This document shows, piece after piece, positions 1 through 42,650 of a stretch of DNA of 42,650 nucleotides. The notes below the pieces were generated by a model, which saw only the letters and a program-made list of their open reading frames with translations, was not told where the DNA came from and did not search any database. Within the stretch, counting starts at the first letter, position 1, and each line of letters opens with the position of its first letter. The DNA comes from a virus (lineage: Duplodnaviria > Caudoviricetes). The stretch is taken from the IMG/VR virus record IMGVR_UViG_3300025018_000039, positions 1 to 42,650 of that record; one strand, 5' to 3'. Made by a program: the position numbers and the translations under genes.

Positions 1-127
1 AGCTAAGAAAGCACTCTTCTACGGTAAAGTTGGTCCAGAAGAAATTGATCCTATACCAGAAGCGTACAAGCAAGGTTGCATTGACGGTTGGCAAGAGTAC
101 ATTGACGAAACAGAACGTTCTTACCCT
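1..127. repeat. Terminal overlap copy 1 (circular assembly overlap)
   Basis: Bases 1-127 are identical to 42524-42650. 127 is a typical assembler k-mer, and an ORF runs through the join. Confidence 0.95.
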
Positions 128-442
128 TTCATTAATATGTCTAAATTCTTCCACGGCTTTTGTGGTGTTGTTAGTGAACTGCCTGAACTTGCTAATGGTT
201 TGATACACACAACAGATGAAGAGAACGAAATGACTCGAACCAACTTCATTGAAGAGTGTGGTGATATGTTGTTTTATGTAACCATGATGCTAAACTCTGT
301 AGGTGCTACACTAGATGACGCACTGTCTATGAATGTAGATAAGCTGATAGCTAGGTATCCAGAAGGAGAGTTTACACCTTTCCGTGCTAATAACCGTGAC
401 TTGGATAAAGAGAAGGAGGTTATGAATGGCAGCAATGTTTGA
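1..442 (+). CDS. MazG-like nucleotide pyrophosphohydrolase, C-terminal part (gene starts at 42378, 195 aa across the junction)
   Basis: EECGDMLFY...NVDKLIARYP..NNRDL motif typical of phage MazG-like proteins; frame is continuous from ATG 42378. Confidence 0.75.
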   Translation, partial: AKKALFYGKVGPEEIDPIPEAYKQGCIDGWQEYIDETERSYPFINMSKFFHGFCGVVSELPELANGLIHTTDEENEMTRTNFIEECGDMLFYVTMMLNSVGATLDDALSMNVDKLIARYPEGEFTPFRANNRDLDKEKEVMNGSNV

Positions 443-632
443 ACGTAGGCACTATAAAGTGTTGGCTGATTACTGGAAGGAAAGACTTAGTTCTATAAAA
501 TCAGTAGAGAGCAATGCTTGGTATGAACTCACTAGAGAGTATGAGAAGTTCACAGAGTATCTATACAACACTCAAGACAACTTTAGAATTTCTCATTTCG
601 ATGCTCATGTTGGATATGAAAGGACAAACTAA
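426..632 (+). CDS. Hypothetical protein
   Basis: ORF preceded by AAGGAGG RBS; tightly packed in the operon. Confidence 0.65.
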   Translation: MAAMFERRHYKVLADYWKERLSSIKSVESNAWYELTREYEKFTEYLYNTQDNFRISHFDAHVGYERTN

Positions 633-1141
633 TGGCACTATATGATGAAGTACAACTTAAAGAACTCATGTTAGCAGATACTAAACGGTTACGTAGCGTT
701 AACAACTACGAAGAAGGGACAGAAGATTGGAAGCGTAAGAACTTACAGATACTTGCTGACTATTTGTGGGCGTTGCCTGATGACTACGACAAGTTTAATA
801 TGTGGAGTTATGCAGAAAATCTTGTAACTAAGGAATATATTACTGCTCCTTACCAACTCCCTCAACCTGTTTGTGGAACTGTTGCTTGTGCTGCTGGTCA
901 TGGTCCTGCTGCTGGAATTAAATCTAGGGGGACAGAAACTTGGCCTAAATACGTTAAAAGAGTGTTTGGTGTAGAAAACTTTACTGATATGCAACGTTTC
1001 TTTAGTGCAGAGTGGAAAGGTTTAGATAACACTCCTAAAGGTGCAGCACAACGCATCTATCAGTACCTAGAAAAAGGTGTGTGTTGGAGTGGCATATTCG
1101 ACATGAACTACACAACCCAACAACCATGTCCATCCGTGTAA
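632..1141 (+). CDS. Conserved phage hypothetical protein (CGTVACAAG motif)
   Basis: GAAAGGAC RBS at 618-625; TAATG stop/start overlap; Cys/His motif. Confidence 0.75.
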   Translation: MALYDEVQLKELMLADTKRLRSVNNYEEGTEDWKRKNLQILADYLWALPDDYDKFNMWSYAENLVTKEYITAPYQLPQPVCGTVACAAGHGPAAGIKSRGTETWPKYVKRVFGVENFTDMQRFFSAEWKGLDNTPKGAAQRIYQYLEKGVCWSGIFDMNYTTQQPCPSV

Positions 1142-1356
1142 CTCGTGTAGGCTTGCCAAATAAAATAACTGTTAGTGCTATAGATCGTGATAGTACTAAC
1201 AGTCTTTGGCGTCTGTGGCTGCACACTAATGACTTTGTGCACGGTACGTTCGTAGCACTACACGATGATGGCACAGTTGAACGTATCACAACTAGAGAAG
1301 GTGACGGAACAGAGGACGTTGCTTTGATTAAACCTAGAGATTATACACCATACTGA
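1126..1356 (+). CDS. Hypothetical protein
   Basis: ORF 1081-1356; ATG 1126 chosen to minimise overlap, so the start is uncertain. Confidence 0.55.
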   Translation: MSIRVTRVGLPNKITVSAIDRDSTNSLWRLWLHTNDFVHGTFVALHDDGTVERITTREGDGTEDVALIKPRDYTPY

Positions 1357-1455
1357 AAGGGATTATTTATGAGTTTAGATAAAGTTGCACTGACTACAGG
1401 AGTAGCAAACAACGAACATCTAATACTCCCTACTACTCATTAGGAGACAACTTTA

Positions 1456-1608
1456 ATGGATAAGATGCCATTACCTAACTCGAATAAATCACTAACCGAA
1501 CGTAGGATAGTAAAGGGAAGCAGGCTGTCACCTAGAGAAGTAGCTAGTCATGCTTTAACATTGCTTATAGGGTTTGCTATAGGTGGTGTAACCTTTACTA
1601 TTTTCTAA
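1456..1608 (+). CDS. Small membrane protein (50 aa, not in ORF track)
   Basis: AGGAG RBS at 1442; MDKMPLP...ALTLLIGFAIGGVTFTIF with a C-terminal hydrophobic helix. Confidence 0.55.
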   Translation: MDKMPLPNSNKSLTERRIVKGSRLSPREVASHALTLLIGFAIGGVTFTIF

Positions 1609-1618
1609 GGAATAATTC

Positions 1619-2095
1619 ATGTTACCTAAAAATGCTAAGAAAGTGTTCACTAAAGTAGACATGACTGCTACTGAACTTTACGGTGACATGACTACTCCTT
1701 GTTGGCCTTTCACTGGCAAACTTAATGCACAAGATAGGCCTTACATACAGATAGGAGGCAAGAAGCTGTTAGCTTATCGTATAACCCATGAACTTGTGTA
1801 TGGTGATGGTTGTCTAGATGGTTTATTAGCAAGACACAAGTGTGACAACCAAATGTGTTGTAGACCAGATCATGTAGAGGGCGGCGATCACGATGACAAC
1901 ATGAACGATATGAAGCAACGTGAACGTCATGGTTTACCGCACCACACTGTGAAGGCTATACGCAAGTTAGCAGCTAAAGATAACGGACCGACTCACGAAG
2001 TTATAGGAGAACTATATGGTATAGCTAGATCAACAGTAACTAACATTGTCAATGGTGACAGATACGAACACGTAAAGGACTTAGAAGATGAGTAA
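1619..2095 (+). CDS. HNH endonuclease with C-terminal HTH
   Basis: CWPFTG...RHKCDNQMCCRPDH...DNMND HNH-type motif; THEVIGELYGIARSTVTNIV HTH. Confidence 0.85.
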   Translation: MLPKNAKKVFTKVDMTATELYGDMTTPCWPFTGKLNAQDRPYIQIGGKKLLAYRITHELVYGDGCLDGLLARHKCDNQMCCRPDHVEGGDHDDNMNDMKQRERHGLPHHTVKAIRKLAAKDNGPTHEVIGELYGIARSTVTNIVNGDRYEHVKDLEDE

Positions 2096-2402
2096 TGAAA
2101 CTGTAATTAAAACAATCAATGTATCTCGTGTAGATTATGGAGACCTTAAAGGGACTTATAGGATCGAAGTGAGTCTAGAAACTGGTTGGTCACGTGAGAT
2201 TAAACTCTCATTGTCTGATGAAGCTAAAGAACGTATCTTAGATGCAATCAAACCAGACATTCAAGCTGCTATGGGTAAGATGGTAGATAGTATCCAAGCT
2301 AGTGTAGTTTATGAAACACAACCTGTACTTGAACACTCTATACCTGAACCAATTGCACCTGTACCCGCACCTGATCCACTTGATGACGATATACCATTCT
2401 AA
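2088..2402 (+). CDS. Hypothetical protein with DDDIPF acidic tail
   Basis: AAAGGACTTA RBS; Pro-rich linker ending LDDDIPF. Confidence 0.7.
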   Translation: MSNETVIKTINVSRVDYGDLKGTYRIEVSLETGWSREIKLSLSDEAKERILDAIKPDIQAAMGKMVDSIQASVVYETQPVLEHSIPEPIAPVPAPDPLDDDIPF

Positions 2403-2416
2403 ACAGGAGACTTAAC

Positions 2417-2722
2417 ATGACTTACACACTCCATACTATCCAACCAGAAGGAGAGGTTCTGTCCTCTACCCAAACTGCTGCACCTTCTTTACAAGCCCTT
2501 CAAGACATTGTAGGCGGTTACATCCAAACTGTTCCTCGATTTAACACGTATAAAGGCAGCCGTTGTATTGTTTATGTAAACGAAGAAGGTAGGATGCAGA
2601 ACTTACCCTTCAATCAAACAGCTACAGACTTGTGGCTAGAACAAGACGAGTTGATTGCACAACCATTAGTAGGTAATGTAGTTGTTATTTGTGCAGATCA
2701 ACATCTATTAGATAAACTGTAA
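2417..2722 (+). CDS. DUF3846-like protein
   Basis: LQDIVGGYIQ...VNEEGR...LPFN..AT...LVGNVV pattern. Confidence 0.75.
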   Translation: MTYTLHTIQPEGEVLSSTQTAAPSLQALQDIVGGYIQTVPRFNTYKGSRCIVYVNEEGRMQNLPFNQTATDLWLEQDELIAQPLVGNVVVICADQHLLDKL

Positions 2723-2782
2723 CATCTAGGTCTAGTAGGCCGAAATCTTAATACCTACTACATATAGTATGCACATGCCTAC

Positions 2783-2811
2783 TTGACATAAGCGTCAAAG
2801 TGTGTTATAAA
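2783..2811 (+). promoter_or_regulatory. Sigma70-type promoter
   Basis: TTGACA-N17-TATAAA with extended -10 TG, in an intergenic gap. Confidence 0.75.
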
Positions 2812-2844
2812 GATTACCTTAACTAAAATCGAAAGGACTTATTT

Positions 2845-3276
2845 ATGTCAACTGTAAACGACAATCCCATTACCCATGTTAGATCATTAGCTAGCAAAGC
2901 TTTTGCAAGGATTGGTACTAGCAACGGTACTGCTCCACTAAAAAGCAAAAGCAACACTTATGGTTCTGCACATGAGTTTTTCATTGCTTCACTTCTCAAG
3001 ACACAAGCCACTAAGCGTTACGATCAAGCCAAGAAAGTCATGTTACTGGAGAACGGCTTTGATCCAGACAAGCTTGATGTTGGTATGAGTACAGAAGTTT
3101 CATCTAATGAGCATCTTACCATTGCTGCTAAGAAAGCTACGCCTCGTAAGATGTTGAACCAAACTAAACTGATTAATAAACTGTCTCGTAGCATGGGTGC
3201 TAAGGAAGCTGCTGATTTGATTGCAGAGTGTACCGATGAAGCTAAAGGTGCAGTAAGCTATGAGGTGATACTATGA
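2845..3276 (+). CDS. Hypothetical basic protein
   Basis: GAAAGGACTTA RBS; first gene after the promoter. Confidence 0.75.
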   Translation: MSTVNDNPITHVRSLASKAFARIGTSNGTAPLKSKSNTYGSAHEFFIASLLKTQATKRYDQAKKVMLLENGFDPDKLDVGMSTEVSSNEHLTIAAKKATPRKMLNQTKLINKLSRSMGAKEAADLIAECTDEAKGAVSYEVIL

Positions 3277-3581
3277 CAAAAGCAGTACAGCATGTTGTTC
3301 CAGTAACCCAACATATTCGTCCTAATAATAGATTACAGGAAGGAATTCTTCCTATTAAAGAAGAAGGAATTGTTGCAGCTAATAAACTGTTAAAAGCTGG
3401 GTATAGTATTCATGCTGAACAACTCAATCCTTCTGCTGTATATTTAACAGTAGAATATCCTTTTGGATTGGAAATGGAAAACGGCTTTGGATCTGCAATT
3501 TGTGCTAATGGACCTAAAATCCAAGACAAATTGACAAAAATGTTGATTGATTGTGCAGAAAGGTTAGATCAACATGAGTAA
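3273..3581 (+). CDS. Hypothetical protein
   Basis: GAGGTG RBS; ATGA overlap. Confidence 0.7.
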   Translation: MTKAVQHVVPVTQHIRPNNRLQEGILPIKEEGIVAANKLLKAGYSIHAEQLNPSAVYLTVEYPFGLEMENGFGSAICANGPKIQDKLTKMLIDCAERLDQHE

Positions 3582-3771
3582 ACAAGAAATACAAATAGAT
3601 GACTATGTTCTATACAAAGATCAGGTCTCTAAAGTTAAAGGTTTTGCTGGTAGTTTTGTTAACATAGATAAACCTCACAGAGAAAACTTCTTCGTACCAG
3701 TATCAGAAGTTCGTCTTTGCAACAGTGACGGTGTACCTATGTTAAGTCCTTCCGAGGGCCAGCAAGAATAG
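3574..3771 (+). CDS. Hypothetical small beta (KOW/SH3-like) protein
   Basis: IQIDDYVLY...KVKG...V.I pattern; coupled to the upstream gene. Confidence 0.55.
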   Translation: MSKQEIQIDDYVLYKDQVSKVKGFAGSFVNIDKPHRENFFVPVSEVRLCNSDGVPMLSPSEGQQE

Positions 3772-4016
3772 GTTGCAGCTTGGCTATCACTGTTAGCTGT
3801 AACCTTGTGGTGACGTGTTTCATCAATGCTCCGATAGGGCACGTCACCGCTAAACTTAAGTAATGTAAGATGGAGTATAAAGCTGGTTAAAATTTGTTAT
3901 CTAGGTGCTAATCCCGGACCCTAAGCACTGACATATACCCTCACTCATGCAATTAGCCATGCTTTGCAGAGAGAAGATAGCAAGGTTGCAGTTTTATACT
4001 CCTACTCACTTTACTT
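3771..4016 (+). ncRNA. Putative structured non-coding RNA
   Basis: Gene-free gap with at least six stems, many containing G-U pairs that work only on the + strand (see findings). Confidence 0.6.
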
Positions 4017-4045
4017 CAACATAACTATAACAAAGGAACGGATCG

Positions 4046-4279
4046 TTGTCCAACGTAACCGCATTGAAAGTAACTCCCAAAACAATCAACGAACTATATA
4101 AACGTCACAGATACACTGTACGGTTCAAACCCTCTACTAAAGAGTGGGAATGGCTCGTAGAGGTGCAGCATGTATCTAAGTACAAAGAGACAGCTAAGAG
4201 TCTGTTGCAAGCACAGAAAGCTGCTAAGAAATTCATTGACCAGATGGTAAAGGAAAGAGAACATGCAAACGGCTCTTGA
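4046..4279 (+). CDS. Hypothetical protein
   Basis: TTG start with AAAGGAA RBS. Confidence 0.65.
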   Translation: MSNVTALKVTPKTINELYKRHRYTVRFKPSTKEWEWLVEVQHVSKYKETAKSLLQAQKAAKKFIDQMVKEREHANGS

Positions 4280-4562
4280 CACTCCTATACGTCGAGCCTC
4301 TATATCTGACATGACTTATGAGACTGCTCTTGAGTTTGTAAAGGAACGACAAGAACAGCGCATGAGGCAGCAACGATTGTACGAAGAAGCACAAGAAGCT
4401 GCACAGAAGATCAAAGTCGAGAAAGATAAGGCTCTATTTATCAAACGATGCGAACAGATAGAGAAGAAAGCTGCTACTGTGGACAAGGGATTAGATCAAA
4501 TGTCTAAGTGGCTGAATGAATTACACGTGCTAAGACTTACAGTAGGAGATTTAGTGAAATGA
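4263..4562 (+). CDS. Hypothetical coiled-coil protein
   Basis: AAAGGA RBS; E/K/Q-rich helical sequence. Confidence 0.7.
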   Translation: MQTALDTPIRRASISDMTYETALEFVKERQEQRMRQQRLYEEAQEAAQKIKVEKDKALFIKRCEQIEKKAATVDKGLDQMSKWLNELHVLRLTVGDLVK

Positions 4563-4867
4563 GTAAACAAACCAAACCCTTTAATATAACCAAAGCCCGC
4601 GCACCAGACATAGAAAACTTCCGTGCTAGAGACGTAGAGTTCGCTCTTAAAGGTAGAGTAGAACCTGCGTTGCTTCGTGTACTCTGTGGATTGGCAGAGA
4701 AAAACCACCATCTTGAGAAGGCTCTAGCCGAGTTAGCTACAATGCAAGCACAGCTTATTACGATCGTATCACAGTTTAGTGATGTAGCTGACAACATGAA
4801 GAACAAGATGCAATCTATAGAGAAGTCTGTTCAAGGAGAAAACATAGGTGATAACGAAATCAATTGA
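4559..4867 (+). CDS. Hypothetical coiled-coil protein
   Basis: AGGAG RBS; ATGA overlap. Confidence 0.7.
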   Translation: MSKQTKPFNITKARAPDIENFRARDVEFALKGRVEPALLRVLCGLAEKNHHLEKALAELATMQAQLITIVSQFSDVADNMKNKMQSIEKSVQGENIGDNEIN

Positions 4868-5912
4868 GAACGTAGAAGTCTCACTCACCACAGAAGAAGA
4901 TAAACTAACCTTAGAGGCATATGACAACACAAAATTAGTAGCAGTTAACACGTGTCCTACATGGGGCATAGTTCGTTACCATCATCACAAAACGCTTAGT
5001 GGTGGTGGTAGGTCAATGGCATTAGAAGCAGGGAGTGTATCACATGAAGTCTACGCAGCGGTGCGATTGTGGCAAATGCGTAATACGCAAGGACGCCCCG
5101 ATCTTGCAGATGTACACGGTACGCGACTATTTGGAGATACACGACACTCCAAGATGTTATCGAGCATCACTAAAGGATCAGATGAAAGACAACAGAGCCT
5201 TTCCTACTGTTTGGCCGCCCTTGAAACGTCTGACTTCTATGACGACCCTGGAGATAGGCGAAGAACCTTTAGTAATATTGAAGAAGCCTTAATAGCTTAC
5301 ATAGATAGATGGGATTGGAACCGAGCACCTGTATGGATTGGAGACGACAATGAGAGTGTTGGTATTGAGATACCGATTGATGTTACATTTACTTACACTT
5401 TCACTGATGGAAGCACTAAAAAGATTAGGTTCTCTGGTAAGATAGATGGTGTGCATGAAAAAGATGGAGAAGTAATACTGCAAGAAAACAAAACAGGTGC
5501 GAGACTTGATGAAGCTTGGCGCACTAGTTTTGAAATGGCTACACAAGTTACAGGCTATTGCATTGCTGCATCTGTTATCATAGGTAGGCCAATCAACAAA
5601 GCAGAGATACTTGGTATGGCCATCCCGCTTCCTCGCAACTTCGACATGGGTGGGATCGTTAGGGAGAATGTTCGTAGAGAAAGTCATCACTTTGAACGAT
5701 GGTTTAACTGGTTGTTGTGGACTGTAGACCTTCTAGAAACTTATAAAGACGATCTAAACAATGCACCTATGTTTACTCATAGTTGTAACCGATACTTTAG
5801 ACCTTGCTCTATGATACCATATTGTTATGCTGACGATGAAGATAGAGAACAGATACTAACTGAAATGGTTGTGGATGAATGGAGTCCGTTGCATGATGAA
5901 GGAACAACTTGA
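4848..5912 (+). CDS. Cas4/AddB-like PD-(D/E)XK exonuclease with Fe-S staple
   Basis: GKIDGV...QENKT catalytic motif, QVTGY; one N-terminal Cys (NTCP) plus C-terminal CNRYFRPCSMIPYC. Confidence 0.85.
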   Translation: MITKSIENVEVSLTTEEDKLTLEAYDNTKLVAVNTCPTWGIVRYHHHKTLSGGGRSMALEAGSVSHEVYAAVRLWQMRNTQGRPDLADVHGTRLFGDTRHSKMLSSITKGSDERQQSLSYCLAALETSDFYDDPGDRRRTFSNIEEALIAYIDRWDWNRAPVWIGDDNESVGIEIPIDVTFTYTFTDGSTKKIRFSGKIDGVHEKDGEVILQENKTGARLDEAWRTSFEMATQVTGYCIAASVIIGRPINKAEILGMAIPLPRNFDMGGIVRENVRRESHHFERWFNWLLWTVDLLETYKDDLNNAPMFTHSCNRYFRPCSMIPYCYADDEDREQILTEMVVDEWSPLHDEGTT

Positions 5913-6721
5913 TGGAAATTAATCTTACAGGTGTAGAAGCTGTACCACAAGAAAACATGACGCACCGCTTAGCTATGTTACTATGGGGTGATGCTGGTAC
6001 AGGTAAAACTACCTTAGCTTGTTCTGCTCCAGGCAACAAACTGTTAATCAATTTCGATCCTGATGGACCTTCTAGCCTTGGTAAACGTCCTGATGTACAC
6101 GTAGTTGATTTAAGTGGAGAAGGACATATTGTCACCAACAAGTTTCAAACTGATGATCCTTTAGGTTTATCAAGAGCATTAGCAGACAAAGAAAATGTTA
6201 TTGACACAGTTATTGTAGACAGCACTACATCTTATGCACAAGTTGCTACTGATGCAGGTATTGCTGCCACTAAAGGTGCTACTGTTATGCGTCCAAGTCC
6301 CGGCGCTTACGGTGCTAGAAACAACCTAACACTTCGTATGGTTAGTGCTATTAATCGTATTACACAGAAGTATAATAAACATTTTATAATCATATCACAT
6401 GAAGCACCGCCTACTGTAGATAGCGAGGGTAATCTGCTTTATATATCTATGGCATTAGGTGGTTCACTTCCACAATCCATTCCACTTAAGTTAAGTGAGG
6501 TTTGGTACATACAAGATATAGGTGGTAAGAGGCGTATCTTGGTCAGACCGGGACGTACTCGTAAACCGATGAAAACTAGGATGTTTGATACATCAAGCAA
6601 GTCAGAGTTCATTAGTCCTTACGATCAGTTTGGTAAAGATGCACCTTATGGAGCAGGGAGTTTGAAGTCTTATATAGAGGAGTACAAAGCTAATGATTAT
6701 GAAAAGATTAAAGTTCCTTGA
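5909..6721 (+). CDS. Sak4-like (AAA_24) ATPase / single-strand annealing recombinase
   Basis: Walker A GDAGTGKT, Walker B VIVDS, IIISHE; lies between exonuclease and SSB. Confidence 0.8.
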   Translation: MMEINLTGVEAVPQENMTHRLAMLLWGDAGTGKTTLACSAPGNKLLINFDPDGPSSLGKRPDVHVVDLSGEGHIVTNKFQTDDPLGLSRALADKENVIDTVIVDSTTSYAQVATDAGIAATKGATVMRPSPGAYGARNNLTLRMVSAINRITQKYNKHFIIISHEAPPTVDSEGNLLYISMALGGSLPQSIPLKLSEVWYIQDIGGKRRILVRPGRTRKPMKTRMFDTSSKSEFISPYDQFGKDAPYGAGSLKSYIEEYKANDYEKIKVP

Positions 6722-6878
6722 TGTAGATAAACCTAGTTTATGGATTGCTATCGCAGTGCTTAATATAATAACAGTTGTATTAGGTATAATGAGTAACAGT
6801 TTATTTCCTACAACAATCAATTCTTTTGTAGCAGGTTATTGTGTCTGTATGGCTTTTCGTAACTATTTACAAAGATAA
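6693..6878 (+). CDS. Small two-TM membrane protein
   Basis: GAGGAG RBS at 6677; two hydrophobic segments. Confidence 0.6.
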   Translation: MIMKRLKFLDVDKPSLWIAIAVLNIITVVLGIMSNSLFPTTINSFVAGYCVCMAFRNYLQR

Positions 6879-6887
6879 TCGGAGATA

Positions 6888-6930
6888 CCTTACAAACTTG
6901 GGACACTTGTAAGGGAAGTCTAATGTCCCG
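6888..6930 (+). promoter_or_regulatory. H-type RNA pseudoknot in the SSB leader
   Basis: S1 6888-6895/6907-6914 (8 WC bp); S2 6900-6905/6924-6929 (6 WC bp). Confidence 0.65.
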
Positions 6931-6960
6931 TTGTACAACAAAAAGAAAGAAGAGAACACT

Positions 6961-7380
6961 ATGAGTGAAGTACCATCAATTATTGAGTTTTCAGAAGATA
7001 TTTCCAAAGCAGAAGCACCAGTGCCTTTGCCTGTAGGTGAATATCCTTTTGAAATCCGTAAGGCAGAAGGCAAGGTAGCGGCAACAACTGGCAATAAATA
7101 TGCTGCTGTGACCCTATTTGTCTCTGCTGACAATTACCCTGCTGACTACGTGGATGGCAATCCAGACGGTGAGACCTTGATCTATCGCGGCATCTCACTT
7201 GAGGATACTCCACGCGCTCGGCACAATATCCGCAAATTCATGGAAGCAATCGGCGCTCCGATCAAAGGAGCCAAGGTGGACATGAATAGCTGGATCGGTC
7301 TGACCGGCGTTGCAGGGGTGGCCCATGAAGCCTATGAGGGTGAAGATCGTGCTGTAGTAAAGAGCATCAATCCAGCCTGA
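6961..7380 (+). CDS. Single-stranded DNA-binding protein (DUF669-like OB fold)
   Basis: PLPVGEYPFEIRKAE...GNKY...YEGEDRAVV pattern; follows Sak4. ATG 6961 preferred over TTG 6931. Confidence 0.75.
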   Translation: MSEVPSIIEFSEDISKAEAPVPLPVGEYPFEIRKAEGKVAATTGNKYAAVTLFVSADNYPADYVDGNPDGETLIYRGISLEDTPRARHNIRKFMEAIGAPIKGAKVDMNSWIGLTGVAGVAHEAYEGEDRAVVKSINPA

Positions 7381-7417
7381 ATGAAGTAAAAATGTTGGTC
7401 CATTTGTTGATTTTGTG

Positions 7418-7446
7418 TTGACAGATGGGCCTCGTTACTATACCAC
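7418..7446 (+). promoter_or_regulatory. Sigma70-type promoter (weak -10)
   Basis: TTGACA-N17-TACCAC; a hairpin (7452-7468) starts at the predicted +1. Confidence 0.5.
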
Positions 7447-7500
7447 AATACTTGTCCAGACAGGGCAACAACCACAACCCAAATAGAGGATCAAAATATT

Positions 7501-7728
7501 ATGACTGATGCACCAAAAAAGAAAGTCACCCGTACACAGAAGCCATTGTACGCACTTGTAACTGTTAAGGATGATGCAGGTAATATTATCTCTTATCCAG
7601 CTTCACAGGTCACTGTTAATCTTGAACGCAATGCAGACAAGATTATCGAACTGCTTCAAGGTGGTGACAGTCAGGGTGCAACTCTTGTTCGCGCTGACAT
7701 GCCAACAGTCGTTCGCAAAACTAGCTAA
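7501..7728 (+). CDS. Small hypothetical protein
   Basis: AGAGGA RBS; bracketed by a putative promoter and a hairpin cluster. Confidence 0.75.
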   Translation: MTDAPKKKVTRTQKPLYALVTVKDDAGNIISYPASQVTVNLERNADKIIELLQGGDSQGATLVRADMPTVVRKTS

Positions 7729-7771
7729 GTAGGACTGCTAGTTTGTAGTGTTAACTCATGTTAGCACAATG

Positions 7772-7812
7772 CAAGGGGCTAGAGGCTTTAAGTCTTTGGC
7801 CCCTTGTTCATT
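7772..7812 (+). terminator. Long hairpin, putative terminator or processing site
   Basis: CAAGGGGCTAGAGGC/GTCTTTGGCCCCTTG stem followed by TTCATT. Confidence 0.55.
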
Positions 7813-7828
7813 CTAAGAGGGCGGGAAT

Positions 7829-8110
7829 ATGAAGCGTGACGATAGATTAACAATAACTATACCATATCCTTCTGAAATTCCTAGAAGTCGTGGTATTCAC
7901 TCAACAAACTATAGTAGGTTAATAATTAAGGCAAGATGCACTTCAATAGAAAACGACCTACTTGATGCAGCAGTAGAAGCTACAGGTGTAGGCAAGAGTC
8001 AGTTTGTAAGATGGGCTGTTGTGTTTGTTGCTAGAGAGATTATGAGGTATCAAGATGACCCAACAACTGTCTATCCAGACTACTGCAAGGTTAATGGCAG
8101 TATTAAATAA
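7829..8110 (+). CDS. Ribbon-helix-helix DNA-binding protein
   Basis: IIKARCT..ENDLLDAAVEATGVGKSQFVRWAV resembles CopG/MobC RHH. Confidence 0.6.
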   Translation: MKRDDRLTITIPYPSEIPRSRGIHSTNYSRLIIKARCTSIENDLLDAAVEATGVGKSQFVRWAVVFVAREIMRYQDDPTTVYPDYCKVNGSIK

Positions 8111-8303
8111 CGCCGCTCGTTTCAATGACGAAGGTGTAATCACATGGGTTGGCCGCGCATTTCACGATGCAAAGCAGCTTGGCTACCTACGTGCTAAAGA
8201 TGTGGAACGGCTTGACCGGCTTGAAAGGACTTATTCTAATGGATTTTACAGCGATAGAGAAACAATTAACTTCCCTAACGGATTTGTTAGGATTTGCTCC
8301 TGA
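8055..8303 (+). CDS. Hypothetical protein
   Basis: GAGGT RBS; fills the gap before the helicase start at 8239. Confidence 0.5.
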   Translation: MTQQLSIQTTARLMAVLNNAARFNDEGVITWVGRAFHDAKQLGYLRAKDVERLDRLERTYSNGFYSDRETINFPNGFVRICS

Positions 8304-9558
8304 CCCACAACAGGTCCAAGCTATCCAGCTTTGTGTAGATATTGTTAAACGGCTCGTAAGTGTGACTGGTGCTGCTGGTACTGGTAAGACCACTATAATA
8401 CGAGCCGTTTATCATATGTTGAAAGATGCTGGTTTTGCTGTTGTACTGTGTGCTCCTACAGGTAAAGCTGCTAAACGTATTACACAAGCTACTGGTATTC
8501 CTGCAATGACGGTGCATCGTCTACTCGAATATACACATCCCGGCGAACCTGACGAAGCTACAGGTAAAGTGTTCAACTCTAGTTTCCCTCGTCGTACTGC
8601 TGCAAACCCTATAGAGTTTGATGTTGTCTTGTGCGATGAATACTCCATGATTAATGTAGAGTTGCATCGTAACTTGATTAATGCACTTCCTAGGGGTGGT
8701 GTGTTACGTATGTTTGGTGATAACAATCAGCTTCCACCTATTGAAACAGACAAGCGACTGCTTAATGAACCTTCTAGCTTCTTAACTATGTTAGACAAGT
8801 TCCCTGCTGTTATTCTTGATGTTGTTCATAGACAGGGTGCAGATAGTGGCATTCTAGGCAACCTGCAACAGATACTACGTGGTCGTATTCCTCGTGCCAA
8901 CGATCAGTGGCATATGCACTTTACAGATGGTCCTGTTGATGTAGTTAAAGACTTAATCTTTTCTGCTCTAGACCATGAAGTAGACTTCTGTGCTATTGAG
9001 AACCAGATCATTACTCCTACCAACAAGACTTGGGTTGGTACTGTAAAACTGAACCCTCTTATCCAAGGTTTGTTCCGTGATGCTATGGACCCTTGCCTTT
9101 ACATACCACGGCACAAGTGGATCGAGGGGATGGATGGTAAGAAGGGCGGTGTTATCCGTGTTTATCAAGGCGACAAGATTATCATTACTAGTAACAACTA
9201 CGACTTAGCTGTGTTCAATGGTGAGAGTGGTATCATTACAGAGATAGGTGCAGATGGCGAAGTAGTCATTGACTTTGGAGACAGAGAGCAAACTATTCCA
9301 CCTTCTATGGACGTACTGAACCGTTACGGTCGCATGGTGTCTGTTGATCCTAGACGAGACATTGATCTTGGTTATGTAATTACTACTCACAAGTCACAAG
9401 GTTCAGAGTACAAGAACGTAATCTACCTTATGAACAAGTCTTGTAGTTGGATGCTTAACAGACGCAACCTTTATACAGCGTGTAGCCGTGCTAAGGAAAA
9501 CTTGCATCTTGTAACAGATCAGAACAGTATTAGTTTGGCTGTTAATAAACAAGGATAG
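8239..9558 (+). CDS. RecD-like SF1B DNA helicase
   Basis: GAAGTGKTT, CAPTGKAAKR, DEYSM, GDNNQLPP, THKSQGSE, LYTACSRAK; GAAAGGAC RBS before ATG 8239. Confidence 0.93.
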   Translation: MDFTAIEKQLTSLTDLLGFAPDPQQVQAIQLCVDIVKRLVSVTGAAGTGKTTIIRAVYHMLKDAGFAVVLCAPTGKAAKRITQATGIPAMTVHRLLEYTHPGEPDEATGKVFNSSFPRRTAANPIEFDVVLCDEYSMINVELHRNLINALPRGGVLRMFGDNNQLPPIETDKRLLNEPSSFLTMLDKFPAVILDVVHRQGADSGILGNLQQILRGRIPRANDQWHMHFTDGPVDVVKDLIFSALDHEVDFCAIENQIITPTNKTWVGTVKLNPLIQGLFRDAMDPCLYIPRHKWIEGMDGKKGGVIRVYQGDKIIITSNNYDLAVFNGESGIITEIGADGEVVIDFGDREQTIPPSMDVLNRYGRMVSVDPRRDIDLGYVITTHKSQGSEYKNVIYLMNKSCSWMLNRRNLYTACSRAKENLHLVTDQNSISLAVNKQG

Positions 9559-9564
9559 GTCTAA

Positions 9565-10158
9565 ATGAACAAGAAAATAATTATCTTCAATGGTCCTTCC
9601 GATGTTGGTAAGTCTGTAGCCATGTCTGCTGTAAACAAACGACTAGCTGATAAAGGCTACCGTGCTGTACAACTAGACATGGCTGCCCCACTTAAAAAGG
9701 CTGTACATGCTTTAGTAGGTACTACAGATCATTGGGACAAGTACGATCACGGAGACGATAAGCCAAATAAAGACAAGGTACATCCTTTAATGTTTGGTCA
9801 CACACCTAGACAACTCTATGTTGAAATGAATGACTTTGCAGAATCTACACTAGGAGAACATGCGTTAGCACGTATCTTGTGTAATCAGTTTACCAACATG
9901 AAGATGGATATTGCGTTGATCCAGTGCGGTACTGTAGTAGAAACACAAGTTATTGTAGATGTGTTTGGTAAAGACAACGTGTTCATTCTAGAGATAGAAA
10001 GAGAAGGTTGTGACTTTGACGACTATAGAGTATATACAGCTTCTAGCGTAAAGTGTGAGTCTCGTAGAGTACCTAACATAGAAGGTGAACGTACATTATT
10101 CTATGAGTTTTGTATCGTAACCATAGCTAAGTTTTTAGGAGTTAATCTAGAGAAATGA
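9565..10158 (+). CDS. Deoxynucleoside monophosphate kinase-like P-loop protein
   Basis: IIFNGPSDVGKS, MAAPLKKAV, TPRQLY motifs. Confidence 0.75.
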   Translation: MNKKIIIFNGPSDVGKSVAMSAVNKRLADKGYRAVQLDMAAPLKKAVHALVGTTDHWDKYDHGDDKPNKDKVHPLMFGHTPRQLYVEMNDFAESTLGEHALARILCNQFTNMKMDIALIQCGTVVETQVIVDVFGKDNVFILEIEREGCDFDDYRVYTASSVKCESRRVPNIEGERTLFYEFCIVTIAKFLGVNLEK

Positions 10159-10334
10159 ACAAATTATCTGTACTAGCTTCAGAAGAGAAAGCTAAAATAA
10201 TTGAAAAGGCTTTTTTAGCAGGGTATCAAGCTGCCAAAGATGCAGGCCACATTTACTTTATGACAACAAGTTCAGAGAGTTTAGAAGAATATTTAGAGGA
10301 AGTAGCAGATGCAGAGAACAATACAAGAGATTAA
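10155..10334 (+). CDS. Small hypothetical protein (59 aa, not in ORF track)
   Basis: ATGA overlap; MNKLSVLASEEKAKIIEKAFLAGYQAAK...; fills the gap before the polymerase. Confidence 0.55.
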   Translation: MNKLSVLASEEKAKIIEKAFLAGYQAAKDAGHIYFMTTSSESLEEYLEEVADAENNTRD

Positions 10335-12783
10335 TGCTGAACTCAAAGAACGTGCTAAGAACTTCAATGTTCCTATAGAGTGTGGTTGTGATGGTGATAT
10401 ATTTGCAGAACTCGCTATCATAGGTGAGCATCCTGGAGAACGTGAACTGTCCCTACAGATGCCTTTCAGTGGTGGTTCGGGTAAGGTGTTGTGGACTGCA
10501 TTACATAAACATGGTATCACTAGACGCAACTGCTTCACTACCAATGTAGTCAAGAGGCATCTTGCAGGTTCAGGTAAGTACAAAGAGAAAGTAAAAGCTG
10601 GTGAGCAATCAATCTACCAGTCTTTGCTGCTTTGGGAACTGTCACAGATGACTAATCTCAAGTACATCTTGTGTCTTGGTAACGCTGCATTGCAAGCTGT
10701 CATGGGTATGAAGGGTATCCTTAACTACCGTGGTACTGTGTTCGACAAGACCCTTACATTTGGTAATCAAGATAACCGTAAGTGTGATGTTAAAGTAGCT
10801 GTGGCACTCAATCCTGCTGCTATACTCAGACAGCCTAAGCACCAACTCATGTTTGACTTTGACATGTGTAGACTTAAGACAGTTATAGATGGCAAGTTTG
10901 AAGTACATGACATTAAAGTTCATACCAATCCTACGTTTGATGAAGCTATGGCTTGGATCGACAAGATGGATCGTGAACAGTTGCTTACTTCATTCGACGT
11001 AGAGACTTCTTCTCAATCTGTAATCTGTTACGGCCTTGCTAACTCTATAGATGAAGCAATGTGTATCAATTTACGTGACCAAACTGGTAACAGGTTTACA
11101 CCTGAACAAGAACTAAAACTCTTGCTGCGATTGGAGAAGTTTCTATGCAGCCCGACTACCCGACTGGTAATGCAGAACGGCATGTACGATGCCAGCTACA
11201 GCTTATTCATGGAACGGATACGGTTAGAGGCGTACCATTTCGATACTATGTTAGCACATCATGCTTTATACCCTTCCCTTCCGCACAACCTAGGGTTCAT
11301 CACTTCACAGTATACTACCCAACCGTATTATAAAGACGAAGGTAAGTTGTGGAAGGAAACAGGAGACATAGATGCAGAGTGGATTTACAACGGTAAGGAT
11401 TGCTGCATAACTCTTGAAGCTGCACACGGTATGCACAAAGAACTAGTTGCTGCTGGTATGGATGACTTGTTCTACAATCACATCATGAAGATACAACCTG
11501 AACTGGTCAAGATGACTGTAGGTGGCGTGTTACTAGATGTAAACCGTAAAGCAGAGCTGTCACAGAAACTTGGTAAAGAGATAGAACAACTCAAAGCTTC
11601 GTTCCTAGAACAAGTACACACTCTTACAGAAGATCACGACTTCAATCCTAATCCTAATTCACCTAAGCAGATGGGAGACTTGTTCTTTACTCGTTTACGT
11701 ATGACAGGTAAAGGTGTATCTACAGATGTGAACAACCGTAAGTACATGAAGGATCATCCACGTACTACAGATGAGCAACGTAAGCTGCTAGATACTGTAG
11801 ACAAGCTTGCAGAAGTAAGTAAGTTTAAGTCAACTTATGTAGACATGCGACTTGATCCAGATAACAGGGCACGCAGTGAGTATAAACAGATGGGTGTTGT
11901 ATCTGCTCCTGGCCGCTTGTCATCTAGTGGTAATGGTTGGGGTACAGGAACAAACTTACAGAACCAACCAGATAAAGCACATGAAATGTTCATTGCAGAT
12001 GAAGGCTACGAGTTTAGTTACTTTGATCTTTCACAAGCAGAAGCAAGAGTTGTGGCATGGCTATATCCTATACCTAAGTGGATAGAAGAGTTTGAACTTG
12101 CACGTGCAGGTGGAGACTTTGACTGTCATAGATCGCTTGCTGCCTCCATGTACAACATGAACTACGAAGATGTACCTAAGTACGACATTGATCCAGAGAC
12201 AGGTAAACACACTATTAGATACATTTCTAAGCGTTGTCGCCACGGTCTTAATTATCGTATGATGGTGGCTAGACTTGCTGCAACGCTTAACATAAGTTAT
12301 AGTGAAGCTGAAACTATCTGGCATATCTACCACAAAACTACACCCGAGGTTAAGCTGTGGTGGGAAGCTACTGTCGATCGAGTACGTAGAGAAGGTAAGC
12401 TTGTCAACCCATTCGGTAGACGGTGGATACTATTAGAACGGTTCGATGAAGAAGCATTAGAAAGTATTGTAGCATTTGTACCACAGAGTACTATAGGTGA
12501 CAAGATTAACCAAGTCATCTACCAATGCCACAATGATCCTGACTGGCCTGTTGATGAAGCTAGGATCACTCTAAACATTCACGATGCTTTGATAGTACTA
12601 AACAAGAAGGAAGTAGGTGATGATGTAAGACAGATAATGAAGAAACATGCAGAGAGTCCTATAGTCATTAAAGGCTATGACAATGTAGAACGAGAGTTAA
12701 TCATTCCAGCAGACTTTAAGAAGTCAGTACCAGATGAATATGGTGTACATCGTTGGAGTAATATGGAAGGAATACAGATATGA
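10309..12783 (+). CDS. polA: Family A DNA polymerase with N-terminal family-4 UDG-like domain and 3'-5' exonuclease
   Basis: UDG-like GEHPG...PFSG.SG; Exo FDVET, NGMYD, YNGKD; GRLSS; motif A DLSQAEAR; motif B R-x3-K-x3-H-x3-Y; motif C IHDA. Confidence 0.92.
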   Translation: MQRTIQEINAELKERAKNFNVPIECGCDGDIFAELAIIGEHPGERELSLQMPFSGGSGKVLWTALHKHGITRRNCFTTNVVKRHLAGSGKYKEKVKAGEQSIYQSLLLWELSQMTNLKYILCLGNAALQAVMGMKGILNYRGTVFDKTLTFGNQDNRKCDVKVAVALNPAAILRQPKHQLMFDFDMCRLKTVIDGKFEVHDIKVHTNPTFDEAMAWIDKMDREQLLTSFDVETSSQSVICYGLANSIDEAMCINLRDQTGNRFTPEQELKLLLRLEKFLCSPTTRLVMQNGMYDASYSLFMERIRLEAYHFDTMLAHHALYPSLPHNLGFITSQYTTQPYYKDEGKLWKETGDIDAEWIYNGKDCCITLEAAHGMHKELVAAGMDDLFYNHIMKIQPELVKMTVGGVLLDVNRKAELSQKLGKEIEQLKASFLEQVHTLTEDHDFNPNPNSPKQMGDLFFTRLRMTGKGVSTDVNNRKYMKDHPRTTDEQRKLLDTVDKLAEVSKFKSTYVDMRLDPDNRARSEYKQMGVVSAPGRLSSSGNGWGTGTNLQNQPDKAHEMFIADEGYEFSYFDLSQAEARVVAWLYPIPKWIEEFELARAGGDFDCHRSLAASMYNMNYEDVPKYDIDPETGKHTIRYISKRCRHGLNYRMMVARLAATLNISYSEAETIWHIYHKTTPEVKLWWEATVDRVRREGKLVNPFGRRWILLERFDEEALESIVAFVPQSTIGDKINQVIYQCHNDPDWPVDEARITLNIHDALIVLNKKEVGDDVRQIMKKHAESPIVIKGYDNVERELIIPADFKKSVPDEYGVHRWSNMEGIQI

Positions 12784-13052
12784 CCCAATACATTAAATTC
12801 CCTTGTGAGATTGTAAACATCACAGATGACTATATAGACATAAAGTACCACGTTAACGATCCCAAGACAGGTGAAGTTGACTATGCTTACTTTGCTATAG
12901 GTCGCATCCCTCTATCTGATCTAGAGAAGAAGCCTGCTAAAACAGCTAAGTCAATCAGTGTAGAACATGCTACTATTACAGATATTGTAGCTAACTTTGA
13001 AGCTGGTAAACAATCTAGTCAGGAAGCTGATGAAGAAGAAATAGGGAAGTAA
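12780..13052 (+). CDS. Small beta-rich protein with acidic tail between polymerase and helicase
   Basis: ATGA overlap with polA; GGAAGGA RBS. Confidence 0.7.
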   Translation: MTQYIKFPCEIVNITDDYIDIKYHVNDPKTGEVDYAYFAIGRIPLSDLEKKPAKTAKSISVEHATITDIVANFEAGKQSSQEADEEEIGK

Positions 13053-13053
13053 C

Positions 13054-14328
13054 ATGGCTAGAGCCAAGTACAAAAGAATAGCTAAAGAGAACACCTTCTT
13101 AAGTGATTATATGGAGTACAATAATGAGACTGAAACGCCTTATGATTACGACTTTTGGACTGGTCTTTGGTTACTATCTTCTGTGCTTGGCCGCCATCTT
13201 TTTGTTGATAGACCTATGGCTCCAGTACGACTAAATATGTACTTGATCCTAGTAGCAGAAAGTGGTATTACTAGAAAGTCTACTAGTGTACGTAAGGCAG
13301 TTAAATTTGTACGTCCTTACTGTCCTAATGAGTTAATAGAAAGCAGCATCACACCTGAAAAGTTAGAAGCACAACTAGCTATGCAAACAGCAGAGAAAGA
13401 GTCCGATGGAAAAGAACCTAGCAGTACAGCAATCATTGCTATCGACGAACTCGTCAAGTTCCTTGGTAAAGAGCAGTACACAAGAGCCATGCCGTCGCTC
13501 CTCACTGATCTATATGACTCACCGGATGCACGATCAGGTGGAGGAACTATGGCCAGAGGCGTCACAAATATTAGGAACGTCTTTGTTAGTTTCCTTTCTG
13601 CTTCGACACCCTCATGGTTGTTGCGAACTGTTAATCCCGATGTTATCCAAGGGGGGTTTACTTCACGAGTGATGTTTGTAGTAAGTGAACGTCCTAAGAA
13701 GTCTGTTCCTTGGCCGGAGAAGCCTAATGAAGAACTATTTAACCGTATCAGCAGCACTCTTGAACGTATTAAAAGGCAAGCAGATAGCATGTCATGTATC
13801 ACAATCTCAAAAGCTGCTAGAAGTCGCTTCTCTACTTGGTATAAGCGTAGAGAACTTCGACGGGACACCTTTCGATCCAGTTGGCAATCCAGAGAGGACG
13901 GACACGTTCTTAAAGTTGCAGCGTTGCTCTGTATCAACGAAGAAGCATGGATCATACAAGATCATCATATCAGAAACGCAATTAAACTCGTTGACCAAAC
14001 CAAAGAGTGGGGTGCATCTATATTCGAGGGAACAGGATCATCCACTAAGGAGGTAATTGGTATAGACAAGTTAAGAGACAAGCTTATTGCTTTAGGTCAT
14101 AATGGTGCAACACAGACTGTACTGAACAGGGTTACAACACGCTACTTCAATGCAGAGTTTCTAGGTACAGTGCTAGAAGTCATGCACGAACTAGACATGG
14201 TGCAAAAGTTTGAAGGCGTTAAGTTGAATAAAGGTAAAGGTAGACCTACTACTATATGGAGAGCCACTAAGACATTAGTAGGTGCTACTGCATTAGATGA
14301 CATTATAGGTCATGTAACACCAGATTAA
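13054..14328 (+). CDS. DUF3987-like AAA+ (MCM-clade) helicase with C-terminal winged helix
   Basis: Walker A AESGITRKST, Walker B IAIDEL, ASTP sensor, GGFTSR arginine finger, GRPTTIW wing. Confidence 0.75.
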   Translation: MARAKYKRIAKENTFLSDYMEYNNETETPYDYDFWTGLWLLSSVLGRHLFVDRPMAPVRLNMYLILVAESGITRKSTSVRKAVKFVRPYCPNELIESSITPEKLEAQLAMQTAEKESDGKEPSSTAIIAIDELVKFLGKEQYTRAMPSLLTDLYDSPDARSGGGTMARGVTNIRNVFVSFLSASTPSWLLRTVNPDVIQGGFTSRVMFVVSERPKKSVPWPEKPNEELFNRISSTLERIKRQADSMSCITISKAARSRFSTWYKRRELRRDTFRSSWQSREDGHVLKVAALLCINEEAWIIQDHHIRNAIKLVDQTKEWGASIFEGTGSSTKEVIGIDKLRDKLIALGHNGATQTVLNRVTTRYFNAEFLGTVLEVMHELDMVQKFEGVKLNKGKGRPTTIWRATKTLVGATALDDIIGHVTPD

Positions 14329-17300
14329 GGCAATGGTGTCTTAGCAAGTTCTTCTAGATACTTAGGAGTAAGATTGTTAAACGTAAACCCATCACCTAAT
14401 GTTGGTCGTAGTTTGTTTTCTACATCTGCAATCAACATTCTCTTTGCTTCTATAACAGCCAGTCTCTTTACATTAATCTCATTAATAGCACGGTTACGTT
14501 CTTGAATGGTAGTAACTTTACTATTCTTTACATCTTGCATCTGTGCTGTGAGGTTGCTGTACTGCTTGTCCCACTTGTTCAGTTTAGTAGTAAGACCGTA
14601 AGTACTCTTCTCACCTAATACCTGTTGTCCTAACCAATCTAGTGCAGTTCCACTAAGATCAGGCAAGTCTTGCTCTACTACAGAAGGCATATTCTTATTC
14701 TTACCAGAAGCAGTACTTACACCTGTAAACCCTGCATCACGTATATTACGGTTAAACGAATTACGTAAGTTATCAAGAGCGTTCTGCTTGTCCTTAACAA
14801 TCTGGAAGTCAGGTCCGTAAATGCTGTGGTCCTGTGTAGCCTGTGGCATAAGCCCTTCTAGTGGACTGTTCATAGATGTAACTGCATCTAAGACTCTGCT
14901 CTGTCCAATACGCAGACCACCAGCCCAACTAGTAGGTTGTTTCCCTGTAAACTTATCAGGGTTTGTAGCACGGTGAATGTCATCTAGTATCATCATACCT
15001 GTTTCTGCACCCGCACCGATAGTACTAGATACTACGTTCTTCCAATAAGCTGTAAACATACTATCAGTCAATTCACCTTCACCTGCTAACGGGTTACGTT
15101 CACCAGCAGTACGTGGACTAACAGCTTCATCAAACATCATAGATGCAGGAAGGTCTACGTTAGCCAATGAAGCTACAGTGTTAGCAAGAGGAATAGCACT
15201 GCCATCACCAGTAGGTGCAAGCATAGTCAAACCAGATCGTGCGGCTTGTCCTACAGCAGCTTGTGCATTTTCTATGTTGCCTTCTGGAATATCATCTTCA
15301 AACCAGTCTATAATCAACTTAGCGAAGTTAGGATCAATCGTACCATCTGGAGCCATCATAAGCTGGTCTAGAGTATTAATAATAGGACCGATCATAACAC
15401 GCATAGAAGGATTAACTGGTATCTCTACCCCACCAAACGTAGTTATAGAAGTACCCTTCTGTGCAGGGTTGCGAGAGTCGTTCTTAGCAACAGCTTCTTC
15501 GTCTCCCATGACTAACGGAGCATAATGCAATGCTATAGCAGGGTACAAGATGCCAGCAGTCAAGTTAGTTAAGAACCCTACAGGATCAGCCTTCATCTTA
15601 GCAGCATAAGTGGCCGCTTCTTGTACAGCAATGTTGTGGTACAGTACTGTACTGTTTAGTTTAGTAGTTACAGTACCTTTACCACTCTGTGCAGGATCAG
15701 CTACAATTGCTCTAGCACGGCCCATAAGAGTTTTATAATCAGACACGTTCTTTACATTAGGCATGTTAGCAGCTACGTACTGTATACGTGTACCATCTTG
15801 TAGGTTGCGTAGTAGCATGTTATACGTTCTACCAATCGAACCTGCTTTCGCATAAACAAGTGGAACCTTGGAAGCTTTAAGCATTGTATCAAATGCGCCA
15901 GTAGCTTCTTTAACATCACGTAAGGCAATCTGCTTAGCTAGATCAGGTGCGATACCTTCTAGTCCAATGTCAACTTTGTGTTCCAATCCTGAACCAAGTC
16001 CACTAGCAGATGAAGCACCTTCTGCGTCAATCATCGCACGTATACTCATATCATAATGCTTCTGCAATACATCACGTAGTGCTATAGCACCTTTAGTATC
16101 TAGTGCATCTTTAATCACTCCACCCCTACGCATCATACCACTAGTCATAGCATTAGCCATTGCACCAGCTATATCAGCTTGTAAGCCACGTATACCACCT
16201 GTTAAGAAGGCAACGTGTGCAGATGGATCAAGAGCAGTTAGATCAACTCCTGCAACCTTTGTACCTATCCCCATCTTGTTGAATAGTTCACTAAACAGTC
16301 CAAGCTGTGTACCTGTAGGTCTAGCTACAATAGCTGTCTGACTGTCAAAGAATGGAGAGATAGCCATACGAAAGTAACCAGCTAAGTTACCCACACCAGT
16401 TGTAAAGGTTTGTTGCACACTTCGCATTGTGTTAAAAACTTCATCCACTTGTTTAGGAGAGAACTTCAATGCCTCGTACAAGTCACCTTGATTGATCTGC
16501 CAATACGTAACTTCACCATCACCACTATATGTAGCAATAGCCTTTTCTTTGTCTTTGACCTTAGATGCAGACTTTACAGGTAGTTTACGAATGATGGGAA
16601 TGTTGTTACCTAAACTGTCTTTAACAGTAAAACTGGGGTCAATCCTGCTTAAGAAGTCATGCCTAAACTTGTTCTCTTCTGCTGCCTTAACAGCTTTAGT
16701 TACCATAGTAGGGATGTATTCTATAGGAGAGAAAGCTTCGCCATCTTGTACACTAGAGTAATCTTCATTCTTACTGCGAGAATACAGACCTTCAATAGCA
16801 CCATCACCAGGAATTTCAGTGTTCTTAGCTTCTTTAGGTTCCAGCCCTTCTACAGTTGCGTTCTTCTTAAGAGGTGCGTAGTTAGGGCTCTCTGCTCTGA
16901 TCTTGTTGTAATCAGCAGTACTAATCATATTCATGTTATGCAAGTACTTTAACGTGTCAGCGTACACTCCTTGTGTACCTTCAAGATGCTGCTTAAGTTG
17001 TGGATCAGCTATAGCCAAGTTAACTCTAGCTTGCAACTCTGTTGTAGACTTTGTAGTAAATGCAGCACTGGCTTTGTACCCAACCTGTTTACGGTCATCT
17101 AATGCAGTTGCAGCAGTCAATGCGTCATTAAGCACTTGCTTCTGTTGTGGTGTAAGGTTCTTGCCATAGCTTTCCATCAGAGGACCAATAGGTCTTGCTC
17201 TCACTGAACTGTTAGGAAACTCACCTGTTTTTAACACATGTGAAGTCTTAGCACCAATAGCACCTGCATTGTTTACAAGGTTCTTAGTGGCAATAATCTC

Positions 17301-18728
17301 ATTAGCTTGTTCTACAGGCATGGTTAAACGAGCAACGTCTTTAATAGACCTATCACCTTCTGAATAACCAGCACTAATCTTTTGCATGATTGTAGCTTTG
17401 GAAGGGAGGTTGTAGTGTCCAATACTAGTATCGTCACTAGGTGGGTTCAGTATATTACCAATTCGACTTTCTATGCTTCTATAAACTTTGTACCCACCTA
17501 GAGTAACAGCTAATGCAATTGCACCTGCTTGCCAAGGTTCTAGTTCTATACTAGGCACTTCGTCGTCTACAGGTTCAAGTGGAGAATTAGCACTAAGTCT
17601 GTCTGCTGTCTTTTGATCTTTGTACTCTGGTGTCTTGTCTTGTACATCACCCATTGCTATAGCTGTGTTTGTCTGTATCTCTTTCAACATACGTGCAGCT
17701 TCGCCATCTGGGATTGTAACTCCCATAAGCATACGACTTAGACGTTGAATGTCTGGTACAGTAGTATAGATACCTTTCTTCTCTATAGCACGTTGGAAGG
17801 CTTCTGCATCTTCTGGTGCAACTACAACTTCAACAGGTTGGAAGGTTCTATCTGCAACCATCTGGTCACGCATAGCAACTTGTTCAGTCAGTTTGTTTAA
17901 GTCGTACTCATAGCCTTGTTGGTCCATCATTGCAGCAAGTTCTTCTACAGGATAGCCTTTATTGAAGTACGTAGTAAATACAGTCTGTAACTCTTTGGGA
18001 TAAAAGTCACCCTCTGGCTTTGCTACTGTAGAAGAGTTAGCTAAGTAATCAATAACACCATTATAAACATCATTCTCTTCGTACTCGTCTACATCACGTA
18101 GCACACCATCCACTGTCTCTTGAATACCGATACCGAACGCTTGGTTAGCAGGTACAGCTACAGACAGCTTAGTATTACGCAGTGGAACAGCGAGTTCAAA
18201 GACAACTTTGTTTACACCGTTTACAGTTTTGCCTACAACACCTAAACTCTTTAGTTTGGTAGAAGCTGCATCTATCGCTCTGCCCGGCGCACCAATCTTT
18301 CCCACTCGTGGAACTTTAGCAGGTACAACTAATCCACCACCAATTTCTGTTGCAAGTTGCAGTGCGTTCTCTGCATTGTTAATGCCAAAATCTTCGTTGA
18401 TACGATCATTAGCTGCACCAAGACGTTCTACACTCTTAGCAACATATCCGTTAGGATCAAGAGGATCAGTAGCTTCATAACCTAAAGCTGTTCTGCCAAG
18501 GTCTAATCCCATCTTACCTAAATTAATAGTAGCACCGAGTTGATCTACAATAGCAGGTCTGTACTTTTTGCCTTCTATTAGTTTATCTTCTTCTGACTGC
18601 GTACTAGCAACAGTAGACATAAGCAAGCCTTTAAGAAACAAACCTCCGTACTGTTGTGCAGTAGAAGGCTCTTCTTTAACTGGCTTTGCAGGTGGAATTA
18701 TACTTGAAACTGTTTGCTTTTCAGGCAC
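14325..18728 (-). CDS. Large internal virion / ejection protein (LPD38-associated-like)
   Basis: 1467 aa, last late gene, Ala/Gly-rich helical; NSTVLYHNIAVQE segment resembles large polyvalent ejection proteins. Confidence 0.65.
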   Translation of the reverse strand: MPEKQTVSSIIPPAKPVKEEPSTAQQYGGLFLKGLLMSTVASTQSEEDKLIEGKKYRPAIVDQLGATINLGKMGLDLGRTALGYEATDPLDPNGYVAKSVERLGAANDRINEDFGINNAENALQLATEIGGGLVVPAKVPRVGKIGAPGRAIDAASTKLKSLGVVGKTVNGVNKVVFELAVPLRNTKLSVAVPANQAFGIGIQETVDGVLRDVDEYEENDVYNGVIDYLANSSTVAKPEGDFYPKELQTVFTTYFNKGYPVEELAAMMDQQGYEYDLNKLTEQVAMRDQMVADRTFQPVEVVVAPEDAEAFQRAIEKKGIYTTVPDIQRLSRMLMGVTIPDGEAARMLKEIQTNTAIAMGDVQDKTPEYKDQKTADRLSANSPLEPVDDEVPSIELEPWQAGAIALAVTLGGYKVYRSIESRIGNILNPPSDDTSIGHYNLPSKATIMQKISAGYSEGDRSIKDVARLTMPVEQANEIIATKNLVNNAGAIGAKTSHVLKTGEFPNSSVRARPIGPLMESYGKNLTPQQKQVLNDALTAATALDDRKQVGYKASAAFTTKSTTELQARVNLAIADPQLKQHLEGTQGVYADTLKYLHNMNMISTADYNKIRAESPNYAPLKKNATVEGLEPKEAKNTEIPGDGAIEGLYSRSKNEDYSSVQDGEAFSPIEYIPTMVTKAVKAAEENKFRHDFLSRIDPSFTVKDSLGNNIPIIRKLPVKSASKVKDKEKAIATYSGDGEVTYWQINQGDLYEALKFSPKQVDEVFNTMRSVQQTFTTGVGNLAGYFRMAISPFFDSQTAIVARPTGTQLGLFSELFNKMGIGTKVAGVDLTALDPSAHVAFLTGGIRGLQADIAGAMANAMTSGMMRRGGVIKDALDTKGAIALRDVLQKHYDMSIRAMIDAEGASSASGLGSGLEHKVDIGLEGIAPDLAKQIALRDVKEATGAFDTMLKASKVPLVYAKAGSIGRTYNMLLRNLQDGTRIQYVAANMPNVKNVSDYKTLMGRARAIVADPAQSGKGTVTTKLNSTVLYHNIAVQEAATYAAKMKADPVGFLTNLTAGILYPAIALHYAPLVMGDEEAVAKNDSRNPAQKGTSITTFGGVEIPVNPSMRVMIGPIINTLDQLMMAPDGTIDPNFAKLIIDWFEDDIPEGNIENAQAAVGQAARSGLTMLAPTGDGSAIPLANTVASLANVDLPASMMFDEAVSPRTAGERNPLAGEGELTDSMFTAYWKNVVSSTIGAGAETGMMILDDIHRATNPDKFTGKQPTSWAGGLRIGQSRVLDAVTSMNSPLEGLMPQATQDHSIYGPDFQIVKDKQNALDNLRNSFNRNIRDAGFTGVSTASGKNKNMPSVVEQDLPDLSGTALDWLGQQVLGEKSTYGLTTKLNKWDKQYSNLTAQMQDVKNSKVTTIQERNRAINEINVKRLAVIEAKRMLIADVENKLRPTLGDGFTFNNLTPKYLEELAKTPLP

Positions 18729-18729
18729 A

Positions 18730-19557
18730 CTACTGTCCGATCCTGATATTAGACGGGAAAGTTACCAATCCCGTTCCTCTTGCATCACTGTCATCATCGT
18801 CAGCACTCTTAGAGCCTCTTGCAGCAGGAGGCTTGTTTGCATTAATCATTGCAGCATCACTACGTTTCATGTTTGCTTGTGCAGACAGCATGGCTGCTTG
18901 TGCTTTAAGCCAGTCAACTTGTTCAGCAGGAGTTTTACCACTCTGATCGAGTAGAGACTTAAGATCAATACCTTGTTCTGCAAACGTAGGAGTTAGCAAG
19001 TCAACTAGACTGTTAAGACCTACTTGTACACCTGCTTGGTTAAGCTTCTCTGTACCAGTTGCAATGGTTTCAAAGTTCTTAGCATCTGTAGTATTCTGAT
19101 CGTTGACTTGTTTGTTAGTAATCGTGTCTTGGTTAAGAATACCAAATATATCACCTGCACCAGCGATGCCAGCGTTAGCATCATCAGCAGCGTTATCTAG
19201 GGTTTTGCCTACCATTTCAGTAGTACCAGCACGGTTGTTAGCTATAGCTGTTTCTTCCTGCGCTCTTGCTAGCTGATCTGCATAAGCTTCTTGACCTTCA
19301 TTAGCAGCCATCTTAAGCCCTGCTAAGTGTCCACCACCAAAGTAAGGGTCTTGTGACCTTGCAGCTACAGCACCATAGTAAGCATTAGTAGGGATACTAG
19401 CAAATGCTCCACTTGGTTCTGGTTGTGCAGTAGGTCTAGTAGCACCTAGATTATTAGGATCAACTACAGGAGCAGGAGGCATGACGCCTTCAAACTGTCC
19501 TGCACCTTGTTGTTGTAGTTGTGCAATAGCTTGTGCTAGCATAGGGCTTACGGCCAT
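18730..19557 (-). CDS. Putative internal virion protein
   Basis: A/Q/G-rich helical sequence; position in the ejection cluster. Confidence 0.6.
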   Translation of the reverse strand: MAVSPMLAQAIAQLQQQGAGQFEGVMPPAPVVDPNNLGATRPTAQPEPSGAFASIPTNAYYGAVAARSQDPYFGGGHLAGLKMAANEGQEAYADQLARAQEETAIANNRAGTTEMVGKTLDNAADDANAGIAGAGDIFGILNQDTITNKQVNDQNTTDAKNFETIATGTEKLNQAGVQVGLNSLVDLLTPTFAEQGIDLKSLLDQSGKTPAEQVDWLKAQAAMLSAQANMKRSDAAMINANKPPAARGSKSADDDDSDARGTGLVTFPSNIRIGQ

Positions 19558-19558
19558 G

Positions 19559-20521
19559 TTATCCTCCTGCTGGTATCATTGAACCTAGAGCATCAATGGC
19601 TTTACCAAACCTATTGTTTACTCTAGAATTATTATAGTCTTGGTAAGCACCACGCATACCAGCAGCAGCACTACCTATGTTAGCAGCAGCACCAGCAGTA
19701 CCACCCATAGCAACACTCTTCTTGTCAAGATCAAGTTTCTGTTGATCCAAGATACCAGCAGTAGCCATATCTGCATAAGGTGCGGGAGTATAACCTACAT
19801 CTTTGTAGTCATTAGCTAGATCACTAAACAATGCTTGTTCTTGCATAAGGTTTTGGCGTCTACCTGTATTAATACCTTCTGCCATAGTAAGCCCTTCTAT
19901 ATTAGGAGAGCCTCTAGTTAACGCAATCTGTTTAGCACGTTCTTGAGCAAGTCGAGTCAGACTGTCTCCAATAGCAGCATTACCTGTACGTTGTCCTAAT
20001 ATACTGGCATTGCGTGCAGCTTCATCAAAACCGGCATTAACAGCCGCAGTACGATCAAGTCCTAGTTGCGAACCAATTTGGTCTCCACTAACTTTACCAA
20101 TACCTGCATCGAAGTTCCGGCTTCTTGCTCTAGCACTGTCAAGATCAACATTGTCTTGTTGCCTGTTACGTTCGCTATCTTGCAAACCTTGGCGTCTAAT
20201 AGCTTGATCTAGAGTAAGTCTAGCAAGTTCTTCATTGTCAGAAGCACCTTGTATACCTTGTCTTACAGGTCCAAGCGATGCACTAGCAGCACCCGTTTCA
20301 GGATCGTACTGTACACCACCACCGTAGGTATCAGTAAAACCCCCTTGCTGTGCAAGTACTTGGTCACTAATCTGTTTTAGGTATTCACTATACTTCTTCT
20401 GTTCTTCAAAAGACTCACGCTGTAAAGCTAGTGCTTCTCTATTGGTTTTGTTTTGTTTCCCACTATCAATAAAGCCAGCTACAGTGCTAGCAATACCTGG
20501 GATTATACTTAGCAGGCTCAT
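19559..20521 (-). CDS. Putative DNA ejection/pilot protein
   Basis: Hydrophobic Gly-rich N-terminus followed by Q/A coiled coil, like P22 gp7-type proteins. Confidence 0.6.
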   Translation of the reverse strand: MSLLSIIPGIASTVAGFIDSGKQNKTNREALALQRESFEEQKKYSEYLKQISDQVLAQQGGFTDTYGGGVQYDPETGAASASLGPVRQGIQGASDNEELARLTLDQAIRRQGLQDSERNRQQDNVDLDSARARSRNFDAGIGKVSGDQIGSQLGLDRTAAVNAGFDEAARNASILGQRTGNAAIGDSLTRLAQERAKQIALTRGSPNIEGLTMAEGINTGRRQNLMQEQALFSDLANDYKDVGYTPAPYADMATAGILDQQKLDLDKKSVAMGGTAGAAANIGSAAAGMRGAYQDYNNSRVNNRFGKAIDALGSMIPAGG

Positions 20522-21465
20522 TAGAACGCTCCTGTATTGCCAAGACCACGGCCTTGTGTATCTCTACGATTACGCTCTTTGACAGCAGTAGCTAAGTCTG
20601 TGTCTCTAAGGTTCAGTGCACCTTGGGCTTGTCCAGCTTTGTTGTTTAATGCACCGAAGTCGAATAGGTTTGTGTTGCCAAATGCTCCTTTAAGATCACC
20701 AGCAGCGTACTTGTTAGCATCTTCAATAACGCTCTGGCCTCGCTCTACATAAGGATCAATCTGAAAAGGTCTGTTCTGGTCTACAGTTGAAGCTGCACCA
20801 TAAGCATCGTCTCTAACTGTATTAGCACGAGACTGGTACTTATCTAATACCCCTCTAGCCATTTCAGCAAGACTCGATCTACCTGCATCTGCGCTATTAC
20901 CAATCGTTTTTAATCCTGCATCGAAACCAATATCATTGTAGATGCCTCTAGCTTTACCTCTTTCAAGATAACTCTGTGCATTGTTTTGTTGTTCAGCAAG
21001 CAAATTGTTGATCGTATCATCTAAGAAATTGTCACTAATACTACGATCACCATAGTTGTAACCAAATGTTTGATCTACAAGACCTAAAGCTTGCTTACGC
21101 AATGTTTCTGCGTCCATTACAGGAGAACTCTGTTGTGGTACTACTGGTACAGGAGCGGGTGTTGTTACTGGCTGTGCAGTTGTTTGTGCTTGTCCAGTAG
21201 CAGCCGCAGGATTAATTGCAGCACCAGTTGGAAGTTGCATAGTACCTATATTGTTTTGCGTCATAGGGTCTATTGCAGCTTGTACAACATCATTAGCAGT
21301 CATCATAGGATTAGCTGTAAAGTTTGGAGAGTTTGTAAAGTTCATACCAACTCTGTCACCAAACGTAGGTGTAGACCAACCATCAACGTTATTATACGTT
21401 TGGTTCTGTCTGTTGTAATTTAACAAGTCGCCGTAGTTTAGTGGAGTTCTTCTGTATTCTGCCAT
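20521..21465 (-). CDS. Putative internal virion protein
   Basis: AAGGA RBS; N/Q/A-rich; first gene after the internal promoter. Confidence 0.6.
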   Translation of the reverse strand: MAEYRRTPLNYGDLLNYNRQNQTYNNVDGWSTPTFGDRVGMNFTNSPNFTANPMMTANDVVQAAIDPMTQNNIGTMQLPTGAAINPAAATGQAQTTAQPVTTPAPVPVVPQQSSPVMDAETLRKQALGLVDQTFGYNYGDRSISDNFLDDTINNLLAEQQNNAQSYLERGKARGIYNDIGFDAGLKTIGNSADAGRSSLAEMARGVLDKYQSRANTVRDDAYGAASTVDQNRPFQIDPYVERGQSVIEDANKYAAGDLKGAFGNTNLFDFGALNNKAGQAQGALNLRDTDLATAVKERNRRDTQGRGLGNTGAF

Positions 21466-21491
21466 GTCATTTCCTTAACATGATTTAAGGT

Positions 21492-21520
21492 ATTGTACAC
21501 CATCTTTTGAGCCTTGTCAA
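21492..21520 (-). promoter_or_regulatory. Internal late sigma70 promoter
   Basis: Minus strand TTGACA-N17-TACAAT in the gap upstream of 21465. Confidence 0.75.
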
Positions 21521-21557
21521 TAGGACCACGTTGAGAACATGGATGTACATCTGCAAT

Positions 21558-21827
21558 TTAATCTTGTTGATCCTCACAAATAGCACGATACGTAGCGTTG
21601 TATTCTTGTATATCTTCGACTGTTTCGATTGTATCGTACTTATTGGTTGCATCGTCACTTCCCTCTGTAGGTTGGATTGAGTATTTAATTTCCTTAAAAC
21701 CAACTAAACAAGCGTTACTGATTGGGACAATCTTGAGGGTTTCTCGCGTTCCGCAAGCACTCACTGTTCCTAACAGTAGGATCACGGTCAAGACTTTCCC
21801 TAGCTTTGTTTGCTTTTTTAACATCAT
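21558..21827 (-). CDS. Outer-membrane spanin (Rz1-like lipoprotein)
   Basis: Signal peptide with lipobox VSAC; GAGGAGG RBS; overlaps the i-spanin 3' end. Confidence 0.75.
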   Translation of the reverse strand: MMLKKQTKLGKVLTVILLLGTVSACGTRETLKIVPISNACLVGFKEIKYSIQPTEGSDDATNKYDTIETVEDIQEYNATYRAICEDQQD

Positions 21828-22017
21828 TAATTCCCTCCTCTTGTGCTTTGATTATAACTTCACTACGACCTACTTCTGTTGCTTCTTCAACTACTGTTGA
21901 TGTTAGATGCTTAATGGTAAAGATTGCTATGCCAATTATTACTGCAAGACCTAAACCTATAAACAGATACTTGCTGATCTTTAGACCACTAAAAAATGCT
22001 GCTATAGTACTAAACAT
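21715..22017 (-). CDS. Inner-membrane spanin (Rz-like)
   Basis: N-terminal TM, coiled coil, C-terminal cysteines. Confidence 0.75.
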   Translation of the reverse strand: MFSTIAAFFSGLKISKYLFIGLGLAVIIGIAIFTIKHLTSTVVEEATEVGRSEVIIKAQEEGINDVKKANKARESLDRDPTVRNSECLRNARNPQDCPNQ

Positions 22018-22019
22018 GA

Positions 22020-22313
22020 TTAATCCCTTTCTCCAATCTCATTGGTTGGTATTGGCTTGTTCTTTGGCTGGTCTATTTCAACATGGTTATTCTCTCTGTC
22101 CTTCTTTGTAAACCATGCTGCCATTGCAAGTCCTATAAGACCTTGTACCACGATTGCTTGTGCTAGTGTCTTGAACAAGTCATTTTCTGCTAAAGTACGG
22201 TCAGTTTTAATCATCCACAATACTGCAATAGTAAGAATGAATATCCCTGCACCTGCCACACCGTCAGCCCTAACACGAGAACATTGTTTATCTAAAAACT
22301 CCCAGAAGGTCAC
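22020..22313 (-). CDS. Putative holin (2 TM)
   Basis: Two TM segments and a charged C-tail, next to the endolysin. Confidence 0.6.
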   Translation of the reverse strand: MTFWEFLDKQCSRVRADGVAGAGIFILTIAVLWMIKTDRTLAENDLFKTLAQAIVVQGLIGLAMAAWFTKKDRENNHVEIDQPKNKPIPTNEIGERD

Positions 22314-22930
22314 GCTTCATTCCTACTTACTACACCGCCACTCATTTTAGGTAGATCAATATCTGGATTAGAAATGGTAGTAGGCCAACGTATAGCGATC
22401 TTACGAGACTTAGCTATAGGCATAATGTTCACAGCATTGCTTTGATTACCACCTAGCACGTAGTAGTTAGTAGCACTTTCACCTACTAGAAAGCCTACAT
22501 GACCTCCACCAGTACGACCAAACACAACTACAGCACCAATACAAGGAGTGCTAGTTTTGCCCCATGTTGCCCAAGACTTTGCTCTAGGAAACATTTTAGG
22601 GTAAGGCAATCCAGCTTGATCTATACAGTCTGCAACAAACAATCCACACCACGGAGTTTCATCATCTGTAAACCAACCAGCACCAAGACGTTTCCAACCA
22701 GCTACAATGTAAGGATTGTGTTTAGGACCAGGAATCTCTTTCATTCCCATCTGACTACGTGCAACTTGCAACCACTTAGGTTCTGTAAGTACAACTCCTG
22801 GATTAGATTTACTAAGTCCAATAGCCACAGCTTTAACTAAACCATTGTAGTTAGCTTGTGTAACTTTACCATTAAAGATAGGTACGTACTGTCTAACTGC
22901 ATCTGTGAATGTTTTATAGTTAAAAGCCAT
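22310..22930 (-). CDS. Endolysin, TIGR02594-family NlpC/P60-like
   Basis: DDETPWCGLFV, GGGHVGF, VLGGNQSNAV motifs. Confidence 0.85.
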   Translation of the reverse strand: MAFNYKTFTDAVRQYVPIFNGKVTQANYNGLVKAVAIGLSKSNPGVVLTEPKWLQVARSQMGMKEIPGPKHNPYIVAGWKRLGAGWFTDDETPWCGLFVADCIDQAGLPYPKMFPRAKSWATWGKTSTPCIGAVVVFGRTGGGHVGFLVGESATNYYVLGGNQSNAVNIMPIAKSRKIAIRWPTTISNPDIDLPKMSGGVVSRNEA

Positions 22931-22941
22931 ATCTTGTGTCC

Positions 22942-23280
22942 TTAGTTATACTGATCGTTTACCTTATCTCTTGGAACATAACCATGTTCTTCACGTAGAA
23001 ATTCTTGAAGGTCTTGAATGTCGTGAGAAGTGTCGTTGATAAACTTTCTACGTTGTACGAGTACTTTTGCATGTTCATCTACTTTCTGTACAGCTTGGTT
23101 TAACTGATAGTAGAAAGCACCACCTACAACTAGAACAGGAAACCCATTGATAAGAATACCTATAACTACCCAATACTTTAGTCCTAATATAGCATGGTCT
23201 ACAGCTGCGTTTACAATCTCACTTACATCCCTTCTACTCAATGAAAACGTACCTTCAATCTCTTTATGCTGTTCCGTCAT
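22942..23280 (-). CDS. Membrane protein, holin/antiholin candidate
   Basis: Central TM then coiled coil; ATGA overlap start at 23280. Confidence 0.5.
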   Translation of the reverse strand: MTEQHKEIEGTFSLSRRDVSEIVNAAVDHAILGLKYWVVIGILINGFPVLVVGGAFYYQLNQAVQKVDEHAKVLVQRRKFINDTSHDIQDLQEFLREEHGYVPRDKVNDQYN

Positions 23281-23747
23281 GCTGTATTGAACCAATCTAT
23301 TGCTGCATCCACTATTACTTCTACTGTAATGTCACCATCTACAACTGTACACTTCCAAGTAGAATTATAGGCCAACTCTGCAAAAGCTGTAGCAACTGTA
23401 AAAGCTGTAGCATTAGTAGAAGGTGAAGTTGCAGTCCAAGCCCCTCTGTTATAACTTACTAGTGACCAAGCAAACGTTTCTGATCCACTACCACCTACTA
23501 CAGTTATAGTACAAATGGCTGTATTAATTGGACCACCACTTGATGATGCACCCGAACCACTGCCATAGAAATAAGTAGCATTAGGAGTAGCACTAAAGTA
23601 GATAAATACTTCTCTATCTACTCCACTACTGTCTCTAACAATGATCTTTTGAACAAGACGATCAGTACCACTGCTATCCATTATATAGCACTTTGTGATG
23701 GTACGGTCAGTATTGCCGCTATCATTTATGTGTGTAATTGCTGTCAT
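23277..23747 (-). CDS. Tail fibre tip / adhesin-associated protein
   Basis: Repeated DSSGTDR N-terminal motif; S/T/G-rich beta domain; follows the fibre gene. Confidence 0.55.
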   Translation of the reverse strand: MTAITHINDSGNTDRTITKCYIMDSSGTDRLVQKIIVRDSSGVDREVFIYFSATPNATYFYGSGSGASSSGGPINTAICTITVVGGSGSETFAWSLVSYNRGAWTATSPSTNATAFTVATAFAELAYNSTWKCTVVDGDITVEVIVDAAIDWFNTA

Positions 23748-23748
23748 A

Positions 23749-24999
23749 TCAGTACAAGTAGGTAACGTCTCCTGCGACTACATTTTGTGAACCACTAGCA
23801 CTAGCTGCTATGCGTATTCTAGGCGCTATCATTGCAGATTGTGCGTAACATGGGTAAGCACCGAAAGTATCTCGTTTAATCTCGCCTGTAAAGGTCTCAC
23901 CTGCAACACCTGCTGCACCTAAATTAGTTCTAGCTGCTGCCGCTGTGCTTGCTCCTGTACCACCGTTAGTAACAGTAAGATCAGCACCAGTCCAGTTAGC
24001 GTCATTGATATTGTTTAATGTAGCTATAGTGCCTAAACCTAGATTGGTTCTAGCGTCTCCTGCATTAACTGCACCTGTGCCACCATTGGCAACTGGAATT
24101 GTACCAGTAATGGAAGTTGCTGGCATGGCTGTAGGAGTTAGTGTACCTACTACAGTCATGTTGCCAGTGAACAGTGACGCACCTGTAACTTCAAAAACTG
24201 TTGTAGGAGTTGCTGTATTAATACCAGTCCTGTTGTTAGCTACATCATAAAAGATACCTGCACTTGCTGTAGCTGGTTTACCAATCTGTACTACATTAGT
24301 AGAAGCTACCTCTCTAATACCAAAGTCAGAAGCACCACTTAAATTGCCAAACAGACCTTTAGTACTTACAAGATCAAGTACAAATTCTTCTTCGTGTATA
24401 AAAGTCATTGTGCCATTTATATGACTATAGACAATTCCTGCTACATTGGCATCTTCTGGATCACCAAAGTTGATACTTGCTACTACATTGTTAGGTGTGA
24501 GTATAGAAATACCTGTTGCAACATCAGAAGAGATAATCAATCCATCTGCATCTGCATCTGCTGTAGCGCCACTACCACCACCTTGTGTAATGCTAATAGG
24601 ACCAAACTTATTTAGCCTCTCTACAAGGTTGAAGTTAGTACCGTCATAAATAACCCTAGCAACCATACCTGCAACAAGTTCACCACCTATTGCATCTTCA
24701 CCAAGTAGCTTAAGTGTCTTAGCACCTAGACCATCACAGTTGATAGTTACTGAACCTGTATTCGTAGTAGAAACCAAAAACAGAATATGTAAACCAGAAG
24801 TGTATACTACGTTAGGAGTATAATCTAGTGTGATCGCATCAGCAGTACCACCAGCAATGGTAAAAGGAAGATCGTTAAAGGAACCACTAAGGATAGCATC
24901 TACAATTCTCCAGTTGGCCCACTCGTCATCATGCCAATTAGGACTATTAAAATCAATGAGACGAAGCCCATAGTTATCTGTATAAGCGTTAATGCTCAT
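23749..24999 (-). CDS. Tail fibre protein
   Basis: [16 protein letters not shown] and two NGGTGA...ARTNLG fibre repeats. Confidence 0.8.
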
Positions 25000-26630
25000 G
25001 CTCTAATACCTTTACTAAAGTAGTGCATAGTGATACCGACAAAACCTAGTTTCTGTTTAAGTGTTCCAGATACTTTAAGTTTGCCTATCTCGAACTTAGC
25101 TGGCCAAGCATACAGTTTCTTGTAACTTGTGTTACGGCCCCCACCATATACTTGTTCACCGTCACCAAACAGACCTTGTTCACCACCACTAAATCCCATA
25201 GACAAACTAGAAGTTCGAAAGTTATCTACAAACATTTCTAGTGTAAACTCTCCATCCCCTCTAGTATCAAGACTAATGTATCTAGACGACTTTGTTAAGG
25301 CTCTGTTACCTATATCCAACCAAGGAGTAGCCCAACTAAAACTGATTGCATCCCCATCTGGATTAGGATCATCACTGATAGTGTCGATAAAATCGGCGTA
25401 GATAGGATTAGTTTTACTTCCATAAAGCCAGATGTTTCCATCAGCATCGCCAAAAAATATGTTGCCCAAGAGTGATCTACATCCACAATTAAAATTCCAT
25501 CCTGTAAAGATTGTCCAAGCACTTTGCCGAATAGCTGGTTTATAATGATACACATAACAACGTGTAGATGATAAGTCTGCATTAGGTACAAAAAGCATGT
25601 AATGTCCTTGTTTAGGATCATACACCCTAAATACAGCTTCATCCAGTTGTGCTTCTGTAAGTAGTGAGAGTTGGCCAACTACATCTGGATCAATCAATTC
25701 ACTAACACGTTCAGGTTTGAAACTGGTAGACAGTACTGTTCTCTTGATGCTAGGTACACCATACTGATCCACTAATAGCCCGTCATCACCACTAGCAACT
25801 GCTGCTCTGTGGGCTACACAGCCATACCCTTCGATCGTATCTACTAGAATAGGTTCATGGTTCCCATCTGCATCGTAATTGCCCAATTCATACACAACAG
25901 TACCTTCTGCAAACAGTACAAGTAAGCGGTTACGAAAGGACATGATGCCTCTAATAACTGCTCCACGAGCAAGACTGTCTACATCAAACCTAGTTGCATC
26001 ATTAGGTGGAGGATCACCAAACCAAGTTCCAGGAGCGTTACGTGCAGATATATGTACACGGCGTGGGAATAAAGGATCACCTGCCATAACTAAGTAGTTA
26101 CCTACTACCGCAATGTATTTACATACAGGAATGTTAATGTTGGTTAATGTAGCTGCATCTTGTAAGTACGAGACAGATAAATTTTCATCTACTTCTAAAG
26201 GCTTGTCTATGCCATTTACTATGTGCATGTTACCTTGCATAGTTGCAAACGAAGCGAATGTAGTATCTCCCCATGCATTAGGGGAACCACTCAAAGCTGT
26301 TGCAATGGTTGTATTGAATATTTCATTGACTTCACCAGCACCATTTGTAGCTTGCACTGTTCCATCTGTAGTAACAGTAATAATGTTGTTGTTGAAGTAC
26401 TCCATGTTTACAAGAGTGCCATCTATCTCTGCAAACTTCTGTGTACCAAACCTTACGTCTACAGTACCATCTGCGTCAATGATTACATTCTCCATTTCAG
26501 TAGCAAACTTAGGAGACAAGTTCATGCTGTCATCAATAAGGTTCAAGCCACCACTTGCTCCACGTAGTGTGAAGTTCTGTAGTACTCGTGACTTATTGAT
26601 GCTAGTTAGCTTCATGGCCTTTCTGTCCAA
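24996..26630 (-). CDS. Tail nozzle / tubular protein B-like beta-propeller
   Basis: GGLN N-terminus, GCVAHRA motif, size and position typical of a podovirus nozzle. Confidence 0.7.
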
Positions 26631-27262
26631 CCTCTAGGTATTTCATCCTGTTGGTTATCTAATTGTATAGGATGGTTGAAGGCAGAGTTATTAAGTTGTA
26701 AGTACCTACTGTTAAACAATGCTTGATGCTTATCAGCCGAAGCTTGCATTTCATCATCTACAAAGTACTGCCAACATGCAAAGTGTTTTAGTGCATCTTC
26801 ATCGAATGGGACTATATCAGTATTTACAAATTCGTCGTAAGACTTTCTGCCTACTATGAGTACATCACCTGTAGACTCTAGAGGATAAACTACAAACAGT
26901 TTGCCTTCTGTATCAGTTTGTTCTATAAATCTAGGGAAAGTACCTACAAGTCCTATAGTGTTAAATGCACTAGGAAGAACAGGTATAGGTCTTGAAGAGG
27001 TCGAAGGCATAACGTACTGAATATCATCGTATTCTGTAATGTCTGTTACATTTACTGTAACTTCACCACTTGTACCGTTAAGGGTTCTTACCTGCCTACG
27101 TTTATGTTGGGGCCAGAACTTTGCCTTATGAACATGCTTGAAAGCATTAATAATCATCTGTTGCAGAATTTCTTCTGAATACAACTGTACCTGTGGCCCT
27201 GCACTTTGGTACAGTTCTCTTTCTACTATGGTAGTAAGTTGTTCTAAAGTTTTATAGGCCAT
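26612..27262 (-). CDS. Head-tail adaptor (tubular protein A-like)
   Basis: AGGAG RBS; 216 aa, upstream of the nozzle gene. Confidence 0.65.
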   Translation of the reverse strand: MAYKTLEQLTTIVERELYQSAGPQVQLYSEEILQQMIINAFKHVHKAKFWPQHKRRQVRTLNGTSGEVTVNVTDITEYDDIQYVMPSTSSRPIPVLPSAFNTIGLVGTFPRFIEQTDTEGKLFVVYPLESTGDVLIVGRKSYDEFVNTDIVPFDEDALKHFACWQYFVDDEMQASADKHQALFNSRYLQLNNSAFNHPIQLDNQQDEIPRGWTERP

Positions 27263-27273
27263 AGTACACTCCT

Positions 27274-27311
27274 AAAGGGGTGCGACAGCGAGGACCAGAC
27301 TGCCGCACCCC
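27274..27311 (-). terminator. Leaky intrinsic terminator ending the capsid operon
   Basis: Minus strand GGGGTGCGGCAG-loop-CTGTCGCACCCC followed by only TTT. Confidence 0.65.
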
Positions 27312-27348
27312 ATAGACAACGTAACGAGAAAGGACTTAATCAAAAACG
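27274..27348 (-). ncRNA. Putative 3' UTR anti-Shine-Dalgarno sRNA
   Basis: Contains UUAAGUCCUUUCU and loop UGGUCCUC, complementary to phage RBS motifs (see findings). Confidence 0.5.
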
Positions 27349-28020
27349 CTACGCTGAATAGTGTGCGATACCATGCAAACCACCGTTGCCAGCAGCATTA
27401 ACATCACTATTAGGGATGAACACGGCTCCGAGGATTTTAGTACCATTAGGAGTTGTAGTAGGTACATAAGTACCACGTGGGTCTACTGTAGTTGCAGTCT
27501 GTGGATCAGTAAGAACACCAGATACAAACGTACCAGCGGCAGCGTCATCACCATCTACAGTCTCAATGATGGCAGCTTGCATACGGTAAGGAAGTCCAAA
27601 CTTTGTTCCAAACCCAAGATCAATAGTACGATCAGCAGTTGCACCAACTACTACACTATCAATCCAATAGAAGGCTTTAACACCAACTACAGGCGTAGTA
27701 CCATTAAGAGTAAAGCTTTCAGTCATTGGTTGACCAAGATAATCTTTACCATTAACAGTTACAGCACTAGTAGCAATACCATTAGCAACAACAGTTACAT
27801 TACGACCAAATGGTGCATCAGCTTCATCTAGTAGAAACGTAGTTACTGTTACTGCTTCTGCAATAGTTTGTCCACCAAGAATACCATCTGGATCAGCAGC
27901 AGCAGGTGCACCAAAGTTTACACGATGTGGTGCAGCATGAATTACATCACAAGCATAACCCATTGCTGGAACGTAAGCGTTGTAACGACGATTATAAAAG
28001 GTTGCAGTTCTTGCAGTCAT
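27349..28020 (-). CDS. Putative capsid decoration / minor structural protein
   Basis: T/A/G/V-rich beta protein in the capsid operon, just before the terminator. Confidence 0.55.
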   Translation of the reverse strand: MTARTATFYNRRYNAYVPAMGYACDVIHAAPHRVNFGAPAAADPDGILGGQTIAEAVTVTTFLLDEADAPFGRNVTVVANGIATSAVTVNGKDYLGQPMTESFTLNGTTPVVGVKAFYWIDSVVVGATADRTIDLGFGTKFGLPYRMQAAIIETVDGDDAAAGTFVSGVLTDPQTATTVDPRGTYVPTTTPNGTKILGAVFIPNSDVNAAGNGGLHGIAHYSA

Positions 28021-28031
28021 TGTTCAATTCC

Positions 28032-28343
28032 TTATTCTTCCATTACATCGGTAATAGGATCATTACCAAAGTCATAAGGATCTCCACCGGGATCAACTAC
28101 ATCGCCTGTATCCAGATCGACCATTCTTGGCCTTACGTGTAGTCCCAATTGTTTTAGCTTGGCGAAGGAAGTACAACGAAGTGAATGTCCCTGTGGAAAC
28201 TGTACATGGTAACACTCAAGTTCTTCTTCTACTTCATCATACTCCAAGCTTTTAGTTTTCTTATCTATACGATACAAGCGATAAGAAACCTTTTCTTTCT
28301 TTGGTGGAGATACTTTATATGCGGCTTTAATACGTCTAGCCAT
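28032..28343 (-). CDS. Hypothetical protein downstream of the capsid gene
   Basis: AGAGGACCA RBS. Confidence 0.7.
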   Translation of the reverse strand: MARRIKAAYKVSPPKKEKVSYRLYRIDKKTKSLEYDEVEEELECYHVQFPQGHSLRCTSFAKLKQLGLHVRPRMVDLDTGDVVDPGGDPYDFGNDPITDVMEE

Positions 28344-28366
28344 GATAGTTGGTCCTCTTAGTTAGT

Positions 28367-29317
28367 TTAGTCAATCACAACACCGTGGGTACGGTATGCC
28401 TTCCACAAGCACCATTGGCCCTGCCATACAGTACGTGAACCGTGTGCATCAGTGTCCCAAGGCGAAGAAAGCTTCTTAACTTTCATGTTTACATGCTTAA
28501 GGATGTGTACACGAAGGTACTTACTGTTAATGAAGTAGCACTTATCAGCAGGACAATCTTCATCATACAACATTGGGATGTTTTGATGTGACATGCCACT
28601 GAAACCAAGATCAACCATACCTTTACCTTTAGGCATAGTATCAAGATTGATGACTAGCTTGTCACGTACAGCAGCACGATACAAACGCCAGATGTTGCGA
28701 CCAACCAAGATCAAGTCTGGTTTATCACTCTTAAGTGTAAGATCAAGCAGTACGTCATCAAATGCTTCTTCAATGTTAGTAGCATCCAGTGCACCAGCAA
28801 AGTTGTAAGCACTAGTACGCCACTGTGTTTCAGTAGCACGACTAATACCGCCAAGTGAGCCTGTAGTTGGATCATCTGGAATAAGAGCAGGTAGACCTAC
28901 AGGGTCAGTACCACCACCAGCTTGATAAAGATAGTCACTAAACTTCTCTTTAATGCTTTCTTCCAAAACTTCCATCTTAGCTTTCATAAGCTTAAAGATT
29001 TGAGTCTTGCCCTTGTTTTCATCTTCTTCCTGATCTGAAATGATAACAGAACCAGCGACACGAGACCAGTTGTACTCAATAGTCTCAAACTCACTAGTCT
29101 GTGCAACAGGAAGCTGATCGTAGTACTCATAAGATGCAACATTCGGGTTACGTCCAAGAGTGATAGGGTTCGTAACGTGACGACCACCATCTTCGTATTC
29201 TACTCGACCAGAAGAAAACGCCCAAGCCATTAGAGCATTAGAGCGAACCGATGCCATAATCAGTTTAGCACGTGACTTCTGAACAGTAGAATGTAGTACA
29301 GTACTCAATACTGACAT
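28367..29317 (-). CDS. Major capsid protein (HK97 fold)
   Basis: Position after scaffold; GG..(I/V)..P, GL..L, GGISRA..WR, G...F.G..ipm..D..C motifs. Confidence 0.85.
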   Translation of the reverse strand: MSVLSTVLHSTVQKSRAKLIMASVRSNALMAWAFSSGRVEYEDGGRHVTNPITLGRNPNVASYEYYDQLPVAQTSEFETIEYNWSRVAGSVIISDQEEDENKGKTQIFKLMKAKMEVLEESIKEKFSDYLYQAGGGTDPVGLPALIPDDPTTGSLGGISRATETQWRTSAYNFAGALDATNIEEAFDDVLLDLTLKSDKPDLILVGRNIWRLYRAAVRDKLVINLDTMPKGKGMVDLGFSGMSHQNIPMLYDEDCPADKCYFINSKYLRVHILKHVNMKVKKLSSPWDTDAHGSRTVWQGQWCLWKAYRTHGVVID

Positions 29318-30345
29318 TATCCTAATCCTTGTTCTTTCATACTCTCTCTTACAATATCATCGAGAGATTGGTTAGCGGAACTAGAAACTTGTGTATTGAC
29401 AGACTTTACGTTGCCTTCAATTACATCACCATTGCCACGCGGCATTGGCTTTTGTTGCTCTTGCTGTTGCGGTGTTTGCTTAATCTGCTGCTCAAGAGGA
29501 GTGTTCCAGTCCAACCCTTTAGAAACAAAGCTATCGCGCAAAGCGTAATAAGCATCATCAAGTTTTATGTTGGGATTTGCGTTCACAAGTTGAGCAATAA
29601 GCCCATCGTGAAGTCTGGCATCGGGTCTACGACCGTAGAAATCGTTTACTTCGGCAACTGCTTCCTGTTCAGGGTCAGTCTGCTGTGTGGACACATTTTG
29701 CTGCTGTAAATGTTGAGCAATTTGTGCGTCCAGACCAGTAGTAATTCCATCTATTGTATAGCCTTTTGAGAGAAATTCTGCAAGCAGTTTCTTCAATGTC
29801 CCTGTAGGATCAGATTTGAAACCTGCAACAATATCTGCACCGATCTTCACTTCTGACGGATCAACACCATAAGTAGCCTTAGCTGCCTCTTCAAACAACT
29901 TAGCTTTCTCTTCTGCTTGTTGTGCTTTAGTTTCAAGAGCGGTAAGCTGTTCTTTACTTTCTACAATCTGTTTACGTGCAAGTTCACGTTGTTCATAAAA
30001 CCTACGTTCACGACCTGCATTAGCAACTACTTTGTTTGTTACAGGATTGACAAGTGCACCGTCTTTAACAATTAAGTTTTGTCCTGTAATATCTTCTTCG
30101 ATACTAGTGCTATCTGCGTCAGCAGTTTGCTGTTGTTCACCCTCTTTTGGTTTAGGAGTCTGTTCGTCCTTCTCCTGTTCCGGTTTCTCACCTTTAGCTG
30201 CATTTAACTCTCCTGTCTCTTCATCGACTGTATCATCTTCAATCTGATCTTCGGGAGCGTTCAAAGCTTCATCAATAGCACTCTGAATGTTTTCCTCTTG
30301 TGTAGGTTCTTTCTGTTCTTCTTCTTTAAGATCATCTAAGTTCAT
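29317..30345 (-). CDS. Capsid scaffolding protein
   Basis: Acidic, E/Q-rich coiled coil between portal and capsid genes. Confidence 0.75.
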   Translation of the reverse strand: MNLDDLKEEEQKEPTQEENIQSAIDEALNAPEDQIEDDTVDEETGELNAAKGEKPEQEKDEQTPKPKEGEQQQTADADSTSIEEDITGQNLIVKDGALVNPVTNKVVANAGRERRFYEQRELARKQIVESKEQLTALETKAQQAEEKAKLFEEAAKATYGVDPSEVKIGADIVAGFKSDPTGTLKKLLAEFLSKGYTIDGITTGLDAQIAQHLQQQNVSTQQTDPEQEAVAEVNDFYGRRPDARLHDGLIAQLVNANPNIKLDDAYYALRDSFVSKGLDWNTPLEQQIKQTPQQQEQQKPMPRGNGDVIEGNVKSVNTQVSSSANQSLDDIVRESMKEQGLG

Positions 30346-30360
30346 TATATTGGTCCTTAC

Positions 30361-32565
30361 TTACTGTTGTTGTGCTTGTAGTTCTTGTTCAATGGCTGCT
30401 AATGCTTCTGCTGGTGGCGCACCTTGGTCTACCATTTCTTGCAGTGATGCTTGTCCTTCTGGTGGCAAGTTAGCAATTCTAGCAGCTATCTCTGTTTTAG
30501 GGTCTTCCTGCCCTTCCTGTTGTCCTCCTGCTTGTTGTGGTTGTCCTTCTTGTCCTGAACCTGCTTTGTTCAATGCCTGCATCATAGTGTCTTTAATCAT
30601 TGCCCAATCATCATCACTAATGATGAATTGACCTTTGAAGCTTTCTTCAAGCATCTTAAGCATTACAATTACAATAGCAGGACTTGCATTTGCAAACTGA
30701 CCAAGTATCTGACCGAGTTCAATAGCAAGTGCTTTAAGTTCCTTAGCAGTAGGTTTGTTACTAGAACCACCAACTACACGACAGTTGACAAAGGTTTTGA
30801 TTAAGTCTCTAGGATCAAGTATCTGTTTCCAGTACTCTGCAAGATCAACACCTATAATCTCTGCAACATCTTCTTGTTCCCAATTCATAACACATAACAT
30901 GAGTATGTTACGCATTACATCACCTATGAAGTCCTCTATCAAATCAATACGTTCATTAGTACGAATATCCATTACGGCTCTGTAATCTTCTACAGCACTA
31001 GTATTCGTATTAGTCTTGTACTGTCCCCCTCTAGAAGCTTCATTAAGACCAGAGATACGATTGATAGCAGCTATCTTACTTTCTGTATTGAACAGTTCTG
31101 GAAACTTAAGTGCTGGTGGAGTGATAGACATGATAGCATCATTAAGAGTTTGACCATCTTCTAGATCAATCCCTCTAGCTGTTCCATCGTCACCTTTAAG
31201 CACTGCTTCTACATCATCTTGTGAGATAGCACGTTTGTTGTAAAACACATTACGCTTGGCCCACGCTCTACCTCTACGAACTTCGTCGTTAATTTCATTG
31301 ATAGCATCTTGCTGGTCTAAGTAGTATGTAACTTCACCTTTAGGGTTACTGTCATCTGGACTCTCATGGAACCACAACCTAAAGTAAGGGAAGAACCTTG
31401 GGAGGTTAAGGAAGTCATCCCAAACCCAAATAGGCCAGTCCCAATTGTTGTCGCTGAACATTAGAATGCGTCTAGTGATTTTGTCCCATACATACCATAC
31501 TTTAGTATAGCTACCATACTTAAAAGCTGTTGGGTTGTCATACCCATTTTGTTTAGCTGTCATGCTATCAGTATCAGCTTCTTTAATAGCTACAAAGTTG
31601 TTTACAGTATCATCAAGACTATTCTCATCATTGTGTTCTGTACTCAATACATGGGTAGGTTTGTAAACTGATCTAATCTCTCCACTAGCTTCGTCTCGTT
31701 CACCATATACAGCCTCTAGATAACTGGTAGGAAGGTAATCTGCTTCCATTATCCAGTTACCAGCAGCAGGATCAGGGTCCAAGTTAGCAGGATCAGTTAC
31801 AATACGATGAGGAAGCATGACTGTAGCCCAAGGACCACCTTTATCTAGCATAGAAATCTTTTCTTCTAATGCTTGCAACTGTCCTTCAATCTCTACAATC
31901 TCTTTCTTGTCTTTAGCTTTCTCTAGTTTCAATGCTAGAGTTTGTAGTTCAGCAAAGCCAGCTTCTAGACTATCTTTCTTCTTAGTAAACCCAATACGCA
32001 TGTAAGCAGAGTTTGTAAGTAGTGCAATAAGAATGGTCTTACGCATCTTAGTCTTGAGATTAATGCCTGGCTTGTCCTTCATTTCCATAAGTTTGTCACC
32101 GAGACGTTCTAACATTTCACAATAGGGTTTGTTATCTTCTATATTGTCTACAATAGCAATGTCAGGGTTTTTAGCATACAACATAGGAACCATAATACTA
32201 CAGTTAGAGAATACAAAGTTCTCTGTCTCTGTATAGTTATTATTCAACCTTTTAGCATATAGCTTGTTGCCGCTACGATCTTCTTGACCTGTAGTTCTAT
32301 GGGATTGTTGATCGTTGTTGTAATAACGAATGGTTTCATCCCAAGCGTCCTTAGCAGAACTGCGATGCTTCATTCCTTGTTGTTGTCTACCCTTCCACAA
32401 CATGCCAGTAGCTTTACTTACAGGAACCTTACTGTCACCAATCTTTTTATAGATAGGTACATCTTTCTTTTTGTTCTTGTTGTCAAAGCTTACATCAAAC
32501 TCTTTAAGTGATGCTGCCAAGTTTGGATTGTTTGCTACAGCTTCTTCATTACCTTCAAGCGGCAT
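30361..32565 (-). CDS. Portal protein
   Basis: 734 aa after TerL; LDQQDAINE segment and Q-rich C-terminal barrel typical of P22-like portals. Confidence 0.85.
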   Translation of the reverse strand: MPLEGNEEAVANNPNLAASLKEFDVSFDNKNKKKDVPIYKKIGDSKVPVSKATGMLWKGRQQQGMKHRSSAKDAWDETIRYYNNDQQSHRTTGQEDRSGNKLYAKRLNNNYTETENFVFSNCSIMVPMLYAKNPDIAIVDNIEDNKPYCEMLERLGDKLMEMKDKPGINLKTKMRKTILIALLTNSAYMRIGFTKKKDSLEAGFAELQTLALKLEKAKDKKEIVEIEGQLQALEEKISMLDKGGPWATVMLPHRIVTDPANLDPDPAAGNWIMEADYLPTSYLEAVYGERDEASGEIRSVYKPTHVLSTEHNDENSLDDTVNNFVAIKEADTDSMTAKQNGYDNPTAFKYGSYTKVWYVWDKITRRILMFSDNNWDWPIWVWDDFLNLPRFFPYFRLWFHESPDDSNPKGEVTYYLDQQDAINEINDEVRRGRAWAKRNVFYNKRAISQDDVEAVLKGDDGTARGIDLEDGQTLNDAIMSITPPALKFPELFNTESKIAAINRISGLNEASRGGQYKTNTNTSAVEDYRAVMDIRTNERIDLIEDFIGDVMRNILMLCVMNWEQEDVAEIIGVDLAEYWKQILDPRDLIKTFVNCRVVGGSSNKPTAKELKALAIELGQILGQFANASPAIVIVMLKMLEESFKGQFIISDDDWAMIKDTMMQALNKAGSGQEGQPQQAGGQQEGQEDPKTEIAARIANLPPEGQASLQEMVDQGAPPAEALAAIEQELQAQQQ

Positions 32566-34087
32566 GTCTGTGCCCTCTCTTATCTATTGTTTGTTTTTGA
32601 TCGGGAAACTCTGACCATCTTAGTAGTCTGTTAGGAAGCTTATCACTCCTATGTATAAACTGTGCAATCCTTGGACGGTTAGTCAATCCATACTTTATAG
32701 TATTCATAGCATGGTCTCTACGATCTACAGGTGCTTCTGTATATTCTGCATCCATGTCTTTTTTCCAGAAGTAATCTGTAATCTCTTCATCTATAAATGT
32801 AAGGTCATTAGAAAAGAACATCTTAGGAGAACCAAGAGCAAGAGTTATAGGGTGTCTAGCTACTGTGTCAATGTTCAAGTAACTGTTCACTTTAGCAATG
32901 CCTGTAATGATTGTATTGCTTGCTTTAGTAAATGCAATTCCTTCGTCTCTAAACAGTCCTGCAACTGTAACACCTACAACATGTTTACCAGCAGTACGCT
33001 TGAACAATGCTGGATCGGCTAATACTCTAGGAAACTCTAGAGAGTGTATAGAAAGCTGTTCAGTCTTTTTCCTAAACCGTTTAATCTCTTTAGCTATATC
33101 ACTAATGAGCATTTCTTTCTCGTACAATCCTCTGAACCAAAATACGTTGCCTGACTGATCTACAAAACCTTGCAAGTAACATGCTTGTTGTGCAAGGCCG
33201 TGATCGTATGCTTCTACTAGTGTAGGTTTGAACCCATCGCGTTCTAGTCTCTCGTAGTAATCTTCTATTACATCTTGATCTAGCATGTGTACAGCAGGGT
33301 CATAAGATGGATGAACAAGACCTTCAAAGGCTCCCCACTTGCCCAACAAATACCTATCACGCATCTGTCCAGTATAAGCAGCTTCCTGCATCTTAATAAA
33401 ATCTTCTGGAAGGTTAGCTTCATTCTCGTAAGTGCTGCCTTCAAACAGATGTATAATAGGTCCACCTTCTTCATCAACTAAGAGGTCAGGATTTTTAATT
33501 CCATTCTCTAAGTCTTGTAGAGGTTTTACTAGCTTCTTATAAACCCAATTACGTGTAGGGTTACATGCAAGTAGCATCATACGTGGCCCACTAGAAGGCA
33601 TAGTAGGATCATCACCTGCATAAGCTGCACTACCACGCATACGACCAAGTAAGTCTAAAAAGTCTTTATAAGTTATTTCAGGATCTTCAACTTGGTCTAC
33701 AACAATCAAGTCGTAAGTAGCAGACAGCAAGTTAGATGTAGAACTTTCATTCCCTTTACCTTGTTGTGCTACGTACCTAAAGTTGATTGTTGTACCGTTG
33801 ATTAGTTCTATAATGTTTTGGCCACCTGAATTAACATCACGTTTAATCCAACCTTTGGGGCACCACTTCTTAAACTCAACTCTCAACGTATCATTAAGCT
33901 TAGGGAAGGTACTACGTGCAAGTAGAATGTTAGCTTTAGGATAATCCTTAGCTATAGCAAGTGTTTTAATACACAAAGCAGCAGACTTGCCATTACCAAA
34001 ACCACCGCCAAAGATTTGTATCTTAGCATGAGACTTTTGAAACTTATCATGTAAGCTGTTTGGCTTTATTTTGTATTCTACAGCCAC
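32555..34087 (-). CDS. terL: Terminase large subunit
   Basis: GGGFGNGKS Walker A, VVDQVE Walker B, ACNP, YDHG and DHAM nuclease motifs; GTG start 34087 with GGAG RBS. Confidence 0.92.
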   Translation of the reverse strand: MAVEYKIKPNSLHDKFQKSHAKIQIFGGGFGNGKSAALCIKTLAIAKDYPKANILLARSTFPKLNDTLRVEFKKWCPKGWIKRDVNSGGQNIIELINGTTINFRYVAQQGKGNESSTSNLLSATYDLIVVDQVEDPEITYKDFLDLLGRMRGSAAYAGDDPTMPSSGPRMMLLACNPTRNWVYKKLVKPLQDLENGIKNPDLLVDEEGGPIIHLFEGSTYENEANLPEDFIKMQEAAYTGQMRDRYLLGKWGAFEGLVHPSYDPAVHMLDQDVIEDYYERLERDGFKPTLVEAYDHGLAQQACYLQGFVDQSGNVFWFRGLYEKEMLISDIAKEIKRFRKKTEQLSIHSLEFPRVLADPALFKRTAGKHVVGVTVAGLFRDEGIAFTKASNTIITGIAKVNSYLNIDTVARHPITLALGSPKMFFSNDLTFIDEEITDYFWKKDMDAEYTEAPVDRRDHAMNTIKYGLTNRPRIAQFIHRSDKLPNRLLRWSEFPDQKQTIDKRGHRHAA

Positions 34088-34088
34088 A

Positions 34089-36428
34089 TTAAGCTCCAGG
34101 TAAGTAGTTGGCAGTAGTTTTAACAGCAACACGTACATCAGCCATTTCACAAGTTGCACCTGCGGTAACTGCTTGAACTGAAACAACACCTGTTGGATTT
34201 AGATACAGTGTTGCATTATTAAGATTATTTGAGTCAAATGGTCGAAGGAACCGCACAATTTTTGGCTTGTAACCTTCTGGCAATGTAGTAATGGTTGTAC
34301 CACCTGTAACCGTTCCTGCTATCAATTGTCCGTCAAAACACAAGTCACCGTTTGGCTCTTTCCAGAAACAGAAATCACTAGATGCAGTCCAACCATTAGA
34401 CAAAGTTATATCATCAGCAGTCTTAATAATACCTATTCCACCTGTTCCTGCATCTTCGATATTTTGTAGCAAGCGGTGGTCAAAACCGTTAAGAGGTTGT
34501 GAACGTGCAAAGCTGCTAAAAGAAGTCATAGCTTGGGAAGCTTCTGTATTGGAAGCACTCATGTTGTAAGTACCTGTCTGTCCTGTACCTGTACCGAACG
34601 AAGTAATAGTCCCCATTGGATTACCACCAGTATCAAAGATACTATCTCCGACAAAGACATAATGATCTATTGTTATCGCAGTAATTGTAAGAACTGTTCC
34701 AGCAATTTCGCCTGTAAACGATGCTTGATTTGGATTTATGGCAGTACCAAAAACATCGGTTCGATCTCCTCGGAAACTGTTCCTTGGACTAAAGTAGGTA
34801 TCTTTTACTGTACTGTTTGCAATCCGCACATCAAGATTAGCAGTGCCTTGGTAAAAAACATTATCATCGGCAATTTTAACGTGAGAACAATTAGCTTGTA
34901 AGTGAATTGGAACTACTTGATTAGTGCCACCACCAAAGTTGTTTGAGTGGAATATAATATCGCGAGGTTCATTATCAACATCACCATCAACGACGATAGA
35001 AGCACCATAAGTGTTCGTGTTCGCCGAGGTAGTTTGTTCAATCTGATTGCGAATAAAGTCCCACTGACTACCAGCTTTAATCCAAGCAAAGCCATCACGA
35101 GTCTGTCCAAGATTGTCTGCAATCGTTGTTCTAAAAGCACCCGGCGACATTTCTGCAAATATAAAGCAGCTAAAACCACCAACAAGATTATTAAGTATCT
35201 TAGGACCATCAGAACAGAATAAACCAATGCCGCCAACAATGCTAGCACAATTCTGAACCGTTGGGTGATGTGTAGAAAACCCATCAATGCGAATGGCAAA
35301 ACCAGATGACGAAGATGGATCACCACCTACATCATGTCCTGAAACAACTAGCTTTTCAAGAATGGGGCCATTGTTACCGACATTCGGGCTGTTATTGTTA
35401 AGCCGGATAATGCCCATACCACCACCAGTATTAAGAAAAGCACGTAAGCCTTCAATTTTTAGACCTCGGCTGTCAGTATTTTCAATGTCAGTTATATTAA
35501 TCTCAAAAACGTAATCAGTGTTTCCACCGTCAAGGGTGCAGCCAATTCCACGCCCTTCATGGTAGAGACTAATTTGACGGTTTATGTTAATTGTGTCAGT
35601 AATGGTAAAGGCATTTATTCCAGGAGTAGGAATAACTAAGCGAGAACCTATTGGTACATTATCAACACCATTTTGAAGCTTTTCTGTAAATGTTGCTCCT
35701 TCAAAATCTAGTACATTACGGTTACTTTCCCCTACTACGATGTTCATTAAGCGTTGAGGCTTAAACTGATAAGTACCGTTGAAGAAAGCTAGTGATGCAA
35801 TCGTATGCGAGTTGCTTATGGTGTAGGTTCCAAGTCCTCCTGTACCTGTACCAAGCCCTGTAATCGTTGTACCTTCGGTTACTCCAACACCTCCTAAGGC
35901 ATCACCAACACGAATAGTACCCCATGCTAAAAAGGTTATTTCTAATGTTGTACCTGAAATGTTGCCTGCATGGACCCACTCTGACTGTTGATTGAATGTG
36001 ACAGCTTTGCCACCAAGCAAACGCCACGCACCAGCAGACAATGCTGTATCGTCTTGTTCAACTACAAGATCATCATCAGCAAGGCCGGTAAAATTCTGAC
36101 TTTCATCAGCAACATATATTCTACCATCTAGAAGCTTAATCTTATCTGATAATGGAGCAGCTTTAAGTGCAGCAAGGTTTGCAACAGGTAAATCACTACC
36201 ACTAGATGCTATACCTTCTACAGCAGTTTCTAACTCTTGTAGAGCAGTTTTAACAGAGGAATTATCAGTAATAGTTGTGCCTGTAAACGTACCTAAATGT
36301 CCTGTTAGTAAAGAAGCACCTACCAAAGTTTCTACACTGGCAGTTGAAGCTTTCAATCCTGCAATCAGTCTGCTTCTAGGATCAATAGCCCCAAAGAACT
36401 TTCTCTTGAGAGACTTATCAACACTCAT
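34089..36428 (-). CDS. Spike protein with right-handed beta-helix (putative depolymerase)
   Basis: NVLDFEGA...LQNGVD entry motif and N/G/I-rich parallel beta-helix repeats; C-terminal TLPEGYKP fibre-type domain. Confidence 0.75.
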   Translation of the reverse strand: MSVDKSLKRKFFGAIDPRSRLIAGLKASTASVETLVGASLLTGHLGTFTGTTITDNSSVKTALQELETAVEGIASSGSDLPVANLAALKAAPLSDKIKLLDGRIYVADESQNFTGLADDDLVVEQDDTALSAGAWRLLGGKAVTFNQQSEWVHAGNISGTTLEITFLAWGTIRVGDALGGVGVTEGTTITGLGTGTGGLGTYTISNSHTIASLAFFNGTYQFKPQRLMNIVVGESNRNVLDFEGATFTEKLQNGVDNVPIGSRLVIPTPGINAFTITDTININRQISLYHEGRGIGCTLDGGNTDYVFEINITDIENTDSRGLKIEGLRAFLNTGGGMGIIRLNNNSPNVGNNGPILEKLVVSGHDVGGDPSSSSGFAIRIDGFSTHHPTVQNCASIVGGIGLFCSDGPKILNNLVGGFSCFIFAEMSPGAFRTTIADNLGQTRDGFAWIKAGSQWDFIRNQIEQTTSANTNTYGASIVVDGDVDNEPRDIIFHSNNFGGGTNQVVPIHLQANCSHVKIADDNVFYQGTANLDVRIANSTVKDTYFSPRNSFRGDRTDVFGTAINPNQASFTGEIAGTVLTITAITIDHYVFVGDSIFDTGGNPMGTITSFGTGTGQTGTYNMSASNTEASQAMTSFSSFARSQPLNGFDHRLLQNIEDAGTGGIGIIKTADDITLSNGWTASSDFCFWKEPNGDLCFDGQLIAGTVTGGTTITTLPEGYKPKIVRFLRPFDSNNLNNATLYLNPTGVVSVQAVTAGATCEMADVRVAVKTTANYLPGA

Positions 36429-36763
36429 TGACTGATCCTCGCATTAATTGTTCCAGATGTATAAGATGTACAATTCCAGCTATATACTACACCAACTTCG
36501 GGTTCTGTAAATAATTCTTCACAAGGCTCTGTAAATTCTATTTCTGAAGCATTAGCAGTTACAGGTGCCCAAGTTGTTCCTTGATCGTATGACTTTTCTA
36601 GTCTTACAGTTGCATCAAAAGTTCCTCCAAGACTAAAATTGAAGTTACCATACATCTGTGCAGATGCAGTCCTACCTACACCTTCAAGTTCTTGCGACAC
36701 TTTGTTGCGACTAGTAAAGCCTACACCCTTACCATTACCACTAAGATCAACTGTTACTAGCAT
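36425..36763 (-). CDS. Hypothetical virion-associated beta protein
   Basis: GTFDATVRLEKSYDQGTTW motif. Confidence 0.65.
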   Translation of the reverse strand: MLVTVDLSGNGKGVGFTSRNKVSQELEGVGRTASAQMYGNFNFSLGGTFDATVRLEKSYDQGTTWAPVTANASEIEFTEPCEELFTEPEVGVVYSWNCTSYTSGTINARISQ

Positions 36764-37361
36764 CTTCTAATTCCTTAAATTCTGCTTCTATCAATTCAGG
36801 AGCATCTTCTTGTTTCGTGTAAACGATGTTAAGAGTCTGCATACTTTGCATATCAATCTGTACTTTGTCTACTGGTCTATGTCCTGCACGATCAAGTATA
36901 TCTTGCGAAGCTTTGAATGACAATACATCATCACCGTCTCTAGCATGTTCAATGATCTTAGAAGCAGCAGCTATTGCATTAGCTTGTATTAATGCTCTAA
37001 CTTCATCTTCTGCTTGGTGTTGGAATGTGTCTTGTGCAGCTTGAAGCAGGTCTTTATAACTCTTAGTGTTCTTAGTTCTCTCTACAATCTCTTTGGTTGT
37101 GTTAAGAGCAATTGCAGTTTGATCGTCTGTAAAACCATATAATGAGTAAAAAGCTATTACAGCGAGAGTATTGCTTTGTTTAGGAGGTACAGGAAGATCA
37201 TTTATTGTACGCCTAGTCTTAGCTACAATCTGTTGTGCTTTCTTCTCACTAGGTATCTCTATAAACATAGCATTAACATTACTAGCTACTTTACCAGTGC
37301 TAGGATCAATCAGTGTACCGTCTGCTAGACGTAAGGGTTCATTGGTTTCAGCCAGACTCAT
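36747..37361 (-). CDS. Putative terminase small subunit
   Basis: HTH-like segment, helical core, ASQDILDRAG motif. Confidence 0.6.
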   Translation of the reverse strand: MSLAETNEPLRLADGTLIDPSTGKVASNVNAMFIEIPSEKKAQQIVAKTRRTINDLPVPPKQSNTLAVIAFYSLYGFTDDQTAIALNTTKEIVERTKNTKSYKDLLQAAQDTFQHQAEDEVRALIQANAIAAASKIIEHARDGDDVLSFKASQDILDRAGHRPVDKVQIDMQSMQTLNIVYTKQEDAPELIEAEFKELEDASNS

Positions 37362-38011
37362 TTAATCTTGCCTTTACGTTGTCCAACTTTACCCATGTTC
37401 ATAAGAACTCGTTGCAAGTCTGTCATAGCTTTATCATCTGACATTATGTCTGTAGTGATCTGTTTAGGTTGTACTGAGGCTGTACCATCTGTAATACGTG
37501 TAACTTTACCTTCTATAACTCTACCGTCTACAGTGCTAGGTTTCTTATTAGTTACTCTAGCCTTAACTATAGAACTGTCTGAACCATTAGCACCTGGACC
37601 ATGAGGGGGATCGTTCTTAGCACCACCTATAGTTGGTTTAGATTTCTTACGTTTAGCTAAGACTTCCTTAAGTGCTAGTCCACCTACAGCAAGACCTGCT
37701 CCCCCTAATATAAAAGGCAACAGGTCGTTAAGTAAGCTTGCATCTGCACCGTTGGCATTTAATACAGCAGCAGCCTCTTCCTCTGTCTTAACAGTAGCAA
37801 GTTGTTCAGCTACAGCGTCAGGATCAGTTACTTTGCCTCTTAGTGACTCTGCTATAGCTGTTGTTTGTATAGAAGGATCAACTGTAGATGTAGTAAACGT
37901 ATTAGTAACGTTGTCAGCAGTAACAGTAGGTGCTAAGTCATTATAACGTAGTTTACCTGTACTACCTGTTTTGACTTTGTTATTAGTGAGTGCTTCTTGA
38001 AGTGAAGGCAT
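37358..38011 (-). CDS. Hypothetical protein with one hydrophobic segment
   Basis: AAGGA RBS; LLPFILGGAGLAVGGLAL followed by a basic tract. Confidence 0.65.
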   Translation of the reverse strand: MPSLQEALTNNKVKTGSTGKLRYNDLAPTVTADNVTNTFTTSTVDPSIQTTAIAESLRGKVTDPDAVAEQLATVKTEEEAAAVLNANGADASLLNDLLPFILGGAGLAVGGLALKEVLAKRKKSKPTIGGAKNDPPHGPGANGSDSSIVKARVTNKKPSTVDGRVIEGKVTRITDGTASVQPKQITTDIMSDDKAMTDLQRVLMNMGKVGQRKGKIK

Positions 38012-38023
38012 GACTAATCCTTA

Positions 38024-38389
38024 TTAAGAAGCTGCACCACCACCATTGCCACTAAGATCAGCTACGAATGTCGTATTAGTAGGTACAGCAGCCGTAAACT
38101 CCTTAAGAAGTGTTATATCATCAGCAGTTGTGGCTCTATTAATGACTTCTACAGTTTCAATCTCTCTAAGACCGCCTCCAACTGCACCGACTTCATCCTT
38201 AACTCTTGCGAATGTTTTAGCAGCAGTATCACCACTAGCAGCACCAATAAGAGTATCGAACAACTCCTTAATCTCACGAAAGCCTTGCTTCTGCATAAGT
38301 ATCTTAATACGATTACGTGCAGGTGTTTTATTAACTAATAGAGAGTAGCCAGCAGGATTGTTGTCGTTAAATAAGCCAGAATAAGACAT
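38024..38389 (-). CDS. Hypothetical protein, first late gene
   Basis: AAAGGT RBS, downstream of the late promoter. Confidence 0.7.
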   Translation of the reverse strand: MSYSGLFNDNNPAGYSLLVNKTPARNRIKILMQKQGFREIKELFDTLIGAASGDTAAKTFARVKDEVGAVGGGLREIETVEVINRATTADDITLLKEFTAAVPTNTTFVADLSGNGGGAAS

Positions 38390-38480
38390 AATATATGTAC
38401 CTTTATATATGTGATGTATTTGTGTGCAGTGTGACCCAAACTTGTCTTACTTGTTGGGGGGTCGTTTAGGTTCCTAACCT

Positions 38481-38508
38481 ATTATACCGCGAGAAAATAA
38501 GCTGTCAA
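38481..38508 (-). promoter_or_regulatory. Main late sigma70 promoter
   Basis: Minus strand TTGACA-N16-TATAAT with AT-rich upstream element. Confidence 0.8.
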
Positions 38509-38846
38509 GCCCCTTTTTTATATTTATTCACTTCCCCGACTAGGCCGTTAGGAATAGTCGGCGTATCCCATTACCCTTTAACTATGTTTCGTTACTCTTA
38601 CAATCTCTTAACTACACCACGTAACAACTACTAACATTTATATAGAGCACGCTACAGCTTAGGTATGTTTAGATTAGATTAGTTAGCATGTTTATACGCA
38701 GCTAAGTTTATTAGAGAGATAATGGAGGGGTTGACCTTATTGCACACCATCCCAAACCCCACTACACCCCACTTTTAATTTCAACCGGGGGGCTAGGGGG
38801 GTCTAGCTACTAGGTAACGTGCACGATCACACACGTAACGACATGC

Positions 38847-38888
38847 TAACACGTGTTAAGAGACTGCCGTGCCGTAACACGTGTTAAG
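38847..38888. repeat. Direct repeat of palindromic TAACACGTGTTA(AG), 2 copies
   Basis: 38847-38860 and 38875-38888 are identical 14-mers, 28 bp apart. Confidence 0.85.
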
Positions 38889-39069
38889 CTGCACCTAATA
38901 TGTTTTTGGATCACGGTTGTTTTGGGTTTGTGCTGTTGTGTAACAGATAGTGGTTGCATTAAGTGACGATGTAGCGTAGTTAGATCATAGTCGCTTTGAG
39001 CGGCGTCACTCCAGCACTGTGTTAATCTAATACAACACTAAGCTGCACTAACTAGAAGGACTTAATAAT

Positions 39070-39237
39070 ATGGCTAATGAAACAAAACTTATGCAGCCTA
39101 GATACAACGAAGTTATGGGTTATTGGTATATAGGTGACTATGGCATAACAATCGCTGACAATTTCGAGACAGAGCAACAGGCTTATGATTGGTTGGTTGT
39201 TAATTACCCTGAACATTATTTAGAAGGGAAAGCTTAA
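39070..39237 (+). CDS. Small early protein (55 aa, not in ORF track)
   Basis: GAAGGACTTAAT RBS; MANETKLMQPRYNEVMGYWYIGDYG... Confidence 0.6.
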   Translation: MANETKLMQPRYNEVMGYWYIGDYGITIADNFETEQQAYDWLVVNYPEHYLEGKA

Positions 39238-39238
39238 C

Positions 39239-39334
39239 ATGAATGACACAGAACTAATCCGCAACATAGTTATAGTAGTATGGTTTATATTGATAAGCTG
39301 TATTGCTGTTAGTTACTTAATAGAAAGGCGGTGA
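39239..39334 (+). CDS. 31-aa single-TM peptide (not in ORF track)
   Basis: AAGGGA RBS; MNDTELIRNIVIVVWFILISCIAVSYLIERR. Confidence 0.5.
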   Translation: MNDTELIRNIVIVVWFILISCIAVSYLIERR

Positions 39335-39335
39335 T

Positions 39336-39364
39336 TTGACTTAAGCGTTAGTATAGTGTATATA
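39336..39364 (+). promoter_or_regulatory. Early sigma70-type promoter
   Basis: TTGACT-N17-TATATA; hairpin 39370-39397 at the predicted +1. Confidence 0.65.
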
Positions 39365-39420
39365 TTACATATCAAACAACAATAGTGTAGTTTGATAACT
39401 TAAATAAAGGACTTTTACTT

Positions 39421-40239
39421 ATGACTAAGAACATACCAGAATATATCGAAACTGCTGCACAAGCTGGTAAGGCTTTGACCAGTGCTGATAATCAGACAGA
39501 AAAGGGCTTGGCTCTCGCTGTTGTGTCTATGCACGATGGCTATAACGTCTTTGAATTTGACTATGCTGTTATTAGAAAGACAGATAAGGATGGCACACCT
39601 ACTGAACAAGACGAACTAGTGACAGCAACCATTGATGACTTGTTCACTCCTATTCCAAGCGAGAATGGTAAGAGTGATAGCAAGGCCAATGGCCAACGTC
39701 TCGCTGCATTTGCCAAGCAATTCTTTGGCATTGACGAGTTGTCACCAGCACAGAACACTTGCATCCGGCGTGCTATGACTATGGTCCATTATCTCCGCCA
39801 TGTCGGTGCTGATTGCGCTATCGTTAAGGGTTCACTCGCTGTTCCCTTTGGCGCTTTCCATCCCGCTCCTAGTGCTGACGCTAGCGAGATTGCTAAAATG
39901 CAATACGAGGCGGTCGCTGACAAGCTTATCCCTATGGATAGGAAGGAAGGACGTTCGCTTAATGCCCTGCTGAAACGTAGCGAAAAGGTGTTGCGCGAAG
40001 ATGGCAAGATGCAAACCGCGAAGCGCAACAGTAAGAGCAAGGTAGCTCCTGCCAAGTCCCTTAAGGATAGTATCGCTTTCTTGAACAAGGAACTGGGAAC
40101 GATCGTGAACAGTGACGAAAGCGATGTTGCGTTGACCGATCAGAACCGCAAGAGCCTGTTTCTTTTGCAGCAGCAGATTGCGGCAATCTTTGAAGCTGAC
40201 CCTATGGACAGTGAGGAACTCGAAACTATTGCAGCTTAA
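39421..40239 (+). CDS. Early hypothetical protein (monocistronic)
   Basis: 272 aa; AAAGGACTT RBS; own promoter and terminator. Confidence 0.8.
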   Translation: MTKNIPEYIETAAQAGKALTSADNQTEKGLALAVVSMHDGYNVFEFDYAVIRKTDKDGTPTEQDELVTATIDDLFTPIPSENGKSDSKANGQRLAAFAKQFFGIDELSPAQNTCIRRAMTMVHYLRHVGADCAIVKGSLAVPFGAFHPAPSADASEIAKMQYEAVADKLIPMDRKEGRSLNALLKRSEKVLREDGKMQTAKRNSKSKVAPAKSLKDSIAFLNKELGTIVNSDESDVALTDQNRKSLFLLQQQIAAIFEADPMDSEELETIAA

Positions 40240-40256
40240 ACCCTGCTAACATTGCA

Positions 40257-40290
40257 GCCCTGTTAGCCAATCGGTTAGCAGGGCTTTTTT
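40257..40290 (+). terminator. Intrinsic terminator
   Basis: GCCCTGTTAGCC-AATC-GGTTAGCAGGGC followed by T6. Confidence 0.85.
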
Positions 40291-40502
40291 GTGCTTATAG
40301 TAAACGTGGTTTATGTTCTTTGCGATACTCAAACTAAATTGATTGGCTACACCCTAAACATGAATTAGACAGCTTCACGAAACGGTGATGCAACATTAAT
40401 TAATTAAATGCTTTCCCTTCTATCTAGCAGCAACAGGCTATATTCTAGTTGCATTTTGCTACACAATCTCTAAACTCTAGGTTATAAGCTTTTGTGGTCC
40501 AC

Positions 40503-40531
40503 TTGACTTAAGGCATGTTTTGTGCTACAAC
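40503..40531 (+). promoter_or_regulatory. Early sigma70-type promoter
   Basis: TTGACT-N17-TACAAC with extended -10 TG; hairpin 40538-40554 at +1. Confidence 0.7.
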
Positions 40532-40588
40532 AAGAATAGACGCTGATAGTGTCTCTTACCTAAAACTTAACTCCTGAAAGGACTTAAC

Positions 40589-40831
40589 ATGACTTCTCAT
40601 AGATCATTGCAAACCATTGCACGTGAAATCACAGTCGATTGGGCTAAAGTTTCACCTTATGCAAAGCCGTATCTTGATGCTATGCACTCCCTTAACTCAA
40701 TTAAAGACAATTACTACGCAGACAGTGCTAAGTCTGTTGTGTTGTATTTCTTGTCTAATGCAGGTTCATGGCGTGGTGAGACGGCTAGACGGATTAAGGG
40801 TGAACTCAATGCTATAATAAAGGAGGCTTAA
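40589..40831 (+). CDS. Conserved early phage protein of unknown function
   Basis: AKPYLDAM...VLYFLSNA..WRGE.ARRIK.EL motif recalled from many phages; GAAAGGACTTAA RBS. Confidence 0.8.
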   Translation: MTSHRSLQTIAREITVDWAKVSPYAKPYLDAMHSLNSIKDNYYADSAKSVVLYFLSNAGSWRGETARRIKGELNAIIKEA

Positions 40832-40832
40832 C

Positions 40833-41102
40833 ATGGTTATAATCACAGATAACGGCTGGACCCTTCACTATACTATAGGTAGTGTTATAGCTGCACCTGT
40901 AGAGGAAGGTGATGAAGTAGATTTGTCTCCTACACTACAAGATATAGTTGTAACTGTTGAAGCTGCTAGTGCTCCTAAAAGGGTGAAAGATACTGGTAGG
41001 GTTGTAGTAAAGTTTGGTGAATATATCCATGCTTACAAACCTAAGACATTAAGTATGGTGTGGGTATCTGCTTCTGGCGGAGTATCTGAACTATTAGACT
41101 AA
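40833..41102 (+). CDS. Hypothetical protein
   Basis: AAGGAGG RBS. Confidence 0.7.
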   Translation: MVIITDNGWTLHYTIGSVIAAPVEEGDEVDLSPTLQDIVVTVEAASAPKRVKDTGRVVVKFGEYIHAYKPKTLSMVWVSASGGVSELLD

Positions 41103-41128
41103 CACGAATAAACTAGAAAGGACTTAAC

Positions 41129-41356
41129 ATGACTTACTTAGATTGGCCTAACGAACGAGGCAACGGCTACAAGATGGATGATTACAAAGCTACAGGACTT
41201 GCAGAAGGTTTTGTAGACCCTGTATCAGACGATCCTAAAGCTGAGATAACTGCTGCTTGGCAATACTTACATGACACTGGACTTGCCTATAAGCTACAAG
41301 GTTCATTTGGTCGTGGTGCACAGCACTTAATTGCAGAAGGGATAATCTTGCCATGA
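41129..41356 (+). CDS. Conserved early phage protein of unknown function
   Basis: AWQYLHDTGLA..LQG.FGR.A..LI..G motif recalled from many phages; AGAAAGGACTTAA RBS. Confidence 0.8.
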   Translation: MTYLDWPNERGNGYKMDDYKATGLAEGFVDPVSDDPKAEITAAWQYLHDTGLAYKLQGSFGRGAQHLIAEGIILP

Positions 41357-41664
41357 CTAATCAAATATCAAACGAACTTCGTGACTACCTACAATCATGG
41401 TTAGATTGGGTTGAAGATGGCGCACCACATGAAAAACCTTATAGCAGAGTACTAGGACTTTGTAATAATGTAGAAAATTATAGTAAAGTTGATTTGTTCT
41501 CTACGAAAGGCATCACAAAGACTGATCTTAATATAGAACTGTGTTCTATGTTTAACGATGCTACTTATCCTTTTGGAACAGCTAATTATTCTTATAGAGC
41601 CTTCGCTGCAATACAACACCTTGACGAAGAGCGCATAGCATGGGTAAAGGAGCAACTAAAATGA
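41353..41664 (+). CDS. Hypothetical protein
   Basis: ATGA overlap; AAGGGA RBS. Confidence 0.7.
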   Translation: MTNQISNELRDYLQSWLDWVEDGAPHEKPYSRVLGLCNNVENYSKVDLFSTKGITKTDLNIELCSMFNDATYPFGTANYSYRAFAAIQHLDEERIAWVKEQLK

Positions 41665-41870
41665 CCTCACATTCCATAACACAACTTAAAGCGTTCGGCA
41701 TTACAGAAGATGATGTTCGATCCGCTACACAGACGCTTGCTAAGCACAATCCTACTACAATGAATGGTTCAGAACGTGTGAACTGTCTCATTGTGCAAGA
41801 TGATGTTCCAGTAAGTAAAGCAACTAAGATTGTAACCTATATAGCAAGGAGTAATCCACTATGTCAGTAG
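41661..41870 (+). CDS. Hypothetical protein
   Basis: AAGGAG RBS before ATG 41661 (ATGA overlap). Confidence 0.65.
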   Translation: MTSHSITQLKAFGITEDDVRSATQTLAKHNPTTMNGSERVNCLIVQDDVPVSKATKIVTYIARSNPLCQ

Positions 41871-42346
41871 ATGATAACAAATGGGGCGACTGGTTCGCCG
41901 GAACTGGCAAGCGGCCAGAGGGCGTGGCTGATAATGAGCCGGTGCAGACGAAAAACTCTGGAGGTCGTATATGGGAAGCAAGAAACTGTGCATGGACCCG
42001 TACATTGCCTTATTACCGCTTCCGTGCTGACCATCCGTTCTACGGCCCGCCACAATGGGTGCTGGATGAAGCGGCGCGGCGGTGTGGCTGGGATGATTGG
42101 GCAAAGGCGCAAAGCGTCTGCTCTAGCGCTTTACAGGAGGCCATCCGAGAACTCGCAAAAGAAATCGCCAAGAACAATCAAGACCCCGACGCTCGGGAGC
42201 GGGAAGAGTGTGCGCGGTTGCTGGATGCTTTTGGTTATGATGAGTTCGCCAAAGGTTTCCGCATTCTCAAGTCAGATGACTTTGGCCGCCGCATAGTCAC
42301 AGAACTCAAAACCATATTGAAGGAGCGAAGATTAAACAACGACTAA
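41861..42346 (+). CDS. Hypothetical protein, GC-rich (likely recent acquisition)
   Basis: AAGGAG RBS; composition differs sharply from its flanks. Confidence 0.7.
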   Translation: MSVDDNKWGDWFAGTGKRPEGVADNEPVQTKNSGGRIWEARNCAWTRTLPYYRFRADHPFYGPPQWVLDEAARRCGWDDWAKAQSVCSSALQEAIRELAKEIAKNNQDPDAREREECARLLDAFGYDEFAKGFRILKSDDFGRRIVTELKTILKERRLNND

Positions 42347-42377
42347 TACAACTTAACTTAAACAGAAAGGACGTAAC

Positions 42378-42650
42378 ATGAATAAACCATCTATCGAAAC
42401 AGCAGAATACAACAAGTTCGTTGATACACTCTCATCTAAGGACTTCCATAAGGATTTGGTCCCAGCTGGAAGGGTAGGAGGACTGTTGAAACAACTCTTA
42501 GAACTTGCAATGGTAACTGATATAGCTAAGAAAGCACTCTTCTACGGTAAAGTTGGTCCAGAAGAAATTGATCCTATACCAGAAGCGTACAAGCAAGGTT
42601 GCATTGACGGTTGGCAAGAGTACATTGACGAAACAGAACGTTCTTACCCT
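42378..42650 (+). CDS. MazG-like protein, N-terminal part (continues at 1-442)
   Basis: AGAAAGGAC RBS; open frame MNKPSIETAEY...DIAKKALFYGK through the overlap. Confidence 0.75.
   Translation, partial: MNKPSIETAEYNKFVDTLSSKDFHKDLVPAGRVGGLLKQLLELAMVTDIAKKALFYGKVGPEEIDPIPEAYKQGCIDGWQEYIDETERSYP
42524..42650. repeat. Terminal overlap copy 2
   Basis: Identical to bases 1-127. Confidence 0.95.

Follow-up and report, generated by a model that had tools for sequence, protein, structure and literature searches.

A phage replisome without a recognisable primase and a family A DNA polymerase that may prime itself

Replication genes in a genome without a recognisable primase

The question raised by this locus is how a phage that carries its own DNA polymerase and helicase, but no recognisable primase, starts DNA synthesis. 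The window (the whole stretch of 42,650 nucleotides that was analysed) is a complete genome, as the initial annotation had proposed; a 127-nt end repeat closes the circle, and the record is assigned to the direct-terminal-repeat class with 100% completeness. Capsid, portal and terminase are encoded, as expected of a virion-forming phage, and no recombinase was matched in the window (Pfam, PHROGs). A lytic life style is plausible; a relative, Shea, is kept as an episome in its host (PMC13348215), and an integrase is present at two related loci in the survey of the polymerase–helicase slot. No sequence variants were found among the contigs aligned to the locus, where the best-matching run may be the genome's source.

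Three genes on the plus strand form the locus, namely the family A DNA polymerase (10309..12783, 824 aa), a 90-aa ORF (12780..13052) and the helicase (13054..14328, 424 aa), with an ATGA overlap at the first junction and a 1-nt gap at the second, exactly as first described. The tight coupling is real but not special, being the norm of this early arm, where 15 of the 19 listed junctions fall within -26 to +14 nt and five are ATGA overlaps. The polymerase lies upstream of the helicase, at no more than about 2 kb, in 75/75 viral loci with the region present (79 in total, 4 cut), in all five GenBank relatives and in 13/15 genome-collection loci (one cut, one with the helicase swapped).

The helicase is a stand-alone DUF3987/MCM-like (SF6) AAA+ enzyme, assigned from its precomputed PF13148 match, a structure model and Foldseek, and has 878 homologs (PF13148) with lengths of 380–460 aa. 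The model (pLDDT 89) comprises a helical N-terminus of about 60 residues, the AAA+ core and a C-terminal winged helix and accounts for all 424 aa, with no AEP or TOPRIM domain, so the earlier statement that an N-terminal primase domain is missing holds. The PDB matches listed among the top 50 Foldseek ranks are all MCM/CMG, and K75, E132, R205 and R280 (Walker A/B, arginine finger) are invariant in 52 homologs. Longer, fused forms were absent among 7,997 candidates, which is weak evidence, and helicase searches with the single protein (viral contigs) and with an alignment (genome contigs) gave no matches. PHROG families labelled "DNA primase" are matched over the helicase part only: the phrog_3022 match covers positions 384–782 of 788, and phrog_14296 is the 417-aa helicase of phage PaMx41 itself, a family for which that label is unsupported, whatever the priming route. 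The comparison with Cch2 of SCCmec drawn at first is loose, since the helicases of PolA-SSB elements are of COG3378/D5 type or DUF927 (PMC10061031).

Beyond these label matches, 0/59 ORFs match a primase or RNAP (Pfam, PHROGs, E<=0.05), in agreement with the initial annotation, and the lack of a detectable primase is common to 15 near-complete relatives. No primase was found in 289 cluster representatives of the family (Pfam) or in 122 early-arm representatives (PHROGs), while the same type of scan did detect the primases of N4 and Lebethron. The AEP domains of these two phages gave nothing under E 0.1 against the family ORFs, and whole-genome scans returned Toprim_2 in 0/23 genomes (the window being outside this set), Prim-Pol in 0/24 and phrog_695 in 1/24 (N4 only). 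Ligase, RNase H and 5' exonuclease are likewise without a match in the window (Pfam, PHROGs); among relatives, RNase H occurs in L126, inside the polymerase gene, and DNA ligase in L122, L127 and LS06.

The 90-aa gene and the slot between polymerase and helicase

The initial annotation compared the 90-aa protein to MP, the small partner of CCPol, so that an MP-like OB-fold subunit would convert the polymerase into a primase. In line with this, the gene follows the polymerase directly in each of the three contexts known so far (window, L016 and L119) and its product begins with three beta strands; moreover, conservation among MP sequences is low (PMC10061031), so unlike slot genes could share a fold, and a second small beta family, phrog_8389-like, occupies the slot in L011, L012 and L059. 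The surveys of homologs and loci, however, describe a rare family of about 10 sequences, as opposed to 878 helicase homologs, with the ORF present in 1/84 related loci, 2/16 near-complete genomes and 0/15 further polymerase loci. Window and L016 are sister tips in the tree (a quick helicase tree, used for topology alone), so the gene looks lineage-specific. The slot is hypervariable: it is empty in 13/75 loci, which are spread across the helicase tree, and in the five GenBank relatives, and elsewhere it holds HNH-AP2, GIY-YIG, MazG, integrase or HTH genes, so a small ORF between polymerase and helicase is not kept across the family. The phrog_8389-like family, in turn, has other positions in further genomes and occurs together with the 90-aa family in L016.

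The protein was described as beta-rich with an acidic tail, of which only a part stands, as the three strands are followed by helices and the acidity runs throughout (10 K/R vs 17 D/E; 8 vs 9 in residues 1–60). Its pI is 4.66 (4.2–4.7 in the family), whereas the ssDNA cleft of MP is predicted to be basic (PMC10061031). A fold search of 48,161 chains with the poor model (pLDDT 55, built from 3 sequences) gave a best Z of 3.9, none at Z>=5 and no prominent OB-fold row, the ESM Atlas gave no usable match for this protein, and a 9-row profile of the family had 0 matches in the PDB. Profile comparison with the phrog_8389-like family returned a probability of 3–5%. The predicted complex of polymerase and 90-aa protein scored 0.08 against a mark of 0.32, which is no evidence either way. 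Among the 13 matches to the 90-aa family, the large repeat proteins P0124 and P0130–P0135 were dropped as spurious (P0124 and P0130–P0133 inspected). Since the gene is rare, the slot empty in some loci and the product acidic, reading the ORF as an MP equivalent is not supported; the gene is not a core gene and is probably a dispensable accessory, and we give the MP-like subunit the least credence of all priming routes considered.

The polymerase and possible routes of priming

The polymerase, examined by Pfam, conservation in 72 homologs, Taq-structure alignments and a length tally, carries an N-terminal family-4 UDG-like domain (residues ~29–178, Pfam E 2e-16). This domain and the SSB-like gene at 6931..7380 were both missed by the initial annotation. 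The UDG motif-A Glu is kept in 68/72 homologs and the motif-B His is replaced by Asn in 62/72; the domain is likely inactive. Fused UDG domains have been placed in front of the active site, where they would contact the single-stranded template, and inactive ones were suggested to help strand displacement (PMC13697223). The 3'-5' exonuclease motifs are intact (D230/E232, D294, D364), with D230, D294 and D364 kept in 72/72 homologs, and the catalytic acids D573, E578 and D759 are conserved (Pfam, PDB matches, 72 homologs).

At the Phe762 position the enzyme has H645, a histidine in 71/72 homologs, accompanied by N648 (71/72) and R650 (65/72); in the Taq-structure alignment R650 replaces the motif-B Gly and A760 the second motif-C acid. 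His762 is also found in PaMx41, VS-ABTNL-3, MW202489, LS06 and 13/15 genome-collection loci. Additionally, the thumb–palm junction has a 4-residue deletion after STY510, counted from STY to the first palm strand relative to Taq, and this length is identical in all 56 homologs matching the pattern (72 examined, 16 without a match to it); the segment is longer in N4 and only 2 shorter in MW202455, which has Phe762. According to Rice (2023), the final helix of the thumb is shorter by one turn in PolA-SSB primases and in T7 RNAP (PMC10061031), and the deletion appears to resemble this self-priming signature, as far as the text of that article allows the two to be equated.

Upstream on the plus strand lie a PD-(D/E)XK nuclease (4848..5912; Pfam, genome comparison), a Sak4-like ssDNA annealing ATPase (5909..6721; PHROGs, genome comparison) and a DUF669-like SSB (6931..7380, likely start Met11; Pfam DUF669 E 0.0011, with homologs matching the SSB family phrog_378 down to E 4.5e-6), all core in 16/16 genomes. 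A RecD2/Dda-like SF1 helicase (8149..9558; Pfam, PHROGs; core in the close clade, 16/16), a dNMP kinase (9565..10158; PHROGs, genome comparison; 11/16) and an HNH endonuclease with a C-terminal HTH (1619..2095; Pfam, PHROGs; 12/16), a possible source of nicks, are also encoded. The promoter scan placed a sigma70 promoter with 12/12 consensus before the late arm on the minus strand (38481..38508), which fits transcription by host RNAP, and TTGAC-type promoters occur in the intergenic zone of relatives, although overall promoter counts are not above chance. A C-run/T-run/G-run element between the two divergent arms (38755..38805, in 11/12 genomes examined) is likely a terminus or packaging signal. 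The intergenic zone of 12 genomes is free of perfect palindromes with arms >13 nt that could form hairpin ends, and the search for iterons gave one 14-nt palindromic pair besides repeats at chance level.

Our preferred reading, held tentatively, is that the polymerase primes itself, aided by the UDG-like domain or the conserved SSB, the 90-aa gene being probably a dispensable accessory. The replisome would then comprise the SSB, a His762 UDG-PolA with proofreading, and an MCM-like helicase that, by its MCM kinship, presumably unwinds 3'-to-5' as a ring. The shortened thumb–palm junction might leave room for the triphosphate of the initiating nucleotide, and the single-stranded template could be held by the UDG domain, which is likely inactive, or by the SSB as a candidate template-binding partner, in the way MP holds it for CCPol; concatemers would arise through Sak4, the nuclease and the terminal redundancy, and completion of the strands would be left to host Pol I and ligase. 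A primase is commonly joined to DUF3987 helicases as a fusion or encoded immediately before them (PMC4889955), so the fixed polymerase position is the normal place of a primase and counts for self-priming. A polymerase adjoining a helicase is also common in phages, which speaks against drawing that inference from position. Further support comes from a complete phage contig (G018:C447) where a His762 polymerase precedes an unrelated RepA-type helicase that likewise lacks its primase part; searches of this genome gave no primase, so the helicase was swapped without primase gain. The Phe762 UDG-PolA phages N4 and Lebethron share the nuclease-Sak4-SSB module yet encode AEP primase-helicase fusions. 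This contrast points the same way, as do the conservation of H645, N648 and R650, the thumb deletion and the placement of UDG domains on the template. The His762 features come from one clade only and are not independent, and the intact exonuclease, which CCPol lacks, could erode short primers and counts against self-priming. Slightly less confidently, we extend this reading to a widespread podovirus lineage with cultured members, in which one proofreading self-priming PolA may have replaced the primase, His762 and the shortened thumb admitting the initiating nucleotide, a repurposed UDG domain or SSB holding the template, and either an MCM-like or a RepA-like helicase sufficing.

A close rival, which we rate only somewhat lower, is a primer-dependent polymerase in continuous strand-displacement synthesis, primed by transcripts of host sigma70 RNAP, as R-loops close to the divergent promoters at the ends, together with 3' ends from nicking or from Sak4/nuclease recombination. 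The mitochondrial polymerase-helicase-SSB system is a model of such synthesis. The lack of a phage RNAP, the 12/12 promoter and those of the relatives agree with it, as do the presence of nuclease, Sak4, SSB and RecD2 in 16/16 genomes, the HNH gene in 12/16 and the suggested aid of inactive UDG domains to strand displacement; RNase H and ligase in relatives fit RNA primers at least as well as self-priming. Co-option of host RNAP for priming has been noted (PMC7581432). No host-specific contact would be needed, which suits recorded hosts as different as Pseudomonas, Vibrio, Microcystis and Methanomicrobiales. The same module, however, occurs in N4 and Lebethron alongside primases and so does not mark primase-free replication, the HNH gene is missing from 4/16 genomes and was not found in the examined parts of the five GenBank relatives, the promoter excess is lacking, and the fixed polymerase position and thumb deletion would be left unexplained.

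Recruitment of host DnaG for lagging-strand priming seems unlikely: SPP1 offers a precedent, in that host DnaG stimulates its helicase (PMC6302109), and the missing ligase, RNase H and 5' exonuclease imply reliance on host processing, but the helicase is MCM-like, not DnaB-like, the swap to a RepA type brought no primase, and a specific contact would have to track hosts in distant phyla. A primase among the ORFs too divergent for profiles, a possibility raised for 119X (PMC4889955), is more improbable still. Single profiles do miss real AEPs (Pfam Prim-Pol missed N4, phrog_695 missed Lebethron), structure models cover a minority of ORFs, and the Atlas model of ORF 39421..40239 gave one weak match, below the cut-off at TM 0.28, to a cluster that includes DnaG. 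Against it stand the negative scans with their positive controls and the lack of any universal unassigned early gene of primase size, as those present in most genomes encode coiled, RHH-like or HNH proteins of 75–160 aa and a 272-aa ORF is present in only 5/16; conserved acidic motifs are absent from the large virion protein.

Implications and comparison with known systems

Pseudomonas phage 119X was listed as primase-less in 2016 (PMC4889955), priming in 119X-like phages has been an open question since, and the primase gap now extends to a large family. What remains of the initial interpretation is that the replisome has no recognisable primase and that the polymerase may be able to prime itself; with the middle gene removed as a candidate the focus moves to one enzyme with two features, His762 and the thumb deletion, for which cultured phages exist. 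In the literature searched on His762, primer-independent phage PolA, the 119X/PaP2 primase and MCM-like phage priming (subscription journals and supplements lying outside the search), this polymerase group is undescribed; if the reading is true, it would be the first full replicative, proofreading self-priming A-family enzyme in that literature, and useful for primer-free amplification. If the polymerase is primer-dependent, the family would serve as a phage model for replication primed by transcripts or by recombination.

The phages 119X, PaP2 and PaMx41 (Jamesmcgillvirus, Fredfastierviridae) share with the window a 43-kb genome of two converging arms, the Dda helicase, PD-(D/E)XK nuclease and RecA-like ATPase, His at 762, and PolA followed by a DUF3987 helicase of ~417 aa, although helicase identity is only 24%. 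PaMx41 has no annotated gene between polymerase and helicase, and its helicase is labelled "DNA primase" in databases; its Pol, helicase and Dda match those of the window weakly, and the structural genes have no BLAST match. Coliphage N4 has the same functional set (gp37 helicase, gp39 UDG-PolA, gp42 nuclease, gp43 dns, gp44 Sak4, gp45 SSB), with a degenerate UDG and a DUF3987-type helicase, but it differs in the C-terminal AEP on dns, its own RNAPs and Phe762 (N4-like UDG-PolA being Czernecki cluster 17, as against His in 71/72 here), and the kinship is remote (polymerase 23% over 276 aa, helicase hhalign 0.7%). The helicase fold is shared with AEP-DUF3987 primase-helicase fusions (Gordonia, Brucella and Clavibacter phages; BcMCM; phrog_3022, phrog_5311), whose primase part of 300–400 residues is absent from the window helicase.

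Also comparable are the CCPol-MP or PolA-SSB primases, known from SCCmec and further elements of Bacillota (PMC7581432, PMC10061031), where a PolA directly upstream of the helicase also stands in the place of a primase, an SSB-like gene belongs to the module and, going by the text of Rice, the segment at the thumb end would be comparably shortened. CCPol alone is unable to prime and is without proofreading (PMC7581432), whereas the window encodes a full replicative polymerase with a UDG-like domain and His762, a DUF3987 helicase, no conserved middle gene and an SSB 3 kb upstream; those elements are genomic islands with a recombinase, unlike this virion-forming phage. The TV-Pol family (Iyer 2008, as relayed in PMC7581432 and PMC4889955) is likewise an A-family polymerase proposed to prime from the position of a primase; in these accounts TV-Pols pair with D5 helicases, while the enzyme described here carries a UDG-like and an exonuclease domain and is paired with an MCM-like or a RepA-like helicase.

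Genome layout and primase content

The feature is real and partly known already, and the subunit that the initial annotation proposed for it is wrong. The window is a circular phage genome, assembled in full, with a 127-nt end repeat (direct terminal repeats, 100% complete), in which the early arm on the plus strand and the structural arm on the minus strand meet at 14.3 kb. The genes of the polymerase (10309-12783, 824 aa), the 90-aa protein (12780-13052) and the helicase (13054-14328, 424 aa), all on the plus strand, were confirmed together with their ATGA overlap and 1-nt gap; the tight spacing is genuine but not special, with 15 of the 19 listed early-arm junctions within -26 to +14 nt. 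The claimed lack of a recognisable primase or RNA polymerase held, as none of the 59 window ORFs scanned (Pfam, PHROGs) matched either; PHROG families named "DNA primase" were matched by the helicase over their helicase part only, and phrog_14296 is the 417-aa PaMx41 helicase itself. The early arm also has two short ORFs, each with a ribosome-binding site (39071-39237 and ~39240-39335), in addition to those in this family scan. A 272-aa early protein (39421-40239), found in 5 of 16 genomes, showed no known fold in the Atlas, where it falls in clusters with hundreds of unnamed viral proteins.

Between the divergent arms, a C-run, a T-run and then one or two G-runs (38755-38805) form an element shared by the window and ten related loci (L092, L094, L096, L098, L100, L102, L104, L107, L111 and L114), which together make up 11 of the 12 genomes examined; the region of the twelfth was cut short. 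The element is likely a terminus or packaging signal. No hairpin ends were found in 12 genomes examined. Beside the G-run, a 14-nt palindromic element occurs twice in identical form (38847-38860 and 38875-38888), 28 nt apart, and is a possible operator or origin site.

Gene order in the family and the 90-aa gene

The GenBank relatives are 119X, PaP2, PaMx41, Vibrio VS-ABTNL-3, Desulfofustis LS06, vir526 and spring phages; in the five examined, the polymerase is followed by the helicase without a real gene between, and the relevant portion of Kazlauskas 2016 (PMC4889955) places 119X among viruses without a detectable primase. The polymerase gene lies 5' of the helicase gene in 75 of 75 IMG/VR loci with the region present (79 surveyed), with gaps, counted with near-duplicates included, of <100 nt in 13, 100-500 nt in 39 and >500 nt in 23 loci, and the occupants of this interval include HNH-AP2, GIY-YIG, MazG, integrase, HTH and PEP-CTERM proteins. 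In L020 (4443-5498) and L021 (4501-5556) it is occupied by a tyrosine integrase together with an HTH gene resembling an excisionase, which suggests a possible temperate lifestyle for part of the family. Shea, another relative, shows terminal redundancy and is able to persist in an unintegrated state (PMC13348215). The same module occurs in L005 (BK063670.1), whose recorded host is Methanomicrobiales, an archaeon.

When 958 genes of 15 near-complete genomes were clustered with those of the window (16 genomes in total), the nuclease, Sak4, SSB, RecD2, polymerase and helicase were core (16/16), and the HNH gene was present in 12. The window HNH nuclease with HTH (1619-2095) is well conserved and keeps a similar early-arm position in the genomes checked, which sets it apart from typical mobile endonucleases; a homolog appears to lie in frame inside the polymerase ORF of L124. 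The close clade has RecD2 and a dNMP kinase where eight distant relatives (L122, L123, L124, L125, L127, L129, L130, L131) carry a ParB-N6/N4-methylase fusion shortly upstream of the polymerase. NeuB, epimerase and cytidylyltransferase genes, a sialic-acid-type sugar pathway, occur at L124:1154-3179 and L126:12778-18308.

The 90-aa protein has two close homologs, and 6 of the 13 matches from a profile search against 1.84 billion representatives are real members of its family. Its gene directly follows the polymerase gene in all known contexts (window, L016, L119), the window and L016 being sister tips of the helicase tree. The protein is acidic (pI 4.2-4.7) and poorly modelled, with three strands and then helices. 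Its proposed role as the family's priming factor, equivalent to the small middle protein (MP) of SCCmec CCPol, fails because 14 of 16 genomes lack the gene, unless its place is taken by unrelated genes or by nothing at all; we read it as a lineage-specific accessory, which may have a role beside the polymerase. A phrog_8389-like acidic beta family of 60-80 aa turns up at variable sites near the replication module (L011:8543-8776, L059:3718-3921, L033:3509, L014:11251, L035:11891, L016:2327, L099:4993); its strand pattern resembles that of the 90-aa protein, with a weak profile match.

Polymerase and helicase

The polymerase carries a family-4 UDG-like domain, whose motif-B His is mostly Asn in homologs, full exonuclease motifs and an unusual polymerase motif B. 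In the Taq alignment, H645 falls at the helix-O Phe, which we take to be position 762 in E. coli numbering, R650 takes the place of the Gly that comes next, and motif C has HDA instead of HDE. His occupies the H645 position in 71 of 72 homologs, and also in distant members including PaMx41. N4-like UDG-PolAs carry Phe there, according to the pertinent text of Czernecki 2023 (PMC10201439), and the available portions of PMC9069017 and PMC6302109, both on position 762, make no mention of His. Self-priming PolAs have a last thumb helix one turn shorter, as proposed by Rice in the relevant part of PMC10061031; in the window polymerase the stretch from STY to the first palm strand is four residues shorter than in Taq, a deletion that may correspond to the shortening described by Rice. 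Its length is unchanged in 56 of 72 homologs, and the remaining 16 did not match the search pattern. PMC13697223 positions fused UDG domains on template DNA in front of the active site. In relatives the polymerase gene is frequently interrupted and falls into two ORFs (L126:7980-10917, which is contig G018:C447, and L004, L035, L055, L123, L124, L133, L134); the intervening gene is RNase H in L126 and a different one in the other cases.

For the helicase, PF13148 (DUF3987) was precomputed and 878 homologs were found; its AlphaFold model (pLDDT 89) has an AAA+ core flanked by a short helical N-terminal part and a winged helix, every PDB row shown for it was MCM or CMG, and many of its structural neighbours in viruses are 700-900-aa primase-helicase fusions. 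Together these identify it, as modelled, as a free-standing counterpart of the helicase half in a known fusion family. The parallel drawn with the SCCmec helicase Cch2 is thus one of position only, since PolA-SSB pairs adjoin COG3378/D5 or DUF927 helicases in the relevant part of Rice 2023 (PMC10061031), as against DUF3987 here.

Routes of priming and comparison with known systems

N4 and Lebethron share Phe762 UDG-PolAs with a nuclease-Sak4-SSB module as here and, unlike the window, both encode primase-helicase fusions. In the complete 48-kb phage G018:C447, an RNase H gene interrupts the His762 polymerase; the helicase that comes after it is of the RepA type and lacks the primase part, and no primase domain was found in the phage's ORFs of at least 100 aa scanned (44 of 59 in one scan, most others in further scans). 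The helicase swap and the contrast with N4 and Lebethron would mean that lack of a primase goes with the polymerase rather than with the helicase, which, with one clade and one swap, is suggestive only. A polymerase that primes itself is our tentative first choice. RNA primers fit as readily with the RNase H of G018:C447 and the ligases in L122, L127 and LS06. Priming by host transcripts plus recombination is somewhat less probable; a perfect sigma70 promoter in the window indicates dependence on host RNA polymerase.

Priming by host DnaG is unlikely in our estimate. Neither the 289 further cluster representatives of at least 100 aa (Pfam) nor the 122 early-arm representatives (PHROGs) yielded a primase. 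PHROG scans detected the N4 and Lebethron primases, but individual profiles failed on one of the two; some very divergent primase is therefore conceivable, and a hidden one among the ORFs is judged quite improbable. Priming by the 90-aa protein with the polymerase, given its patchy occurrence, ranks slightly lower still.

Compared with CCPol-MP, the window family has no conserved middle gene and differs in helicase and context; for these reasons the window system is not a member of that family, but it may work like one.

Follow-up and report, generated by a model that had tools for sequence, protein, structure and literature searches.

In the icaR mRNA of Staphylococcus aureus, a motif in the 3' untranslated region (UTR) pairs with the Shine-Dalgarno (SD) region, and both repression and RNase III cleavage have been shown (PMC3868564). 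The cuckoo/RSs0680 (CcsR) small RNAs (sRNAs) of Alphaproteobacteria consist of two to four hairpins that carry one fixed loop motif, CCUCCUCCC (PMC4615179). Base-pairing RNAs encoded by phages include lambda aQ, PreS, VP882 VpdS, and P1/P7 c4 (PMC12197685), and the scaffolding protein of phage P22 is recycled and translationally autoregulated, with its N terminus implicated (bioRxiv 10.1101/2022.12.13.520362).

The locus analyzed here lies in a 42,650-base virus record (the window, i.e., the whole stretch of DNA under study). Its plus strand carries replication and small genes, among which a family A polymerase, a RecD-like helicase, a primase, and a Sak4-like protein were recognized, and its minus strand carries a virion operon that includes terminase, portal, and major capsid protein genes. 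We refer to plus-strand genes as early and to minus-strand genes as late on the basis of gene content, their timing being presumed. A preliminary description of this DNA had taken it for a phage with no RNA polymerase (RNAP) or sigma factor, and indeed neither was matched among the 57 window proteins scanned. The protein matches of the window are <31% identical, a search of an annotated phage collection gave no DNA match, and 573 stretches of viral contigs encode a relative of its capsid protein. Hints as to the host conflict, with one relative on a contig of a bacterial bin (L086) set against one source name. The window ends (1 to 127 and 42524 to 42650) form a 127-nt repeat inside a MazG-like gene, from which it follows that the record is circular and the gene complete. 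The head block, whose gene order is conserved in most relatives, runs portal, 342-aa putative scaffold, capsid, 103-aa gene, 223-aa gene, a gap of 86 to 87 nt, and an adaptor-like gene; gene starts come from a simple in-house caller, and some of them are erroneous. The features of the late strand that concern us are as follows.

38481 to 38508, minus strand: perfect sigma-70-type promoter match (12/12 consensus) ahead of the late operon, predicted only
30351 to 30357, minus strand: HP2 target AGGACCA, RBS (ribosome-binding site) of the putative scaffold gene, from loop complementarity
29317 to 30345, minus strand: putative scaffold gene, 342 aa, so named from its position between the portal and capsid genes only; no HMM match
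28367 to 29317, minus strand: major capsid protein (phrog_9953, E = 7.5e-51); its RBS is not an HP2 target (7-nt match in 1/70)
28350 to 28357, minus strand: HP2 target GAGGACCA, RBS of the 103-aa gene, the best of 59 starts
28032 to 28343, minus strand: 103-aa gene, after the capsid gene and bounded by the capsid and 223-aa genes
27349 to 28020, minus strand: 223-aa beta-sandwich protein, likely a capsid decoration protein, with the two-hairpin element as its 3' UTR
27317 to 27356, minus strand: HP1, predicted 10-bp hairpin with a 20-nt loop over the stop codon of the 223-aa gene, from folding
27327 to 27339, minus strand: HP1 seed UUAAGUCCUUUCU, antisense to the early RBS word, from RBS complementarity and accessibility
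27277 to 27311, minus strand: HP2, 13-bp GC-rich hairpin (-24.4 kcal/mol) with a 3-U tail, from folding
27290 to 27298, minus strand: HP2 loop CUGGUCCUC, antisense to the RBSs of the scaffold and 103-aa genes, from complementarity and co-variation
26612 to 27273, minus strand: downstream gene, weakly SU10-adaptor-like (PF24175, E = 4.4e-05, below the curated cutoff)

The predicted model of the 223-aa protein has a pLDDT of 90, and its best structural match is a viral turret protein domain (Z = 7.3, a value that may reflect a mere common fold), so that a role in capsid decoration is likely rather than certain. The 103-aa protein gave no match to PHROG, Pfam, or Atlas and no fold above a Z of 3.1.

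HP2 shares with icaR a 3' UTR motif that is antisense to the SD of the same transcription unit, co-transcription being deduced here from gene order, and in both the pairing may act in cis or in trans (PMC3868564). In icaR, a single gene of a bacterium is concerned, its UTR is long, and the complementarity extends over about 40 nt, whereas loop seeds of 7 to 13 nt in a phage operon are involved here, two inner cistrons are picked while their neighbors are spared, and a second loop aims at the opposite strand; repression was demonstrated for icaR and is here predicted from sequence (PMC3868564). With the cuckoo RNAs the locus shares adjacent hairpins, of which two are predicted, variable and compensated stems, and anti-SD-like loops; unlike theirs, the two window loops, UUUUUGAUUAAGUCCUUUCU and CUGGUCCUC, differ from each other, lack the common CCUCCUCCC in each hairpin, vary across 70 relatives, and change with their own targets (PMC4615179). 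Rfam gave no match at the gathering threshold for the window and five relatives, and one chance microRNA match (E = 1.8) lies outside the element. The element functions like the icaR pairing and resembles the cuckoo RNAs but belongs to neither. As in P22, a recycled scaffold would be damped post-transcriptionally with respect to the coat protein; there the N terminus of the scaffolding protein is implicated, whereas the candidate regulator here is a loop in the operon's own RNA (bioRxiv 10.1101/2022.12.13.520362). Known phage sRNAs likewise act by phage-encoded base pairing, but those described are cis-antisense or free sRNAs, mostly of temperate phages and linked to lysogeny or host genes, and in the main text of the review that covers them, as distinct from its supplementary table of 38 sRNAs, neither "capsid" nor "scaffold" occurs (PMC12197685). 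We found no description of such a phage element, or of such control in lytic phages, in the open-licence literature.

Our reading, which is drawn from sequence comparison and which we consider probable, is that the gap holds an anti-SD RNA element that damps translation of the scaffold and 103-aa genes throughout the family and, in one subclade, that of early genes as well. What the sequences show directly is the complementarity, its co-variation, the strand on which HP2 lies, and the fact that only those genes are matched, and, as the loops and the RBSs change together in relatives, the RNA is likely a built-in brake on those genes.

The preliminary description had treated 27277 to 27311 as a terminator. 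This does not hold: the stem is followed by UUU and then AGGAG, a terminator scan was negative, and a U-rich tail (at least five T among the 8 nt that follow the stem) occurs in 11/70 relatives, so that the combination of GC-rich stem and U-tract typical of an intrinsic (Rho-independent) terminator is not found in the window. HP2 is more likely a stabilizing or processing barrier than a classic terminator. The set examined was derived from 167 capsid gene loci, of which 106 had both a hairpin call and a scaffold start, giving 73 distinct hairpins; three candidates that were no real hairpin were dropped, leaving 70. Their stems vary freely yet remain paired, and isolated G.U pairs outnumber A.C by 51 to 5, with the stem register picked by Watson-Crick pairs alone; this bias places HP2 on the late mRNA strand. 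It also disposes of a CsrA-like decoy on the opposite strand. A pseudoknot between the HP2 loop and the SD of the adaptor-like gene (AGGAG, 27269 to 27273, 3 nt behind HP2) was likewise rejected, since a 3-nt linker should not be able to span a 13-bp stem; there is also no co-variation (3/69).

The HP2 loops are 82% C+U, and in 51 of the 70 distinct relatives the loop is a perfect complement, over at least 7 nt, of the RBS of the scaffold gene in the same locus. The mean loop energy is -13.8 kcal/mol with the own scaffold RBS and -10.7 kcal/mol with those of others, a difference reached in none of 10,000 permutations. Among disjoint close pairs on the capsid tree, the own scaffold combination was better in 24, worse in 6, and tied in 5 (P = 7e-4). 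For the 103-aa gene, the loop matches in 55/66, with 19 close pairs better, 9 worse, and 5 tied (P = 0.044). The control RBSs behaved otherwise: that of the capsid gene matched in 1/70 (13 better, 16 worse, 6 tied), that of the 223-aa gene, which is not an HP2 target, in 1/65 (9, 21, and 2), and that of the adaptor-like gene in 3/69 (16, 15, and 3). The loop matches the scaffold RBS over a longer stretch than the 16S tail does in 64/70, as against 8/70 for the capsid RBS. Matches to the scaffold RBS (64/70) fall into 16 classes of core word, although 30 of the 64 come from one clade. In this AAGGGG clade, L070, L049, L062, and L188 have loop and target variants of their own; L070 and L049, with 11-nt matches each, are single-lineage switches relative to their AAGGGG clade-mates, and L061 has a 12-nt match. 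The target of the 103-aa gene in this clade usually lies between the SD and the AUG, where pairing with 16S rRNA is not the explanation. Across 18 genomes, HP2 is mostly the one among the strong hairpins near gene ends that matches several RBSs of its own genome.

There are exceptions. Six of the 70 loops (L001, L038, L069, L074, L084, and L188) lack a 6-nt match containing GG, the L001 loop pairs with its scaffold RBS through G.U only, and three loci have no HP2 hairpin. Two genomes added later fail as well, G016 having a 3-nt loop and G017 a CU-rich loop that matches neither the scaffold nor the 103-aa gene. Ranked by raw duplex energy across the whole genome, the HP2 loop does not come first for these two genes in every case. 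In the phage records BUCT555, ppBjS10J-1, Mx9, 45A6, and ct52p938, hairpins are present behind the head genes, but none has a 7-nt loop match to the pre-capsid gene, so that among these five distant records we found no cultured model. With these exceptions counted, we regard the HP2 pairing as very probably real.

The pairing of HP2 with two late genes, missed in the preliminary description, is the conserved core of the element and a stronger signal than HP1. As a separate observation within the AAGGGG clade (L050, L055, L059, and others), 20 of the 31 loci with a CCCCTT loop have no SD between HP2 and the start of the adaptor-like gene; the same 20 carry AGG directly before HP2, possibly a split RBS with the hairpin looped out.

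The other hairpin contains the 13-mer from which the preliminary description set out. It had reported AGAAAGGACTTAA at 27327 to 27339 (plus strand) together with a series of early RBS matches, and a check of the sequence found all of them; the single other window copy, at 41115, is the RBS of ORF 41129. No ATG, GTG, or TTG stands at SD distance, as had been claimed, and the next plus-strand start, a GTG at 27361, is 26 nt behind the AGGA, so a plus-strand ORF that uses the 13-mer as its RBS is ruled out. The 13-mer had been placed in a free spacer before the terminator, but it belongs to the loop (20 nt) of a hairpin that has a 10-bp stem and spans the stop codon. The minus-strand gene that ends at 27349 is not the capsid gene (28367 to 29317). 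The stretch 27255 to 27360 of the minus strand, which spans both hairpins, folds with a z of -4.0 against 200 shuffles. Four of the 10 HP1 pairs are changed on both sides (window, L001, L002, and L122), and L122 differs from L002 in the stem while the loop is unchanged. In the predicted fold the CCUUUCU part of the seed is unpaired with a probability of 0.79 to 0.99, and UAA/GUC is partly self-paired. An exposed seed with several distant targets, as predicted here, is a mark of 3'-UTR-derived trans-acting sRNAs; no promoter-like match was found on the minus strand in the 3' part of the 223-aa gene. The predicted targets of HP1 are listed next.

618 to 625, plus strand: RBS of a 169-aa ORF, 8 nt
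2074 to 2083, plus strand: RBS of a 104-aa ORF, 10 nt
2831 to 2841, plus strand: RBS of a 143-aa ORF, 11 nt (G001 orthologue, GAAGGGA)
8223 to 8233, plus strand: RBS of the RecD-like helicase, 11 nt (G001 orthologue, GAAGGGAT)
39056 to 39066, plus strand: RBS of a 55-aa ORF, 11 nt
39406 to 39414, plus strand: RBS of a 272-aa ORF, 9 nt (G001 orthologue, GAAGGGA)
40576 to 40587, plus strand: RBS of ORF 40589, 12 nt
41115 to 41127, plus strand: RBS of ORF 41129, 13 nt
42364 to 42376, plus strand: RBS of the MazG-like gene that crosses the window end, 12/13

Of 35 early RBSs in the window, 8 are complementary to the HP1 loop over at least 8 nt and 6 over at least 10 nt, the maxima in 17 other genomes being 5/33 and 1, respectively. 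None of the 21,410 other 26-nt windows of the late strand matches as many early RBSs as HP1 (the maximum is 5). The word AGGACTT occurs in 7/35 early and 0/23 late RBSs of the window. When targets are ranked with accessibility included, as the preliminary description had proposed, the best seven are all early genes both in the window (7 of 59 starts) and in G001 (7 of 65).

Conservation of the seed was assessed in L001, which has late genes only and a capsid protein 96% identical to that of the window, and in G001, the sole close complete genome (capsid 84%). L001 keeps 11 of the 13 seed nucleotides. G001 has a different loop, AAUCCCUUC, with UCCCUUC as the seed part, and its commonest early RBS word is GAAGGGA; 8 of the 10 early-strand sites of this word are RBSs before a start, one other is the loop itself, and it is found in 0 late RBSs. 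Three orthologues (the helicase, the 143-aa ORF, and the 272-aa ORF) are switched, each carrying in either genome the early word of that genome, the helicase start of G001 having been re-read by eye. The change amounts to U to C in the loop and A to G in the targets, and the switch could have passed through a G.U stage. Co-variation of HP1 thus holds between two complete genomes, the window and G001, and the expectation that the seed be conserved and co-vary with early RBSs is borne out by L001 and G001 but not by the more distant genomes, in 14/14 of which the anti-early loop is absent (0 or 1 matches of their own); it is therefore not a family-wide function. Besides the window, such a loop was seen in L001 and L002/L122 only: scanning viral contigs for the pattern gave L001 and L002 and no others, scans with the helicase and polymerase added no closer complete genome, and no convincing anti-early loop was found elsewhere in 16 other genomes. 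At the 7-nt level, the HP1 region matches a late RBS in three relatives (103-aa gene in L024, 223-aa gene in L017, and capsid gene in G006); the HP2 loop of L024 matches the scaffold only, as if the two loops had shared out the targets.

The alternative that survives best, though we think it unlikely, accepts the HP2 pairing and holds HP1 to be incidental: the early word would stem from 16S pairing and copying of leaders, and the loop would be a drifted anti-SD copy. Consistent with this, UCCUUUCU is identical to the end of the 16S tail GAUCACCUCCUUUCU that is common to many bacteria (PMC6288834), and the leaders of 41129, 40589, and 2417 share GACTTAACATGACTT into the reading frame, past the reach of the loop; as part of the shared early leader (CATGACTT) exceeds the loop pairing, leader copying may have taken place too. 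A second antisense copy of the early word, at 3739 to 3751, matches 7/35 early RBSs, and G008 carries the AGAAAGGA RBS family but has no such loop, 5/33 of its early RBSs matching the window loop at 8 nt. Against it, the window and G001 words differ and each loop fits its own genome at 7 nt (9/35 and 8/38, as against 3/38 and 2/35 when crossed), and in each genome no intergenic site other than the loop is antisense to the top early word, save for the gene cut at the window end. When the loop is shuffled with its CCTT core fixed, 1 of 3,000 shuffles attains the observed early RBS count in the window and 82 of 3,000 reach it in G001, where the match is modest. On this balance, a function for HP1 is somewhat better than an even bet. 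In G017, 7/34 early RBSs are matched over 7 nt by the loop of G001.

A second alternative, which we rate as improbable, is that the loops do pair but bring about no repression, serving instead in nuclease protection, head-message processing, or the return of ribosomes from the stop of the 223-aa gene to upstream starts. Co-variation reveals pairing and not its sign, HP1 overlaps a stop codon at which ribosomes terminate, and the icaR duplex doubles as an RNase III substrate (PMC3868564); however, in almost every locus the duplex with the scaffold RBS occupies positions of about -16 to -3 relative to the start and so covers the SD.

We consider it very improbable that the shared words are recognized by a phage protein that binds DNA or RNA, with the hairpins as ordinary stabilizers or terminators bearing a reversed site. 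In its favor, the scaffold and 103-aa leaders share a word as repressor sites do (mean, 8.2 nt, versus 4.8 nt for other pairs), GACTTAA recurs in two early promoter-like sites (39338 and 40505), and G.U is not enriched at the flanks of the HP2 duplexes (scaffold, 11 G.U to 26 A.C; noncognate, 344 to 899). Against it, the reverse complement would not be recognized by a protein that binds RNA, and a site in DNA does not require a hairpin on the RNA strand, yet the stems favor G.U and the word in the loop takes 16 different forms; moreover, a promoter-like site in G005, a genome without the RBS family, likewise begins with TTGACTTAAG.

We return to repression by pairing as the preferred reading and set out how it might operate. 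On the late mRNA, the 87-nt gap behind the head genes would fold into two hairpins with open loops that pair with the phage's own RBSs, the HP2 loop with those of the putative scaffold and 103-aa genes and the HP1 loop with some nine early ones. A duplex over the SD blocks 30S binding, and, as the seeds cover the SD, pairing would prevent initiation. HP2 may stabilize the upstream head message and thereby make this end abundant. It would work within its own operon, where its targets lie 1.0 and 3.1 kb upstream, either in cis or from one copy to another, and may keep scaffold low relative to the capsid and decoration proteins as head mRNA accumulates. HP1 must act in trans, because its targets sit on the other strand, and could do so either while still the stable end of the head message or once released as a fragment; with the sigma-70-type match at 38508 placed 11 kb upstream of the element, HP1 would accumulate late. 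HP2 would then be the old, family-wide module and the anti-early loop of HP1 a later addition. More tentatively, the two may form one riboregulator of about 80 nt in a lytic phage, in which a loop that sets the scaffold-to-capsid ratio and a loop for early shutoff in trans together provide a protein-free early-to-late switch, with seeds that co-evolve with phage RBS words and not with the host 16S tail.

It is poorly understood how phages that use host RNAP and consensus promoters, and that have no dedicated regulator, time their genes and balance their head parts. In a large uncultured family, the co-evolution of a loop with the scaffold RBS would be an RNA answer to a problem that P22 reportedly solves with a protein, and it would show that RBS variants of phages, such as AGGAC, GAGAGG, and AAGGGG, can serve as address labels and need not be noise.

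Several other features of the window were noted. The plus-strand copy at 3739 to 3751 comprises 13 nt complementary to the RBS and the first start-codon letters of ORFs 41129 and 40589; it forms the last codons of a 65-aa early ORF, is outside any open loop, is without an equivalent in G001, and lies just before two strong hairpins in an early intergenic gap (3772 to 3850, plus strand). G001 has a hairpin pair with other stems in the matching gap (about 31080 to 31200, capsid sense), and the second loops of both pairs contain TCATC. On the minus strand, a 1,467-aa gene (14325 to 18728) without a PHROG match ends the late operon and likely encodes an internal virion protein. Early promoter-like sites occur at 39336 to 39366 and 40503 to 40532 (plus strand), each starting with TTGACTTAAG, as does the site in G005. 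The divergent late and early blocks are divided by a 660-nt noncoding stretch (38390 to 39050), which contains runs of G and of C as well as a repeated TAACACGTGTTAAG and may be a region of packaging or of replication origin.
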